A stretch of 63,281 bases of DNA, filler included, from Sluysia triapertura (Eukaryota), in the NCBI GenBank assembly GCA_046118255.1. It is 5 parts of 5 records of this genome, joined end to end, with 100 filler letters (N's around TTAATTAATTAA, not from the genome) between each part and the next. Parts side by side here need not be neighbours in the genome. Positions count along the whole stretch, not along the records: positions 11,087 to 21,856 come from JBJNIA010193692.1; 4 more parts are not named here. One strand, given 5' to 3'. Each line of letters opens with the position of its first letter. Position 1 is the first letter of the stretch. Of this stretch, positions 1-63,281 are shown piece after piece. The notes beneath the pieces were generated by a model. It made no database searches, was not told where the DNA came from, and saw only the letters and a list, made by a program, of their open reading frames with translations. Position numbers and translations under genes: made by a program.

Positions 1-411
1 GTTTAGCTGTTTCTTTATTAATAAATTTTCGAATATTTGATATTTTATTTAATTGATATTTACACTTTTTAACAATATAATTAATATTTTCTTCCATGTT
101 CATTTTTTGAATCCATATAACCGCCCGTATAGATCTTATTATTTAATTAAGTAGGTTAATGAGCTTCTAAAATTGATTTGTTTGTAAAAAAATCAATAAT
201 TCTATTAATGCTAAAAACTATCAATAACTTAAATGTACTCGTTAACCTTAACTTTGAAGGTCATCAAGTGATTTAATACACCATCGTGAATTTCTTTAAC
301 TCGTGCTTTTCGTAAGAGATGGGAGAGCGAAGTTACTAAAATTAAAATTTGTTAAATTCTATTATTAAATTGGTGCAAGATGTAACATGAAATATGAATT
401 ATTTTCTTTAG

Positions 412-789
412 GAATGTATTTCTGCCAGCAACTTTGTGCCAACACTGAATTCTGTCATTATGTTACCTTATTTTGGTATGTATTGTCCGAATATCACGTC
501 CGATGAAGGCACCGAATCATTGTTTGCATGCACATGCTTAATACGTAGACGTGACTATTCGGCCCATATGGCCGGACATGCGTATTTAGAAATAGAAACA
601 TGTGGTAGTTCTAGTTCTGCTATTGAGAGACGATGTCCATTGGTGGCGAGTGGATGTACATTTGGAGTATCATTATTGACCGGATGTAACGGTGCGGAGA
701 TAATTGGTTATCATCCGAGATATCGAAGTTTCACACTGACTAGACCTTGTTACGAACTAGATCCAGAGTCGACAACAGGAATTGAACAG
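412..789 (+). CDS. FBXO30: FBXO30/FBXO40-like F-box protein, penultimate coding exon (upstream exons not identified in window)
   Basis: Acceptor ttctttag ends at 411; donor CAG|gttaac at 789/790; both phase 0. Translation ECISASNFVP...FACTCLIRRRDYSAH...IERRCPLVASGCTF...GAEIIGYHPRYRSF resembles the FBXO30/40 segment CGQxFRRxEFxxH...MEQRCPLAYYGCTY...GAKIIHDRHLRSF that precedes the F-box (recalled family sequence). FBXO30 and FBXO40 cannot be told apart here. Confidence 0.75.
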
Positions 790-1977
790 GTTAACGATTA
801 TTAATATACTTTTTCATTTGTTTAGAGATTATTTCGATAATATATTACTGAACCCTAATATGAAATGTAATATAATTAGCTATTTACATCGTGCAAATAT
901 GTGCGCAAGCGCAATTCTTTTGATTTTTACTAAAGAACTCCCTGAGCATGGCGAGGCCGCATCCTAGCAGCAGATGACATTTAATATTCCATATATGACC
1001 CGAACTCATAATAATAATAATGATGACTTATTAATAACAACTTTCCTAAAAGTGAGAATTCAATCAACTCTTACTTATTGATGGTGATAGTATATTGCTA
1101 ACGTTCTTTATTAAAGAGAGCCTGAAGAAAAAATCAATTTGTATCATTTTGCAATGATTCCTTATTTAAACAGAATCGTTAAAATTTTTCACGTAGTTTA
1201 CTTCGGTTATTAATGATTGTTATTAAATATTTTGAGCATGAAAATTTACTAAGGTTCGTTAAATTAAACCTGAATGTTCAGTTATTGATTAATTTAACAA
1301 ATTATAATAAAATTTAAATGATGGAAAGAAATAAATATTGAATTAATTAATATACAACAAAAAAATTAATAGATACAATAATAATTGATGAATTTGTAAG
1401 TATTAATAATAATTTTACTTTGTTACCTTAATTAAATGACAACCAAAAAATTATGATTGTACGTAGAAAGTTGACTGTGCAATGTTAAATTAGTGCTACA
1501 AATCTTATTAAATAAAACTAACGAATTTAAACCAAATTGTTTTGTGATGAATATTTTTTCCGAAAATCAATTAGGCGATATAAAATTTTCTTCTTGGATC
1601 TTGTCAGTAGGATTTTCAAATAATCGCTAAAAAATTGTCTGAAATTGTCATGTATGAGTTTATATACTATGATTTGTTTGAACTTGGTTAAATTGTATTT
1701 AAACAAATTGTTTGTTCATTAGTTTTATTCCAGTAATTTATTATCTAATTTAAATTTAATAATGTAAATTTTAGATATGTATTAAAATTGTATACTGAAA
1801 ATATATTTACGTAAATTGCGAAAAGTTAGATGTTGATCAAATATTTTTCTCCTATTTCTTTTACCAGTACTGTATCGTCGATTATGCCTTTTAAATTTTT
1901 CTCATGTTTAAAATCTCTTGTTAAAATTGTGAGTAATCAGTATTTATATACTAGTTCTCAGCTAATTTGAAGAGAAA

Positions 1978-1978
<1 letters not shown>

Positions 1979-2045
<67 letters not shown>
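1979..2045. repeat. (TAT)n microsatellite
   Basis: About 22 perfect units. Similar tracts at about 3297-3346, 7082-7135 and 40987-41046. Confidence 0.95.
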
Positions 2046-2046
<1 letters not shown>

Positions 2047-2764
2047 AAATTTGATAGTTTGTACAGCACTTCAAATTAATCTAATTCGATTTGTACTTTG
2101 TGTAAAATTAGTGTAAAAAATTTAGTGTTATGAGTTATGAATATTTGAATGTGCTTAAGCGAACTCCATATATCAGGCAATAACTCTGATTTATAATTAA
2201 CTTTACATGATTTAAGCTCTAAAGTTTTGTATAGAAAATATACATATAAATTATTATCGTTAATGTAAACTTACTTTACTAATCTATTTTCAAGTGATAT
2301 CTATATTTTATACATTATTTATATTGTCCGAAAGTGTGGGATATACGTGCTAAGTAAACTACTAAACTACTGTTATTGTTTCGTATAATTAAACTTCAAA
2401 ATACTTTATTATACTCTATTAAATTTATTCTACCCTATAGCCTTATTATCAATTCCTCACAAAAGAATGCAAAAAAATTAGAATTATTTTATTAAAATCG
2501 AATAAAATGTTTAATACAATGTAATTTAATCGTGATACAATGTGATTTAATTATATAAGAAAATATAATTGAAATGATATTTTATTTTTTACAATAAAAT
2601 TTTACACTAAACGTTCAGATTCAAAACAATCCTTAATATTATCTTCAATTCAATCGATTTGATTCCAAAAGACTTTACTGTCACCGCAGAGTTAATTTTA
2701 GCCAAATAGCAGATTAATGTAGGCTTTATTTTGACCAAATAACTGCATCTTGAACTAATTAGAA

Positions 2765-2814
2765 CAGTGGTGTCAAAGTGGCGGCCCGTAAAGCAAAAAG
2801 GTTTGACGCCACTG
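2765..2814. mobile_element. 50-bp hAT (Buster/Charlie-type) MITE
   Basis: TIRs CAGTGGTGTCAAA / TTTGACGCCACTG (12 of 13 match); 8-bp TSD aattagaa (2757-2764) / aattagac (2815-2822) with central TA. Confidence 0.85.
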
Positions 2815-3299
2815 AATTAGACTATGTTTTGATCTTATTTTTTGTTTTTTATCGTCGATGTTTATTGATAAAATGTATATATTAATTCCAAAATTATTTA
2901 ATGTACTATTCTGATCGTTTAATATAGATACTAATTCCGAAATTATTGTAATAATTATATCTGTAATAAATGGTTTATCATCTGAACATAATTTATTACA
3001 ATTCTGAACATTATTATAATTATAATTTTAACAAATTTTATACTATTTTTATTTAATCATAATTTAAGATAATTTTAGTCGATGATAATGCTTTTAGATA
3101 TTGATTACATATGACTTTTATCTATTCTATCTATTCTTTAATTTAAGTTAATTTTGATGGATTATACTATTATTAAATTTTGATTTCATAATGGTTCTAT
3201 TTAATCTCAATTTAGTATGATTTTATCTTATCATAATGTTCTAAATTATATTTTTAAGATACTTTTGATCGAATTTTATCTTCTTAAAGTTTGATTTTA

Positions 3300-3348
<49 letters not shown>

Positions 3349-3366
3349 TCATGCTTTAAAATGATT

Positions 3367-3590
3367 TTATTGACTATAATAGTAAGTTTTGAGAATTACT
3401 GATACAGCTGCACCTGTATCAATAAGAAACTCCATTCGTGGGTAATGAAAATTTTGAAGTGTAAGCAGCATAGTTAATATAGAAAGAGATACCATTTCGA
3501 TTGGTTTAGCCGCTGTAACCGATGCACCGTTAGTTTTTTGTTGGCGCTTTGAAAGTAGCAAAGTCCTCGCAGCCCTCCATACACTTACGA
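3367..3590 (-). mobile_element. Ty3/gypsy gag-end and aspartic protease relic
   Basis: FLIDTGAAVSVI retropepsin motif, preceded in another frame by KCMEGCEDF...TKN* (gag Cys-knuckle-like tail). Truncated. A YSGPYKF (integrase GPY/F-like) fragment lies at 3778-3798. Confidence 0.7.
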
Positions 3591-4109
3591 GTCAAATTCT
3601 TATAATTTTAATTTTTAATTTTCTTTAGATATTTCAACGGCTTGAGTGATCCAAGTGATTGGTTCTTAAAATACTCGTGGAAAGTTTATTCATATTAGAG
3701 CTGAGATTTTGCTTCACCATGTTCGAACCTGCAGGCCAATCGTTTTGCTTATTTTTCGTACCATTGTTTTCTCTTATAAATTTATAAGGGCCTGAGTAGG
3801 TTGTTTAGGTGCCGCGCGAAAACCATAAGTTACCTTCGGAACGTCGGGCTTCAACATAGGCATTAACGGAGCCATTAACACGTTTTCCACTGCTTTTGAA
3901 GGCTTAGCGTGTCCCTAAGGGTTCTTTTAACTTTACTTATATATTTTGATATAATAATTTTTTTTATTTGTCTGAATGAGTTTTCGACGTTTTTATGTAT
4001 TGTGGTGTTATGAACGAAGTTGTGTTTGTGTAGATGTATTCTGTGGTATATGCATCTGGTATGTGTATTGTGTATGTAATGTGACTTGTGTGTTTTTATG
4101 AGGTTGTAT

Positions 4110-4410
4110 GATAATAATCATTATTATTGTCATTATTGTTATTATTATTATCATTATTATTTTTATTATTGTGATTGTTATTATTCTGGTTCTCATTATT
4201 ATTGTCGTTATCAATATTATTATTGTTATTCTCATCATTATTATCAATGTTATCGTCTTTATTTTCCTTATTATTAAAATTATCATTATAATTATTATTA
4301 TCATTGTTATGATCATTATTATCATTATTATTATTACCATTATTATTATTATAGTCATTATCTTTATTATTTATTATTATTCTAATTTTTATATTTATTA
4401 TTGTTATCAT
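4110..4410. repeat. Degenerate (ATT/ATC/GTT)n low-complexity tract
   Basis: Interrupted triplet repeat that generates the spurious poly-Ile, poly-Tyr and poly-Asn ORFs in the track. Confidence 0.9.
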
Positions 4411-5715
4411 TATAAGAATAAATTGAATAAAGTTTTAATAAATTAAATTTTATTAGCTTCTTTGCCTCCTGACACCATTTTCTGGAGAGCTTTTTATTTT
4501 TTATTATTAAAAACATAAAACTTTTTAAACGTTGTTAAATTATTAAAACTGTCAATCACGTTAATTAACCTTTAAACAAATTTACAAAGATGATAAAAAT
4601 TTTAATTATTAGGAAACAAACTAACAATATAGGTTTAAGGCCTTTAAAACATTACCAATAAAATTTAAATAGAATTTATTACAAAACAAAAAAATTCTTG
4701 TAAAAAAACACAATCATACTTATGATATCGTAATTTTTCCATACGTAAATTTCAATAGGTTTAACTGAACTGTAAAAGAATTTGTGGCGGATACAGTCAC
4801 AGCGTGTAGATATCCAGATAGTAAGTTTCCTAACAATAGTAAGATTTGGTGTTTATAAATTATTTTCATGTTGTCTTTATTGAATCTCATTTTAAATTAC
4901 TACAAAAAGCATTATGATTTCCGTAATCTTTATAATAATGATTTTAAAACTGAAAATTTTATTATTACAATTAAATGGCTGAACACTAACTATATCGATA
5001 GCTTTTCCGTCATAGTAAAATAACAATGATCGATCTAGATTCTTCGGACTTGTATTTTGAATAAGATCGCAGCTACTTATCTTGCAATCTTATTCTAATG
5101 TTTAATATACATTGCTTTTATATATATATTTGTGGACAAATCTTTGCAATGAGGAAGTATTTGTCGAGGCGTAATTCGAAAATCTGCTTAATAGTAATAA
5201 AATTTTTGGAAATATAAAATATTAAAGTAAAATGTTAGTGCAAATAAAAGAAAGATTTTGTGTTTTCTGATGATTCTAAAAGTGTATTCCAAGAGTTGAT
5301 AAGGACAATCTAAATCAAAGAGGTTGCGGAAACAGTATTATTAATTGTACCGTTATGTCACTCGCGGTAATTACATTGAATTAATTGGGACTGTTATGCG
5401 CATAATTTGGAAATCTATTATTATACCTGCTTATTTAAACTCTCAAAAAGAAAATTCGTAAGTTTTGTTACATTTAACATAAATTTAAGCATAAAATCTA
5501 CCTAAATTAATAACATTTTATGCTAACTTAAAGTTACTAATAAATTAACATTAAAATTATTATTTGAACATAAAGCTTTAAAATCTGTAATGGCATCATA
5601 TTTCTATTTTGTTCAGTCGTTATTAGTTTAATTAATACAAATAGGTTTATTATTAATCTTGGTTTAATTATAAAGTTTCTTTTGTATTTTATTTTAGTGA
5701 TACTAGGACTAAAGT

Positions 5716-5887
5716 GACTGTGGCGAACTCAATCCAAAATATTACAAATTTCAACTCTACCTAATACAACTATTAAGAACTCAACAAATTACAAACAACA
5801 ATCAAAACACTAATAACATGACGCATTAACTTAAAATTCAACAAATTTTCACAACAATCAACAAATATACACATTTATACTTATACA
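5716..5887 (+). mobile_element. Probable diverged copy of the C/A-rich LTR family
   Basis: GTGGCGAACTC...AAGAACTCAA resembles GTGGCCAACTC...AAGAACTCAA at 10802-10839; same C/A strand skew. Confidence 0.4.
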
Positions 5888-7079
5888 TTATTATTATTGT
5901 GAGAATTTAAATTTGTTTTCTGAAAGCTAATAATACATTAAGTGAGTCTTCTATGACATCACTGGGCTTACGCACTTAAGGGCCAGCGGATAGATGTCAG
6001 CGGATAAGAAATATGGAAAATTGAAGGTCAAAGGATATATATGTGTGTGTGTGCGTAATTTATTTTTGATCTAAAAACTTTTAAAAATTTTTGCTGATTT
6101 AATTTAATATAACTTTAATAACTATTTTGACAATTTTTAGATTCTTAATTATCTAAATCAGGAGTAAGCGAAAGAACCCCTGTAATTTCGTAAACTAAAT
6201 AAGAAGACGAGAAAACACGTAATTCATTTAATTTAAAGACAAAATTATAGATAATTCAAATTATATAAAAAGTCGATGAATGTTACAGTAAATTATTCCA
6301 GGTGGTAATAGTAATAACAGCTAAAATAAAAATGAAAATGCTGAAATTCAAAATAAAAAATTATTCCTCAAAGGCGTGGCACAATTGCGGCGATACTTTG
6401 AAGTATATAGGAAATCAAGTACTGCAGAGCATGAACTATTCTCCACATTCGGTGACAATTTCAATATAAGTATTGCATTAACACGAGAGATTCGTGTACC
6501 ACAAACAATTATCGATCCTTAATGTACTGAATAATCATTTTTATATAATTTATTTACTACTTATTATGAGCAGATAATTCATTTTTAAAAAATTAAATTG
6601 CTAAAAATTATTTTCATTATTCTCTGTTACATTGTCATTATTAGTACAGTCATTTGGTATCATTCGTACTCAAGTGTATGCGATATAATTAGAAAACCTT
6701 ATTTTTGCTTCATGGTCATGTACACAATTCAACATTAATTTTCTGCAATGAAGAAACGCGACTATTAAATTGCATGCACAAAATCTTATTTTCCTAAGAC
6801 GCGATTGTTCAGTTGATTATTGTAATTGTAAATATTAACAATATTAAATGAAAATAAAATCAATAGAGGAAATTTCAATTTTTATTCCTACAAATCTGAT
6901 TCTAATTAAAAATTATATTATCGATCGAGTTAAAATTTATGACGAATGTAAAATTAAATTAGACTATTATGAAGTAATGCTTGTGGTGATTATTCGTTCT
7001 GTATTTACTAGGTCAATCAATTATCATCAAAGAAATATCAGGTTTCTTTTGCAGCTACATATAAACTACTGGAAGATAA

Positions 7080-7137
<58 letters not shown>

Positions 7138-7516
7138 AATAATAATATTAATAAAATCATTAAACAAATGACGTGTGGTATTTTATTTTATGTTATTCGA
7201 CTTCAGTAATTCAGCATTGTATTGAATAAACCTTGAATATATAGAATTAACTGTACTCCCATCTCTTACACCCGAGACCAGTCTACTTCAACTGTCAGAA
7301 TAAATGTTAAGTCGAGGTCTTATAAAAAATAACCTGAAAGTAATTTTGACTAGTAAGATTAATATTCGTCGTAGTCAATCTCTTATAACTGAATATAGGC
7401 TTTTCTACAGGATTTTTATAGTAAAGTCCGGGGAAAATTAAATATGCTCCAAATCGGAGGACAGTTGCGAATATTTCTTTTGAATTATTTATTATTTATT
7501 AAAATTATTCATTTAG

Positions 7517-8020
7517 GCAAACATATTGGATCTCTTTCCAGTGGAAATAGTATTGAAAATTATGTCCTTTTTGGATCCTTTCAGTTTAATACAAATAACA
7601 TTGGTATCATCACGCTTCTACGACATATGGCAAAAGTATTACCATGGAAACCAAGAAGCTACTTCATTATATTATTTTATATCGAAATTTAGACATTTTC
7701 CAAAATATTCTTCTGTTCCTGTTAATATTGACCAAATACTATTGGCCCAACCTGGAATTCAGTTATCCAATAAACGAAATCGAATATTTGACTTGATGTA
7801 TAATTTCAATTCCCTATATGAATTATACAAACACGTTAAACATTGTCCTTATTGGGAAGCAAGAACTTGTTCCGGAGATTCGGGGCTTCAGTTTCAAATG
7901 CTGCCAAGTTACTTTTCGCGTGACATGCATTCAGGGATTCATTTGAAGTATTCTGGTGAAAACCAGGTGTGTGGGGAAGAAATGGGTGAAGAAACAGTCG
8001 AAGAGGAAATAGTCGAATAA
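7517..8020 (+). CDS. FBXO30: FBXO30/FBXO40-like F-box protein, terminal exon with F-box domain
   Basis: The ORF-track start is TTG; acceptor catttag ends at 7516, phase 0, and joins in frame to exon 412-789 (...TGIEQ|ANILDLFPVEIVLKIMSFLDPFSLIQITLVSSRF). F-box consensus LPxEIxxxIxSFLDxxSL is present. C-terminal ELYKHVKHCPY matches family xMADHLKKCSY. Stop TAA at 8018-8020. Confidence 0.8.
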   Translation, partial: ANILDLFPVEIVLKIMSFLDPFSLIQITLVSSRFYDIWQKYYHGNQEATSLYYFISKFRHFPKYSSVPVNIDQILLAQPGIQLSNKRNRIFDLMYNFNSLYELYKHVKHCPYWEARTCSGDSGLQFQMLPSYFSRDMHSGIHLKYSGENQVCGEEMGEETVEEEIVE

Positions 8021-9289
8021 TTGGTGATGGATTGTCCTACTGAAATAGATCCAATTTATATATATTGTTTAACACAGATTTATTATTTATGGTTTTAAGA
8101 CGACTCGTCTTTCATTGTTTTGTCAGTTAATAAATTTTAGTAAACGTGTTAATCATTATCATTATTATTGTTAGTGCTAATATTAAGCCATCTCGTGTTA
8201 ATCATTATTATGTTATTACGCCAACAATGTCTTTTCGCATATTAATATAATTCTATTAAAAAGCGCCAATCGGGAAATATAAATTGTATTGGTTTCTTTC
8301 AAATAATGAAATTGTATATTTATTATTTTCTCTTTCTTCGGGAATGTTCCATATTGACACTCACATCTTGCTCGGTTGCTTTATGTTAATTTACATTCTG
8401 CAAAATATATTTTCTCTAGCGCCTACAGTCAATATTTAATGAAGTCAAACGTACCCAGAGTTAATCAGTATTGTATTGTTCATTTACTGAATAAATTTAT
8501 ATTTTGCATATGTTTATAAAATAAATAAATGTGTATTCATCATGATATTATAGTAAAATTAAATACGTTCGAATAAATCAGAGGCTCGAGGATTTAACTA
8601 CTATTTAACAAATTTAGAACATGCAGTATGTATTATCGTTATATTAAAAATAGGTGCGGTTGTGGAAAAAGAGGAGGAAATATTCATAAAAATACAGCAA
8701 ATATTATGCCCGAATGGGTGTGTGTGTGTGTGTGTGACTTGAATAAACAAATGTTACTATGATTTGCTGTCGAAAGAAACAAGATCTAGAAAAATATGTA
8801 GTTTATATTATTAGGAACTGTAATTAGTAGTAATATTGATTGATGATCCAAACTGCGATTGTGATGGAACAATCGACTATCTTAATCGAAACCAGATTTG
8901 ATGTGTGACGTATTTACTGCATTGCATTAATAAAAATTTTATTCAACTTAGAAATATTACACTATTTAATGTTTTACAGTTTAATATAGAGATAAAGTCT
9001 AACATTTGGTGAGCCCACGTATCGAATACCTTTCTGATGTTGAAATAAGTGATTTACAAGATGTTTAAAGTCAAACATCTAAAGTGCCATAGAAAAGTGA
9101 TATTGTAATTGACTGTAATAAAACAAAAATTGTTAAACGGCTTCTATTCCCGGTCAGTCCACATTATGAAGTCTAACAATTTAAAGCATCATTATTCTGA
9201 ATAATTTCAAAACCATCACTATTTTCTTCAACTTTACATCGGTATCGTTATCGGTTTTTGATGCAGCTGTTGTTTCTTCTTATACGAGG

Positions 9290-10030
9290 CATCACTAATC
9301 CCCATTGAATCACAAAGTTGGTGGCACTCTATTCATTTTCCATAACCGAAACGCCATCTAGATCCAAATACAACCCGTATTGTTATTGATCAATAACGTT
9401 CCTTGCAACCTCATTTTGGACAACTCTTTTGCAATTTTCTTCTGGATAGATTTACCATATTTTAAAAACATGTCAGAAATAGTTCTTGAAAGCGATATTC
9501 TTAATTTCGCCGATGTCATTAAAATTTTAAAAGCTATTCCATCAACCGCTGTTAATTTGGAAAGGAGTCATTATCTTGATTTGTTATTTTTGATTTTTCA
9601 GTCTTTTGTAGCTGCTTAGAAGTGGAATGTTCTTGGCCGCTTTTTAAGCCTTTCCGGTTCTCTGTCGAGGCAGCCCCGACACTAATTTAACATAAACATT
9701 GAAACATTTGTGTAATCTGTCATATGTCGAAGATGGTTCGATAATAAAATGTTTACATTTCGTATTTTTATTGGCACCGATCCGTAATTATTGTGAAAAT
9801 TTTGTGTTTTCGCTAGAATTAAATAAGATTCAATGGAAATAAAATACGTTAATATCATACATTTTTCGTAAATGCCAATGAAGACCACTAGTTAAACTAA
9901 CTACAGTCTTAATTTCTTTTCCACATTTCTTACACACACCAGACTGTTGTGATTCTTCACGTAAAAATATATCCAGATTGAGTCTTTTCTTTGTGTCCTT
10001 GAATATAGTAATCGACAAGGATTCTAACAT
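9290..10030 (-). mobile_element. Decayed hAT transposase with BED zinc finger
   Basis: GVCKKCGKEIKT...TSGLHWHLRK (BED finger), then LSKLTAVDGIAFKILMTSAKLR (dimerisation-type segment), DGVSVM and HQLC (second Asp and CxxH regions of hAT transposases), broken by frameshifts and deletions. Confidence 0.7.
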
Positions 10031-10549
10031 TTTTTGCGTATCAATGGAAAATTATAAGTAATTTTATTATTAGAAATATATAAATGTACATTGTAATTGA
10101 CAATTTATAGATATATTTAAGTGAAGATTTTAAAATTATTTTGTCTTCAATGGAAATAAATGAATAAATGTAATTATAATTTAATAAAATAACTTTTTAA
10201 CTTATATATTTGAATTTGATTACTTGTAGTACATATTAAAACATTTCCATTCATTATTGTACAACAATAATTGATCAAAGTACAAACATTATATATTGGA
10301 TCAAACAAATCATTCTAATTCGTAATGCATATTTATTTAATTAATATTTGATTTAATTATTAATTTTTAATTTGATTTTTATTAATAATATTTTCTTATA
10401 TTTATGAAGTAGAAATTAATTTTGTATTTTTGGCTGACAAATACTGATAATACAAACATAATAAAAAGCAAAAGGATAAAATGCATCACTACATTCAAAT
10501 TCTACATAAAATGCCAAGCAATGTTCGCTTCCTAATTAACTCGTGCTGT

Positions 10550-10986
10550 TTTTTAATGGACAGGAAATTAAATTTGACAATCGACAACGACGGAAAACCC
10601 AAAACAGTAAACTGGTGTAAACTAAAACCAGCAATCACGCTAGTTGAAGAAGATTCATCTACAACAGAAAAATCAGTATCTTTTAATAACACAGCTACCT
10701 TTCTAAACGATAAAAGGTTACATTTAATACAAGCGAAGATACCAGAATTACAACAACAAAACAAAATATACCGCTCCGCTTCTTCGGAGGTGGCTGATGT
10801 AGTGGCCAACTCCGTAAGTCAAAATTTAAAAGAACTCAATTAAAGTAAAATTCATCACATAAAACAACAATACATAATCACAACACTTTTCCAACTCACA
10901 TTCACCAACAAATTAATCTATATCCCAAACATTCCCAACTCAATAAACTCTTACATTCATTTCAACAACTCAAAACACTCACTCAC
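10550..10986 (+). mobile_element. 3' end of a Ty3/gypsy element: integrase C-terminus, PPT-like tract, start of 3' LTR (cut by gap)
   Basis: LTIDNDGKPKTVNWCKLKPA matches the gypsy integrase tail (TIxxNGKxxTVxxxRLKPA). GGAGGTGGCTGA is followed by TGTAGTGGCCAAC at 10798. Downstream sequence aligns by eye to 36430-36530 on the minus strand. Confidence 0.72.
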
Positions 10987-11086
10987 NNNNNNNNNNNNNN
11001 NNNNNNNNNNNNNNNNNNNNNNNNNNNNNNTTAATTAATTAANNNNNNNNNNNNNNNNNNNNNNNNNNNNNNNNNNNNNNNNNNNN
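10987..11086. other. Artificial assembly spacer N44-TTAATTAATTAA-N44 (also at 21857-21956, 37384-37483, 50736-50835)
   Basis: Four identical 100-bp spacers carrying a six-frame stop linker. Confidence 0.97.
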
Positions 11087-11815
11087 TTTAGTGCAATAAA
11101 ATGGTTTGAATCATATTTAAAAGAAAGAAGGCAAATACGTTTTATTGAATAATGTGAAGTCAAATGAGATATATGTAAAGCATGGAGTTCTGCAGAAATC
11201 AAAAATGAAAATGGAAGAAAATATTAATTGTATTGTTAAAAAGTGTAAATATCAATTAAATAAAATATCGCGTATTCGAAAAGTTATTAATAAAGAAACA
11301 GCTAAACTTATTGTTCATTCATTGATAACTAGCAACAAAGATTTTAACAAAGTTTGTTGTACTCAATTTCATATAGAAAAGTGAAAAAATTACAATTAAT
11401 AATTAATCAAGACTAATTCTCCAAGTTGGAAGAAAATCTCACGTAACATCTTATATTATAGAATTACATTGGTTGCCAATAAAAGCAAGAATGAAATTCA
11501 AAATCATAACAATAATTTACAAATGCTTACATTACAGCAGTCCTGAATATCTCTTAGAAATAATAAAAATTAGAAACCAAGATGAATATTTTATTGAGAC
11601 ATTAATCTATACGGAATCCATAGTGATATAAGCTAGGCAATAGATTATATACCGTTTATGTTTCAAAAATATACAACCATTTACCAGCGAATGTCAAATT
11701 ACTAGAAGATTATGAAATATTTAAAAAATGCAAAGTTCTTTCTCTTTCAGAATATTATTGTGAATGATTTATCTTAAGCGCTTTTGAGTACTTACACAGT
11801 AGATATGAATTAATA
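11087..11815 (+). mobile_element. L2/CR1-group LINE ORF2 3' relic with internal deletion
   Basis: WFESYLKERRQ...VKHGVLQ joins directly to the thumb/C-terminal region ETAKLIVHSLITS...ELHWLPIKARMKFK...YKCLH...PEYL. The 3' UTR is shared with 37891-38098. Confidence 0.85.
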
Positions 11816-13239
11816 TGTTATTATATGATTTTAATTGATTTTTGAATAAGTTTAAAGTGTTATTATGACATTTTAAATTATTTTATAGGGTTGTGATGAT
11901 AACCTAACAATATATTGAACAATTACAATCTTGTCAATTGACTTTTATATTCAATAAATAATTACTCTCTAGTTTATAAAACTCTTTAATATTAAATTTT
12001 AATATTTAAAATATATTTTTCAATTCTCCATTTACTTTAAACATTTGTGTAAAATAGAGAACTGCAAGACGCGATATATCTTACGCTGGATTTTATAAAT
12101 ATATTAATGCGAAAACAGGAAAATTATACGAACGTAGGTGATAGACAAATAATATAATAAAACACGAAATTATATAAAGAAATTAATTCTTTAGATAAAG
12201 TATTATGTAATTTGAAGTGTTAATGGGATCTTTAAAATGCCCATAATTACAACTGATTTTAAGTACGCATTTTACACCTGATTAAACTGGCAACAACTTA
12301 CTAAAATAAACTAACGATAATATTAAATTCTGGTCCAGAATGAATTTCTAAAAACTTGTTCTTTTTTCGCGTGATTCTATTATATTAGTTTCTTGTGTAT
12401 TTTGTTAAAAAATTATTTGATTTTAGATGGTAGCTACTTCAATCTCACGTAATACTTAAATAATTTAGTTACTTTAAAATTAAAAAGGTTTTTTAATATT
12501 GCTAAAGATTTAACTATAATTAACACTAAATTTAAACTTAAAATTAATCAATTTACTTATACGTGCTCAACCATAACTCAAAACGTTTTCATTTAATTGA
12601 TACGAGTTTTACTTTATTCCACATTAATTAAAATGTTATTCTCAGTTTGAGTCCATTTCTTCGTTAGGATATTTTGTTTTCTTATCGTCTAAGTGCGAAA
12701 ATATTACAATAACTAAATTTTAGTTGATATTCTAACATCAAAAAATTTTATAGTTAAACAGAGCAGCTTAAAACATGCAATTCTAAAGTCAAATAGATTT
12801 TTCCCGGAATAAACTTAAGTTGTTACTTCATAAAACCGCATCATTTGCAGTTTGAGAATTTGATGCTTAGAAGTTAACGACAATTTACCATAAAAACAAA
12901 TTTTACAAAAATTTAAAAAATCAAAAGTCTAAATAAAACATTTTATTCTAGTAAATTATAAATATAATACTGAGATCGAATCCCGAAATGATACTTTATT
13001 TATAAAACAGTACGTTACATGAAAGACATCATTTCAAAATCCGAAACTCATTAATATTCATATAGTCAGGTATAATAGTTTTTATTCTTATAAACACACA
13101 CAGCTAATACACAGATGCAATTGAAAAAAATAAAAAATGTCTTAAAATGCAAAAAGTCTAAGTCTTAGAAAAATGTATAATTATATTTGCAATTTTATTA
13201 AAACACACAATTTGTTACATACAAACTTATTTTAATTTT

Positions 13240-16200
13240 TTAATCTAATTGAACACTATCTATGATGTGTGTATCTGCATTACCAGTGGATCCTCCACCC
13301 GAACTGACTTTTTTCCTTTTAAATCTGGGATCTTGTAAATATGCTCTTCTTGTTCCATCGTTACCGGAAAAATGGAATCCTGAACTACCTACGGGACTTG
13401 GGCTTAGGTTTATTTCAGTATTATCGCATGGCATATCTACGATTTCAATAGGACTATGTTCAGTTCCGATCCCACCTCGAATTCTGGTGTTATCATGAAC
13501 ATTGGAACTTGGATTCACTCCCACACCAGAATTTGGATGAATAACACTAGGATGACCTTGCAATCTAGGATCACCCAACTTATTTATAACTCCATTCGTA
13601 TCAATCACCATTAAAGGATAAGGTACCTTCTGAGGACATTCAAGAGCCACTAGACGCCAAGATCGATTGTATCCACCAGCACCAATCCCAGAACCCCCAA
13701 CGACACCAGAATCTGGTACTGAATTGTAGTAAAACGCGGACATATTGATATAATCCATCATGGCGGTTTCAGCAGGCATATTTCCAGGAGAATATGTATT
13801 ACCGTACATCATGGAATCTGGAGCACCATTCGTAGCATGTGATGTGCCCTGTAAAAACTAATATTAGAAACTAATACAATTTAATTTTAAATCTACTTTA
13901 CATTGTAGATGACAATATTGTCCCTAGATTATAAATCATTCCATGGAAAACATTAAACCTACAAATCATCCAAATACGACTAGTCATAAGGTTAAGTGAT
14001 ATAATACATTACGTACCGCCATTGTTTCGAATGAAATTTCCTCTAGTACTGGCGAAATTAAAAACTAAATGTATATACCCAATACGTATTAATATCACAT
14101 ATAAATGGTAAGAAAATAAAATTTAATGAATCAAAAGTTTACATAATTTAAATAACCTTATTTAAAATTCATTTTATTTTCACTTTTAAAACAATTAATT
14201 GAACATTATTTCACGGAACCAATTCAAACAATGCATTAATTTTGATGAAAATATATATTGAAAATAAATTGTAAAATTCCTATATCTTACATTGATTGAA
14301 AAAACTTTTAACATGTTAATACCAATGCTTATAACATTATAATGCAGTTTAGAATATTTTAATATAATACACATCATTTTAAATGACTCTGTGATGTTGA
14401 ATAAATTTTATTAATAAAATGATTCTAATTTTAAATTAAATACTTATATATTTATTCTATTATAACTAAAATTTCAATACAAAATTCGAGCAAATAACAA
14501 ATCGTTTCAATGAGTAACTCTCAAATAAGAAACAGTATTCCTATAATCATGATAAATTTAGAAACATTTTCATTGAGTAACTTTATAGTGAATAATTTTC
14601 ATGGATCAAGCAACAAAGTGTAGACAGATATCATGATCCAACTGAGAACAAATTTAGCACAAAAGATGCCCCATAACAGCATATTGACACCACAATCATC
14701 AAAACTGAGAAAAAACAAGCAACTAAGAATATATTTATATTTAAAATTCCGTTTTTTGCAATTAGTCATAAAATTCTTCAATGTTTCTCGTAATATCGGA
14801 GTACTTATTTTATTTTTTTTTCATTTTATAGAAAGAATGAGAATCTGACTCGAATCTTCGTCTGAATACGATCTAGAGACAATACCAAATATATCCTTCA
14901 ATGAACTTGATGTTGCAGCTTCCAGCTCATACAGTAAAGTTTGGATTATATCAAGGAAATGGTTAGATTTTCAATAAGAATTGATTTTCGATATAAATTT
15001 TTTCATAAAATTCACATTAACGAATTTTTTCTCGAATACCTTATCTTCGTAGCAGATATAAGAATTAAGTTTGTATATTTTCAACATGTATATTAAGTTT
15101 GTATATACTAAACCTTCCACAGCATCGTAAACGTTATTCGTATTTCTTACATTTGATTCTAACATCATAATTAACGGATTAGATTTTCATCGGAGTTCTG
15201 CAGCTCGTTCTTATATTTATGAATTAAATGTTTCAAAGCTTAAAAATACCAACTTCAGTATACCAGAAATTGTTCATTGGATTTTGTATTTGAGTCCTAA
15301 TTCTCTATGAATCGTGCATTACACAATTATAATTTGAGTTTAATGTTAACTTTATGCAGGAGTTAACCTACAATATAAAATTGTTTTGTACAATAAATTA
15401 AAGATGAAATATATTTTATTAATATTAAATATTAGCAAATGCAATACTACTAACCAAACGAACACTAGGATGAGTAGCAGTTAAACTGTTATTAGGTACA
15501 TATGATCCTGGAGGTATTTCAGGAGACTTTGTTTTGGGCGAAGTTTGGATTCGATTGTGGGAGCTAATCGATGAGTCAAGGTTCTTATGTGGAGCTGAAT
15601 ATTCATCCACGTCTTCACAAGCTGGAGGCATTCCATTAGAATCGAGAATATCGACAAGTCGTTTGTATGATTGTGGAGCAGTAGAAGTTGGAGTACTTCC
15701 ATGAGAACTGGTAGCATCTGTATGTGAAGTTTTATTACTGGTGCTTACCAGATGCGCTAAGTTGTCTAAATATGGATCGGTAGAATCCTTGTTTTCATCT
15801 ACTGATATAGGACTATGAAGTGGTGGCATGCCTGGCATTGGAGGAATCATTCCGGTCGGAGGCATTCCGAATGGTGACATTCTACAAAAAATTATGTATG
15901 TTACTTTTCAATATACACATAAAATAGTTTTATATTTAACTAAATATTTAGTTAATAAATACTTAACTAAGAGCCGAAATATTCATATTGCATAAAAAAA
16001 ATTTACCCATTATTTCCAGGCATCATATTTCTCATTGGTCTCTGAAACATTGGATTGTGAGGACCTCTTGGAGGATTTCCAGGTGAAAACTGGCCACCCC
16101 CCATCGATCCAGGTCCACCAAATCTTGGATCCATCATAAAATTATGTCCAGGATTACTAGGTCCGTATCGCATCATCGGACCCCATGGAATGCGATTCCA

Positions 16201-19200
16201 ACCCATTCGAATCATATCATTTTGATTTTGTTGATTCATAGGACCAAACATACCCATTCTTTGTGGGCCACCCATCATCATCATATTACCACCAAACATA
16301 TGACTTCCACTCATCATAATGTTTCTAAAAATAAATTGCAAATATGAAGGATATTTTGTATATTTAAGTTAGTTTTGTTTTCAAATATTAAAATGTGATA
16401 AAATTTAAGTATAAAATCAAATTACTTTAGTTGATAAATGACAAGTTAGCACAATTAACACAAATACAAAGTGATTGTATAAATGAATTATATAGCCAAA
16501 CATATTATAAAGCAAAATTAATGAGTTTCATTTATATTTAATAGTATTCAGTAAACTTTAAATGAACATTTAATTTAGTCTTTAGAGCAAAACTCAAGAG
16601 ATTAAATTAATTGAAATGTAAATTATGTTTAATAGCAAAACTTAAATACTTTGAAAATACATCGAAAAACATTGTTAAAATTATTACTTAATAACGACTC
16701 TCAAATAATTGAAAAATATACTAAAAGCAAAATATAGGACTAAACAGTTATATTGACAAAAACACTATGAAGAACTAATAAAAATTTTTACAAAAAATCT
16801 CAATAAAAGATTTCTTTTGATGTTTTTCTAAATGCAGAGTATAAATAGCTAATTAATATTTTTAAGATTTTGATTCATGTTTAATTAAAATTAGTAGTAC
16901 ACCTGCGGTGCATGCAATTAGCCAGATAACACTACAAAAGGATAAATAGAAATATTTTTTCTATTTATGATAAAATATCTTAAACTGTTACGATAAAGGC
17001 CAATACACCAAAATAAAAAGCATATATAGAACCAATTTCAATCAATGCTTTTAGCATTATTTTAATTTTTGTAAATTTGTTCTAAGATATTAATAGTGAT
17101 TGTTTCACTGTTAATTTCACTTAAGTTGCAATAAATTTAAACTAACCGTTGCATATCGTCCATGTTCATATCATCTTTCATAGCATTACTAATATTAACA
17201 CTAGAATCTAAAAAAAATTTAAAATCTAACAATTATTTACTTGAATGTCCGTCAAAATTGCTTTTATCAGTTCGTTCATCGACCTAAATTAAATATAAAT
17301 GTAATTCATATCAAACCTTTTCATTTAAATATTTGTCTAGAATTTCTTTGGTTGTTTCTGTCAAAGGAGCATGAGAATATTTACAACTATCACCAGAAGG
17401 ACACATTTTTGATCCAGCATGGTACAGTTTGCATGGAAATTCCTCATGCATGTAAACACAAGAATTTCGCTTATGACATTGATGATGTTCATAAAATTTG
17501 CATAATTCTTTCACCACAGCTTCACCACTTGAATTAAAGTGGCTGCGATCTGAAGCACTACCTCCACGATCAATATTCCTATTCGAATCGTTTCCTAAAC
17601 TTGATCTACCCATTCTACTGCTATCGTTATCTCGATCATTGTCCCCACCAGAATTTGGGGTTTCATGTAAAAATTTACAATTATCACCATGACGGCAAGA
17701 ACCCATTTTGAAGTATTTACAAATTCCTTTCTTTTGTCCCCCATCGCCTCGATTTAAATTTCCACCCCAAACTCGATTAGAATTATCATTATTCGATTGG
17801 TTGCGATAATTACCAGTTCGTCCGCCTTTATTATTATTATTACTATTATTATTATTAGAATGATCATTATTATTACCCCAACCACTATACTCAGGACTAC
17901 CACCCCATTTGGCATTATCGTTATTTATATTATCATTTCCCCATCCAGAATTAGATTTCTCTTTATCCCAAGCATTTCCTTCATTATTCCAATCTCCCCA
18001 TTTATTTTCATCAGTGTTAGATTCTGATTTATTTGTATTATTTTTTGTCCCTTCATCTTCATCTCCCCAAGCTCCCCAACTATCATTGGTTTTACCTAAA
18101 TTATCACTTTTTTCGTTATTTCCATCACCCCATTTATCAACATCCTTTTTTTCACTTGTGAACTTATTTTGTTTTGTATCATTACCTTCATCACTGTCAT
18201 ATCCCCACGCAGATTTTTCTACTGGGGATCGCGGCATACTTTCACTTTTCTCATCAAAATTACCCGAACGTAAATCATCAGGCTCCTTCGAAGTACGATC
18301 AAAATTATCTGGACTTTTTGACATATTGTCTGGACTATTTGAACGAAAATTATCATTATCATCATTATTCTTATAGAACCCAAACCCGCTTCTTCCACCA
18401 CGATTACCACCACCCCTGAAACTACTATTTCCTCCACCGTTTCGAAATCCACGGCGTCCACCACGTCCTCCTCTACCGCCGCGTCGGTTATTTCCTCCAT
18501 CATCGTCGTTCCTGTTATTCCATCCACCACGATTATCACTCCGGTTATTATTCCACCCGCCTCGGTTGTTATCATCATTCAAATTACTCCAACCACTTCG
18601 ACCTTTATCGTCATCATTCTCAGTATTATTCCAACCACCTCGATTATTATCTTCATTTGAATTATTATTCCAAATGCTTCGATCTTTATTATCATCTTGA
18701 TTATTCCAACTACTCCTATCTTTATTATCATCTTGATTATTCCAACTACCTCGATCTTTATTATCATCTTGATTATTCCAACTACCTCGATCTTTATTAT
18801 CATCTTCATTATTCCAAATGCTTCTATCTTTATTATCATCTTGATTATTCCAACTACTCTTATCTTTATTATCATCTTCATTATTCCAACTGCTTCGATC
18901 TTTATTATCATCTTGATTATTCCAACCACCTCTACTGCTATTATCATTTCGATCGTCATGATCTTTTTTATTGTTCCAACTATCACAATCTTCATTATTA
19001 TCAGTTCCAAGATTTTCATTATTACTACCCCAAGCAGTACATTCTTCATTACCTGTGACTTTAGGTTTATCCTCACCATCACTATCATATGCCCATTTAG
19101 ATGTACCTTTCTCTTCTGCTACTACGGGACTATTTTCTCTTACTATATTATCGTTATGATCCCAATTAATAACTTCATCAGTTTTGCTCTTTTTCCACCC

Positions 19201-19610
19201 AGGATCATCCTCATTTTCATCTCCTTCTATATGTCGTTTGCGAACTGACTGCTGGCGTTCAAGTAGATTACTAGGTGATGTTGTAACACCATTATCACCT
19301 GCTTTAGCTTCAACCACTTGCTCAGACCCTACTGACTCATCATCAATTTCACCATCTTCTAGTTCTAATTCACTGAAAAAAAAGGAAACGCGAAATATTA
19401 CATAATTCCAAAATTAAATTAATCATTAAACAAGATTAACACTTTAAAATAAACATATTTAATATTATCAAAAGATAAATTTTCAATTATAAACCTATTT
19501 AGTTACAATATTGAACTAGAAAATTGAAAACAAATTCAAAATAAAATAAGATAAATTAATCTTAAAGTTCAATAGTACCTTATAGGTTTATCAGTATCTC
19601 CGTCAGCCAT
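13240..19610 (-). CDS. ZC3H4: ZC3H4/ZC3H6/Suppressor-of-sable family CCCH zinc-finger protein (Restrictor subunit), 7 exons, about 1181 aa
   Basis: Exons (minus): 19579-19610, 17317-19372, 17241-17283, 17147-17207, 16007-16324, 15455-15881, 13240-13848. All introns are GT-AG with matching phases (2,0,1,2,2,0); total 3546 nt. Three CCCH fingers; YMHEEFPCKLYH...C...C.YSHAPLTETTKEILDKYL closely matches ZC3H4 YMHGDFPCKLYH...FSHDPLTEETRELLDKML. N-terminal ELEDGEI motif and C-terminal DPR motifs. Confidence 0.88.
18673..18924 (-). repeat. Coding tandem repeat, 7 x 36 bp, WNN(Q/E)DDNKD(R/K)(S/G)(S/I), inside ZC3H4-like exon 2
   Basis: Seven near-identical 36-nt units are directly visible, flanked by degenerate RGGWNN units. 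Confidence 0.95.
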
Positions 19611-20580
19611 TTTGTCAAAATTAAAATTTGTCTCAATTCATATAATAAAACGAAAGTAAAATATATAGCTCAAAAAATAATACTAGCTAAAATAAAAAAT
19701 ATTATAAAAAAATATAACATTATTTATTGAAATTCAATTTCTATTTTGCACTAGGTTTTTTTCCTATTTTATGAAATAAAATTTTTTTAAATCTATATAT
19801 TTCATTTAGATATCATATAGATTTAAAATACCCAAACTCATTTAATTTCATTTCAGATTAATTTGGAGTTACATACAGGATACATAATACTTTTTGAATC
19901 AATTATTATCAATATTCTTTTTTTAAAGTATTTTAGTATTCAAACTTAGATTATATTTTCTAAGCTACAATAACTTTTACAAAATTGAAATACTTTTTCA
20001 TTTATAAAAAAGCAAAAAAATAACATTTAAATCATTTATAACTTTTTCAATCAATTGTTAGTGCATTTATAGTGTCTTGTTACGTTTTAATAATGACAAA
20101 AGTAGGTATAATACGTAAGAAACATTATTTAGCAGCAGTAGTTCAAGTGTTTATGTTTTCAAAATAAATATTTTTATGTGATTAAAACGTCTATTAAAAC
20201 AAAAACCAAAACAATAAAGAACAATTAAAACACAAAATATAAACTAAATTATAAATAATTAATTTAATAAATATCTTGGAGTTTTTATATATGCTGTTCA
20301 GGTTGAAATTTTAATATATTAATATATTTTATATTTTATAAGCATTTTTGTAATTTATGATTTAAACATCTTTGAACATGACAAGATTAAAAAAATTAAT
20401 ATACAAACAAATTTCTTTTCTTATAGTTCAGTTTTATTTTAAAATTATAATATATTGATGATTTTATTGAAATGTAAACCAAGATCTATCACTTGCGTAT
20501 ATTAAAAAGATAAATAACTACATACAAATTTATCTAAAACTTTTCAGCAAAATAATTTTAATTTTAGTACAGGTTATAAT

Positions 20581-20630
20581 CCTCTTTCTGCGGAGTTTGA
20601 TGCTCTATCCACTGAGCTAAAAGCCCCACC
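20581..20630 (-). mobile_element. tRNA-derived SINE head, 5' half (A box)
   Basis: Minus strand reads GGGGCTTTTAGCTCAGTGGATAGAGCATCAAACTCCGCAGA: Pol III A box and D-arm, no T-arm. Confidence 0.55.
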
Positions 20631-21175
20631 TAACAATTTGGATTATTATAGTTAATTATGCTAAATGGCATTTTATGCCAGTAATCCAACAAAGTATTCC
20701 TCTGAAAATTTATTTGTTATATTAATTGTTTATAGGATTAATTTCTGCCGATGTAAACATAACCTATCACTTAATTATCCTAGATATAATAAAGTTTTTA
20801 ACATTCAGATAACTGATTCTAAACAGAAATTTTTAGAAACAATATTTCAACTGCATAATTAAACATGTATTAAAATCTTGGTATAGAATTACTTGCAATT
20901 TGATTTTTCTTATTGTTATATCAAAAATAGTGAGAAAGTTGAGATTTTGATTTAATGTATTTATTATAAGACGCAGTACCTAAAATTCCTTTTTGCATAC
21001 CTTTGTTATGTGATGACATTAGCATTAAATGGTTTTGAATTAAAATATAGCTTATAAGAGAATGCACAACGAAGGTGTACACTTATCAGGAGGTTGTTTA
21101 ACAAATATCAAGATGCGGTAATAATATTGAGTTACCATGTTTACACCAAAATATTGATTTTTTTTGTTATGTCAT

Positions 21176-21365
21176 ACTATATGTAACTAAAAATATAAAA
21201 TATTTTTCTATCTATGTAACTAAAAATATAAAATATTTTTCTATCTATGTAACTAAAAATATAAATGAAATTTTTCTATACTATATGTAACTAAAAATAT
21301 AAAAGATTTTTCTATCTATGTAACTAAAAATATAAATGAAATTTTTCTATTATCTAAAAATATAA
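21176..21365. repeat. About 33-37 bp AT-rich minisatellite, about 5.5 copies
   Basis: Unit ctatgtaactaaaaatataaaatatttttctat repeated head-to-tail with small indels. Confidence 0.9.
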
Positions 21366-21956
21366 GTATTAAAATTTTTCTATTATTGATTTTCAAAAAA
21401 TAAACAACGTAATTTCTAAAAATAAAAATGAATTTTTCTAAAATTTATTAATTGATTTTTGAATTCTATGATTAATTTTGGATTTAATTAATTGATGATC
21501 TAATAATCGGATTTAAATTTAATATGGTATTAACAAGTAAATCATTATATTTAATCATTTTAAAATTAATTATTTTGTTTAAATATTATAAAATAACCTT
21601 CAACATTCAAGTATATAAATTAGCATTGACACTCTCACAATTTCACAATTTTAAATCTTAATTTAAAAATCTTTATCGTGCAAAGTTTCTGCAGTTTAAT
21701 AATAATTCTTGGTGCAATTCGACAGCAATCTTTAGTAATACAATCTTCATCGGTACAATTTAGTAACCAATATCAGTTCAATTCGACAGCAATTTTTCCA
21801 TTTTTGAATTTATATATAAATACGTTAGTTTGTTTGTAAGTTTCTTGACTTTTTTANNNNNNNNNNNNNNNNNNNNNNNNNNNNNNNNNNNNNNNNNNNN
21901 TTAATTAATTAANNNNNNNNNNNNNNNNNNNNNNNNNNNNNNNNNNNNNNNNNNNN

Positions 21957-22092
21957 TATAAGTTGGTCTGTTGGTGTTTATGATGATGTATTTGTAGAAT
22001 AAGATTATGGCTATTGAGAAAATTGTGTTTTAATAAAATTAGATTTGTAATTGTTGGGTTTAAATTTTAAGTTATTGGTGTTGACCACTACA
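21957..22092 (-). mobile_element. LTR 5' portion (cut by gap)
   Basis: Minus strand starts TGTAGTGGTCAACACCAATAACTTAAAATTTAAACCCAACAATT, highly similar to the LTR starting at 36668. Confidence 0.75.
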
Positions 22093-22139
22093 TTTATCTT
22101 TATGAAACCGATTAAAAATGATGCTATTTTCGCTGCGCC

Positions 22140-22600
22140 TAAGGATTCGCAACTAATGGATAATTTAATCTGATTGGAGCGATGCAAAACAGGGTCATTG
22201 AGATACGGCAATCCTGTTTGACGCCATATTTGATTGGTACTAGATCCGTCAAGAAATTATTACACTTGTATTGAGTCAAGGAAGAATCGTAATTATTTCT
22301 GATAAAATTAAGGGTGAACTGATGAAGACCCATACTAATTAATTAGTGGGGCTAGGATCCAAACGTGTTGACAAAATCCAGAAAGATGACATAAACTCGA
22401 ATTTTGTGGGATTTTTATGATTAAGAGACTTAATAATAATACCCAATGCAACCGTCAGAGCGAAGAAGATCAGCTTGATGGGTACTGACGCGGTTCCAAC
22501 AATGAATCCATGATAAGAGTCGATCTTTGTAAAGATGCGGTTCAAAGAATCCATGACAGCAATAGGGCGCCAGGGAGAAACTACGTGTGCCAGGTGATTT
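22140..22600 (-). mobile_element. Non-LTR retrotransposon reverse transcriptase relic (R2/NeSL-like or L1/Tx1-like); GC-richer element sequence probably extends to about 23330
   Basis: WRPIAVMDSLNRIFTKI, YHGF and MGLHQFTLNFIRNNY...TDLVPIKYGVKQDCRISMTLFCIA correspond to RT motifs WRPI, QxGF and GVKQGCPLS; multiple frameshifts. Confidence 0.8.
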
Positions 22601-25600
22601 TTTGGGTTTAATTATAAGGCGGGTAAGGAAAGATTTCCAGGCCTGAGGAACGCTTTGAGTTTGAAGTATTTTACTAAAGAAAATTAAAAGAAACTTTGTT
22701 GTGGGATCAAATTCTTGATTTGTTCGAATTTGATTTTATTGGGACCGGTACATAGTTTTTACAATACTTCATGGTTATTAAGATTTCAGCTTCAGAAAAG
22801 GAAGAACAGATTGAAAAATCCATAAAGTAAGGTAAAATCCAATCTTAGATGGATCGAAGGGTGGAACAACGCCTGAACTATAGTTAAGACAGACTTCATC
22901 AACAGAAGCAGTGACGGAAGCAGAGTCAGATAGAAGACTCTGGTCTGAGTCTTTTCAAAGATCTTGTTAAGATTAATTTTTTTCATAAACTCATGATAAA
23001 TGGTCACCCAGAAGGAAAATGTGATGTGAATAAAACACAAGAGGTTCAATAATGCAGAAGAAATTCTGTTGTTTATTAAAGATGACAAGGATCCAGTGGG
23101 ATTCGTTTTAATGATCCGGTATAGGTGGAGCTAATCTGAACATTTCGAGATGGGAAAATTGTTCAGAAAGGCCTGCTCGTCATTGAACATAGCAAAATTG
23201 GCAGTAATAGAGTCCACCACAGCAGAACCAGCATCGATGATTTACGCGTTAAGGAAAGTCATGATTGAGCCAATGGTTAGTCAGTCGGATTCATGGGTTT
23301 GTAGAGGCATTATTTTAATCATTATCTTAAAGTAAAAAATTATTATTTTTATGTATTTTTTAATAATTGTGTATTTATGTATAAATTAATTATTTTAAAG
23401 TAAATAATTATTATTTATGCATAAATTAATTATTACTAAATTTTTATTGTATTAATTTTATTTTGAAAAATAATTAAAATTGAAAACAATTCTAATACGA
23501 TTTCTGTTAAATTAATTGTTACTAAATTTTTATTATTTTCTTAATTTTATTTCGAAAAATAATCTTAGATTAAAATTGAACATTATGCTACAATGTAAAC
23601 AAACATCATTATTATTATTATCATTATCATTAGTAGTATTATTATTATTATCATCATTATTATTATTAATTATATCGAACCATTCTTATAATATTAATAT
23701 ACAATCTATTTTTAGATTAAATCAATTTATGCGACAAAATGTATTTAATTATTATATTTATAATTTTGATTTTAGTTTAGACCATAACTATTGAATTGTT
23801 TAAATATACATAAAGACATAATGTATTATTAAGATAACTACAAAGTGTATATATTATACAGACATTATCAAGTATAAAATATTTTATATGGTTTTATTAA
23901 GAATTTTGATGTTTATTTATTCTGTAAATGTGTTTTCAAAGTTTAACTATGCAAGATTTATCATCATTTATGTCTAAATTAAGACATTTTCATTTTCTAA
24001 TTATTCATGAACTTGTACTTTGTGCTATATCAAAAGGTATTTAATATTTAAATTTTGAATAATATTTATTAAGAAAAAACACATTAAAGATTTTAAATTT
24101 AGATTTGATTTATCATTGAAGATTTAAATTTAAAGAAGTTTTTTGATAGAAGCAAAATTAATATTTGATTTGTCATTGGAGTTTTAAATTTAAAGAAGAA
24201 GAATTAATTAAAGAAAATTAAAAGAAGACTAATTTATTTGAAAGATCCAATAAATTAACTTTCATAATTGTTAGTTTATTTTACTAAGGGAAATTTGATT
24301 TATTAATAAAATTGACGTAAATTATAATCAAAATATCTTAAATTATTATAAAAAGAAATTTTTATGTACTATAATATTAATTTTAAATTAATATTTTAAT
24401 TTACATTTGAATTTTTATTTGGTTTTTGATTAATTGAATATTTTGCATATCTAAATTTTTATAAATAAATAACATTTGTATATTACTAACAGAAAAATTA
24501 AAATCAAATATAAAGGAAATAACTCAAGAAATCATTCTTTTAATTTTAAAAGTTTTAACAAGGAAATATGGGTCATAGAATAATCGGATAAACTGGAAAC
24601 TGAATTCTTGTGGAGGAATATATTACAAAATATTATTTTAGAATAAGATATGTTTATTGAAAGATATAAAGGAACATAAAATCTAAATTTAATTAGTCAA
24701 ATTAATCAATGTTGTGTTTGGCTTAATGAAGGATAAAGGTGCATATGAAAGTCAGGATTCAGAATAATAGAATAAGGTGAACGTTATTAAAGAATTAAGA
24801 TTGGTATTAAAATGAACTGCAATGTTAAAATAAAATATTTGAATCAAAACAAAAGAATAAGAAATACGAATAAATAACTCCTTTACAAGGTTTCATTTGT
24901 TAAAATATTAAAATACATTTGTTAATTAACTTAATTAAAATTTTTTTAATTTCATAATTCAATAAAAAGTTTTCTCATGATATAATGATGTTAGATTTTA
25001 GATTATGATTTTTATTAGTATTTTTAATGATAAAGTATTGCAAAGCACGTCATCGTAGATGGCGTAAAAATTAGCTATTTTCGTTATTTTTTATAATTTA
25101 AAATTAAAGTTAAATATATTCCCATATCTAAGTATTAATAAAGTATGTATCAAATCGATGCTTATAAAGACAATAATTCAAATGTTATTGAAATTGACAA
25201 GCAACATACAGTTGGCACATCGTAATATGCAAAAGATTCCTATGAGAAATAAACTTATCATTTCATTAATTTTACTTTTGTTAGAACATAATTTTATTCG
25301 AACGTCCAATTTACGACTGTCTCGTCTAAATATAAATAATATTTTCAAGCAGTTATCGCGTCGAATTCCTATCTTGGCCAGATCCTTCTATAATTTTTAA
25401 AATAATCAGTTAGTTTATTTGTTTTAAGGTTTAGATATCCAAGAGATATCATCGCAAAATACACTCAAATTATTTAATAATTAGTTTGATCTTATAATAG
25501 ATCCTCGCAAAATCTTTTAATAAAATCTTATAGAATAATTCCCTCGTAACACATATTATTACTATTCAAATTTGTAAAGTTTATTTTATTTTTCATTGTC

Positions 25601-28600
25601 TAATAAAATTTTCTATAAAGTTATTGCTGTTATTAAATTAAATAGTTTCAAATATAAAATTTATATTTTGGAAAGATCGCCCTAGTTAGATTTTAATTCT
25701 AACTTCGTAAACTATCTATTAACGATCAAAGTAAAATACCTATAAATATTGATTTAATTATTTTAATCATTTTTTAATTTATATACCTCCAGACCCTCTA
25801 AAGAAAATTGAAAAAAAATAATAACATTAAGCAAAGAAGACTTTAGTCAAAGTTATACTCTAGGCGATCCTTTCTATCTTTTATCTACAAATTCAACGGC
25901 TGGCCCTAACTGCTAAGCCCAGTACGTTGGTGAACTCATGTTAAAACTTTTGCTTTATTCTATAAGTTTTACTTTAAATATTTTCCACATTTTTAAATTA
26001 AGTTGACAAATTGCGCTATTAATATAATAACAATATAATACTGATTTAAACTTTTAATTAGATGATACCACAAATCCCATTATCTTTAGATAATTAAAAT
26101 GATAAAAAAAAGTTGAACATAGACAGAAATTACTGTCTAAATTCAATCAGTTAAATTGGTAGGTTTATTACCGTCTAAAAGAGAATATAGAGCTTTAATT
26201 TTCGTCTTGTTAAATTTCTAATTTTTTATTTCCCAAGTAATCACAAAACTGCTATGTAAGTAATTACATTTTTGCAAAAAAATTGGACAAGGGTTAGCAA
26301 CAAAAGAAGCTAAAACTTTTTAGCTGTTTGGACGCTGCTTCAATTCATCAGTGGACGACGGTGAAATTGAAGCTGTTTCTTTAGAAATCAGCTAAAATAA
26401 AACATTTTTTATAAAAATAGGAACAAGGATTATTAACGCGTTTGGTATTATTACATTTTGTATTAATATGAGCCGAAAAATTTATCTCAGATTAGTTGAT
26501 AAGATTTATAATTTAAGGACGATTTTTTATCGAAAAATAATTTGTATTGTTGTAATCTTGTGATAATATTGGAGAATATAGCGAGATTTTTGAATTTATT
26601 TAGTTATTGAGGTTTAAACTGATAATTTAAAAATAAAAGTATTAAGAAGATTGGAAAGTTTACAATACTTGAGTGTGATTAACGGAGTCGAGTTATATTA
26701 TTAGAGGATTACATTGATTATTCTGAATGAATATTTTTTGGGTCATTACAATTTTGGTTAATTGTATAGTTTTTACATTACTAGTTCTCTATAACGTTTA
26801 TTATTATTTTACTATTATTTGGTTTGTAATATTTGTTCTTAGTCATATTTATTTTCGATATTTAACTTTTATTATTGATAATTATTGAGTTAATTTATAT
26901 TTAATATGATAACTGATAAGTTGAGTTAACTGTGCTATAGAAAAATTGGAATTAAGAATTTTATTGGTTTTCCTATTTTTGAATTTAAAGTTAAATAAGC
27001 AACAAATAGAGCAAATATAGCAAGAAGATAATTTAATCACTTTGCTGCAGAGTTTTTTCACAAAATTTACTTGATAAATAACACGTTTTTATTTCTATGT
27101 TAACTTTTATTTCACCGACGTCCGCCATGTCCAATTTTCGTGTCACATATTCAAATATTTTTCTGTTAATAACTTCTAAATAAAATACAACCGTAAAAAA
27201 TGAGATCACATTTATTTTAATGAATTTTATATAAACAATGTTTTTCTATAATAAAAATATATGTCAAATTAATCCTCAATTCAAATAGGTTATTGAAATT
27301 GAGATCCAACGTATTATATTAAAAATAATTACAGAAAAAATTTTAATTTATTTTCTGTTTAATTGAAATTGATATATTATTCAAACGGTAAGCATTACTA
27401 GGACATCATGTTAAATTTTGATATGATAAAGAGATTGTTTGGCAAGAATCTGTTATCTTTGGGTAATTACCGGAAGTGATAAATTGGTGGTCGACAGAAA
27501 TTATTGCTGAAATTTGATTATTACAGATTCAAAAGTATAAGTAATTACGTCTAATTTCCTGAGTAATTATTTAACTTCTGTATAAGCGATCGCAGAGTAA
27601 ACTGTGGAAGAAAACCTTATCTTGCTCTATGGAAGCTGCTGCAACGTTGTAGTTGCAAATGGAGCTGTAAGTTTGGAAAGTGATTAACTTCATAATATTT
27701 ACTTTTTGTAGTTAGTTAAGCCAAGCTTTGAGTATTATACTTAATATATTTGTATTATTGTTAAAGAATAACTATTTGTAATAATTTTTATTTGATTTTT
27801 GATCATTAAAAATATATCGAGATTTCTAACAAATTTAATTTTATTATTGAGTTTTTGTTACCAATTTAAACTAAAGGCACAACAAAAAGTGTAGAGAAAA
27901 CCTTCCAGAAGTTTTTGAAAATATGTTAGTGCATTTGTTAACTAAACCAGTTAGAAATTATTTCGACTTAATAACTTTATATAAGATGATTGTATGTGAG
28001 ATAAATAACACATGAACTTAAGTATAATGTTGAAATGTTGCGAAACATGTCATCGTAGATAACGGAAAAATTATTTATTTTAATTAATTTTCTATGATGT
28101 AAAGTTAAATTTATGTATGTTGTAACGTTATTGCATAATATATTAAATCAGTGCTCATTACGATACCAATTTATGCATGTTATTGAAATCAATGTGTAAC
28201 CCGATGTTGATGTTTAAAAGTTGTTACTGAATGATTTTAATTGATTTTGTTTAATATTAATTAATGTATCATGCTAAATTTTCATTTCATTGTATTGAAT
28301 TAGATAAAGAGGATTGTTTGCAACAAACTTTATTATATTTTGGTAATTGATGGGACAAAATTGGACGGAAATTTGATTATTAAATAAGTACGTTTATTTT
28401 CCAATCCCAATCTCAGCAATTTTTTAACTGCTCCAACGCTTTAGTGGTAAACATCATAATTGAAGCTTTAACTTCAGCAATATTTTTTGTATTATTGTGT
28501 TTAGTTAATCCATGTTTTGTTATAATTATATGGGTACTAACATTTTTTAAGATATTTTAATAGTTGATAGTGTAACAAAATTTATTTGTATGATTACCAA

Positions 28601-29566
28601 AGTATAGTTGATTGTAATAATTTGTATTCATTTTGTGGATATCAAAATTTTGATTAATTTAATTTTGTTCAGTTACGATTGTTAGTATAAATTAAAGGCA
28701 ACATTTTAATTGGTTTTAATTTTTTATCATTGACATTTTGACTTGCGAAGTTTTGAATTTGAAAGTTATTAGTTAAAAGGAATAAATTATTAAAATAGAC
28801 CAAAACATACAAATTAAATCGAGTCATTTTAATTATCATACTTAAGACTAAATGTAAAACCATTTCTGTGATAATAGAAAATTTCAAAAAGTTGTGTAAC
28901 TCAACTAAAACAGAACCAAAGAATGTGAGCAAGCAATGATGTAAATAACAAATTAAATAATGTGACAAATACAGCCCCTGAAGTTAAAAAATATATACAA
29001 ACACGAATAATATCACCAAAAATAACAAATCACGAAATATATTGTATACTTTCGTGATATTAGAATACACTTAAACTGAATGTGACAGCACATTCTGAGA
29101 CATTATCTTTTCTCAGAAAGGTAACCTTTCAGCAACGTATTCATGAAATATCTGTCCTTTTTAAAAGGTTATTTTCCAACAAATAAATCAAATAACTACA
29201 TATGATTTTGTTAAAATTTCGTGAAATAACTTAAATGCTTTAAAATTTAAAGTTTTTCGGAGTTACCCACTTAAACTGTGATGAACTAGAAATCGAAAAT
29301 TCTAAAAAAACTATAATGCATTTATATTTGTTAATATATATAAATAAGAGAATACGATTATTTTCTGTAATCTACAAGTTGTTACAATTTTAAATGTTCC
29401 TCTTTCGACATCAATGCTCACAATCACTTTACTTATTAATTTGCATACAAAAATTATTTTCAACTGCCTCTAAGCCACATAACTGCGTAATATTTAATTA
29501 TATTTAAAATTAATATTTATATTAAATTAAAATTTTGTATTAATAAAGAGAAATCCAATACATTTG

Positions 29567-30043
29567 TTAAAAATTAATATCCATGTCAAAATATCTTTTC
29601 CATAAACTTTTTAAGTAAACTCTCATGTTTGTTTTCTCCATACAAGCTAATACTCTTTCCTTATCATTGATTTGTTTGTTAATTTGTAATTCTTGATTGT
29701 GACTACCAGGTAATATAAATACAAAAATTTTAAAAAAAGAAGGTAGACTCAACATCAATTTTACCATAATTGATAATCCAATGTTAGCTGCCGTACTGCA
29801 TGTTGGAATTGTGGGTTTAAAGTAAATAATACATTTTCGTTCTTCTTCGGAACATTCTATATTTTCTAAAGAAACTATTTTCAATTGTTCCAATGTTAAA
29901 TCATATTCAGGATCAAGAATATCACGAACATGGTCAAAAACTTCTTCAGAATCAATCGGTTCTATTACAGAATCAATAAAATCAGTTGATTTATATTTTG
30001 ATTTTCTTTGAACTTCATAAATAATTGGATTTGTATTTTCCAT
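29567..30043 (-). CDS. CIAO2B: Cytosolic iron-sulfur assembly component 2B (CIA2B/FAM96B/MIP18 family), intronless, 158 aa
   Basis: ATG-to-TAA ORF with family motifs ENTNPIIY (cf. FAM96B ENANPLIY), I.DPE..LTLEQL, PTIPTCSTAANIGLSIMVKL (reactive Cys), PGSH, INKQINDKERV. Confidence 0.92.
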   Translation of the reverse strand: MENTNPIIYEVQRKSKYKSTDFIDSVIEPIDSEEVFDHVRDILDPEYDLTLEQLKIVSLENIECSEEERKCIIYFKPTIPTCSTAANIGLSIMVKLMLSLPSFFKIFVFILPGSHNQELQINKQINDKERVLACMEKTNMRVYLKSLWKRYFDMDINF

Positions 30044-30551
30044 ATAGTATTATAAACAAATTATATAAAATTAAAATATATATAAAACTTACAAATAAAA
30101 TAAAATTAAGTAATTAACAACAAGTATTGTAAATATTTTAAAAAGATATATTTAATATAATATTAATTAAAAACATTTATTTAATTTTAACATATTAAGC
30201 GAACAAAAAATAAAAAGCAGTAAATAATTTTATCAAAAAACATTAAGTATCTGAATATAATGCACAAAATTATTGAACAGTATATTTTATAGTGGATTTT
30301 AAAAATTCTCTGCTGTAAGAACTAGTAATGGAATACGAACTTTTTAAAATTATTTTTAAAATGGTTAGATAATATTATCAATTCTAGCATTAAATATATT
30401 ACTTTATTGTAACTAAATTTAAAGTTTTAACATTTTTTCAAATTTTTAGTAAACTATATTTTTAATGTACATTTTATGATAGTCATAAGCAGACTAATTT
30501 TAATAATTATAATTTATTTTTGACTAATTTTATTTTATTGCTCATTTTTAA

Positions 30552-30781
30552 CCCTTTCAATACTACGGGGATATATAAGACCCAGAAATGTTCAGAAATT
30601 ACTGATGCGAAAAGTATTCGCTTTTAAACTGCTGCAGGGATATGTGTTCCAAGGCATTTTTTCAAAAACCATATTTTCTAAAATTCTGAAATTATGTAAA
30701 CCTGTTCCTTTACTTATTTACAGCACATTTAGTTCAATTATATAGAAATATTTTCACTGGCCAAAAGTCGTATTGAAAGGG
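30552..30781. mobile_element. piggyBac-type MITE, 230 bp
   Basis: TTAA|CCCTTTCAATAC ... GTATTGAAAGGG|TTAA: perfect 12-bp TIRs and TTAA TSD (30548-30551, 30782-30785). Confidence 0.9.
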
Positions 30782-30799
30782 TTAATAAGCAATTTACCC

Positions 30800-31290
30800 A
30801 AGATAGTTGACTTTATGATATTCAAATTCATGAAATGACTTGGAAACATATAGAAATATAAAATGAAGAAATAACTGATACCAAGGATGGGTTGGACATT
30901 AAAGCGGCGTTGAAATAAGAATCATAAAAACTAAAACATTTATAATAATGTTACAGCTATAGATTACCTTGGCATTCCAAAGATCTATATAAGACCTTGT
31001 GGAAGCTTGAAATAAACTTGGAAAAGCTTTGAAGATATTAGAGCACCTTTGAGATTGTTAGTCTTGAGATCAGCTAAGACCTTATTAACCTTTAAGTATT
31101 CTTGATAAGTATCTAAGATCTTCGAGTAATATTATAAAATCTTCTAAATGTTTGAGAAATAAAATCTTTGTTAAAAATAATAAAAATAAGTTTAATATGA
31201 TAATAATAGAAATAGAAAAAGGAATCAGAAAGGGATAAAGGTGAAAATATCTGGAACCTCCTGAATGCTTATTAATTAGTAAATGTTCCA
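30800..31290 (-). repeat. Dispersed repeat family A, inverted copy
   Basis: Reverse complement shares ATTACTCGAAGATCTTAGAT, TCAAGCTTCCACAA and ATGATTCTTATTTCAAC with the copies at about 34.8-35.0 kb and 59.6 kb. Confidence 0.7.
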
Positions 31291-34200
31291 AGGTATATTA
31301 TTACAATTGCTAAGAAAGAAAACTAAATACGAAAAACTTATATATATATTTGCTAGATTTTTCCTTACTTTCTTAACCTAAAAATTATAATTCTAAAAAC
31401 GGGTTCGTCTGCGGTATACGGTTTGTAACGTAAAGTATACGTATCCACAGAAAATAACTACGAAAGAAGTTTCCTTACTTTTGCGAATAAAAATAATAAT
31501 AAAAAAAATAACTGAGTCTTTTCCAATATTAATTTTTTAAATTTATTCCTTATTTAATTCTTCTTCTTGATTAAATAATCAGCTAATATGTAGCTACTAC
31601 ATTATAATTAATTATAAATATTTCTTTTGAAAATCGTTTAAACTTTTACTTTATTTTATATTTTTTATCGTAACGACTAACTAATTAACAATGAATGAAT
31701 TTATTAAATAATTAAGGCTTTTTACAACAAAAATAAGACAAATATAATAGTAATAATAAATTAAACAAAAGAAATAACTTCTATTTGTTAATTACAAAAT
31801 TTGGTTAAGATTTTAAGCCAGGCTTAATACTTGGGTTGCAAAGGTTAAATGATTTTAGGTACAGATTTTAAAGCTGAATTTATCAAAACTTATCTTAACA
31901 AATATTATCGTACTGAATTTTGATGACCACAATTTCCAAATAATCAATGTAATATTGTCCTCCAAATTCGAAAGTCGATCCAAATAAATTGTATCACTAA
32001 ATTGTCCAAAACTGTTTATCTTTATACCAACGATATATTTATTTCAAATATCCAAAATAACTGCCTTTTAAATATTTAGAAAACTTCTCCGTCGATAATA
32101 TTGTTGCGTCTTTAAATATTATTTATTATGATAACTCAATATTAAATTGATTAGCTTAAAGGAATCTTAATAGTTTAAGTAGTAAGTATAATTTTTGAAG
32201 TAATCTTCTTACTTAATATTAATAACTATTATTCCAAAAATTAAGCTATTAAAAATCAAATCAAAACTAAGACACTAATGTACTATTAAACAAAAATCAA
32301 AATAGAATTTATTATTATTAATAATACTAAAAGTAACTAAAATGACAAAAATAACAATAGTGTTTATAATGATATCAAAGATACTACAATCTAACTAAGA
32401 TAAAAGACCAGGAGTGACGCAACAAATATAAATATCCAGAAATTGAAAAATATTATTGATGGATAAATTTAATATTTTAACAACAAACTGTAAAGGGAGT
32501 TTACAACCAGATGATATTAAAATTATCTTTCCTCTTATTTTAATTTTAAAATAATAAAATAATGCTAGGTGTTTTTCTTAATTTAAAAAAACCTAACCTA
32601 CAGAAAAATAATTAATTATTATGAGTCCGCTTACAATATACGACTTAGTAATGGCGTACCCGTAAAATTACATGAAAACAATTATCAAAATTAATAGTAC
32701 AAAAATATGCTTTGCCTTAACTTGACAATAATGGACAAAAAACTAATTAAGACCAACGCTAGCTTAGTATTTGAATTAAAATTAAGTGAATAAAAATAGT
32801 ATAAGAACGTACTCTTTCCTATATTTCTAAATTCTAATATAACGACCGTAAAATGTAATAAAAAATAATATCAAAATCGAAGTAACTTTTATTTCTAAAA
32901 AATATGTATTAAGTAAGAGTTATTTCGTAAATTAAAAATAGCTATAGACTTAGTTTAAATTTCACGATTACATGACAAAAATTGAAAATCACTCTAATAT
33001 TTTTTTTATTATACAAAATAGGACAAAATAATGATAATTTAACAAAATGAATACTAATAATTATTAATAACACCAAATAACACTAAAATTGTAATATAGA
33101 TAATATTTAAATTGTAATAAGGATCTAGCCAAAAGACTCTGTCCTGTGATACTGATTTTATAATTGACCTTAAGGGCCAACTAAAGATTCGAGATTGTAG
33201 ATTTTAGTTTGATTTTGTGATTGGTATTAATAACCAACCGTGAAAAATAGTATTTTAAGTATATTTTATAACTCTACGTGAAGTTAACGACTTATATAAA
33301 CCAAACTTGCGAATTTTAATTAATCAAAATCTTCGAGAATATTGATCAAAATCGATCTGCCAAATATATTTATTGCTGCTGTAGATGTGTTACCCCTCTA
33401 ATCGAAGAAGCGGGGATCACACAATAATTGTGAGAAGAAATTAATAATGTATTTGTTGAGACTGGATGATACCACGAATTCACTTGTTGATAAAATGGAG
33501 TGCTGATTTCCTTGTTGTCTCTTTCTTTATTTGATAATGGCGTCGAATTAATTAATGATGACGATCTTATTTGTTTATAATTTAATTGTAGTAACTGTGA
33601 ATTGTGACTTCTATTTTCTTTGTTTGTCTTTATGCAGTCATAAAGACATATTTAAATTTTTTGATGTAATTAAACAAAATTGTTTCTAGATGTTTATTTT
33701 GTAATGTTTTTTAATTTATAATAATAATTCTAATTTTAATATAATTAAACTAATAATTTTTTAAATGATATAAATTTTAATAATCTTTTATAATTTTTAC
33801 AATTTTTTACATAACACATAGAATTAAAAAATTTTTATACCTTTACAATAATAAAATAACAAATAAACAAGAACATTACCCTAAACATGGATCGTCACTG
33901 AATAATTGCATATTTGTGTCATTGTTATTGTGTTGTAAAAATTTAGATATTTTTATTTTATACTTTCTCATCATCCAATCAATTTCGAGTTTCACAACCA
34001 AACACTCTCTCACACAAATCATCCTAATCTCTTTGAGAATCAAACCGACAATAACAACTCTAACAATCACATAGTACCATTTTTCAAACTTCATTAAGTA
34101 CAAAACATAAAAATCAACCACATTTTCCTTTTACTCTACTCAATCTATTTTTACTTAAATTATTTTTCATATTAAAATAACAATCACAATACTATTAACA

Positions 34201-34479
34201 TACATAAAAATAATGAATTTAATTTCACTTTCTATTATTTAATTAATTTCTTTTTTTCACACCAAATTTTTTAATGAAAAATGTTTTAAGGCTCCCGTTC
34301 TCAAACGAACCATTTCGACTTCACTCATAGATTCTCCTCTTTCATAGCAATCATCACATATTCCATTCATCACATTTGCATCACTCTATGTGCAAAAAAT
34401 TCAATATTTCATAATTAAAAATTAATTAAAATTTGACTTTTCTCAATATTAAGGCTTTCTTTGCATGAACTCGATCAAA

Positions 34480-35140
34480 CAATACCTTCATCAAAAGGTT
34501 TTTTAAACAAATTTAACATAGCATTCTGCATTCAAAAGTTATTCACAAAAATGTACTTCTTCTTAATTAAGTTAATTAAGATTTTTAATTAATTAATCTA
34601 TTTTTAGACTTAATCTTATTCTATGTTTAAAGGTTTTATTGAGGTTCTAAAGTTTTTAGTAGTTTATAAGGCATTCAGGAGGCTCTAGATGTTTTCACCT
34701 TCACCTCTCTGTTTCCTTTTTCTACTTCTTCATGTTAATTATTACTATAATGAACTTATCTTTAATATTTTAATTCTGAAATATTTTAAAGATTTTATAT
34801 ACTTTATAATATTACTCGAAGATCTTAGATGATTATCAAGGTTTCAAGGTCTTAATGATATAAAGGTTCTAAAGTTCAAAAGGTACCTTAATGCTTCTAA
34901 AGGTTTTTCAAGTCCATCTCAAGCTTTCGTAAGATCTCAAGCCCCTATTAGGTGTTTGGAACTTTAAGATATTTTTTAACTGTTAAGATTATTATAACTG
35001 TTTTTTCTTTCATGATTCTTATTTCAACAATGTTCATAATGTTCAATCCGTCACTTGTATCAATTTTCCCATCATTTTATGATTTTATATATTTTCATTC
35101 ATCTCCTAATCCAAAGTTGGGCAATCCCAACAATAACTAG
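34480..35140 (+). repeat. Dispersed repeat family A, copy adjacent to the Polinton-like relic
   Basis: Long near-identical blocks with 59128-59760, e.g. GCATTCAAAAGTTATTCACAAAAA...TTTTAGACTTAATCTTATTCTATGTTTAAAGGTTTTATTGAGGTTCTAAAG and AGGTTTTTCAAGTCCATCTCAAGCTT. Confidence 0.85.
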
Positions 35141-35149
35141 TTTATCAGA

Positions 35150-36240
35150 TCAATCATTAACAAAGGCCAAAACTTTAAACATATATATTTCATCAAAATA
35201 ATGCATCAATGCTTCAAATATTATTTTAAAATTAACTTTATCTTCAGTATGATTTGACATGGTCAAGGTATTACATTTCGACTGTGCTGGAATATCATTT
35301 TTAATTGTGACGTCAACAGGTTGAGAATCATAAAACATAATTCTATACTTACTATTAACATCATTATAACATGTTGCTGGGTGAATTCGAATTCTTTTGA
35401 ACATCTTTTTATTCTATATTTCCTTTTATTATTTAATTGTGGTAGTAATATTCGCAAAGCTCTTTCGATCTCTTCATCTAATTCATTACGCATCTTTGGT
35501 AATGATATTGTATTGTGATGTTGAAAAGATTGAGATGGCCTAATGGTGGAGGGCGTTAAATACTTATTAGTATTATAAAGAGAATATGTTATTATTTTAG
35601 AATGGAAGTACATAGATAAAGAGTTTAATATATGTCGTAATGAAACGAGATGTAAGAATTTTGTAATTTGTTTATTATCCATTCGTCTAGAATTTTTATT
35701 GAAATTAAGTATCAGGGTTGTGCCTATATTTCGATCATCAGTATCATTAATAATATTAAACCTGAGAACATAAGACTCTTTATTTAACTTAAAAGATTTT
35801 ATATAAAGATTATTTACACATCTAATTTTAAATTTTAAATCGTAATCATTTATCAGTAAGATTTTTACTAGAACAAATCGAATTAAGTAAAAAACATTAA
35901 AATGTATTATATACAGTTGAATTTTATTTATGATAACGATTTCTTCACATTTTCTGCATTTGACTGTAGCGTGCCGTGAGATCCGAATTGTTGTAATCTT
36001 GTCTAAAGAATAATTATGTAAATAACTAAAATTATAGTTTAAAGAGTTCTTTATCAAATTATTATTAAAAGTCTTACAGGTCTCGGAAAGATCAGAATCG
36101 TCGAGAATTGTAAATATCGTTGAAGAGGTGACAAGTAGAATGGTCCACGTGAGGTTTAGTTTCTTTGCTTCGATATGTTTGATGTCTGATTGAACGAAAT
36201 TTCTTAAATTGCGTCGTAGGAAATCGTTAATTTTATGAAC
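35150..36240 (-). pseudogene. Orphan, probably frameshifted ORF(s) of unknown, possibly virus-like, origin
   Basis: Open frame of more than 300 codons in very AT-rich DNA (it extends upstream of the TTG at 36057), overlapped by a second frame at 35150-35404. No recognisable motif. Lies between the pPolB relic and repeat family A. Confidence 0.35.
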
Positions 36241-36309
36241 TTTATAACATCATGACTCTTATAAACATTTACTTGCTTCAATTTTGATTCATCAACATCA
36301 AAAAGTTGA

Positions 36310-36668
36310 TGTGGTTGACTGCTGATTTAGGTGTAGTTGACTTATGTTTCTGAGGTAATTGTTAGCATTGTTTAGATGTTACTATGTTTATGATTTATGA
36401 AGTTTGATGACTTGTTTGATGAAATATTTAGTGAGTAAATGTTATGAATTGTTTGAATTGGATGTAGAAGTTTATTAAGTTGGAAATTGTTGAGATATAG
36501 ATTGATTTGTTGGTGAATATAAGTTAATGAGGTATTGTGATTGTGGAATATTGTTTGTGGTGATGTGGTTGTAAAGTAAAGATATAACTGTTGAGAAAAT
36601 GATATTTTAATGAGATTAGGTTTACAATTGTTGGATTTAAATTTAAGTTATTGATGTTGACCACTTCA
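36310..36668 (-). mobile_element. Solo LTR (about 340-360 bp)
   Basis: Minus strand TGAAGTGGTCAAC...AGTCAAC(T/C)ACA, ending at 36332 or 36310. Homologous to the LTR pieces at 21957-22092 and 10798-10986. Candidate 4-bp TSD ttga/atga for the 36310 end. Confidence 0.72.
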
Positions 36669-36689
36669 ATGAACTTTGTTGTGCACAAA

Positions 36690-37040
36690 TTTTTTCTCAA
36701 TTTATTCACCCAATGCATATTTTAATGTGTGATGAATGTCGTATTCACGTAAATTATGAAGTAATACTACAGGTGAAGTGGGATGAATTTTTCTACAAGA
36801 TACACTAAAATGATCATGATCTTTACTAAACCAATAACATGATTTTGCATTATTAAATTGAAATTGATCTTGGTAATAAGGCATGACTATATTTTGAACA
36901 AGTTCTTCTATCTTATTTAAAACTTACAGCACATTTATCACCAGCAAAACTATAGTTTCCGTTTTTGACCCTACTACTAATAATTGTTCGTGTCTTTGTT
37001 GATATTTTACTGATTTACTGTGATCAGTATTTCACATTTA
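36690..37040 (-). mobile_element. Polinton/Maverick-type protein-primed DNA polymerase B N-terminal relic
   Basis: KYQQRHE...FAGDKCA...FNNAKSCY...KDHDHF...PVVLLHNLREYDIHH follows the motif order YQKHxP...GxDxx...FxxAxxCxxC...RDHDHxTG...PVxFHNLxGYDxH typical of the endonuclease-VII-like plus exonuclease region of these polymerases; internally deleted. Confidence 0.6.
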
Positions 37041-37128
37041 TTATCAATTGGCTTAGTGTACAAAGTATCTACTTCATATTTTTAATACATAACTTAATAA
37101 GATTATTAAATGAGACGTCTCTTCTGCA

Positions 37129-37383
37129 TCCGGTAATTTGATATTTTCTGGTAACTGGTTGTGTATTTTTGAAACATAAAACGGTATACAATCTATTATC
37201 TAGCTCTTATTATCACTGCGGATTCTGTATAGACTATAATTATTATGTCTCAATAAAGTATATTCATCTTGGTTTCCAAATTTTTTATTATTTCAAACAG
37301 ATATTTAGGACTTCCGTAATGTAAGCATTTGTAAATTATTGTCATGATTTTGAATTCTATTCTTGCTTTTATTGGCAACCAAT
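37129..37383 (-). mobile_element. L2/CR1-group LINE 3' fragment (same family as 11087-11815)
   Basis: WLPIKARIEFKIMTIIYKCLHYGSPKYL; nucleotide match to about 11468-11705. Confidence 0.88.
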
Positions 37384-37484
37384 NNNNNNNNNNNNNNNNN
37401 NNNNNNNNNNNNNNNNNNNNNNNNNNNTTAATTAATTAANNNNNNNNNNNNNNNNNNNNNNNNNNNNNNNNNNNNNNNNNNNNG

Positions 37485-37574
37485 GGCTCGTGGGATCCCG
37501 AGAATGACAAGCTTCTCAAGGCACTTGGCTTCCACAAGACCGAAATCAAGACCCTGGTACTACAAGGTCCCTGA
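37485..37574 (+). mobile_element. C-terminal fragment of an RLE-type (NeSL/Utopia-like) non-LTR retrotransposon
   Basis: GC-rich 29 codons GSWDPENDKLLKALGFHK..., matching the (V)GALG(S/A)WDPxNxxxLxxxG motif after the restriction-like endonuclease; abuts an assembly gap. Confidence 0.55.
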
Positions 37575-37653
37575 ATAGAAAAAAGATTACTTTCCTTCTC
37601 TAAAAAAAGAGAAAGAAGAGAATAAAACTATTATATTAATACATGTTTTTTAA

Positions 37654-37720
37654 TCATTCGACTGCGCAGACGATGGTCCCGGGTTCGATTCCCGGTCAGT
37701 CCATTTTACGAGGTCTAATA
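37654..37720 (+). mobile_element. tRNA-derived SINE head, 3' half (B box)
   Basis: CCCGGGTTCGATTCCCGG T-arm with B box, followed by TCAGTCCATTTTACGAGGTCTAA. The same tail recurs at 9146-9176 (ATTCCCGGTCAGTCCACATTATGAAGTCTAA). Confidence 0.65.
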
Positions 37721-37890
37721 GTAATAAAAATAAGGAAATAATAAAATATTAAAATAGTAAAAATAATAAAAATAATAATAAATATTGCTTAAAGTTACGA
37801 TAATGATGATGTGAATGATGATCATTTTTATAAAAATATTAAAATAATTATCATTCATGTGTATTTTACAATAATAATATATTAATTTTT

Positions 37891-38098
37891 ATTGCGCTCA
37901 TATCTACTGCGTAAGTACTCAAAAGCGCTTAAGGCAAATCATTCACCTTAAACGGAAAGAACTTTGCACTTTTCTTAAATATTTCATAATCTTCCAGTAA
38001 TTTGACATTCTCTGGTAACTGGTTGTATATTTTTGAAACATAAACTGTATCACAGTGGATTATGTATAGATTATCCTGTCTCAATGAAATATTCATCT
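37891..38098 (-). mobile_element. L2/CR1-group LINE extreme 3' end
   Basis: Reverse complement matches about 11580-11808, including TTAAGCGCTTTTGAGTACTTAC.CAGTAGATATGA. Confidence 0.85.
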
Positions 38099-40982
38099 AT
38101 ATGACAACTATTCTAATACTAATTTTAATTAACCTAAATTAAATTAAATTACATAATTATTAAAACATTACATTATAACATTACAATTCGCTATTTATTG
38201 TAAACAATGATGCAATTTGTGAGAGTTTGTATGTTTACTTCAATTACTTCAGTTTAATTAAATTCTAAAGAACCAAATTTTCAGATTACTTTGGGTTATG
38301 GTGTTTCACCAATGGTCGCATTAGTATATGTAACTTAATACACAATTCAAGAATTAGATTCTGGAATAGATATACAACTTAATGACTTTTGTTCATATAT
38401 TAAGTGCGTTTCTCTTATTTATTTTCTAACGTTTTAAATCCGAGTTTTATTTAATTATATTTTAATATTATAAGATTTTGTAGATAACGTTTGTTTCCGT
38501 TTGTTACGCGATTGAAAACAAGGGATTTTTCAAGGTTCTGATATCGAAACATTTGACAAATTTGATCATTATTATACAATTAAAGTAGTTCATAGTAATA
38601 AGCATGTTTTATTTACTACACTTATAATATATATAATTTAGTTTACCTGTATTTGTTTCCTTATCATCGCTTCCAATTATTCTTTATTAGTTCTTGGTCA
38701 ATAAAATGATACAAGTCGTCATATATTCTGGTTAAATGCTCTCAGTTACGTAGATCTGAACTACTTCACGGTGAAGCTTGTTATTTACACATGCAAGCCC
38801 ATAGCTATAACCTATAATAATTGGCAACTGCTATTTTATTTTATTTTTATATTTTTCGACATTATATTTAATAACTAAAATGAAACTTGCAGTAGTGATA
38901 AAATCCCTATTTTTAATGCATTTGTTTCGTTTAAGAGTGAAAGTTTTCGACTTTAACTACCATTTATAATTTTATAATCAAAATAAACACGCCATTGCTT
39001 ATTTTTAATAGCACTAATAAGTTTTCGATTTTTCAGCATTGCATGTGTTGGAGAGTTTTACTCAGTAAACCCTACCCAGCTAAATAAAATTAAATCTTAT
39101 AGGGGTCAGGTTATAATGCGTGACTCAAAATAGGCATGTCTATAATCTGTAAAATATTATTGTGGTTCTTTTTATGAAGCTGCAGTCAAGAATGAATTTG
39201 ATATGCTAAATATATATGTACGGGTTCGCATGTAATCCAAGTCTTATGACTGAACATAGGTTTGCCTACATTATTTAAACAATGATATTTTAATCAGTTA
39301 CTTTGATCTTAATTTACAAGTGATTAATTATGCTCAATAAATGTAACTTAAATTCAAATTAATTAACAAGTTAACAACTACATTAATATTTTAATTACAA
39401 CTAAAACAAACTAAGATATATAATATTGATTTTTTCAATCACAATATATGAAGTATAAAGATGATTCGTAAAAGTATAATTTAAAATTGCTAGAATTAAT
39501 ATCGTAATTTATTTTAAATGCCTTTTTGTCTATATGTTTAAAATACTGGTAAAAAGTTTACAGGTGGATCATGTCGCAATCATCGTGTTAAATTTATATG
39601 TGGCACAGAATAAATTCATTAGGAGATTTTCATAAGTTTTGTTAGCTATAGGTTTGAACCTAATTTAATATTAGGGATAAAGTACGACGTAAGTTTTCAT
39701 TTATTTGGGGATACATAAAGTTAGTCAATACTTTTAATATCAAAGATTAATTACAACATTCTCTTAACATCACAACACTATTAGTAGTGCATTTTTAATT
39801 ATACCATTGTGTTCTTTTGAATACTAATTATTTGTCTTGAATTATATTTTTGTTATTATTGAGTTTGTTAACTTTGAAGTATAATTTCATAATCGTTGAT
39901 TACGTCTAAAAGAAGTAAAATAAAATGATATAAATTCGTTGATATTAAATAAAGTTGAAATTACAAGCTAAGTGAAATCTAAGCTAAGAAAGAATCTGTA
40001 CGACAATAAAGCCTTTAGTGCTAAAATATAAAAAAAATTTCGGACTGTTAATACGTGTTTCCCTTTGAAAATTCAAAGAAACTTAAATCGTAAACTGTAG
40101 GTGGACCCTAACTATTTATTTTCTAAGTAGTTTTAAGTAAAAAATGCTTGCTTTATTATTATTTGTTATAGCTTAATCATTAGCATATCATGCAGTACGA
40201 AATTTAATTTCAAATCTGGGCAAACACTAGTAACACTATATCAACCGCCAAAAGACTTTAAGTATCTCTGAGAAATCTGATTAAAAGTACCTTAGCTGGC
40301 GAGAATATCTTTTACATTACGGTGTTGACGTGTAGCGATAGCATGGAGATAGACAATCACATTTTTGTTTTTTTACTAAATTAAAAATTACTTGAAATGA
40401 ATCTAATTCAAAATGGCATGACTAGACTGATAATCAATTCTGAAGTAACCAAAGTTGCTCTCAATACTCAACGTTACAACAAATTTAGCACTCATTATTT
40501 TTACACTAAAATGACTGATTAGAAAAAAGAAATTACTTAACAATTAACTCGTAATACAAGCGTAAAGAATAAAATGAGAAGTTTCTTCCAAAATTTAATA
40601 TGAAAACTTAGACTTCAGTAAAGATTTTAAATCTTATTAAATCGATGTCAAAGGGTTTACTTTTAAGTCTCTTTTACGGTTTTTATAATTAACCGATATG
40701 CTATTAGCCATGGAAATACACTGATATGTTTATTGTTACCTTTTTCGACGAATAAATTATATGGAATTCACTGTACTCTAGTTTTAACTGTTAGCAAATA
40801 AAATTACAAAAATAGAATTTTGAAAGTCAAGTTTTTCAAAGCATATGATTAGATTAGCAATCATAAAATTATTTAATTATCTTTTTTTCTTTTCTGATTA
40901 TTATAATAATTATAATTATAATTATTATTAATTATTAATTATTGATATTACGTTTTATTAAAATTATTGTTATATTATTACG

Positions 40983-41047
<65 letters not shown>

Positions 41048-42665
41048 CTAAATATTATTGCTGCTATTATTGTTATTTCAATATTGCAATAGCAATGGAA
41101 AATTTTCTGAGGGGTTATGAAGCATCTTAACAATAATAACTAATCATGAATCTTTTTTAAATTCAGAAAGATAAAGATTTGTCAGTCAATTTACTATTTG
41201 CCTTTTTAGACAATGAAAGTTATAATAGTGGTATTAAAATGTTACTTGATGACTTAGAAAGAAAAAGGATTAAGTTTTCACAAAACATACTAAATATTTC
41301 TGATTTGAGATATTCGATATATATCGGTAACATTTGGAGTACAAATAAATTATACATGATTGGCAGCATGACTATTTTATACCAGTTTTATGTGAGTACC
41401 TTTGTTTATGTTATGTTTTGCAATAATATTAAATTTATGATGTACACCCAGATAAATCTGACTATAACTTGTACAGTTTTCTGTACTAATTATCTTACAG
41501 AGATGAATATTCGTGGATTTATATTTTAAAATAAACAAATAGGTAAATTGTTTGTACTTTAATAAATTAAATATATTGAATGAAAGTAAATGCAGTTCAA
41601 ATCAAATCCAATATTTACACATTCTTTTGTCTATTTGTAGAAGTAGTATATTAATATGGAACTCCTAAAAAGTTGTTTACAGATAAGGAAAAAAATTTAA
41701 TAAAAAACATAATATATTATTATTATATTTATTATATTTTACCAGATTTATTAACAATCAGATGGAATTTAGAATGTTTTAATAAAACTTTATTTACTAC
41801 ATTTAGTCATACGTTCATTCAAGGTAAAGATAATTTTACATTAAACCTTTTCTATTCACATGTAGAAATGCTATTCAGTCAACCACTAAAAAACCTCTTT
41901 TTATTTAGCGCATGTTCGTATGATAAGTTAGACACCAATTGTAGTGGTTTAAGTACCAAATACGGTAAGTTGGTCCTTGGTACCACAACAGACATTTAAA
42001 TATAAAATGTTAGATGTTCTTTGCAGTGAATCAAAATGACTAACAATGCTCATCTAGCAAGAATGGTAGAGTGGTAAAATATGGCATTTCAAATGTTGTA
42101 ACTTCTTACACAGTTCATAACAAATAATAGTATGACGTGAATTTTACATTGCTTTAATGATGGCGCGTCAAATAGATCAGGATTGTTAAGGCGTTTAAGC
42201 GGATGACGAAAGCTGTTGCGTAACCTTAAGTAAGAACCAACAAAAATAGAGAACTATTAAAAAAGTGCGAGTATTTCCTCTGAAAAGTGGTTTCAATTAG
42301 ATACAAATTAATAGGTGAAGCGTGACATCATTTGCTTCAATTAAGTGTAAACATAACAACATGGACAGCTAAATATGATATGAAACATTTGTTATGGACT
42401 TTTCTTCCATTTTATTGGTACTATAGAAAATATTCTTATCATTCTTTTCATTATTATACGCTTAATATGAAATATAAATTGTGATGTATATTTTGACGAT
42501 AAGTAAGCAGTTTCTAAATCGATATTTCATGTGAATTAATATTTAAGCAAAAATCATCTTACTTAAAATTCATTTTGCCTTAGTTGATGCATTACACTAA
42601 TGAGTCATCATGTTAAATGGCTTACTTAACTAATTTTTAGCATTTTTTAAATTCAAAACTCTTAA

Positions 42666-42972
42666 CCGTTTGAGTGCGGGAGAATTTTCTTATGCATATC
42701 CTACAAGTCTGGAATGAAATGCTTAGTATTTTTTTTTGGGGGGGAAACAATGAAAATGGTTATAATTAACACTAATTGTTATGCAACAAGTAAATTTTTT
42801 ATTTTCACTTATTACAAAAACGTTTTGCTGCAGAAATTCCATGAACTCCTTTTTTTACCAACAACAACATCATCGCATTATCGATACAAAACAAGAAAAG
42901 TGCTATCGCGCTGCGCCGTATTTTTGGCAAACGATGAGTGAAGCGCGATAGCGCTTTGCCGGACTCAAACGG
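42666..42972. mobile_element. piggyBac-type MITE, 307 bp
   Basis: TTAA|CCGTTTGAGTGCGG ... CCGGACTCAAACGG|TTAA (13 of 14 TIR match); subterminal inverted repeat GCTATCGCGCT/AGCGCGATAGC. Confidence 0.88.
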
Positions 42973-44419
42973 TTAATACCGTATCGTTTCATTTTAAATT
43001 TACTTTTCTTTTTAACAAAAGCATTTAGTTTTATGTTTAAGTCCTATTTAGGTTTTTAAAAAGTAAAATAAGATTTTAAAAGGCGACTTTAAAAAAATGA
43101 GTTTACAAATCTTTTTAAAATGGTTTAATTTCACTAATTTAAAACTATAGAATTTAGTACTCCCTCTCGAATTTAAGTCCTTATTTAAGTCCTTATTGGT
43201 AGAATTCAATATTTGTTAATGTTAATATATACAAACGTGATATAATATTATAAAATATAACCACAGTTAAGAAATTCTTAATTGTTAAGATGAAATATTA
43301 AAAATAATATTACAAATAAAAAAATTGAATAGATATTATACACTATGTAAAATGTACAAACTTTATGTAAAAATAAACGATCCTAAATATGGTATATCTG
43401 AAACAGTGTTTGTCCTGCGCAGTTACTAAAATCAAAAAACAAAATCTGTGAATAGCTACCAACGGTGGATTGAATTAATTATATATCTTTTAGAAATTAT
43501 AAATTTCCTTCTAATAATGTGTCTTCTTGTACAGCGAAAAAGATTGTTTGTACAAAAATTTTACTAAGCATTTATAATATTATTTTATGTATTTGAGGGT
43601 TTACTTATTGGGAAAAATGTTTTGTATGATTTACGATTATGCCTGTAATTGTTTATCTTTAGTTTTGAAACTTTGTCGCTATTATTTCTTTTGTTTGCAA
43701 AAGTTTTCGATATTAAAATAAAAGCTTGCTCGAGGCCTGTCATATTTTAGTGTAGGGTAATTGAACCAATAAAGATAGAAAACAAACTATAATAAATACA
43801 AAAACCAATTTTATAACAAAAAGAACAGCAAATTATTCTAACAATAATTTGGAAAGTTTTTTTGTAACTAATTTTCTGAAATTTATTGTTTGACTTTCGA
43901 TACCATCATTAAAATTCATTGTCAAAACTTGATACAACTGATCCATATAGATATTTCGTTCCTTATTTGATATTTCTCATACTTTTTGACTATTAAATTT
44001 GCAAGTACTAAAATGATTATTTATTTTTTCCGCTGTACCCATAAAATTACAACTTAAATTAAAATAAATGCAATTAAATTTTCGTCTCAGACAATGACAT
44101 TCATTGTGAATACTCATATTTTTCTCTTTGATGCAACATCACAATTTTAAAACAAATCTGACATTTATAGGGAGGAAAGGTTTGTATTAGATATATTATG
44201 TTTATTTATTGATGAATATGAGGAAGATTCTTCGTTTAATAATTTAGGAGGTGCGGCAAGGTGACAGATATTACGCGCAAATAAAAATTTTAGATATGCG
44301 ACAGTACGAAGATTAAAGTATGTCTTGTTCAGATGAATGTATAGTATTTGCCCATGCCTAACATTTAAAAATCTTAAATTGAGACTTGATTTATATAATA
44401 TGAAGAGAATAGATATCAC

Positions 44420-45092
44420 TGAAAGCATCCAGCTTACTCATCGTGAGTTTTGGAAGCAGCACTTCGATATTGTTGTTTGCCTGTGATAATCGAAATGACT
44501 TGGCAAGAGGTGACTAGATGCTGTTGCCGCACGAGGTTGTGAAGGGTGAAGTTGAAGAAATTGTTTCGCTGGGAAAGATCCTGGGTGAATGACGAGGACA
44601 TTGACGAGTTGATTCAGGAGCATCACGAGGAGGGATATCGCTCACTTTAACGATGTTTGCCTTGCACTTTTTCGAAAGATTGTTAAAAGCCTACAAAAAT
44701 CCAAACGTCCTTGGATTACTTCTTTACAAAACGTCAGGCATAAACCACTGTTGATAGTGAACCTGAGTCGAAGAAAGCGAAAGGTAATGACAATAGCACT
44801 TAAAACAAGAGTTTAATTGTTAAAATTTTGGTAGAATAAAATTTTAATTCAAAATTCTTTGCTCTTTACTTTATGTATAACTCTCATTTTTATGCTTATT
44901 GTGCAGTAATCTAATTCTAACATGTATTTATTACATGTTTTGTTGCATTTTTATAATTTATAAAATGCTTGAATTTTTAGGGCTTGCAACCGATTAGGGC
45001 ATTTACAAGAAAAAGAAGTTCTACTTAAGAAATTTTCACGTTACAAAACGACTTCCAGAACGAATTAATTTCGTAAGTAGAGGCACCAGTAC
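44420..45092 (+). mobile_element. Tigger/pogo transposon 3' relic with right TIR
   Basis: LTHREFWKQHFDIVVCL, MTWQEVT, DEDIDELIQEH, HFNDVCLALFRKIVK and QTSLDYFF are Tigger C-terminal motifs. Ends in GAACGAATTAATTTCGTAAGTAGAGGCACCA, a Tigger-like terminal repeat. Confidence 0.8.
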
Positions 45093-48000
45093 ATATATAG
45101 TTGTCTTATATGAAGATCACCCTTAAATAGTTTTTCATAACTTATTGAAAGAATTATCTCAAGTTGAATTAGATAAAAGACTAATTAATAAAGATTATTA
45201 GGTAATGAGTATTGAATTATTTAAATTTCAAAATGAACAGATTCAAGAACAACTAGTGGTTCTGCTAACATTTCCAAAAACCTTTCTGGATGATAAGATT
45301 TTGGAGGTTCGGATTCTTATTCATTTGAATGATAGAAATATAGTACAAATGCTATACGATTTAGATAATTTAAAACTCAGTCTTGATTTGACCAATTTTT
45401 GATTTTCAAGATGAAATGATCTGATTTAAATTCAGTGTTATTTACTAATACTAAAATTTAAAGATGAGATTCAAAATATGAAACCAGAAGTAACACGTAG
45501 AATTTCGATTAGGCTAAATTTTGTTCACAAATAGGAGACTTAAATTTATTATGTAACTAAAATTACATTTATAATTTCTATACGTTATTTTGATGTTTTC
45601 TCTATTTGTTATACTATAAACATTAAGTTTAGTTATTTTTTTACAGTATTTGGAACGGAGGGCTCCAAGAATAATGAGTTATATAAGAAATGTTAATCTT
45701 AAAAATTTTAAATTTCAGTTTTCAAACGTACAACAGAACTTTTTGAGTATCCTGACAAAGTAGTACTTGATTGAGTCCAAATTCTTAAAGGTCCGACAAA
45801 TTATTATACTATTTGTCCTTATTATACTATTTATCTTCGGTTACCTTTATCGTGAAATTGGTGGCACGATGATCCAGTAAGATACTATAGAGAGCCAACA
45901 CTTTAAACTTCGTTAACTTTGTTTACAAATTTAAATAACCCAACTACAATAATCACAAATCTTCTAAAACCTTCAATTATATTTAATTATCTTCATTTTT
46001 GTAGCTGCTATTATTATTTTAATTTTAGCAATCATTTTTATCTACTTCAAAATAAGTACTCAAGGTCCTTAAAATAAATTTATTTTTATTTTATCATTGC
46101 TATTATTTAATATTCTTTATTGTTATTTTTGCATTATTAAAACTTATTATTTTAATAATAATAAAAATTAATGTAAAGTTTTTTAAATATTTTTGAAGAG
46201 CTGAATAAAAATAATATTCTTTGTTTTGTCGCACTGATGAAAATAACGTTTCATATAAAATTACAAGTAGGTATTACCAATGAGAAAAATAATATTCTTG
46301 AAAATTATGAATGATGAATATATTGAATTAAGAACTGGACAATCATTTACAGAAATAAGTACAAGAAGAATTGAATTTGCTTAATTTAATTAGAAAGTAA
46401 CATGAAATCTCGGCTTCCAATAGATCATGCTTTTTAAACCGGATAATTTCGTGAACAATTTCGATATTATGTTCTTTTGAATGATTTTGAAAATATTTTT
46501 TACCTTCTACAAAACACGATAACAGTAATGAGAAATTTGTTCTCGAATTTTAAGACATGTTCATTAAATTGACATAATATGCACAAAATAGTATGAAAAT
46601 TCTACAAACTCATTTTGAAAACAATAATTGATGCTGATAATTGTTTAGTTTCAATTCTTAACAAGTTTAAAGGATATTAAATCCAATGTTGCACCAAATA
46701 ATTAGCTCATGATTAATACTAGAGAATTACCATATGATAAAAATGAAAGAGTGCATGTTATTGCATGAAATTAACCGTATGTGATTATTCTGAAATTGCT
46801 AATGATATGAACTAAACTATTCTTAAATTGACGAATATTCGAATTTGATGTGAATTAATTCGAGAATGTGATAATAGATTTACCAAGCAAATGTATCATC
46901 AATTGTCATGTATTTGATGTTGAAAGTAAAAAGCAGACAATGGTTTAAAACATTTGGAGTATTTTAAAGTTATAGATCTGGTATGTCTAAATTTTCGAAA
47001 TTTTTTGTTTTTAAATTCAAGCTTTGTTCTTATTTATGTTATTTCGAAGGATTAATCGTGGGAAGTTTAATTTTGATGTGAGAATTAAAAAATATTTTAT
47101 TAGCTTATGATTATTATTTTAGTTGAATAAATATTAGGTTTACTTATAACTATTATGATTGATCGATGGCTCTCAAAGTGCTTAAGTAAAATGCACATGG
47201 ACTTAAGGTGCTTATCAAAATAAAAATAGATTTCGTAAGTCCTGATAATTGTATTATTGTTTGGGACGTCAATGTTAAAATTCATGGCTTGGTAACTCAA
47301 ATCATAGTCGTATCATATGGAAACGTTTGATATGGAGTTAATTAAATTATCTTTAAACATTGTTGTTAGAGATTGGACAAATTTACAAAAATTATTAAAC
47401 CTTGAAATTAGATTTAAAAAATGTTTAATAACGTTTAATTTGTAATTTAGTATGTTTACGAAATTAATTACTAATTTTCATTTTGAGTATTTAATTAAAA
47501 AGTAGCAAATCATCATATATTACAAATTATAAAGCATAAACAAAATCTCTAAATTTACATAATTCTTTCAAATTAATTATAAAATCACGAAATTCCAATT
47601 TCAGATATCTCTGGTTACATAGATTTGTGTTTAGTATGATAAAATCATATGGCAGGATCTGACCAAAATATTGACTAGCACTTCAAAAATCTAGATTATT
47701 AACTAAATTAACATCATAATTTACATTTAGTGAATGTTCACAAGAATCTTCTTTTTAACACTTAAATCATTTATGCAACATGATTTATCACTTCCATGAT
47801 CTTTAGTAAAATAACATAAATAATATGATTCATGATTGCTTATAAGGTGGCATATATAATCTTTATAATACAATTTATATCCATAACATAAATAATACTC
47901 TTTTAAAATTTTCATACTAAAACTGAGTATTACAAAGGTATCTATAATAGCTGGGTTATCTTTTCTTGACTTAACATAATCACGACTAGAACTAACACTG

Positions 48001-51000
48001 ACAACTTTAAAATTCCAGTCAACATTTCTAGCTTCAGTTATCAGTGATTTGTTATCTTGTGTTCACACGTTTCATCAATAAGCATATCAAGGAATCGAAA
48101 CTTTAAGCTTGCATCGTTACAACTATCTAGCTTCATTGTTGATTATTCCATTTTCTTTACAAAAATTTAATTATAACTATAATACCTAACAAAATTAAAT
48201 ATTTAAAATTTTCAAATTTGATTGGCCAAAATTAAGTATAGTAATGATTATGATGATAATGATGATGATGATAATGGTTAGAGTAGAACGGTTATTTTTA
48301 TATTCGAGATTGTGTGTTTAATGATATTAAATGACAGTAATGAAGATGACGAAGCTAATACGGAAATTGATGATATTAATCAGTAGTTAAAATACTACTG
48401 ATAATTAAAATTAATAATTTTTTTATCTCCGCAAGAATATTATTATTAATAATGATACAATGAATAAATAATAAAGGTAACAACAATATTAATAATATTA
48501 ATAATAAAGTTAATAATAATAATATCGATACTAATAATATTAATAATAATAATACTAATAATATAAATAATAATATTATTAATTATAAAATAATAATGAT
48601 AATATTGAAAAGTAGCAACAAAATAATATAATAGAAATTAATAATAATGATAATAATTGTAATAAAAGTATTAATAATAATGATCATAATTATTGTAAAT
48701 AGTAGTAGCATCAGTGATAGTATAAGTAAAAGTAATAATAGTAAGTAAGTAATGTGTTGAATAATCGAATGTAAGTTTGTTGTTTATTTAGAAGATTTAT
48801 TTTTATGATGTTAGTAAGGATTTTGAATCATATAGGAAGTTAAGTTCAAATTTAAAGCGCATCGTTAATTTTAAGTACAAGTTTAAAATAAGGCAAGATA
48901 AAGATTTATATGTTAAATCCGTAATTAAAAGTGTTTGATAGTGAATACTTTTAAAGTGTCTTAAGGAAATCCATATTAATTATTAAAAATTAAAATACAT
49001 GTAAGTTGAACGGTTATCAATGATTTAAAATTCGAAATAAATTTAATTAAAATTATTGTAAACAGCTTATAACTTTGGATAAGGCAATTGCCAATAAAAT
49101 GCATATTGCTGTTTTGGCTAAAGTTCATTTCTTTACAAGCAATATTTGTATTTTAATATATAAAAACATTTTTTGGAATTAAAACACAACAACAAGGAAT
49201 TTAATAAACAATTATAATGTCTTCAACAGTGTCCAATACAGTTCCCATGAATAAGTTTATTAACAAAATCCTAGCTTTAAATAATAGAATAAATAAAATC
49301 TTTACTTAAAATTACTGATTATCATCCTAGACCTTACAGGCTAGGTCAACTTGTTTCAAAATCAATTTTTTTAAAAACCTAGGACTTAATCTTAAGGATT
49401 TAAAATCATTATTGTTACTATAATTATTGTTTTACGAATTTGATATATATATATATATTTTGTTCCATATTGTATATTACTACATAACGATTATTTTTGA
49501 ATTTTCTGAGTACTTTAAAATACTGTATCCTTTGTCAGGCCGTAACAGGCTGATTTAAAGTTCACAATTTGTTTATATTAAGAAATTCGTGATTAATAAT
49601 TCACAAGTTTAGTGACTACTTCTGAACTTTGACGTATTATAAAATTACTTTACTAAAATCCTAATAGAGCACCTTCTTTACAGATTTAAGTCGTAATTAT
49701 TAGGCGAACTAACCTTCAGTTAATTTTGTAAGTGTAGGTTTAAATTTTCTTAGTAGAAACACTTGCAAATGTGAATGTAACTGTTCACATAATTGATTTA
49801 CATAATTTGACAAAGGTTAAAACGAATTGCATTGGCTCTACGTTTTTTAAAACAACCTTAATGGCAAGATGGACCGTGATCTGAGCACTGTTAACTCCTG
49901 TAAAACATTTTCTTCACTGATGGATTATAAATATCACCATCACCATCATTTAAGCTTTTGCGGACACACATATCATCCTTACACAGCCATTATAGGTTGA
50001 TCACGTGCACAGTTATTTAACTCACATTTGTAAGAAAAATAACGATAATGTAGTTATGTAAATATATTTCTTATAAGTATTGTAATGTAAATAATATTTT
50101 TAATTTAAAATAACACTAATGTAAATATATTTGTAAAAAGAAATAAGTATTTATTTTTATTTTAATTTAAAAGTTTTGTAAAATTATAAGTAATAATTAT
50201 TGAAAATATTAAATACAAATCTTTATTAAATCTTTAATTATGAAAATTTACATTATCGAAAACGGAAATTTATCTTTATTACGAAAATTTATAACGGAAA
50301 CTTATTATGTTTAAATTTTGTTACACCGGAAACTTATTATTTTATGTCAATTTATGTTTATTTTATAATTATTTTATGTCAATCTGTAAATCATTTATTA
50401 TAAATTCGAAAAAAGGATATTTATTTAAAATTCATCAACGGATATTTATAATTGGTAAATTATGATAATATTATTTTTCGAATATTTATAAGTTAACTAA
50501 TATATTTGTATATCGGATATTATAATCAGAGGAAGTTTTCACAAAAAGGTATATAAGGTTTCAATAAAATAAAATTTTTCACAGAAATTTTTTAGACAAG
50601 TTAAAATCGAGAAAATTAGAATTCAGCAGTTGGAACCATTTGGAGAAATCGCAAATTATTTGGAATATTAACGTTCAAATTTTGGATAACGATTGGAGTA
50701 TTGTTTGGATCGTGCAGCTAATAATATATTTGGAGNNNNNNNNNNNNNNNNNNNNNNNNNNNNNNNNNNNNNNNNNNNNTTAATTAATTAANNNNNNNNN
50801 NNNNNNNNNNNNNNNNNNNNNNNNNNNNNNNNNNNTGAGGTTTTGAGTTTATTTAATTATTGAGTTTTGATTTAATAATTTGGGAAAATAAAAGTATTAA
50901 AAGACACAATAATATTTAAATCCATATGATTCGATTACACTTGAAACATCATTGATATATTTTATAAACAATAATGGTGATGAACAATAAACTAACTTAA

Positions 51001-51319
51001 ATTAAACATAAAATTAATGAAATATAAAACTTCTTTCCCATGATAATTTTTAATAAAAAGCGTCATACATTAACAATAACATGTCTAAATTGGTATCTTA
51101 GTGAATAAGATTACACAATATTTCAAATTATACTCTTTTTTCAATATAATTTAGTCTTTAGAAAAACATTTAGCTTGTACAATGATATTTATCAATTTAA
51201 TATTAATTTATATCAAATGGTTCAAAATAAATAAATTTTATTTTAAATATGTATATAATTTGTATTTCAATTTCATATTGTTTTAATATATTTATATAAT
51301 ATTCTTATTTGAATCTTTA

Positions 51320-54300
51320 ATGGCAAACATAGATTTACCAACTGTTCCATTAAAGGAAGTTAAGAGTGTTCAATTTGGTATTTTATCACCAGAAGAATTG
51401 GTAATTTGACTTATTTTTAATTTAAAATAATAATTGTGCTTATTTTTTTATTACTACTCTTTAAATCGATATTTCTAACATTTTAATTCTATTTTATTTT
51501 AATTTAATAAGTGTTACTAATGTTTCTTGTGTTTTAGAAAAAAATTTCAGTTGTTGATTCTTCTGGTATTATACATCCAGAAAAAACTCAAGATGGTAGA
51601 CCTAAGAAAAATGGTCTTATGGATCCACGACAGGGTCCTTCGGATAGATATAGTTTATGTCACAGTTGTGGTGGTAATATAACTGATTGTCCAGGTCATT
51701 TTGGTCATATTGAATTAGCTAAACCAGTTTTTCATATTGGATTTAAAGAAAAAATCTTAAAGGTTCTGAGATCAGTTTGTTACCATTGTAGTCGTTTATT
51801 GATCGACATAAATTCTGATGACGTTAAAGATATTTTGAAAAGAACAGAAAGTTCTCCAGGGAAACGATTTGAATTAATTTATGAATTATGTAAAAAGAAA
51901 AACAGTTGTGCTCCAACTCCCGTTACGGAAGGAGATAAAGAGGAAGATGGACAAAATCAACCTATAAGCGTTAGGATTGGATGTGGTTCTGTTCAGCCAA
52001 AATATAGGAAAAACGGTTTAGATTATTTTGTTACTTTTAAAAATGATGAAAATGAAGTTGACAATAAGCAACCACTAAGTGCTGAACGCGTACTAGAAAT
52101 TTTTAAAGAAATATCAGACGAAGAGTGTAGGGTTATGGGATTTGATCCTAGATTTTCGCATCCTGCAAATATGATAGTATCTTCTTTAGCTGTACCACCA
52201 TTAGCTGTAAGGCCTGCGATTGTTATGAGTAATGATGGAAAGTGTCATGATGACTTAACCCATAAATTAACAGAAATTGTAAAGGTGAATAATGATATAA
52301 AATCATCAGAGATTCATGGTGTTGCTCCAGCAATAATTCAAGAAAAGATTAGTAATCTACAGTATCATATTGCAACGTATGTTGATAATGATAGTCCATT
52401 TTTACCTACTGCTATTCAAAAATCTGGTAGACCTCTGAAAACACTTAAACAGCGATTAAAAGGCAAACATGGTCGTATAAGAGCTAACTTGATGGGTAAA
52501 CGAACGGATTATTCTGCCCGAACTGTTATTACTGCTGATCCAAATTTAAATCTGGATCAAGTTGGTGTTCCGAGAATGATAGCTCAAAATTTAACTTATC
52601 CTGAAAAAGTAACTCCATTTAATTTAGCTTATTTACAACAATTGGTAAATAATGGTTCGATGTATCCTGGTGCTTCATTTGTGATTAAAGAAAATGGTGA
52701 CAGAATTGATTTAAAACGAAGACCCGATACATCTGATGTAAAATTGCAGCATGGTTGGACTGTTGAGCGACACATGCTGAATGATGATTATGTAGTGTTT
52801 AATCGTCAGCCAACTTTGCATAAAATGAGTATGATGGGTCATCGAGTAAAAGTTTTACCATATTCAACTTTTCGATTGAATTTATCCGTAACAACTCCAT
52901 ATAATGCCGATTTTGACGGAGATGAAATGAATTTACATTTGCCACAATCTGAAGAAGCTCGAGCTGAAGTTAAAGAATTAGCTTGTGTAACTAAATTAGT
53001 TATTACTCCGCAATCCAATAAACCTGTCATGAGTATCGTCCAGGATACATTAACAGCTTCAAATAAAATGACTTTTCGAGACGTATTTTTAGATCGTGCT
53101 GAAATGATGCATCTTTTAATGCATTTACCAACTTGGAATGGTAAAATACCGAAACCTGCCATTTATAAACCAAAAAAGTTATGGTCTGGCAAACAATTAT
53201 TTTCATTGATTATTCCTGGTAGAGTTAATTGTATTCGGTATCACGCGACTCATAATGAAGCAGAAGATAAGGGTCCATATCGATGGATCACTCCTAGCGA
53301 TACCAAAGTTCTTATAGAAGATGGTGAGTTGATTTCTGGAATGCTATGTAAGAAGACGTTAGGTAGTAGTCCTGGGTCGTTAATTCACATTATTGCTTTG
53401 GAACAAACGCCCGAAGAAGTTGGAATGTTTTTTAATAATGTACAAACGGTAGTTAACAATTGGTTATTGTTAGAAGGTCATACTATCGGTATTGTCGATG
53501 CTTTATATGATTCTAAAACAAGAGAAAATATCAAAGCTACAATTGAGCAAGCTAAGTTAACAGTGTTCGAAACAATTGAAAAGGCTCACAATCTTGAGTT
53601 GCAGCCTACCACTGGTAATACGCTAAAACAAACATTTGAGGCTAGTGTAAACAAAAGTTTAAATGAAGCTCGTGATAAAACTGGTAGTTGCGCTCAAAAT
53701 TCTTTAACTAAGTATAACAATTTCAATCTTATGGTAAATTCAGGTGCAAAGGGTTCGAAGATTAACATTTCACAAGTTATTGCTTGTGTCGGACAACAGA
53801 ACGTAGAAGGTAAACGTATTCCTTTTGGTTTTCAGTCTCGAACTTTGCCTCACTTTATTAAGGATGATTATGGACCTGAGTCGAAAGGATTTGTAGAAAA
53901 TTCTTATTTAACAGGTTTGACACCAACTGAGTTTTTCTTTCACGCCATGGGAGGTCGTGAAGGTTTAATTGATACAGCAGTTAAAACTGCAGAAACTGGT
54001 TACATTCAGAGACGATTGATGAAAGCTATGGAATCGGTAAAAGTTGAAGCTGACGGAACAGTGCGTAATCAAATTGGACAAGTTATTCAGTTTCAGTACG
54101 GTGAAGATGGTTTGGATGGTGCATTTGTTGAATTCCAATCTCTGCCTACGTTCACACTAAATAATCATGATTTTGAGGCTAAATTTAGATTCGATATAAC
54201 AAATGAAGAAGAGTTGAGTAAGTATCTAAATGACGATATTGTTCGCAAAATTACCACCGAAACCGATACTATCTGTAAACTTGACTCGGAGTGGGAACAG

Positions 54301-57276
54301 CTGCTGAAGGATCGCGATGTTGCACGTTGTATTTTAAAGAAGCATGAAGAAGGAAAAGTTGTTTTGCCTTGTAACTTGCGTAGATTGATTTGGAATGCTC
54401 AAAAAATATTTAAAATTGATTTATTATCCAAGACTGATCTATCACCGGTTGAAGTAATTAAACAGATAAATTCTTTATGTGAATCTTTGATTTTATTGAG
54501 ACAAAATGATCCTATTAGTCGTGCAGTGAATGAAAATGGTACTTTATTGCTCAGAATTTTGATTCGAAGTGTTTTATGTTCACGAAAAGTAATTGAAGAG
54601 TACCGTTTGAATCAAAAAGCATTTGAATGGGTTGTTGGTGAAGTAAAGAACAGATTCTATCGATCAGTTGTGCATCACGGGGAAATGGTTGGAGCATTGG
54701 CTGCTGAAAGCTTGGGAGAACCTGCAACGCAAATGACTTTAAACACATTTCACTATGCTGGTGTATCATCTAAAAATGTTACATTGGGTGTTCCTCGATT
54801 GAAAGAAATTATAAATGTCAGTAAAAATCCAAAAACACCTTCGCTTATCATATACTTAACTGGATCTTATGCCCAAGATGCTGAAATGGCAAAATCCGTA
54901 GCTGCACGCTTGGAACATACTACGGTTCGGAAGATGGCAACAAAATGTGAGATTTATTACGATCCTGATCCGGAGAATTCTGTTGTAGAATCTGACAGAG
55001 AATGGGTGCAAACTTATTACGAAATGCCTGATTTTGATGTCGATAAGAAAAGCCCTTACGTTTTGCGTATAGTTTTAAGTAGAAAGAAAATGACAGAAAT
55101 GAAAATGACGTTGCAATCGGTGGCAGAAAAAATTACCGAATATTTTCATAATGATGTGCTTTGCCATATTTCTGACGACAATCTGCAATTGGTTTTGCGT
55201 ATTCGGGTATTAAATAAAGAAGATGAAAAGGATGAAGATAGGGCATCAGGTGTTGAAGACCGAAAGTACCTCGAATGTATTGAAGGATTAATATTAGATG
55301 AAATATCACTACAAGGTATTCCTCAGATAAGTAAAGTTTATATAAATAATCCGAAAACGAATGACAAACAACAAATTGAAGTTGACAGAAACGGTGGATT
55401 TGTACGTAAAACAGAATGGTTGCTTGAAACTGATGGTACGTGCTTACAAAAGGTACTGGCTGAGCGAGGTATTGATTCGGAAAGAACTGTTAGTAATCAC
55501 ATTACGGAAATATTTGAAACATTTGGTATTGAGGCTGCGCGTAAAGCTATTGAAAATGAAATGGATAATGTTATATCTTTTGATGGTAGTTACGTTAATT
55601 ATCGTCATTTGGCTTTATTGTGTGATGTGATGACTCATAAAGGCTTCCTTATGTCTATCGATCGTCATGGAATAAATCGACAGGAAACTGGAGCATTAGC
55701 TCGATCGTCGTTTGAAGAAACTGTTGATATCCTAATGGAAGCGGGAGCTCAGGCCGAAATTGATCCTATGAAAGGTGTTTCTGAATCCATAATGCTGGGT
55801 CAGTTAGCTAAAATAGGAACTGGTACAGTAGATATATTAATGGATTATGAAAAACTAAACGCTGCACAACCAATGCCTACAAGTACAGACGTCTACAATA
55901 ATATGTTTATGATTGGTGGGGCCACTCCGATGACAGCTGGATCTCCACAAATTAATGCTTGGTTATCCATGGGATCCCCTCTAAGTGATTCGGCTGCATC
56001 GAGTGGTTCATATAGTGCAGCATTTTCTCCAGCCAGTATAGAAATGGGAATGTCACCAGGTATCGGATATAGTCCTATGACTCATGGTTATAGTCCTAAA
56101 ACACCTGATTATGGATTTACTAAATTTTCTCCTAGTATGAATCCTACTAGTCCAATGAGTACAAGTCCAACGGGAAGTGGATATTCTCCAGCATCTAGTC
56201 CCGGATACAGTCCTGTATCGCCTGGTTATTCCCAGACTTCTCCGTCTTATTCGCCCACTTCACCTGGTTATTCACCAACGTCACCATCATATTCTCCAAC
56301 ATCACCGTCATACTCTCCGACGTCACCTGGCTATTCACCTACGTCTCCATCTTATTCTCCTACATCGCCTGGTTATTCACCAACATCACCATCTTATTCC
56401 CCTACTTCTCCATCCTATTCGCCTACTTCTCCATCATATTCTCCTACTTCCCCTGGATATTCACCAACATCACCATCTTATTCTCCTACTTCGCCATCTT
56501 ATTCTCCTACATCACCATCCTATTCACCTACATCACCAAATTATTCTCCAACTTCGCCATCATATTCACCAACATCTCCAGGATATTCTCCAACTTCACC
56601 GTCTTATTCTCCTACATCACCGTCATACTCACCAACATCACCTGGTTACTCTCCAACCTCACCATCTTATTCACCATCGTCACAACGCATTGGCTCATCT
56701 GGTATTGGTGGTTATTCTCCAACTTCACCTTCTTATTCGCCGACTTCATCTATCACACAAAACCAATCTGCAGCTGGCTACTCTCCAACTTCTCCGTCAT
56801 ATTCTGCAAACACTCCTTCCTATTCACCAACATCACCAAATTATTCTCCATCTTCACCAAACTACTCACCTTCATCACAAAATTATTCGCCATCTTCTCC
56901 CAATTATTCTCCCAGCAATTTGAATTATTCATCACCAAATTACTCCCCAACTTCTCCCAATTATTCACCTACATCACCAAGAACACTTGGTGCTTCATCA
57001 CCAGGTTATTCACCAACATCACCGCGTTATGGTTCATTGACATCGCCATCATACAGCATGTCAAGAAGTGCTACATCACCTATATACACTCCAAATTCTC
57101 CGGGTGGATTCTCTCCACATTCACCAACTCTGAGCATGGGTATGGGTGGAGCTTCAACACCGCAGTATTCAACGAACATGAGTTATTCACCAACGTCACC
57201 ATTATTTTCGCTAAATACACCTAATTATGCACCGTCAAATCAAAATTCAAGTTACAACACTCCAAGAAGTCCTTGA
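51320..57276 (+). CDS. POLR2A: DNA-directed RNA polymerase II largest subunit RPB1, 2 exons, about 1939 aa
   Basis: Exon 1 51320-51400 ([27 protein letters not shown]); phase-0 GT-AG intron 51401-51537 with branch-like TACTAAT at 51515-51521; exon 2 51538-57276. Contains Zn-binding CxxC/CPGHFGH, catalytic NADFDGD, bridge helix [23 protein letters not shown], trigger loop [11 protein letters not shown] and YSPTSPS heptads. Confidence 0.98.
56206..56688 (+). repeat. RPB1 CTD core: 23 contiguous heptads (21-bp coding repeat)
   Basis: Counted from the DNA: 13 YSPTSPS, 6 YSPTSPG, 1 YSPTSPN, plus [14 protein letters not shown] and YSPSSQR. Further interrupted or degenerate heptads run to about 57230. 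Confidence 0.95.
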
Positions 57277-57626
57277 ATGTTCCATAATTTATATTGAATA
57301 TATACAATTTATACGTTAAAACTGGTAATGTTTAACTATTTAACTTTGTCTTTCTTATAGTTTATGAACTTTGTTGCATTAATTCATAAAAATATTTTCA
57401 CGTTATAATTAGATTTTGCGTAAAATTTTAGACATTTTTATCTGTGTAATCAAATTATATGTTTATCGAATATGTGTTTAGTGAAATATATTCATTTAAG
57501 TTATTGTAAAAAAGCATTCAATAGTTTGGAACTTCTTTATTGATATGTTGGATTGGAACGAAAGTCTTGTCCGATAGAAAATAATATTAATTTAACCAAT
57601 AAAGAAAACATGTAAATTGAGGAATA

Positions 57627-57855
57627 TAAACAAAACGTCGTCAACTTTAACCAATGGTCGTCCACTTCTTGCTTTATCTTTAACGACGAAATTACGAGCA
57701 ATTATTTGCAAGCAATTTCTCGCAGGCACAGAACTGGTGCCAAGCACTGCGCATTCATTATATCTTTCAACAAAAGTACGTCAGCTTTTTCAAGTCGCTT
57801 CGCTTAAACCCCATCATATTCCACAAAGTGATATTTTTTAAATGACAGCTATCTG
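57627..57855 (-). mobile_element. mariner transposase N-terminal (HTH) relic
   Basis: Minus strand RNFVVKDKARSGRPLVKVDD matches mariner GNFxxxDxPRSGRPxxxD; upstream part is frameshifted. Confidence 0.65.
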
Positions 57856-59127
57856 AAACAATTATTTAATTATATGATAGAAATTAAACATTTAAAAAGA
57901 TTTAATAATGCATTTAAACTAAGCATTGAAATTTTTCAGATTTACAGACGATTGATGTTTTGTTTATATTTCCAATTTACTTTGTCTAAGTTTAATAAAT
58001 ATTATTTCTATCGGACAAAGTAACAAGGTAACCTCTCAAACTAAGCAAATGAAATGCTCAATAAATTTTAAAGCGTTCCACATGAGTAACTTATGTAAAT
58101 TAAATTTCAAATGCATTTAAAAACTAATAACGAAAATGGTTACCTAGTTTAGTAGGAAAAGAATGTATTGTAAGCGCGCGAAAGTCAACAAGGTTGATGA
58201 AAGATTAACTATTAAATTTGTTATATTTGTATCAACTATTGAAGCGGATATAAATATAGTTAGCTGTGGTCAAGATGAAATTCAAAGTAATAGAATGTAG
58301 GACAATATATTTTTATATATCAAGAAATTCAAAAGTAACGATTATTCGTGAAGTTTAGTTCAAAAATTGAATTTAGCAATAGAAAAAAATAGGGCCGTAA
58401 TATAGTGTAAATTATGTGTTTCGGTCAAACTAGTAAGTTTAAAAAGGATTTAAAATAATTAGTTAATTAATAAGTATTACAAAAAACTAATGTGTAGTAA
58501 TAATAAATATGTAGTATAATATATTTAAATAACGACGCACAATTAGCTCGCCCCGAATTTTTATAAAATATGAATTTTCTTAAACCATATTGTTTGTAAT
58601 AAAGCAACTTCATATGAAGATGATAATAATAATAGCGCAATAATTTATTAAATTAGTCGGCTTATCACCGACTAAAAAGGACGAACAGCTTTAATTTCCC
58701 AAATGATCGTAAAACTGCTATATAACCAGTCATATTTTTGCAGAAAGAACAGACAAAAAACAAGACACGAGTAGGGATGCTGCCTCAATTCATCTATGGA
58801 AAAGGTAAAGTTGAGGCTTATTCTTTAAGTGCATATAATATATTTTAATTAATAAGTCCGTCAACATTAATTTTATTTGAGTTGTGTCCTGGTAGTGATT
58901 TGTTAATATTAAAAGATTTATAATTTTGAATTCATAATTTATTTTATTGGTAAAATAGAGGTGTATTATAAAAGAATTTTCATTGTACAATACTGAATTT
59001 GTTTAATTATTGGGTTATAATTTGGTAAAGTTAAAAGTATAAAAGACACAAAATATACATGGAAATTATGAGCGACAGAATTTGATTCTCGAATAAATTA
59101 TTCATAACACAACAAACTCTGTCAAAC

Positions 59128-59760
59128 CATACCTTCATCGAAAGGTCTTTTCAAAACAAATACATGCACAGTTTCAAATTTAACATAGTATTTCGCATTC
59201 AAAAGTTATTCACAAAAACGTACTTTTCTTGATTAAGCTAATTAAGATTTTTAATTAATTAATCTACTTTTAGACTTAATCTTATTCTATGTTTAAAGGT
59301 TTTATTGAGGTTCTAAAGTTTTTTTAGTAGTTTATAAGTCATTCTATGTTTCCATTTTCTACTTCTTCATGTTAATTATTATTATGTTAAACTTATCTTT
59401 ATTATTTTGAACAAAGTTTTTATTTCTCAATCATTTTAAAGATTTTATAAACTTTATAATGTTACTAAAGGATCTCAAAAGCTTATTGATATTTCAAGAA
59501 TACTTAAAAGTTTATAAGGTCTTCAATGCTCTAAAGATTCTAAAGTTCAAAGGTACCTTAATGTTTCTAAAGGTTTTTCAAGTCCATCTCAAGCTTCCAC
59601 AATATTTCAAACTCTTATATAGGTCTTTGGAACCCCAAGGTATTCTTTAAATGTTTTTACTTTTATGATTCTTATTCCACTAATGTTTCCCATGTTCTCT
59701 CTTCATTTTATAACTCCACGTTTCTCGCTCATTTCCTGATACACAATTTTGAATCCCAAC
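59128..59760 (+). repeat. Dispersed repeat family A copy
   Basis: Near-identical blocks to 34480-35140; a further diverged copy lies at about 60990-61330. Confidence 0.85.
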
Positions 59761-62700
59761 ATTATGTCAATTTTAGCATTACCATAAAGTAAAATAATCT
59801 TATCATTAATAAACTTACAAATACAAAAAGATGGGATATTGTTTCCGAAATATAATGATAATTGTCAAATCCTATGCAATCGATAGTAACTCATATGGAA
59901 TTGATAATTATCAGGTCCTACTTGTTGAGTGTCTTGAGTAAAATTTACTCCTCATTATATACTACTTTGTTAAGTGCTTATTGTTTGCAAAAATAAATAA
60001 TAAATTTAAAATAATATATTTCTTATTTGTTTAATTGAATTTTACTTGTTTTGTAATTTATTTAATTGAAATTTGTTTATTCTGTAAATTGTTTAATTGT
60101 CTTTTAATTTTTTATTTATTTTAAAATTATTTTAATTATTGTTTATTTTTAATTAATTTTTAAAATTGCAGGAGATTGCAGAAACACTAATAACATAATA
60201 ACTAATAAGAAGCATAATAACATTCTTACAATACTAAATTAAAATTATAAATGTAAATTAAATATTATTTTTATTTTTGGCTAAAATTATATTAGAAAGA
60301 GCTATTTATTTATAACTGCAAAGGAATTCCCTTATTGCTGTGAACAAGTATTTTTAAGAAGTCCCTCATCTATTTATTTAAAATTATTTTGGGATTTCTC
60401 TGTCTGTTCAAATTATTTTTAAGGAGACACTAAAATTTAATAAATTACTTTTGAGAGACTTCATATTCAAATTGTTTTTGGCAGAAATTGGATTTTGATA
60501 AATTGCCAATTTAGTATTATTTAAATTTTAATTGTGAATAATTTTTTAACTTTCGGGGACCTCTGTTCATTTTTGAAGGAGATATTAAAATTTGATAAAT
60601 TATTAATCTATTACTATTTCGATAAATTTAAATTATAATCATTTTTTTATTTTTGGAAGACTCCCGTTCAAATTATTTTTAAAGAAATATAAAGTGTACG
60701 GTTTTATATTAGAGGTGACGATAAAATGTCAACACTTTATTTACTTGAGTGTTATAATTTAATTGTTTAATTTTTAATAATAATTTCTTGTTAATAATGA
60801 ATTTCATCTTTTTGTGATTCCTTGGTAATTGTTGTATTCAAATACATTTTCTTGTGTTGATTTGATAAGTGCTGTTTTTTAATATATACTCATAAAATTA
60901 TAGTTAAAAATAAGTTCGTTTTGGAATTAATATAGAAGGATTACGAGATTAAGAATTTTGAGGCAAAAATTCATTTTTAATATTAGTAACGATATTTCTC
61001 AAATATTTTTTCAAGATTACTTAAAAGTCTGAAAACGTTATCAAAGTTTCATATATCATTAAATGCTTTCAATACTCACAAGTTCAAGGGTACTTTAATG
61101 CTCCAAAATATTTACCAAGTAAATCTCAAGTTTCTTCAAGGATCTCAACAGCTTATAAGGTCTTTGGAATTCCAAGGTATTCTTCAGTTTTCAAAACGAA
61201 TATAGATATTTTCATCATTCTCATACCCACAATATTTCTTCATGCTTTGTGCATTATTTTATGCGAATTCATTCTGCACTTTTCAAGTCCATGTCTTTTT
61301 CACTCATCTTCTATTAACAGTTGGGTAATTCAACATAATGTAATGACGCATATGACGTATATGTGATGATGTAATCTGTTGTAATCTGTATATTTGTATT
61401 TATGTTATTAGACATTGATTTATTAATATTACTATTATCGAATTATGTATATCATTATTATATTCATTTATAACAATTGTTAATATTTTTTCGATTTTTA
61501 AAAAATTACTATATTTTAATAATATTTGTGGATTATTATAATTGATAATATTTGTGGAAAATAATTCTTTTTAAAGAATTAAATAACGTAAGTGCTTATT
61601 AATTTATAAAAATAATTTATTAATATTAATTAAAATAGTTCTAAATTATTTCATTTTAATAATTTTGTTTTAAATTACTTCAAGGCCACTACAAAATATA
61701 CATAAATACGCATGAAAGAAATTTTACAAATACACAATAAAATTTCAAAAAATTACAACAGCGTTTTGCTGATTTAGAACTTATAAGGAAAACTTCTCTC
61801 CTTTTGATATCATAATAGAATTACATTTTCAAGACACATCTCTTCTCAAGGAACACCTAACTGATTGAAATTTCTTTTTATTTAACAATTGAGTAATTTA
61901 TAACAAGTTAGTTTATTTTTGTAGGATTCGATACTTATAAGTATCTAACATAAAATCTACAAAAGTCTATTTTAAAGATATACGGAACATTTTAAAGGTT
62001 CCTATTTATTGTAGAACATTTATTGTAGAACAAAATATTAACTCTAGTAGTTAATTTACGCAACAATTATATTTCTTAATTATAATTATTTAATTCTTGT
62101 ATAATTTTTATTAATATACATTCGAGGAAAAAAGTCTTGTTATTTGTAAAATAAATAATTTACATAGTTTCAAAATCATAAAATCACGCGTGTATCAAAA
62201 GCTTTATCAGAATTTAATTCTGATCACGTAAAATCATTAATTACAAATCCTTTTATAGGATTTAGGAAAACTATTCCATAAACAATTATTTTTCAGTTAA
62301 TAAAAATACCTCCAGAATTTAACTTTTAATTGCAATATCCAACGGCTAGCCCTAACTGGTAAGCCTAATACGTTGGTGGACTCACGTTAAAATTCTACTT
62401 TATTCTATAAGGATCTTATTTACTTTTAAAATTCCCACAGAACTAAAATTGAACATAACAATTCATCATAAAACGTGTTGTAGACCTATTCAAGAATTTG
62501 TTAGTGTCATTACTTTAATTAACCATTAGTTTTTGTCCAATTCTATTAGTTGGTAATAGGTTCTTTAAAAACCATCATGTATACTTGCTGGAGATTAATT
62601 CTAATTGTTTTTGATTTAAATTGTATATGTAAAATTTCAATATTTAGTTTTTATTATTTTTATATGTTTTGTGCAATTTATAACGACATTAACAATTCTT

Positions 62701-63281
62701 TGCAATATTTATTATTTCAACATTTGTAATATTCTTCATTAATGATAATTTAAAATTCGAATATAATTTTCGAATATAAAATTCGATTTGAATGAAAAAT
62801 CTTTAAACGGAGGTTAAAATTTTATTTAATTAATTTATTTATTTAATACAAAAATTTTTATAAATGTCAAGTTTACGCTAAATCCTATTAAAAAGATTTG
62901 TAAATATGATCTTACGAATCCGACTAAAATTCGGAAAAACTTTATTCAAAATAATTTATGATTTTGCGATAGATTCATTAAATGAATCTTTTGTTACTAA
63001 TTGTCAAACTCAAAATAAATAACTAAGCTATATTAGGAAATTATATAAATTTCATACAAATGAAATATAATATAATATTACTATTTTTCGCTATTAACTG
63101 TCAAGTTAATAAAAATGTGTTATTGATTTTAAAAAATCAGTTTAAGTGATTCCAAAATTTTAAGAAAATGATTTTAAGTTTATTTTACACTGCGTAGTAT
63201 TAAAAAGTACAAGAAAACTTATTAAAAATAAACTAATGAAACAATTGTCAATGTTTGTCCCGAATGTAAAATTTCTTCCAA

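Follow-up and report, generated by a model that had tools for sequence, protein, structure and literature searches.

A tryptophan-rich WG/GW-type tract in a ZC3H4/ZC3H6/Su(s)-family gene of Sluysia triapertura: a candidate Argonaute hook on a transcription termination factor

Restrictor, a termination complex, has as its RNA-binding subunit a protein of the ZC3H4/ZC3H6/Su(s) family. The way in which Restrictor chooses its targets is debated, the proposals being cap/ARS2 binding, a missing 5' splice site and contacts of the zinc fingers with RNA (PMC10760643). An EDGEI-type motif has been described for ZC3H4, and an RGG-rich region located ahead of the fingers is conserved in the human protein (PMC10760643). 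Argonaute hooks on the transcription machinery have been documented so far in plants (PMC10991848), where they sit on the Pol-associated factors NRPE1, SPT5L and SPT6L (PMC10533338; PMC10991848), and animal SPT6 is stated to be without a hook (PMC10991848). The Argonaute-binding sites of TNRC6 need at least two Trp residues at least 10 aa apart (PMC9262622). The Trp-binding pockets that receive such residues are strongly conserved in the metazoan AGO clade and variable in the PIWI clade (PMC12477606).

The window, that is, the whole stretch of 63,281 nucleotides analysed here, comes from Sluysia triapertura (GCA_046118255.1), and the gene under study lies in the 10.8-kb piece derived from JBJNIA010193692.1. 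It comprises seven exons on the minus strand and encodes 1,181 aa in a consistent GT-AG model without internal stop, with the following features:

19579..19610, minus strand: exon 1, start codon and 10 codons (MADGDTDKPI), donor GT at 19578, read from the sequence with a phase check
17317..19372, minus strand: exon 2, 2,056 nt and 685 codons, acceptor AG and donor GT; EDGEI motif, Trp-rich tract, RGG box and all three CCCH fingers are encoded here
19345..19359, minus strand: EDGEI motif, aa 5-9 of the exon-2 translation, a predicted short linear motif of the ARS2-recruitment type
17371..17721, minus strand: three CCCH zinc fingers, aa 551-569, 624-642 and 647-667
17241..17283, minus strand: exon 3, 43 nt, by GT-AG and phase bookkeeping
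17147..17207, minus strand: exon 4, 61 nt, by GT-AG and phase bookkeeping
16007..16324, minus strand: exon 5, 318 nt, Met/Gly/Pro-rich, with two further Trp
15455..15881, minus strand: exon 6, 427 nt, Pro/Ser-rich
13240..13848, minus strand: exon 7, the last, with stop TAA at 13240-13242 and AATAAA just downstream; conserved C-terminal motif W-R-L-x-x-L ... P-Y-P-L-M ... D-P-R-L ... D-P-R-F-K-R-K-K

Fingers 2 and 3 correspond to Pfam zf-CCCH_9 (KIAA1064-like; 1.4e-11, above the curated cut-off), and the database matches over them include proteins named ZC3H6, ZC3H4-like and suppressor of sable/Su(s), while the finger block is matched by PDB 2cqe, the KIAA1064/ZC3H4 fingers (2.6e-18). The three C3H1 fingers with an RGG-rich region ahead reproduce the family architecture (as in PMC10760643), and E[DE]GE[ILV] is likewise present near the N-terminus of the orthologues. 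Judged by its sequence, the gene is a member of the ZC3H4/ZC3H6/Su(s) family; the ZC3H4/Su(s) assignment made in an earlier note on this DNA thus holds, by zf-CCCH_9, by 2cqe and by best relatives that are family members. Sixteen flatworm-type orthologues (13 named flatworm species and 3 assembly proteins; E 1e-11 to 2e-4) have C-termini to which exon 7 aligns, and the exon-7 motif had no match outside these in the sequence set searched. The genome, which is AT-rich, is most likely that of a flatworm. In human ZC3H4 the conserved C-terminal region is the WDR82-binding part, and vertebrate family proteins show a pattern of W...P-x-P and D-P-R motifs that resembles exon 7. Rfam and ARAGORN gave no match within the 10.8-kb piece. 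The exon-2 protein, taken whole or as fingers alone, gave no match in word-indexed homologue searches either, likely because of its low-complexity words and of the length window (the full protein has 1,181 aa).

Translation from 19371 to 17317 on the minus strand gives a single open frame of 685 codons, in which 28 Trp precede the first CCCH finger. The stretch that the earlier note had singled out between EDGEI and the fingers (17764-19200, aa 58-536 of the exon-2 translation) is built as described there, with 28 Trp, 16 of them adjoining Gly, and an RGG box that splits it; the motifs SWGAWGD, KWGDW, SGWGN, KWGGS and RGGWNN are each found in the translation. Two modules flanking the RGG box make up the tract:

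18325..19035, minus strand: WG/GW-type domain 1, aa 113-349, 14 Trp, with both tandem array and RGG box inside it
18511..18948, minus strand: tandem array of thirteen units of ~12 aa, core R/K-[GS]-[GSI]-W-N-N
18373..18498, minus strand: RGG/RG box, aa 292-333 of the exon-2 translation, dividing the Trp tract
17725..18213, minus strand: WG/GW-type domain 2, aa 387-549, 11 Trp, 9 of them as WG

The composition of the tract is 20% Asn, 21% Asp plus Glu, 12% Gly and 10% Ser, and Trp reaches 5% although base composition disfavours it. Shuffled sequences have on average 6.5 Gly-adjoining Trp (sd 2.2), against the 16 observed (p=5e-5). In the C-terminal half 9 of 11 Trp adjoin Gly against 3.3 expected (p=5.5e-4). 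In the N-terminal half 7 of 17 Trp touch Gly as GW or WG, and most are in an S-W-N or G-W-N context inside a 36/72-nt tandem DNA repeat. The array units, 82-89% identical at the DNA level, space their Trp 11-14 aa apart. The C-half motifs S-G-W-G-N, K-W-G-G and S-W-G-A-W-G are presumably similar to those of GW182.

Comparison with about 150 orthologues from flatworms, arthropods and vertebrates showed that the tract is not widespread. These proteins have 0-5 Trp ahead of the fingers, their aromatic residues there being Tyr/Phe, and none exceeds 40 when scored by the Karlowski 2010 matrix. The linker from EDGEI to the fingers, short and acidic/aromatic plus RGG in other animals, measures 86-340 aa there and 550 aa here, where it is about twice as long. 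The earlier statement that the vertebrate N-terminus is not WG-rich was therefore correct, and it extends to the arthropod and flatworm orthologues, which likewise lack a Trp tract. No relative carrying the tract was found in any sequence collection searched: in the ESM Atlas the whole exon retrieved only generic CCCH clusters with low scores and the Trp tract had no match, and a PDB search with the tract returned RGG boxes only, at E above 2. The tract is a real and lineage-specific feature, apparently under selection.

Scoring as an Argonaute hook was carried out with our own re-implementation of the published Karlowski 2010 matrix (cut-off 6.99 half-bits; PMC2910046). Domain 1 reached 164 and domain 2 104 half-bits, about half of the score being due to Asn, which the matrix rewards and AT-rich genomes accumulate. 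On the same scale TNRC6A/B/C have 92/107/90, the 'strong' class above 150 consists of NRPE1, SPT5L and GTB1/SPT6L, and shuffles of exon 2 gave 45 +/- 14 with a maximum of 95. The values are hence in the range of proven hooks, inflated by Asn; hornerin, at 161, is among the compositional false positives named by the authors of the matrix (PMC2910046). With its Trp 11-14 aa apart, the array agrees with the distance of at least 10 residues established for Trp pairs (PMC9262622). The earlier proposal of an Ago/Piwi hook is partly supported, a score in the hook range speaking for it; its Piwi part is weakened because Trp pockets vary in PIWI-clade proteins (PMC12477606).

The best single reading, to which we give a probability of about 0.35, is that the tract may be a disordered multivalent platform of Trp ligands acting as an Argonaute hook. 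The linker would be disordered, with Trp side chains exposed at least 10 residues apart in a Gly/Ser/Asn/Asp background; these would insert into the PIWI-domain Trp pockets of one or more small-RNA-loaded Argonautes of the AGO clade, which would thereby become attached to Restrictor on transcripts that Pol II is still making, and base-pairing of the guide would help to select transcripts for termination. Disorder, Argonaute binding and every effect downstream of it are what we infer within this reading. A single-sequence AlphaFold2 model (mean pLDDT 35) leaves the tract without secondary structure (pLDDT <50) but, since the fingers are poorly modelled too, it does not discriminate disorder. 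The wider scenario, in which an animal lineage would have fused a hook to ZC3H4 so that a small-RNA-loaded Argonaute guides early termination of transposon and other non-coding transcripts, is possible and rather speculative. Several observations speak against a hook. Besides the compositional nature of the score, with its hornerin-type false positives, the Trp residues of the array are mostly in S-W-N rather than GW/WG context, and nine to thirteen Trp derive from a young tandem repeat. No Pfam match to the GW182 family domains (Ago_hook, UBA-like, RRM, PAM2) was obtained in the protein even at E up to 1, and the PDB search gave no alignment of the tract to any GW182 peptide; the tract is thus judged not homologous to GW182.

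A close rival of the hook, tentative as well, is that the tract is an enlarged version of the conserved acidic-aromatic plus RGG N-terminal region of ZC3H4, in which Trp and Arg would be cohesive 'stickers' with no dedicated Trp-pocket partner, letting the protein associate with itself, form condensates or bind RNA at termination sites. The density of aromatic residues ahead of the fingers, 7.5% here and 3-9% (Y/F) in 32 orthologues, argues for stickers as much as against a hook: as it equals that of the orthologues, the tract may follow a sticker grammar like theirs, written with another residue. The RGG box is placed as in human ZC3H4 (PMC10760643), each unit of the array pairs one basic residue with one Trp, and the authors of the plant-hook work themselves bring up condensate roles for such domains (PMC10991848). 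However, the choice of residue fits this explanation poorly, as Trp (codon TGG) outnumbers Tyr plus Phe by 28 to 13 in a gene of ~30% GC, despite an AT-biased mutation that favours Tyr/Phe codons. Natural sticker regions use mostly Tyr or Phe. Moreover, the C-terminal half is Lys-rich and Arg-poor, and the strict WG at nine of its eleven sites would be unneeded for a sticker.

Neutral expansion, in which slippage in an AT-rich genome would have amplified a 36-nt unit and Asn runs within a tolerant disordered linker, seems unlikely. The tandem DNA repeat, the (TTA)16 run encoding poly-Asn, the high Asn content and the lack of a homologue of the tract in any collection searched are all compatible with it. 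Nevertheless, the residues of the R-G-G-W-N-N units are kept while their codons vary synonymously (CGA/AGA/AGG/CGT; GGT/GGC/GGG/GGA; AAT/AAC), with a pN/pS of 0.37 among the thirteen units; the 11 Trp of the C half stand in domain 2, which has no DNA-level tandem repeat other than (TTA)16, and Trp has become abundant against the base composition.

It is still less probable that the tract is a platform for another Trp-pocket protein, for example CNOT9/CNOT1 of CCR4-NOT or PAN3, which would link Restrictor to RNA decay rather than to small RNAs. These proteins bind Trp motifs of the GW182 silencing domain, and the motif grammar is shared, since in GW182 Trp within G/S/N/D surroundings brings in CCR4-NOT. 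Against this, a motif and domain search of the protein did not find CIM, PAM2 or other GW182 silencing-domain motifs, and Restrictor has its site of action at the chromatin, while the substrate of deadenylases is mostly polyadenylated RNA in the cytoplasm. Two further candidates were dropped: C-mannosylation W-x-x-W motifs apply to secreted proteins only, and for the Trp-acidic motifs of kinesin, COPI or AP-2 a role in cytoplasmic trafficking is implausible in a nuclear factor.

As to the DNA itself, it occurs in two sequencing runs of DNA type and in none of RNA. One gives the source assembly's own short-read contigs, which agree with the window letter for letter wherever listed and break at two repeat stretches, 17818-17875 and the tandem array around 18705-18896, so that the copy number of the repeats is without independent confirmation; the second contributed an identical low-depth contig of 154 nt, and no relative was found among the runs. 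That the tract lies outside the mature protein, being partly spliced as an intron or mis-assembled in its array, is compatible with these breaks and with the lack of an RNA run, but is very improbable given a 685-codon open frame (chance in ~33% GC DNA about 1e-20 or less, own calculation) that joins the EDGEI motif to the fingers, a GC content of 0.31-0.41 in exon 2 against 0.18-0.24 in the adjoining introns, and the protein-level constraint in the repeats.

If the Argonaute-hook reading is true, a ZC3H4 with a hook-grade Trp platform would connect small RNAs directly, and in a way open to testing, with Pol II termination in an animal, as a counterpart of the plant NRPE1/SPT5L/SPT6L hooks that would operate via termination instead of DNA methylation. 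If the tract is only a sticker, it would be a clear instance of Tyr/Phe giving way to Trp within a conserved disordered region, useful for studies on residue choice.

Human ZC3H4/ZC3H6 and Drosophila Su(s) likewise have an N-terminal ARS2-type E-D-G-E-[IL], an RGG-rich region, three C3H1 fingers with zf-CCCH_9 and a long, presumably disordered Pro/Met-rich C-terminal half with a similar pattern of W...P-x-P and D-P-R-[LF] motifs, in lengths of 1,303 and 1,325 aa versus 1,181 aa here. The flatworm ZC3H6/ZC3H4-like proteins (Fasciolopsis, Fasciola, Schistosoma, Clonorchis, cestodes, Cichlidogyrus) have the finger block and the exon-7 C-terminal domain in common with this protein, but are of 465-706 aa with 25-173 aa and 0-2 Trp ahead of the fingers; their exon-7 identity is low, 25-29%, and hence no flatworm orthologue is a close relative. 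The Argonaute-binding domain of GW182/TNRC6 likewise presents Trp in a disordered G/S/N/D-rich context, with Trp pairs at least 10 aa apart. Fission yeast Tas3 and the ciliate GW proteins are further examples of hooks. NRPE1, SPT5L/KTF1 and SPT6L combine, as this protein seems to do, a long disordered WG/GW platform with a conserved polymerase-associated factor, in a comparable score class, and the platform of SPT5L consists of well-conserved tandem repeats, as in the array described here. The plant platforms belong to polymerase subunit or elongation factors, whereas the present one, a candidate hook from sequence alone, is carried by an unrelated animal termination factor.

The piece at 11087-21856 carries one gene, on the minus strand, which opens as follows:

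ATG at 19610, minus strand: exon 1, 32 nt, read from the sequence.
Between exons 1 and 2, minus strand: intron 1, 206 nt.
19372-17317, minus strand: exon 2, 2,056 nt, open over 685 codons, predicted by sequence criteria.

Five exons lie beyond exon 2, all borders are GT-AG with consistent phases, and GC content is 0.30-0.41 in exons versus 0.16-0.24 in introns. The exons were joined by script, with phase, stops, length and Trp count checked, and the predicted product has 1,181 amino acids, ending at a TAA at 13240 with an AATAAA directly downstream. The upstream flank contains an AT-rich tandem or interleaved repeat at 21180-21387, some 1.6 kb from the gene (33/71-nt spacing, four copies, 66-100% identity). 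Nearer the gene, roughly 1 kb ahead of its ATG, the minus strand at 20570-20628 resembles the 5' half of a tRNA, with the D-arm G-C-T-C-A-G-T-G-G-A-T-A-G-A-G-C; neither ARAGORN nor Rfam called a tRNA there, so a tRNA pseudogene or the leading part of a tRNA-derived SINE is its probable identity. Downstream of the gene, two short ORFs on the plus strand (11145-11631) encode peptides that seem similar to the C-terminal tails of reverse transcriptases from non-LTR retrotransposons; in Pfam they gave only a sub-threshold, probably spurious, EPS8_2nd match.

Exon 2 ends in three CCCH fingers, of which fingers 2-3 match Pfam zf-CCCH_9 (KIAA1064-like, 1.4e-11) and the solved KIAA1064/ZC3H4 finger structure 2cqe (2.6e-18). 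The finger block matched 2,096 proteins in an exhaustive HMMER search; orthologue-type matches, which in a later named search included ZC3H6, ZC3H4-like and suppressor of sable proteins, align in two stretches, the better one being fingers 2-3 (up to 61% identity). An E-D-G-E-I motif of the ARS2-recruitment type, common to orthologues, stands at the N-terminus, and an RGG box precedes the fingers, as it does in human ZC3H4 (PMC10760643). In the finger region, 17423-17576 recurs as an identical 154-nt contig of very low depth (3.2) in a second public run under another organism label; it reads as carry-over, or as this species under a different label, rather than as a relative.

Trematode and monogenean orthologues align at their C-termini with the last exon and share W-R-L...P-Y-P-L-M, D-P-R-L and D-P-R-F-[KR]-R with it. 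The phmmer matches of this exon among 267 retrieved proteins number 16, all flatworm-type: 13 come under flatworm species names, and three are assembly proteins without one; one of the 16 is from GCA_008360955.1, Fasciolopsis buski. Hence the source organism is most likely a flatworm, although none of these orthologues stands close to it; the protein collections searched contain neither its own protein nor that of any near kin.

Between the E-D-G-E-I motif and the first finger lies a Trp-rich tract, in which the earlier note proposed an Argonaute hook, a WG/GW-type Argonaute-binding platform. Its counts were exact: translation gives 28 Trp ahead of finger 1, of which 16 adjoin Gly, every quoted motif is found, and the RGG box (aa 292-333) splits the tract in the middle. 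The remaining 631 residues hold only three more Trp; two, in exon 5 (16150-16230, minus strand; M-G-W-N-R-I-P-W-G-P), stand in a Met/Gly/Pro-rich C-terminal context quite unlike the tract. Shuffling 550 residues predicted 6.5 ± 2.2 Gly-adjacent Trp against the 16 observed (p=5e-5), with 9/11 in the C half (p=5.5e-4) and 7/17 in the N half (p=0.016).

The two halves differ in construction. The N half comprises, as assembled, thirteen units of about 12 residues with the core R/K-[GS]-[GSI]-W-N-N, with Trp spaced 11-14 residues apart and a 36/72-nt tandem repeat (82-89% identity) beneath. In the outer, older units R-G-G-W-N-N is kept while codons vary (Arg CGA, AGA, AGG, CGT; Gly GGT, GGC, GGG, GGA; Asn AAT, AAC), and pN/pS over eight regular units is 0.37, which together point to constraint on the peptide rather than merely a young DNA repeat. 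The C half (aa 387-549) has no DNA tandem structure except a (TTA)16 microsatellite (17828-17875) encoding poly-Asn; its eleven Trp, nine as WG, lie in an Asn/Asp/Gly/Ser/Lys background. Short-read contigs of the only DNA run break within both repeat stretches, one of them at the microsatellite. The tract is real and lineage-specific, all sequence criteria mark it as coding, and it appears to be under some constraint at the protein level.

In a re-implementation of the scoring of Karlowski et al. 2010 (PMC2910046; composition matrix and extension rule), WG/GW-type domains at aa 113-349 and 387-549 scored 164 and 104 half-bits, above the 6.99 cut-off, a result for this protein only that supports the proposal. 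Published values are 92, 107 and 90 for TNRC6A, TNRC6B and TNRC6C, and above 150 for the 'strong' class of NRPE1, SPT5L and GTB1 (=SPT6L) (PMC2910046); orthologues of the gene reached at most 40 in our re-implementation, and 500 shuffles of the exon 45 ± 14 (maximum 95). Asn, which AT-rich genomes accumulate, gives about half the score, and the matrix authors list compositional false positives such as hornerin (161; PMC2910046). The spacing described for TNRC6 Argonaute-binding sites, with at least two W per site set 10 or more residues from each other (PMC9262622), is also present. An Argonaute hook is the best single reading, at a tentative probability of about 0.35, because motif grammar, spacing and score fit, WG is specifically enriched, and Trp (TGG) is used over mutationally cheaper Tyr/Phe in an AT-rich gene.

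The main rival, rated only slightly lower, is that the family's conserved acidic-aromatic and RGG region was enlarged and rebuilt with Trp as cohesive residue. Aromatic density before the fingers is 7.5% here versus 3-9% in orthologues, whose aromatics are Tyr and Phe instead of Trp. Relatives have 0-5 Trp there (median 1), and the Trp-rich region occurs in none of 32 orthologue-type representatives whose N-terminus was usable, nor in 120 named relatives (24 flatworm-type proteins, hymenopteran Su(s), Daphnia, a hemichordate and many vertebrate ZC3H6 among them), in line with the earlier note's view that the vertebrate N-terminus is not WG-rich. No tract homologue was detectable in the collections searched, and Pfam, its GW182 Ago_hook family included, gave no match. 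Three alternatives carry lesser weight: another Trp-pocket partner such as CCR4-NOT in place of Argonaute; neutral low-complexity expansion, set against the pN/pS; and absence from mature mRNA, a search of public sequencing runs having matched none of RNA type, set against the open frame.

Should the tract be an Argonaute hook, an AGO-clade partner would be expected and not a PIWI one: across metazoan AGOs the Trp pockets show strong conservation, whereas in the PIWI clade they vary (PMC12477606). No literature linking ZC3H4/Su(s) to Argonaute binding was found. Flatworms have AGO-clade and flatworm-specific Argonautes, with a very divergent GW182 (PMC5594548). The hook is further favoured because plants have repeatedly added such platforms to polymerase-associated factors (PMC10533338, PMC10991848).
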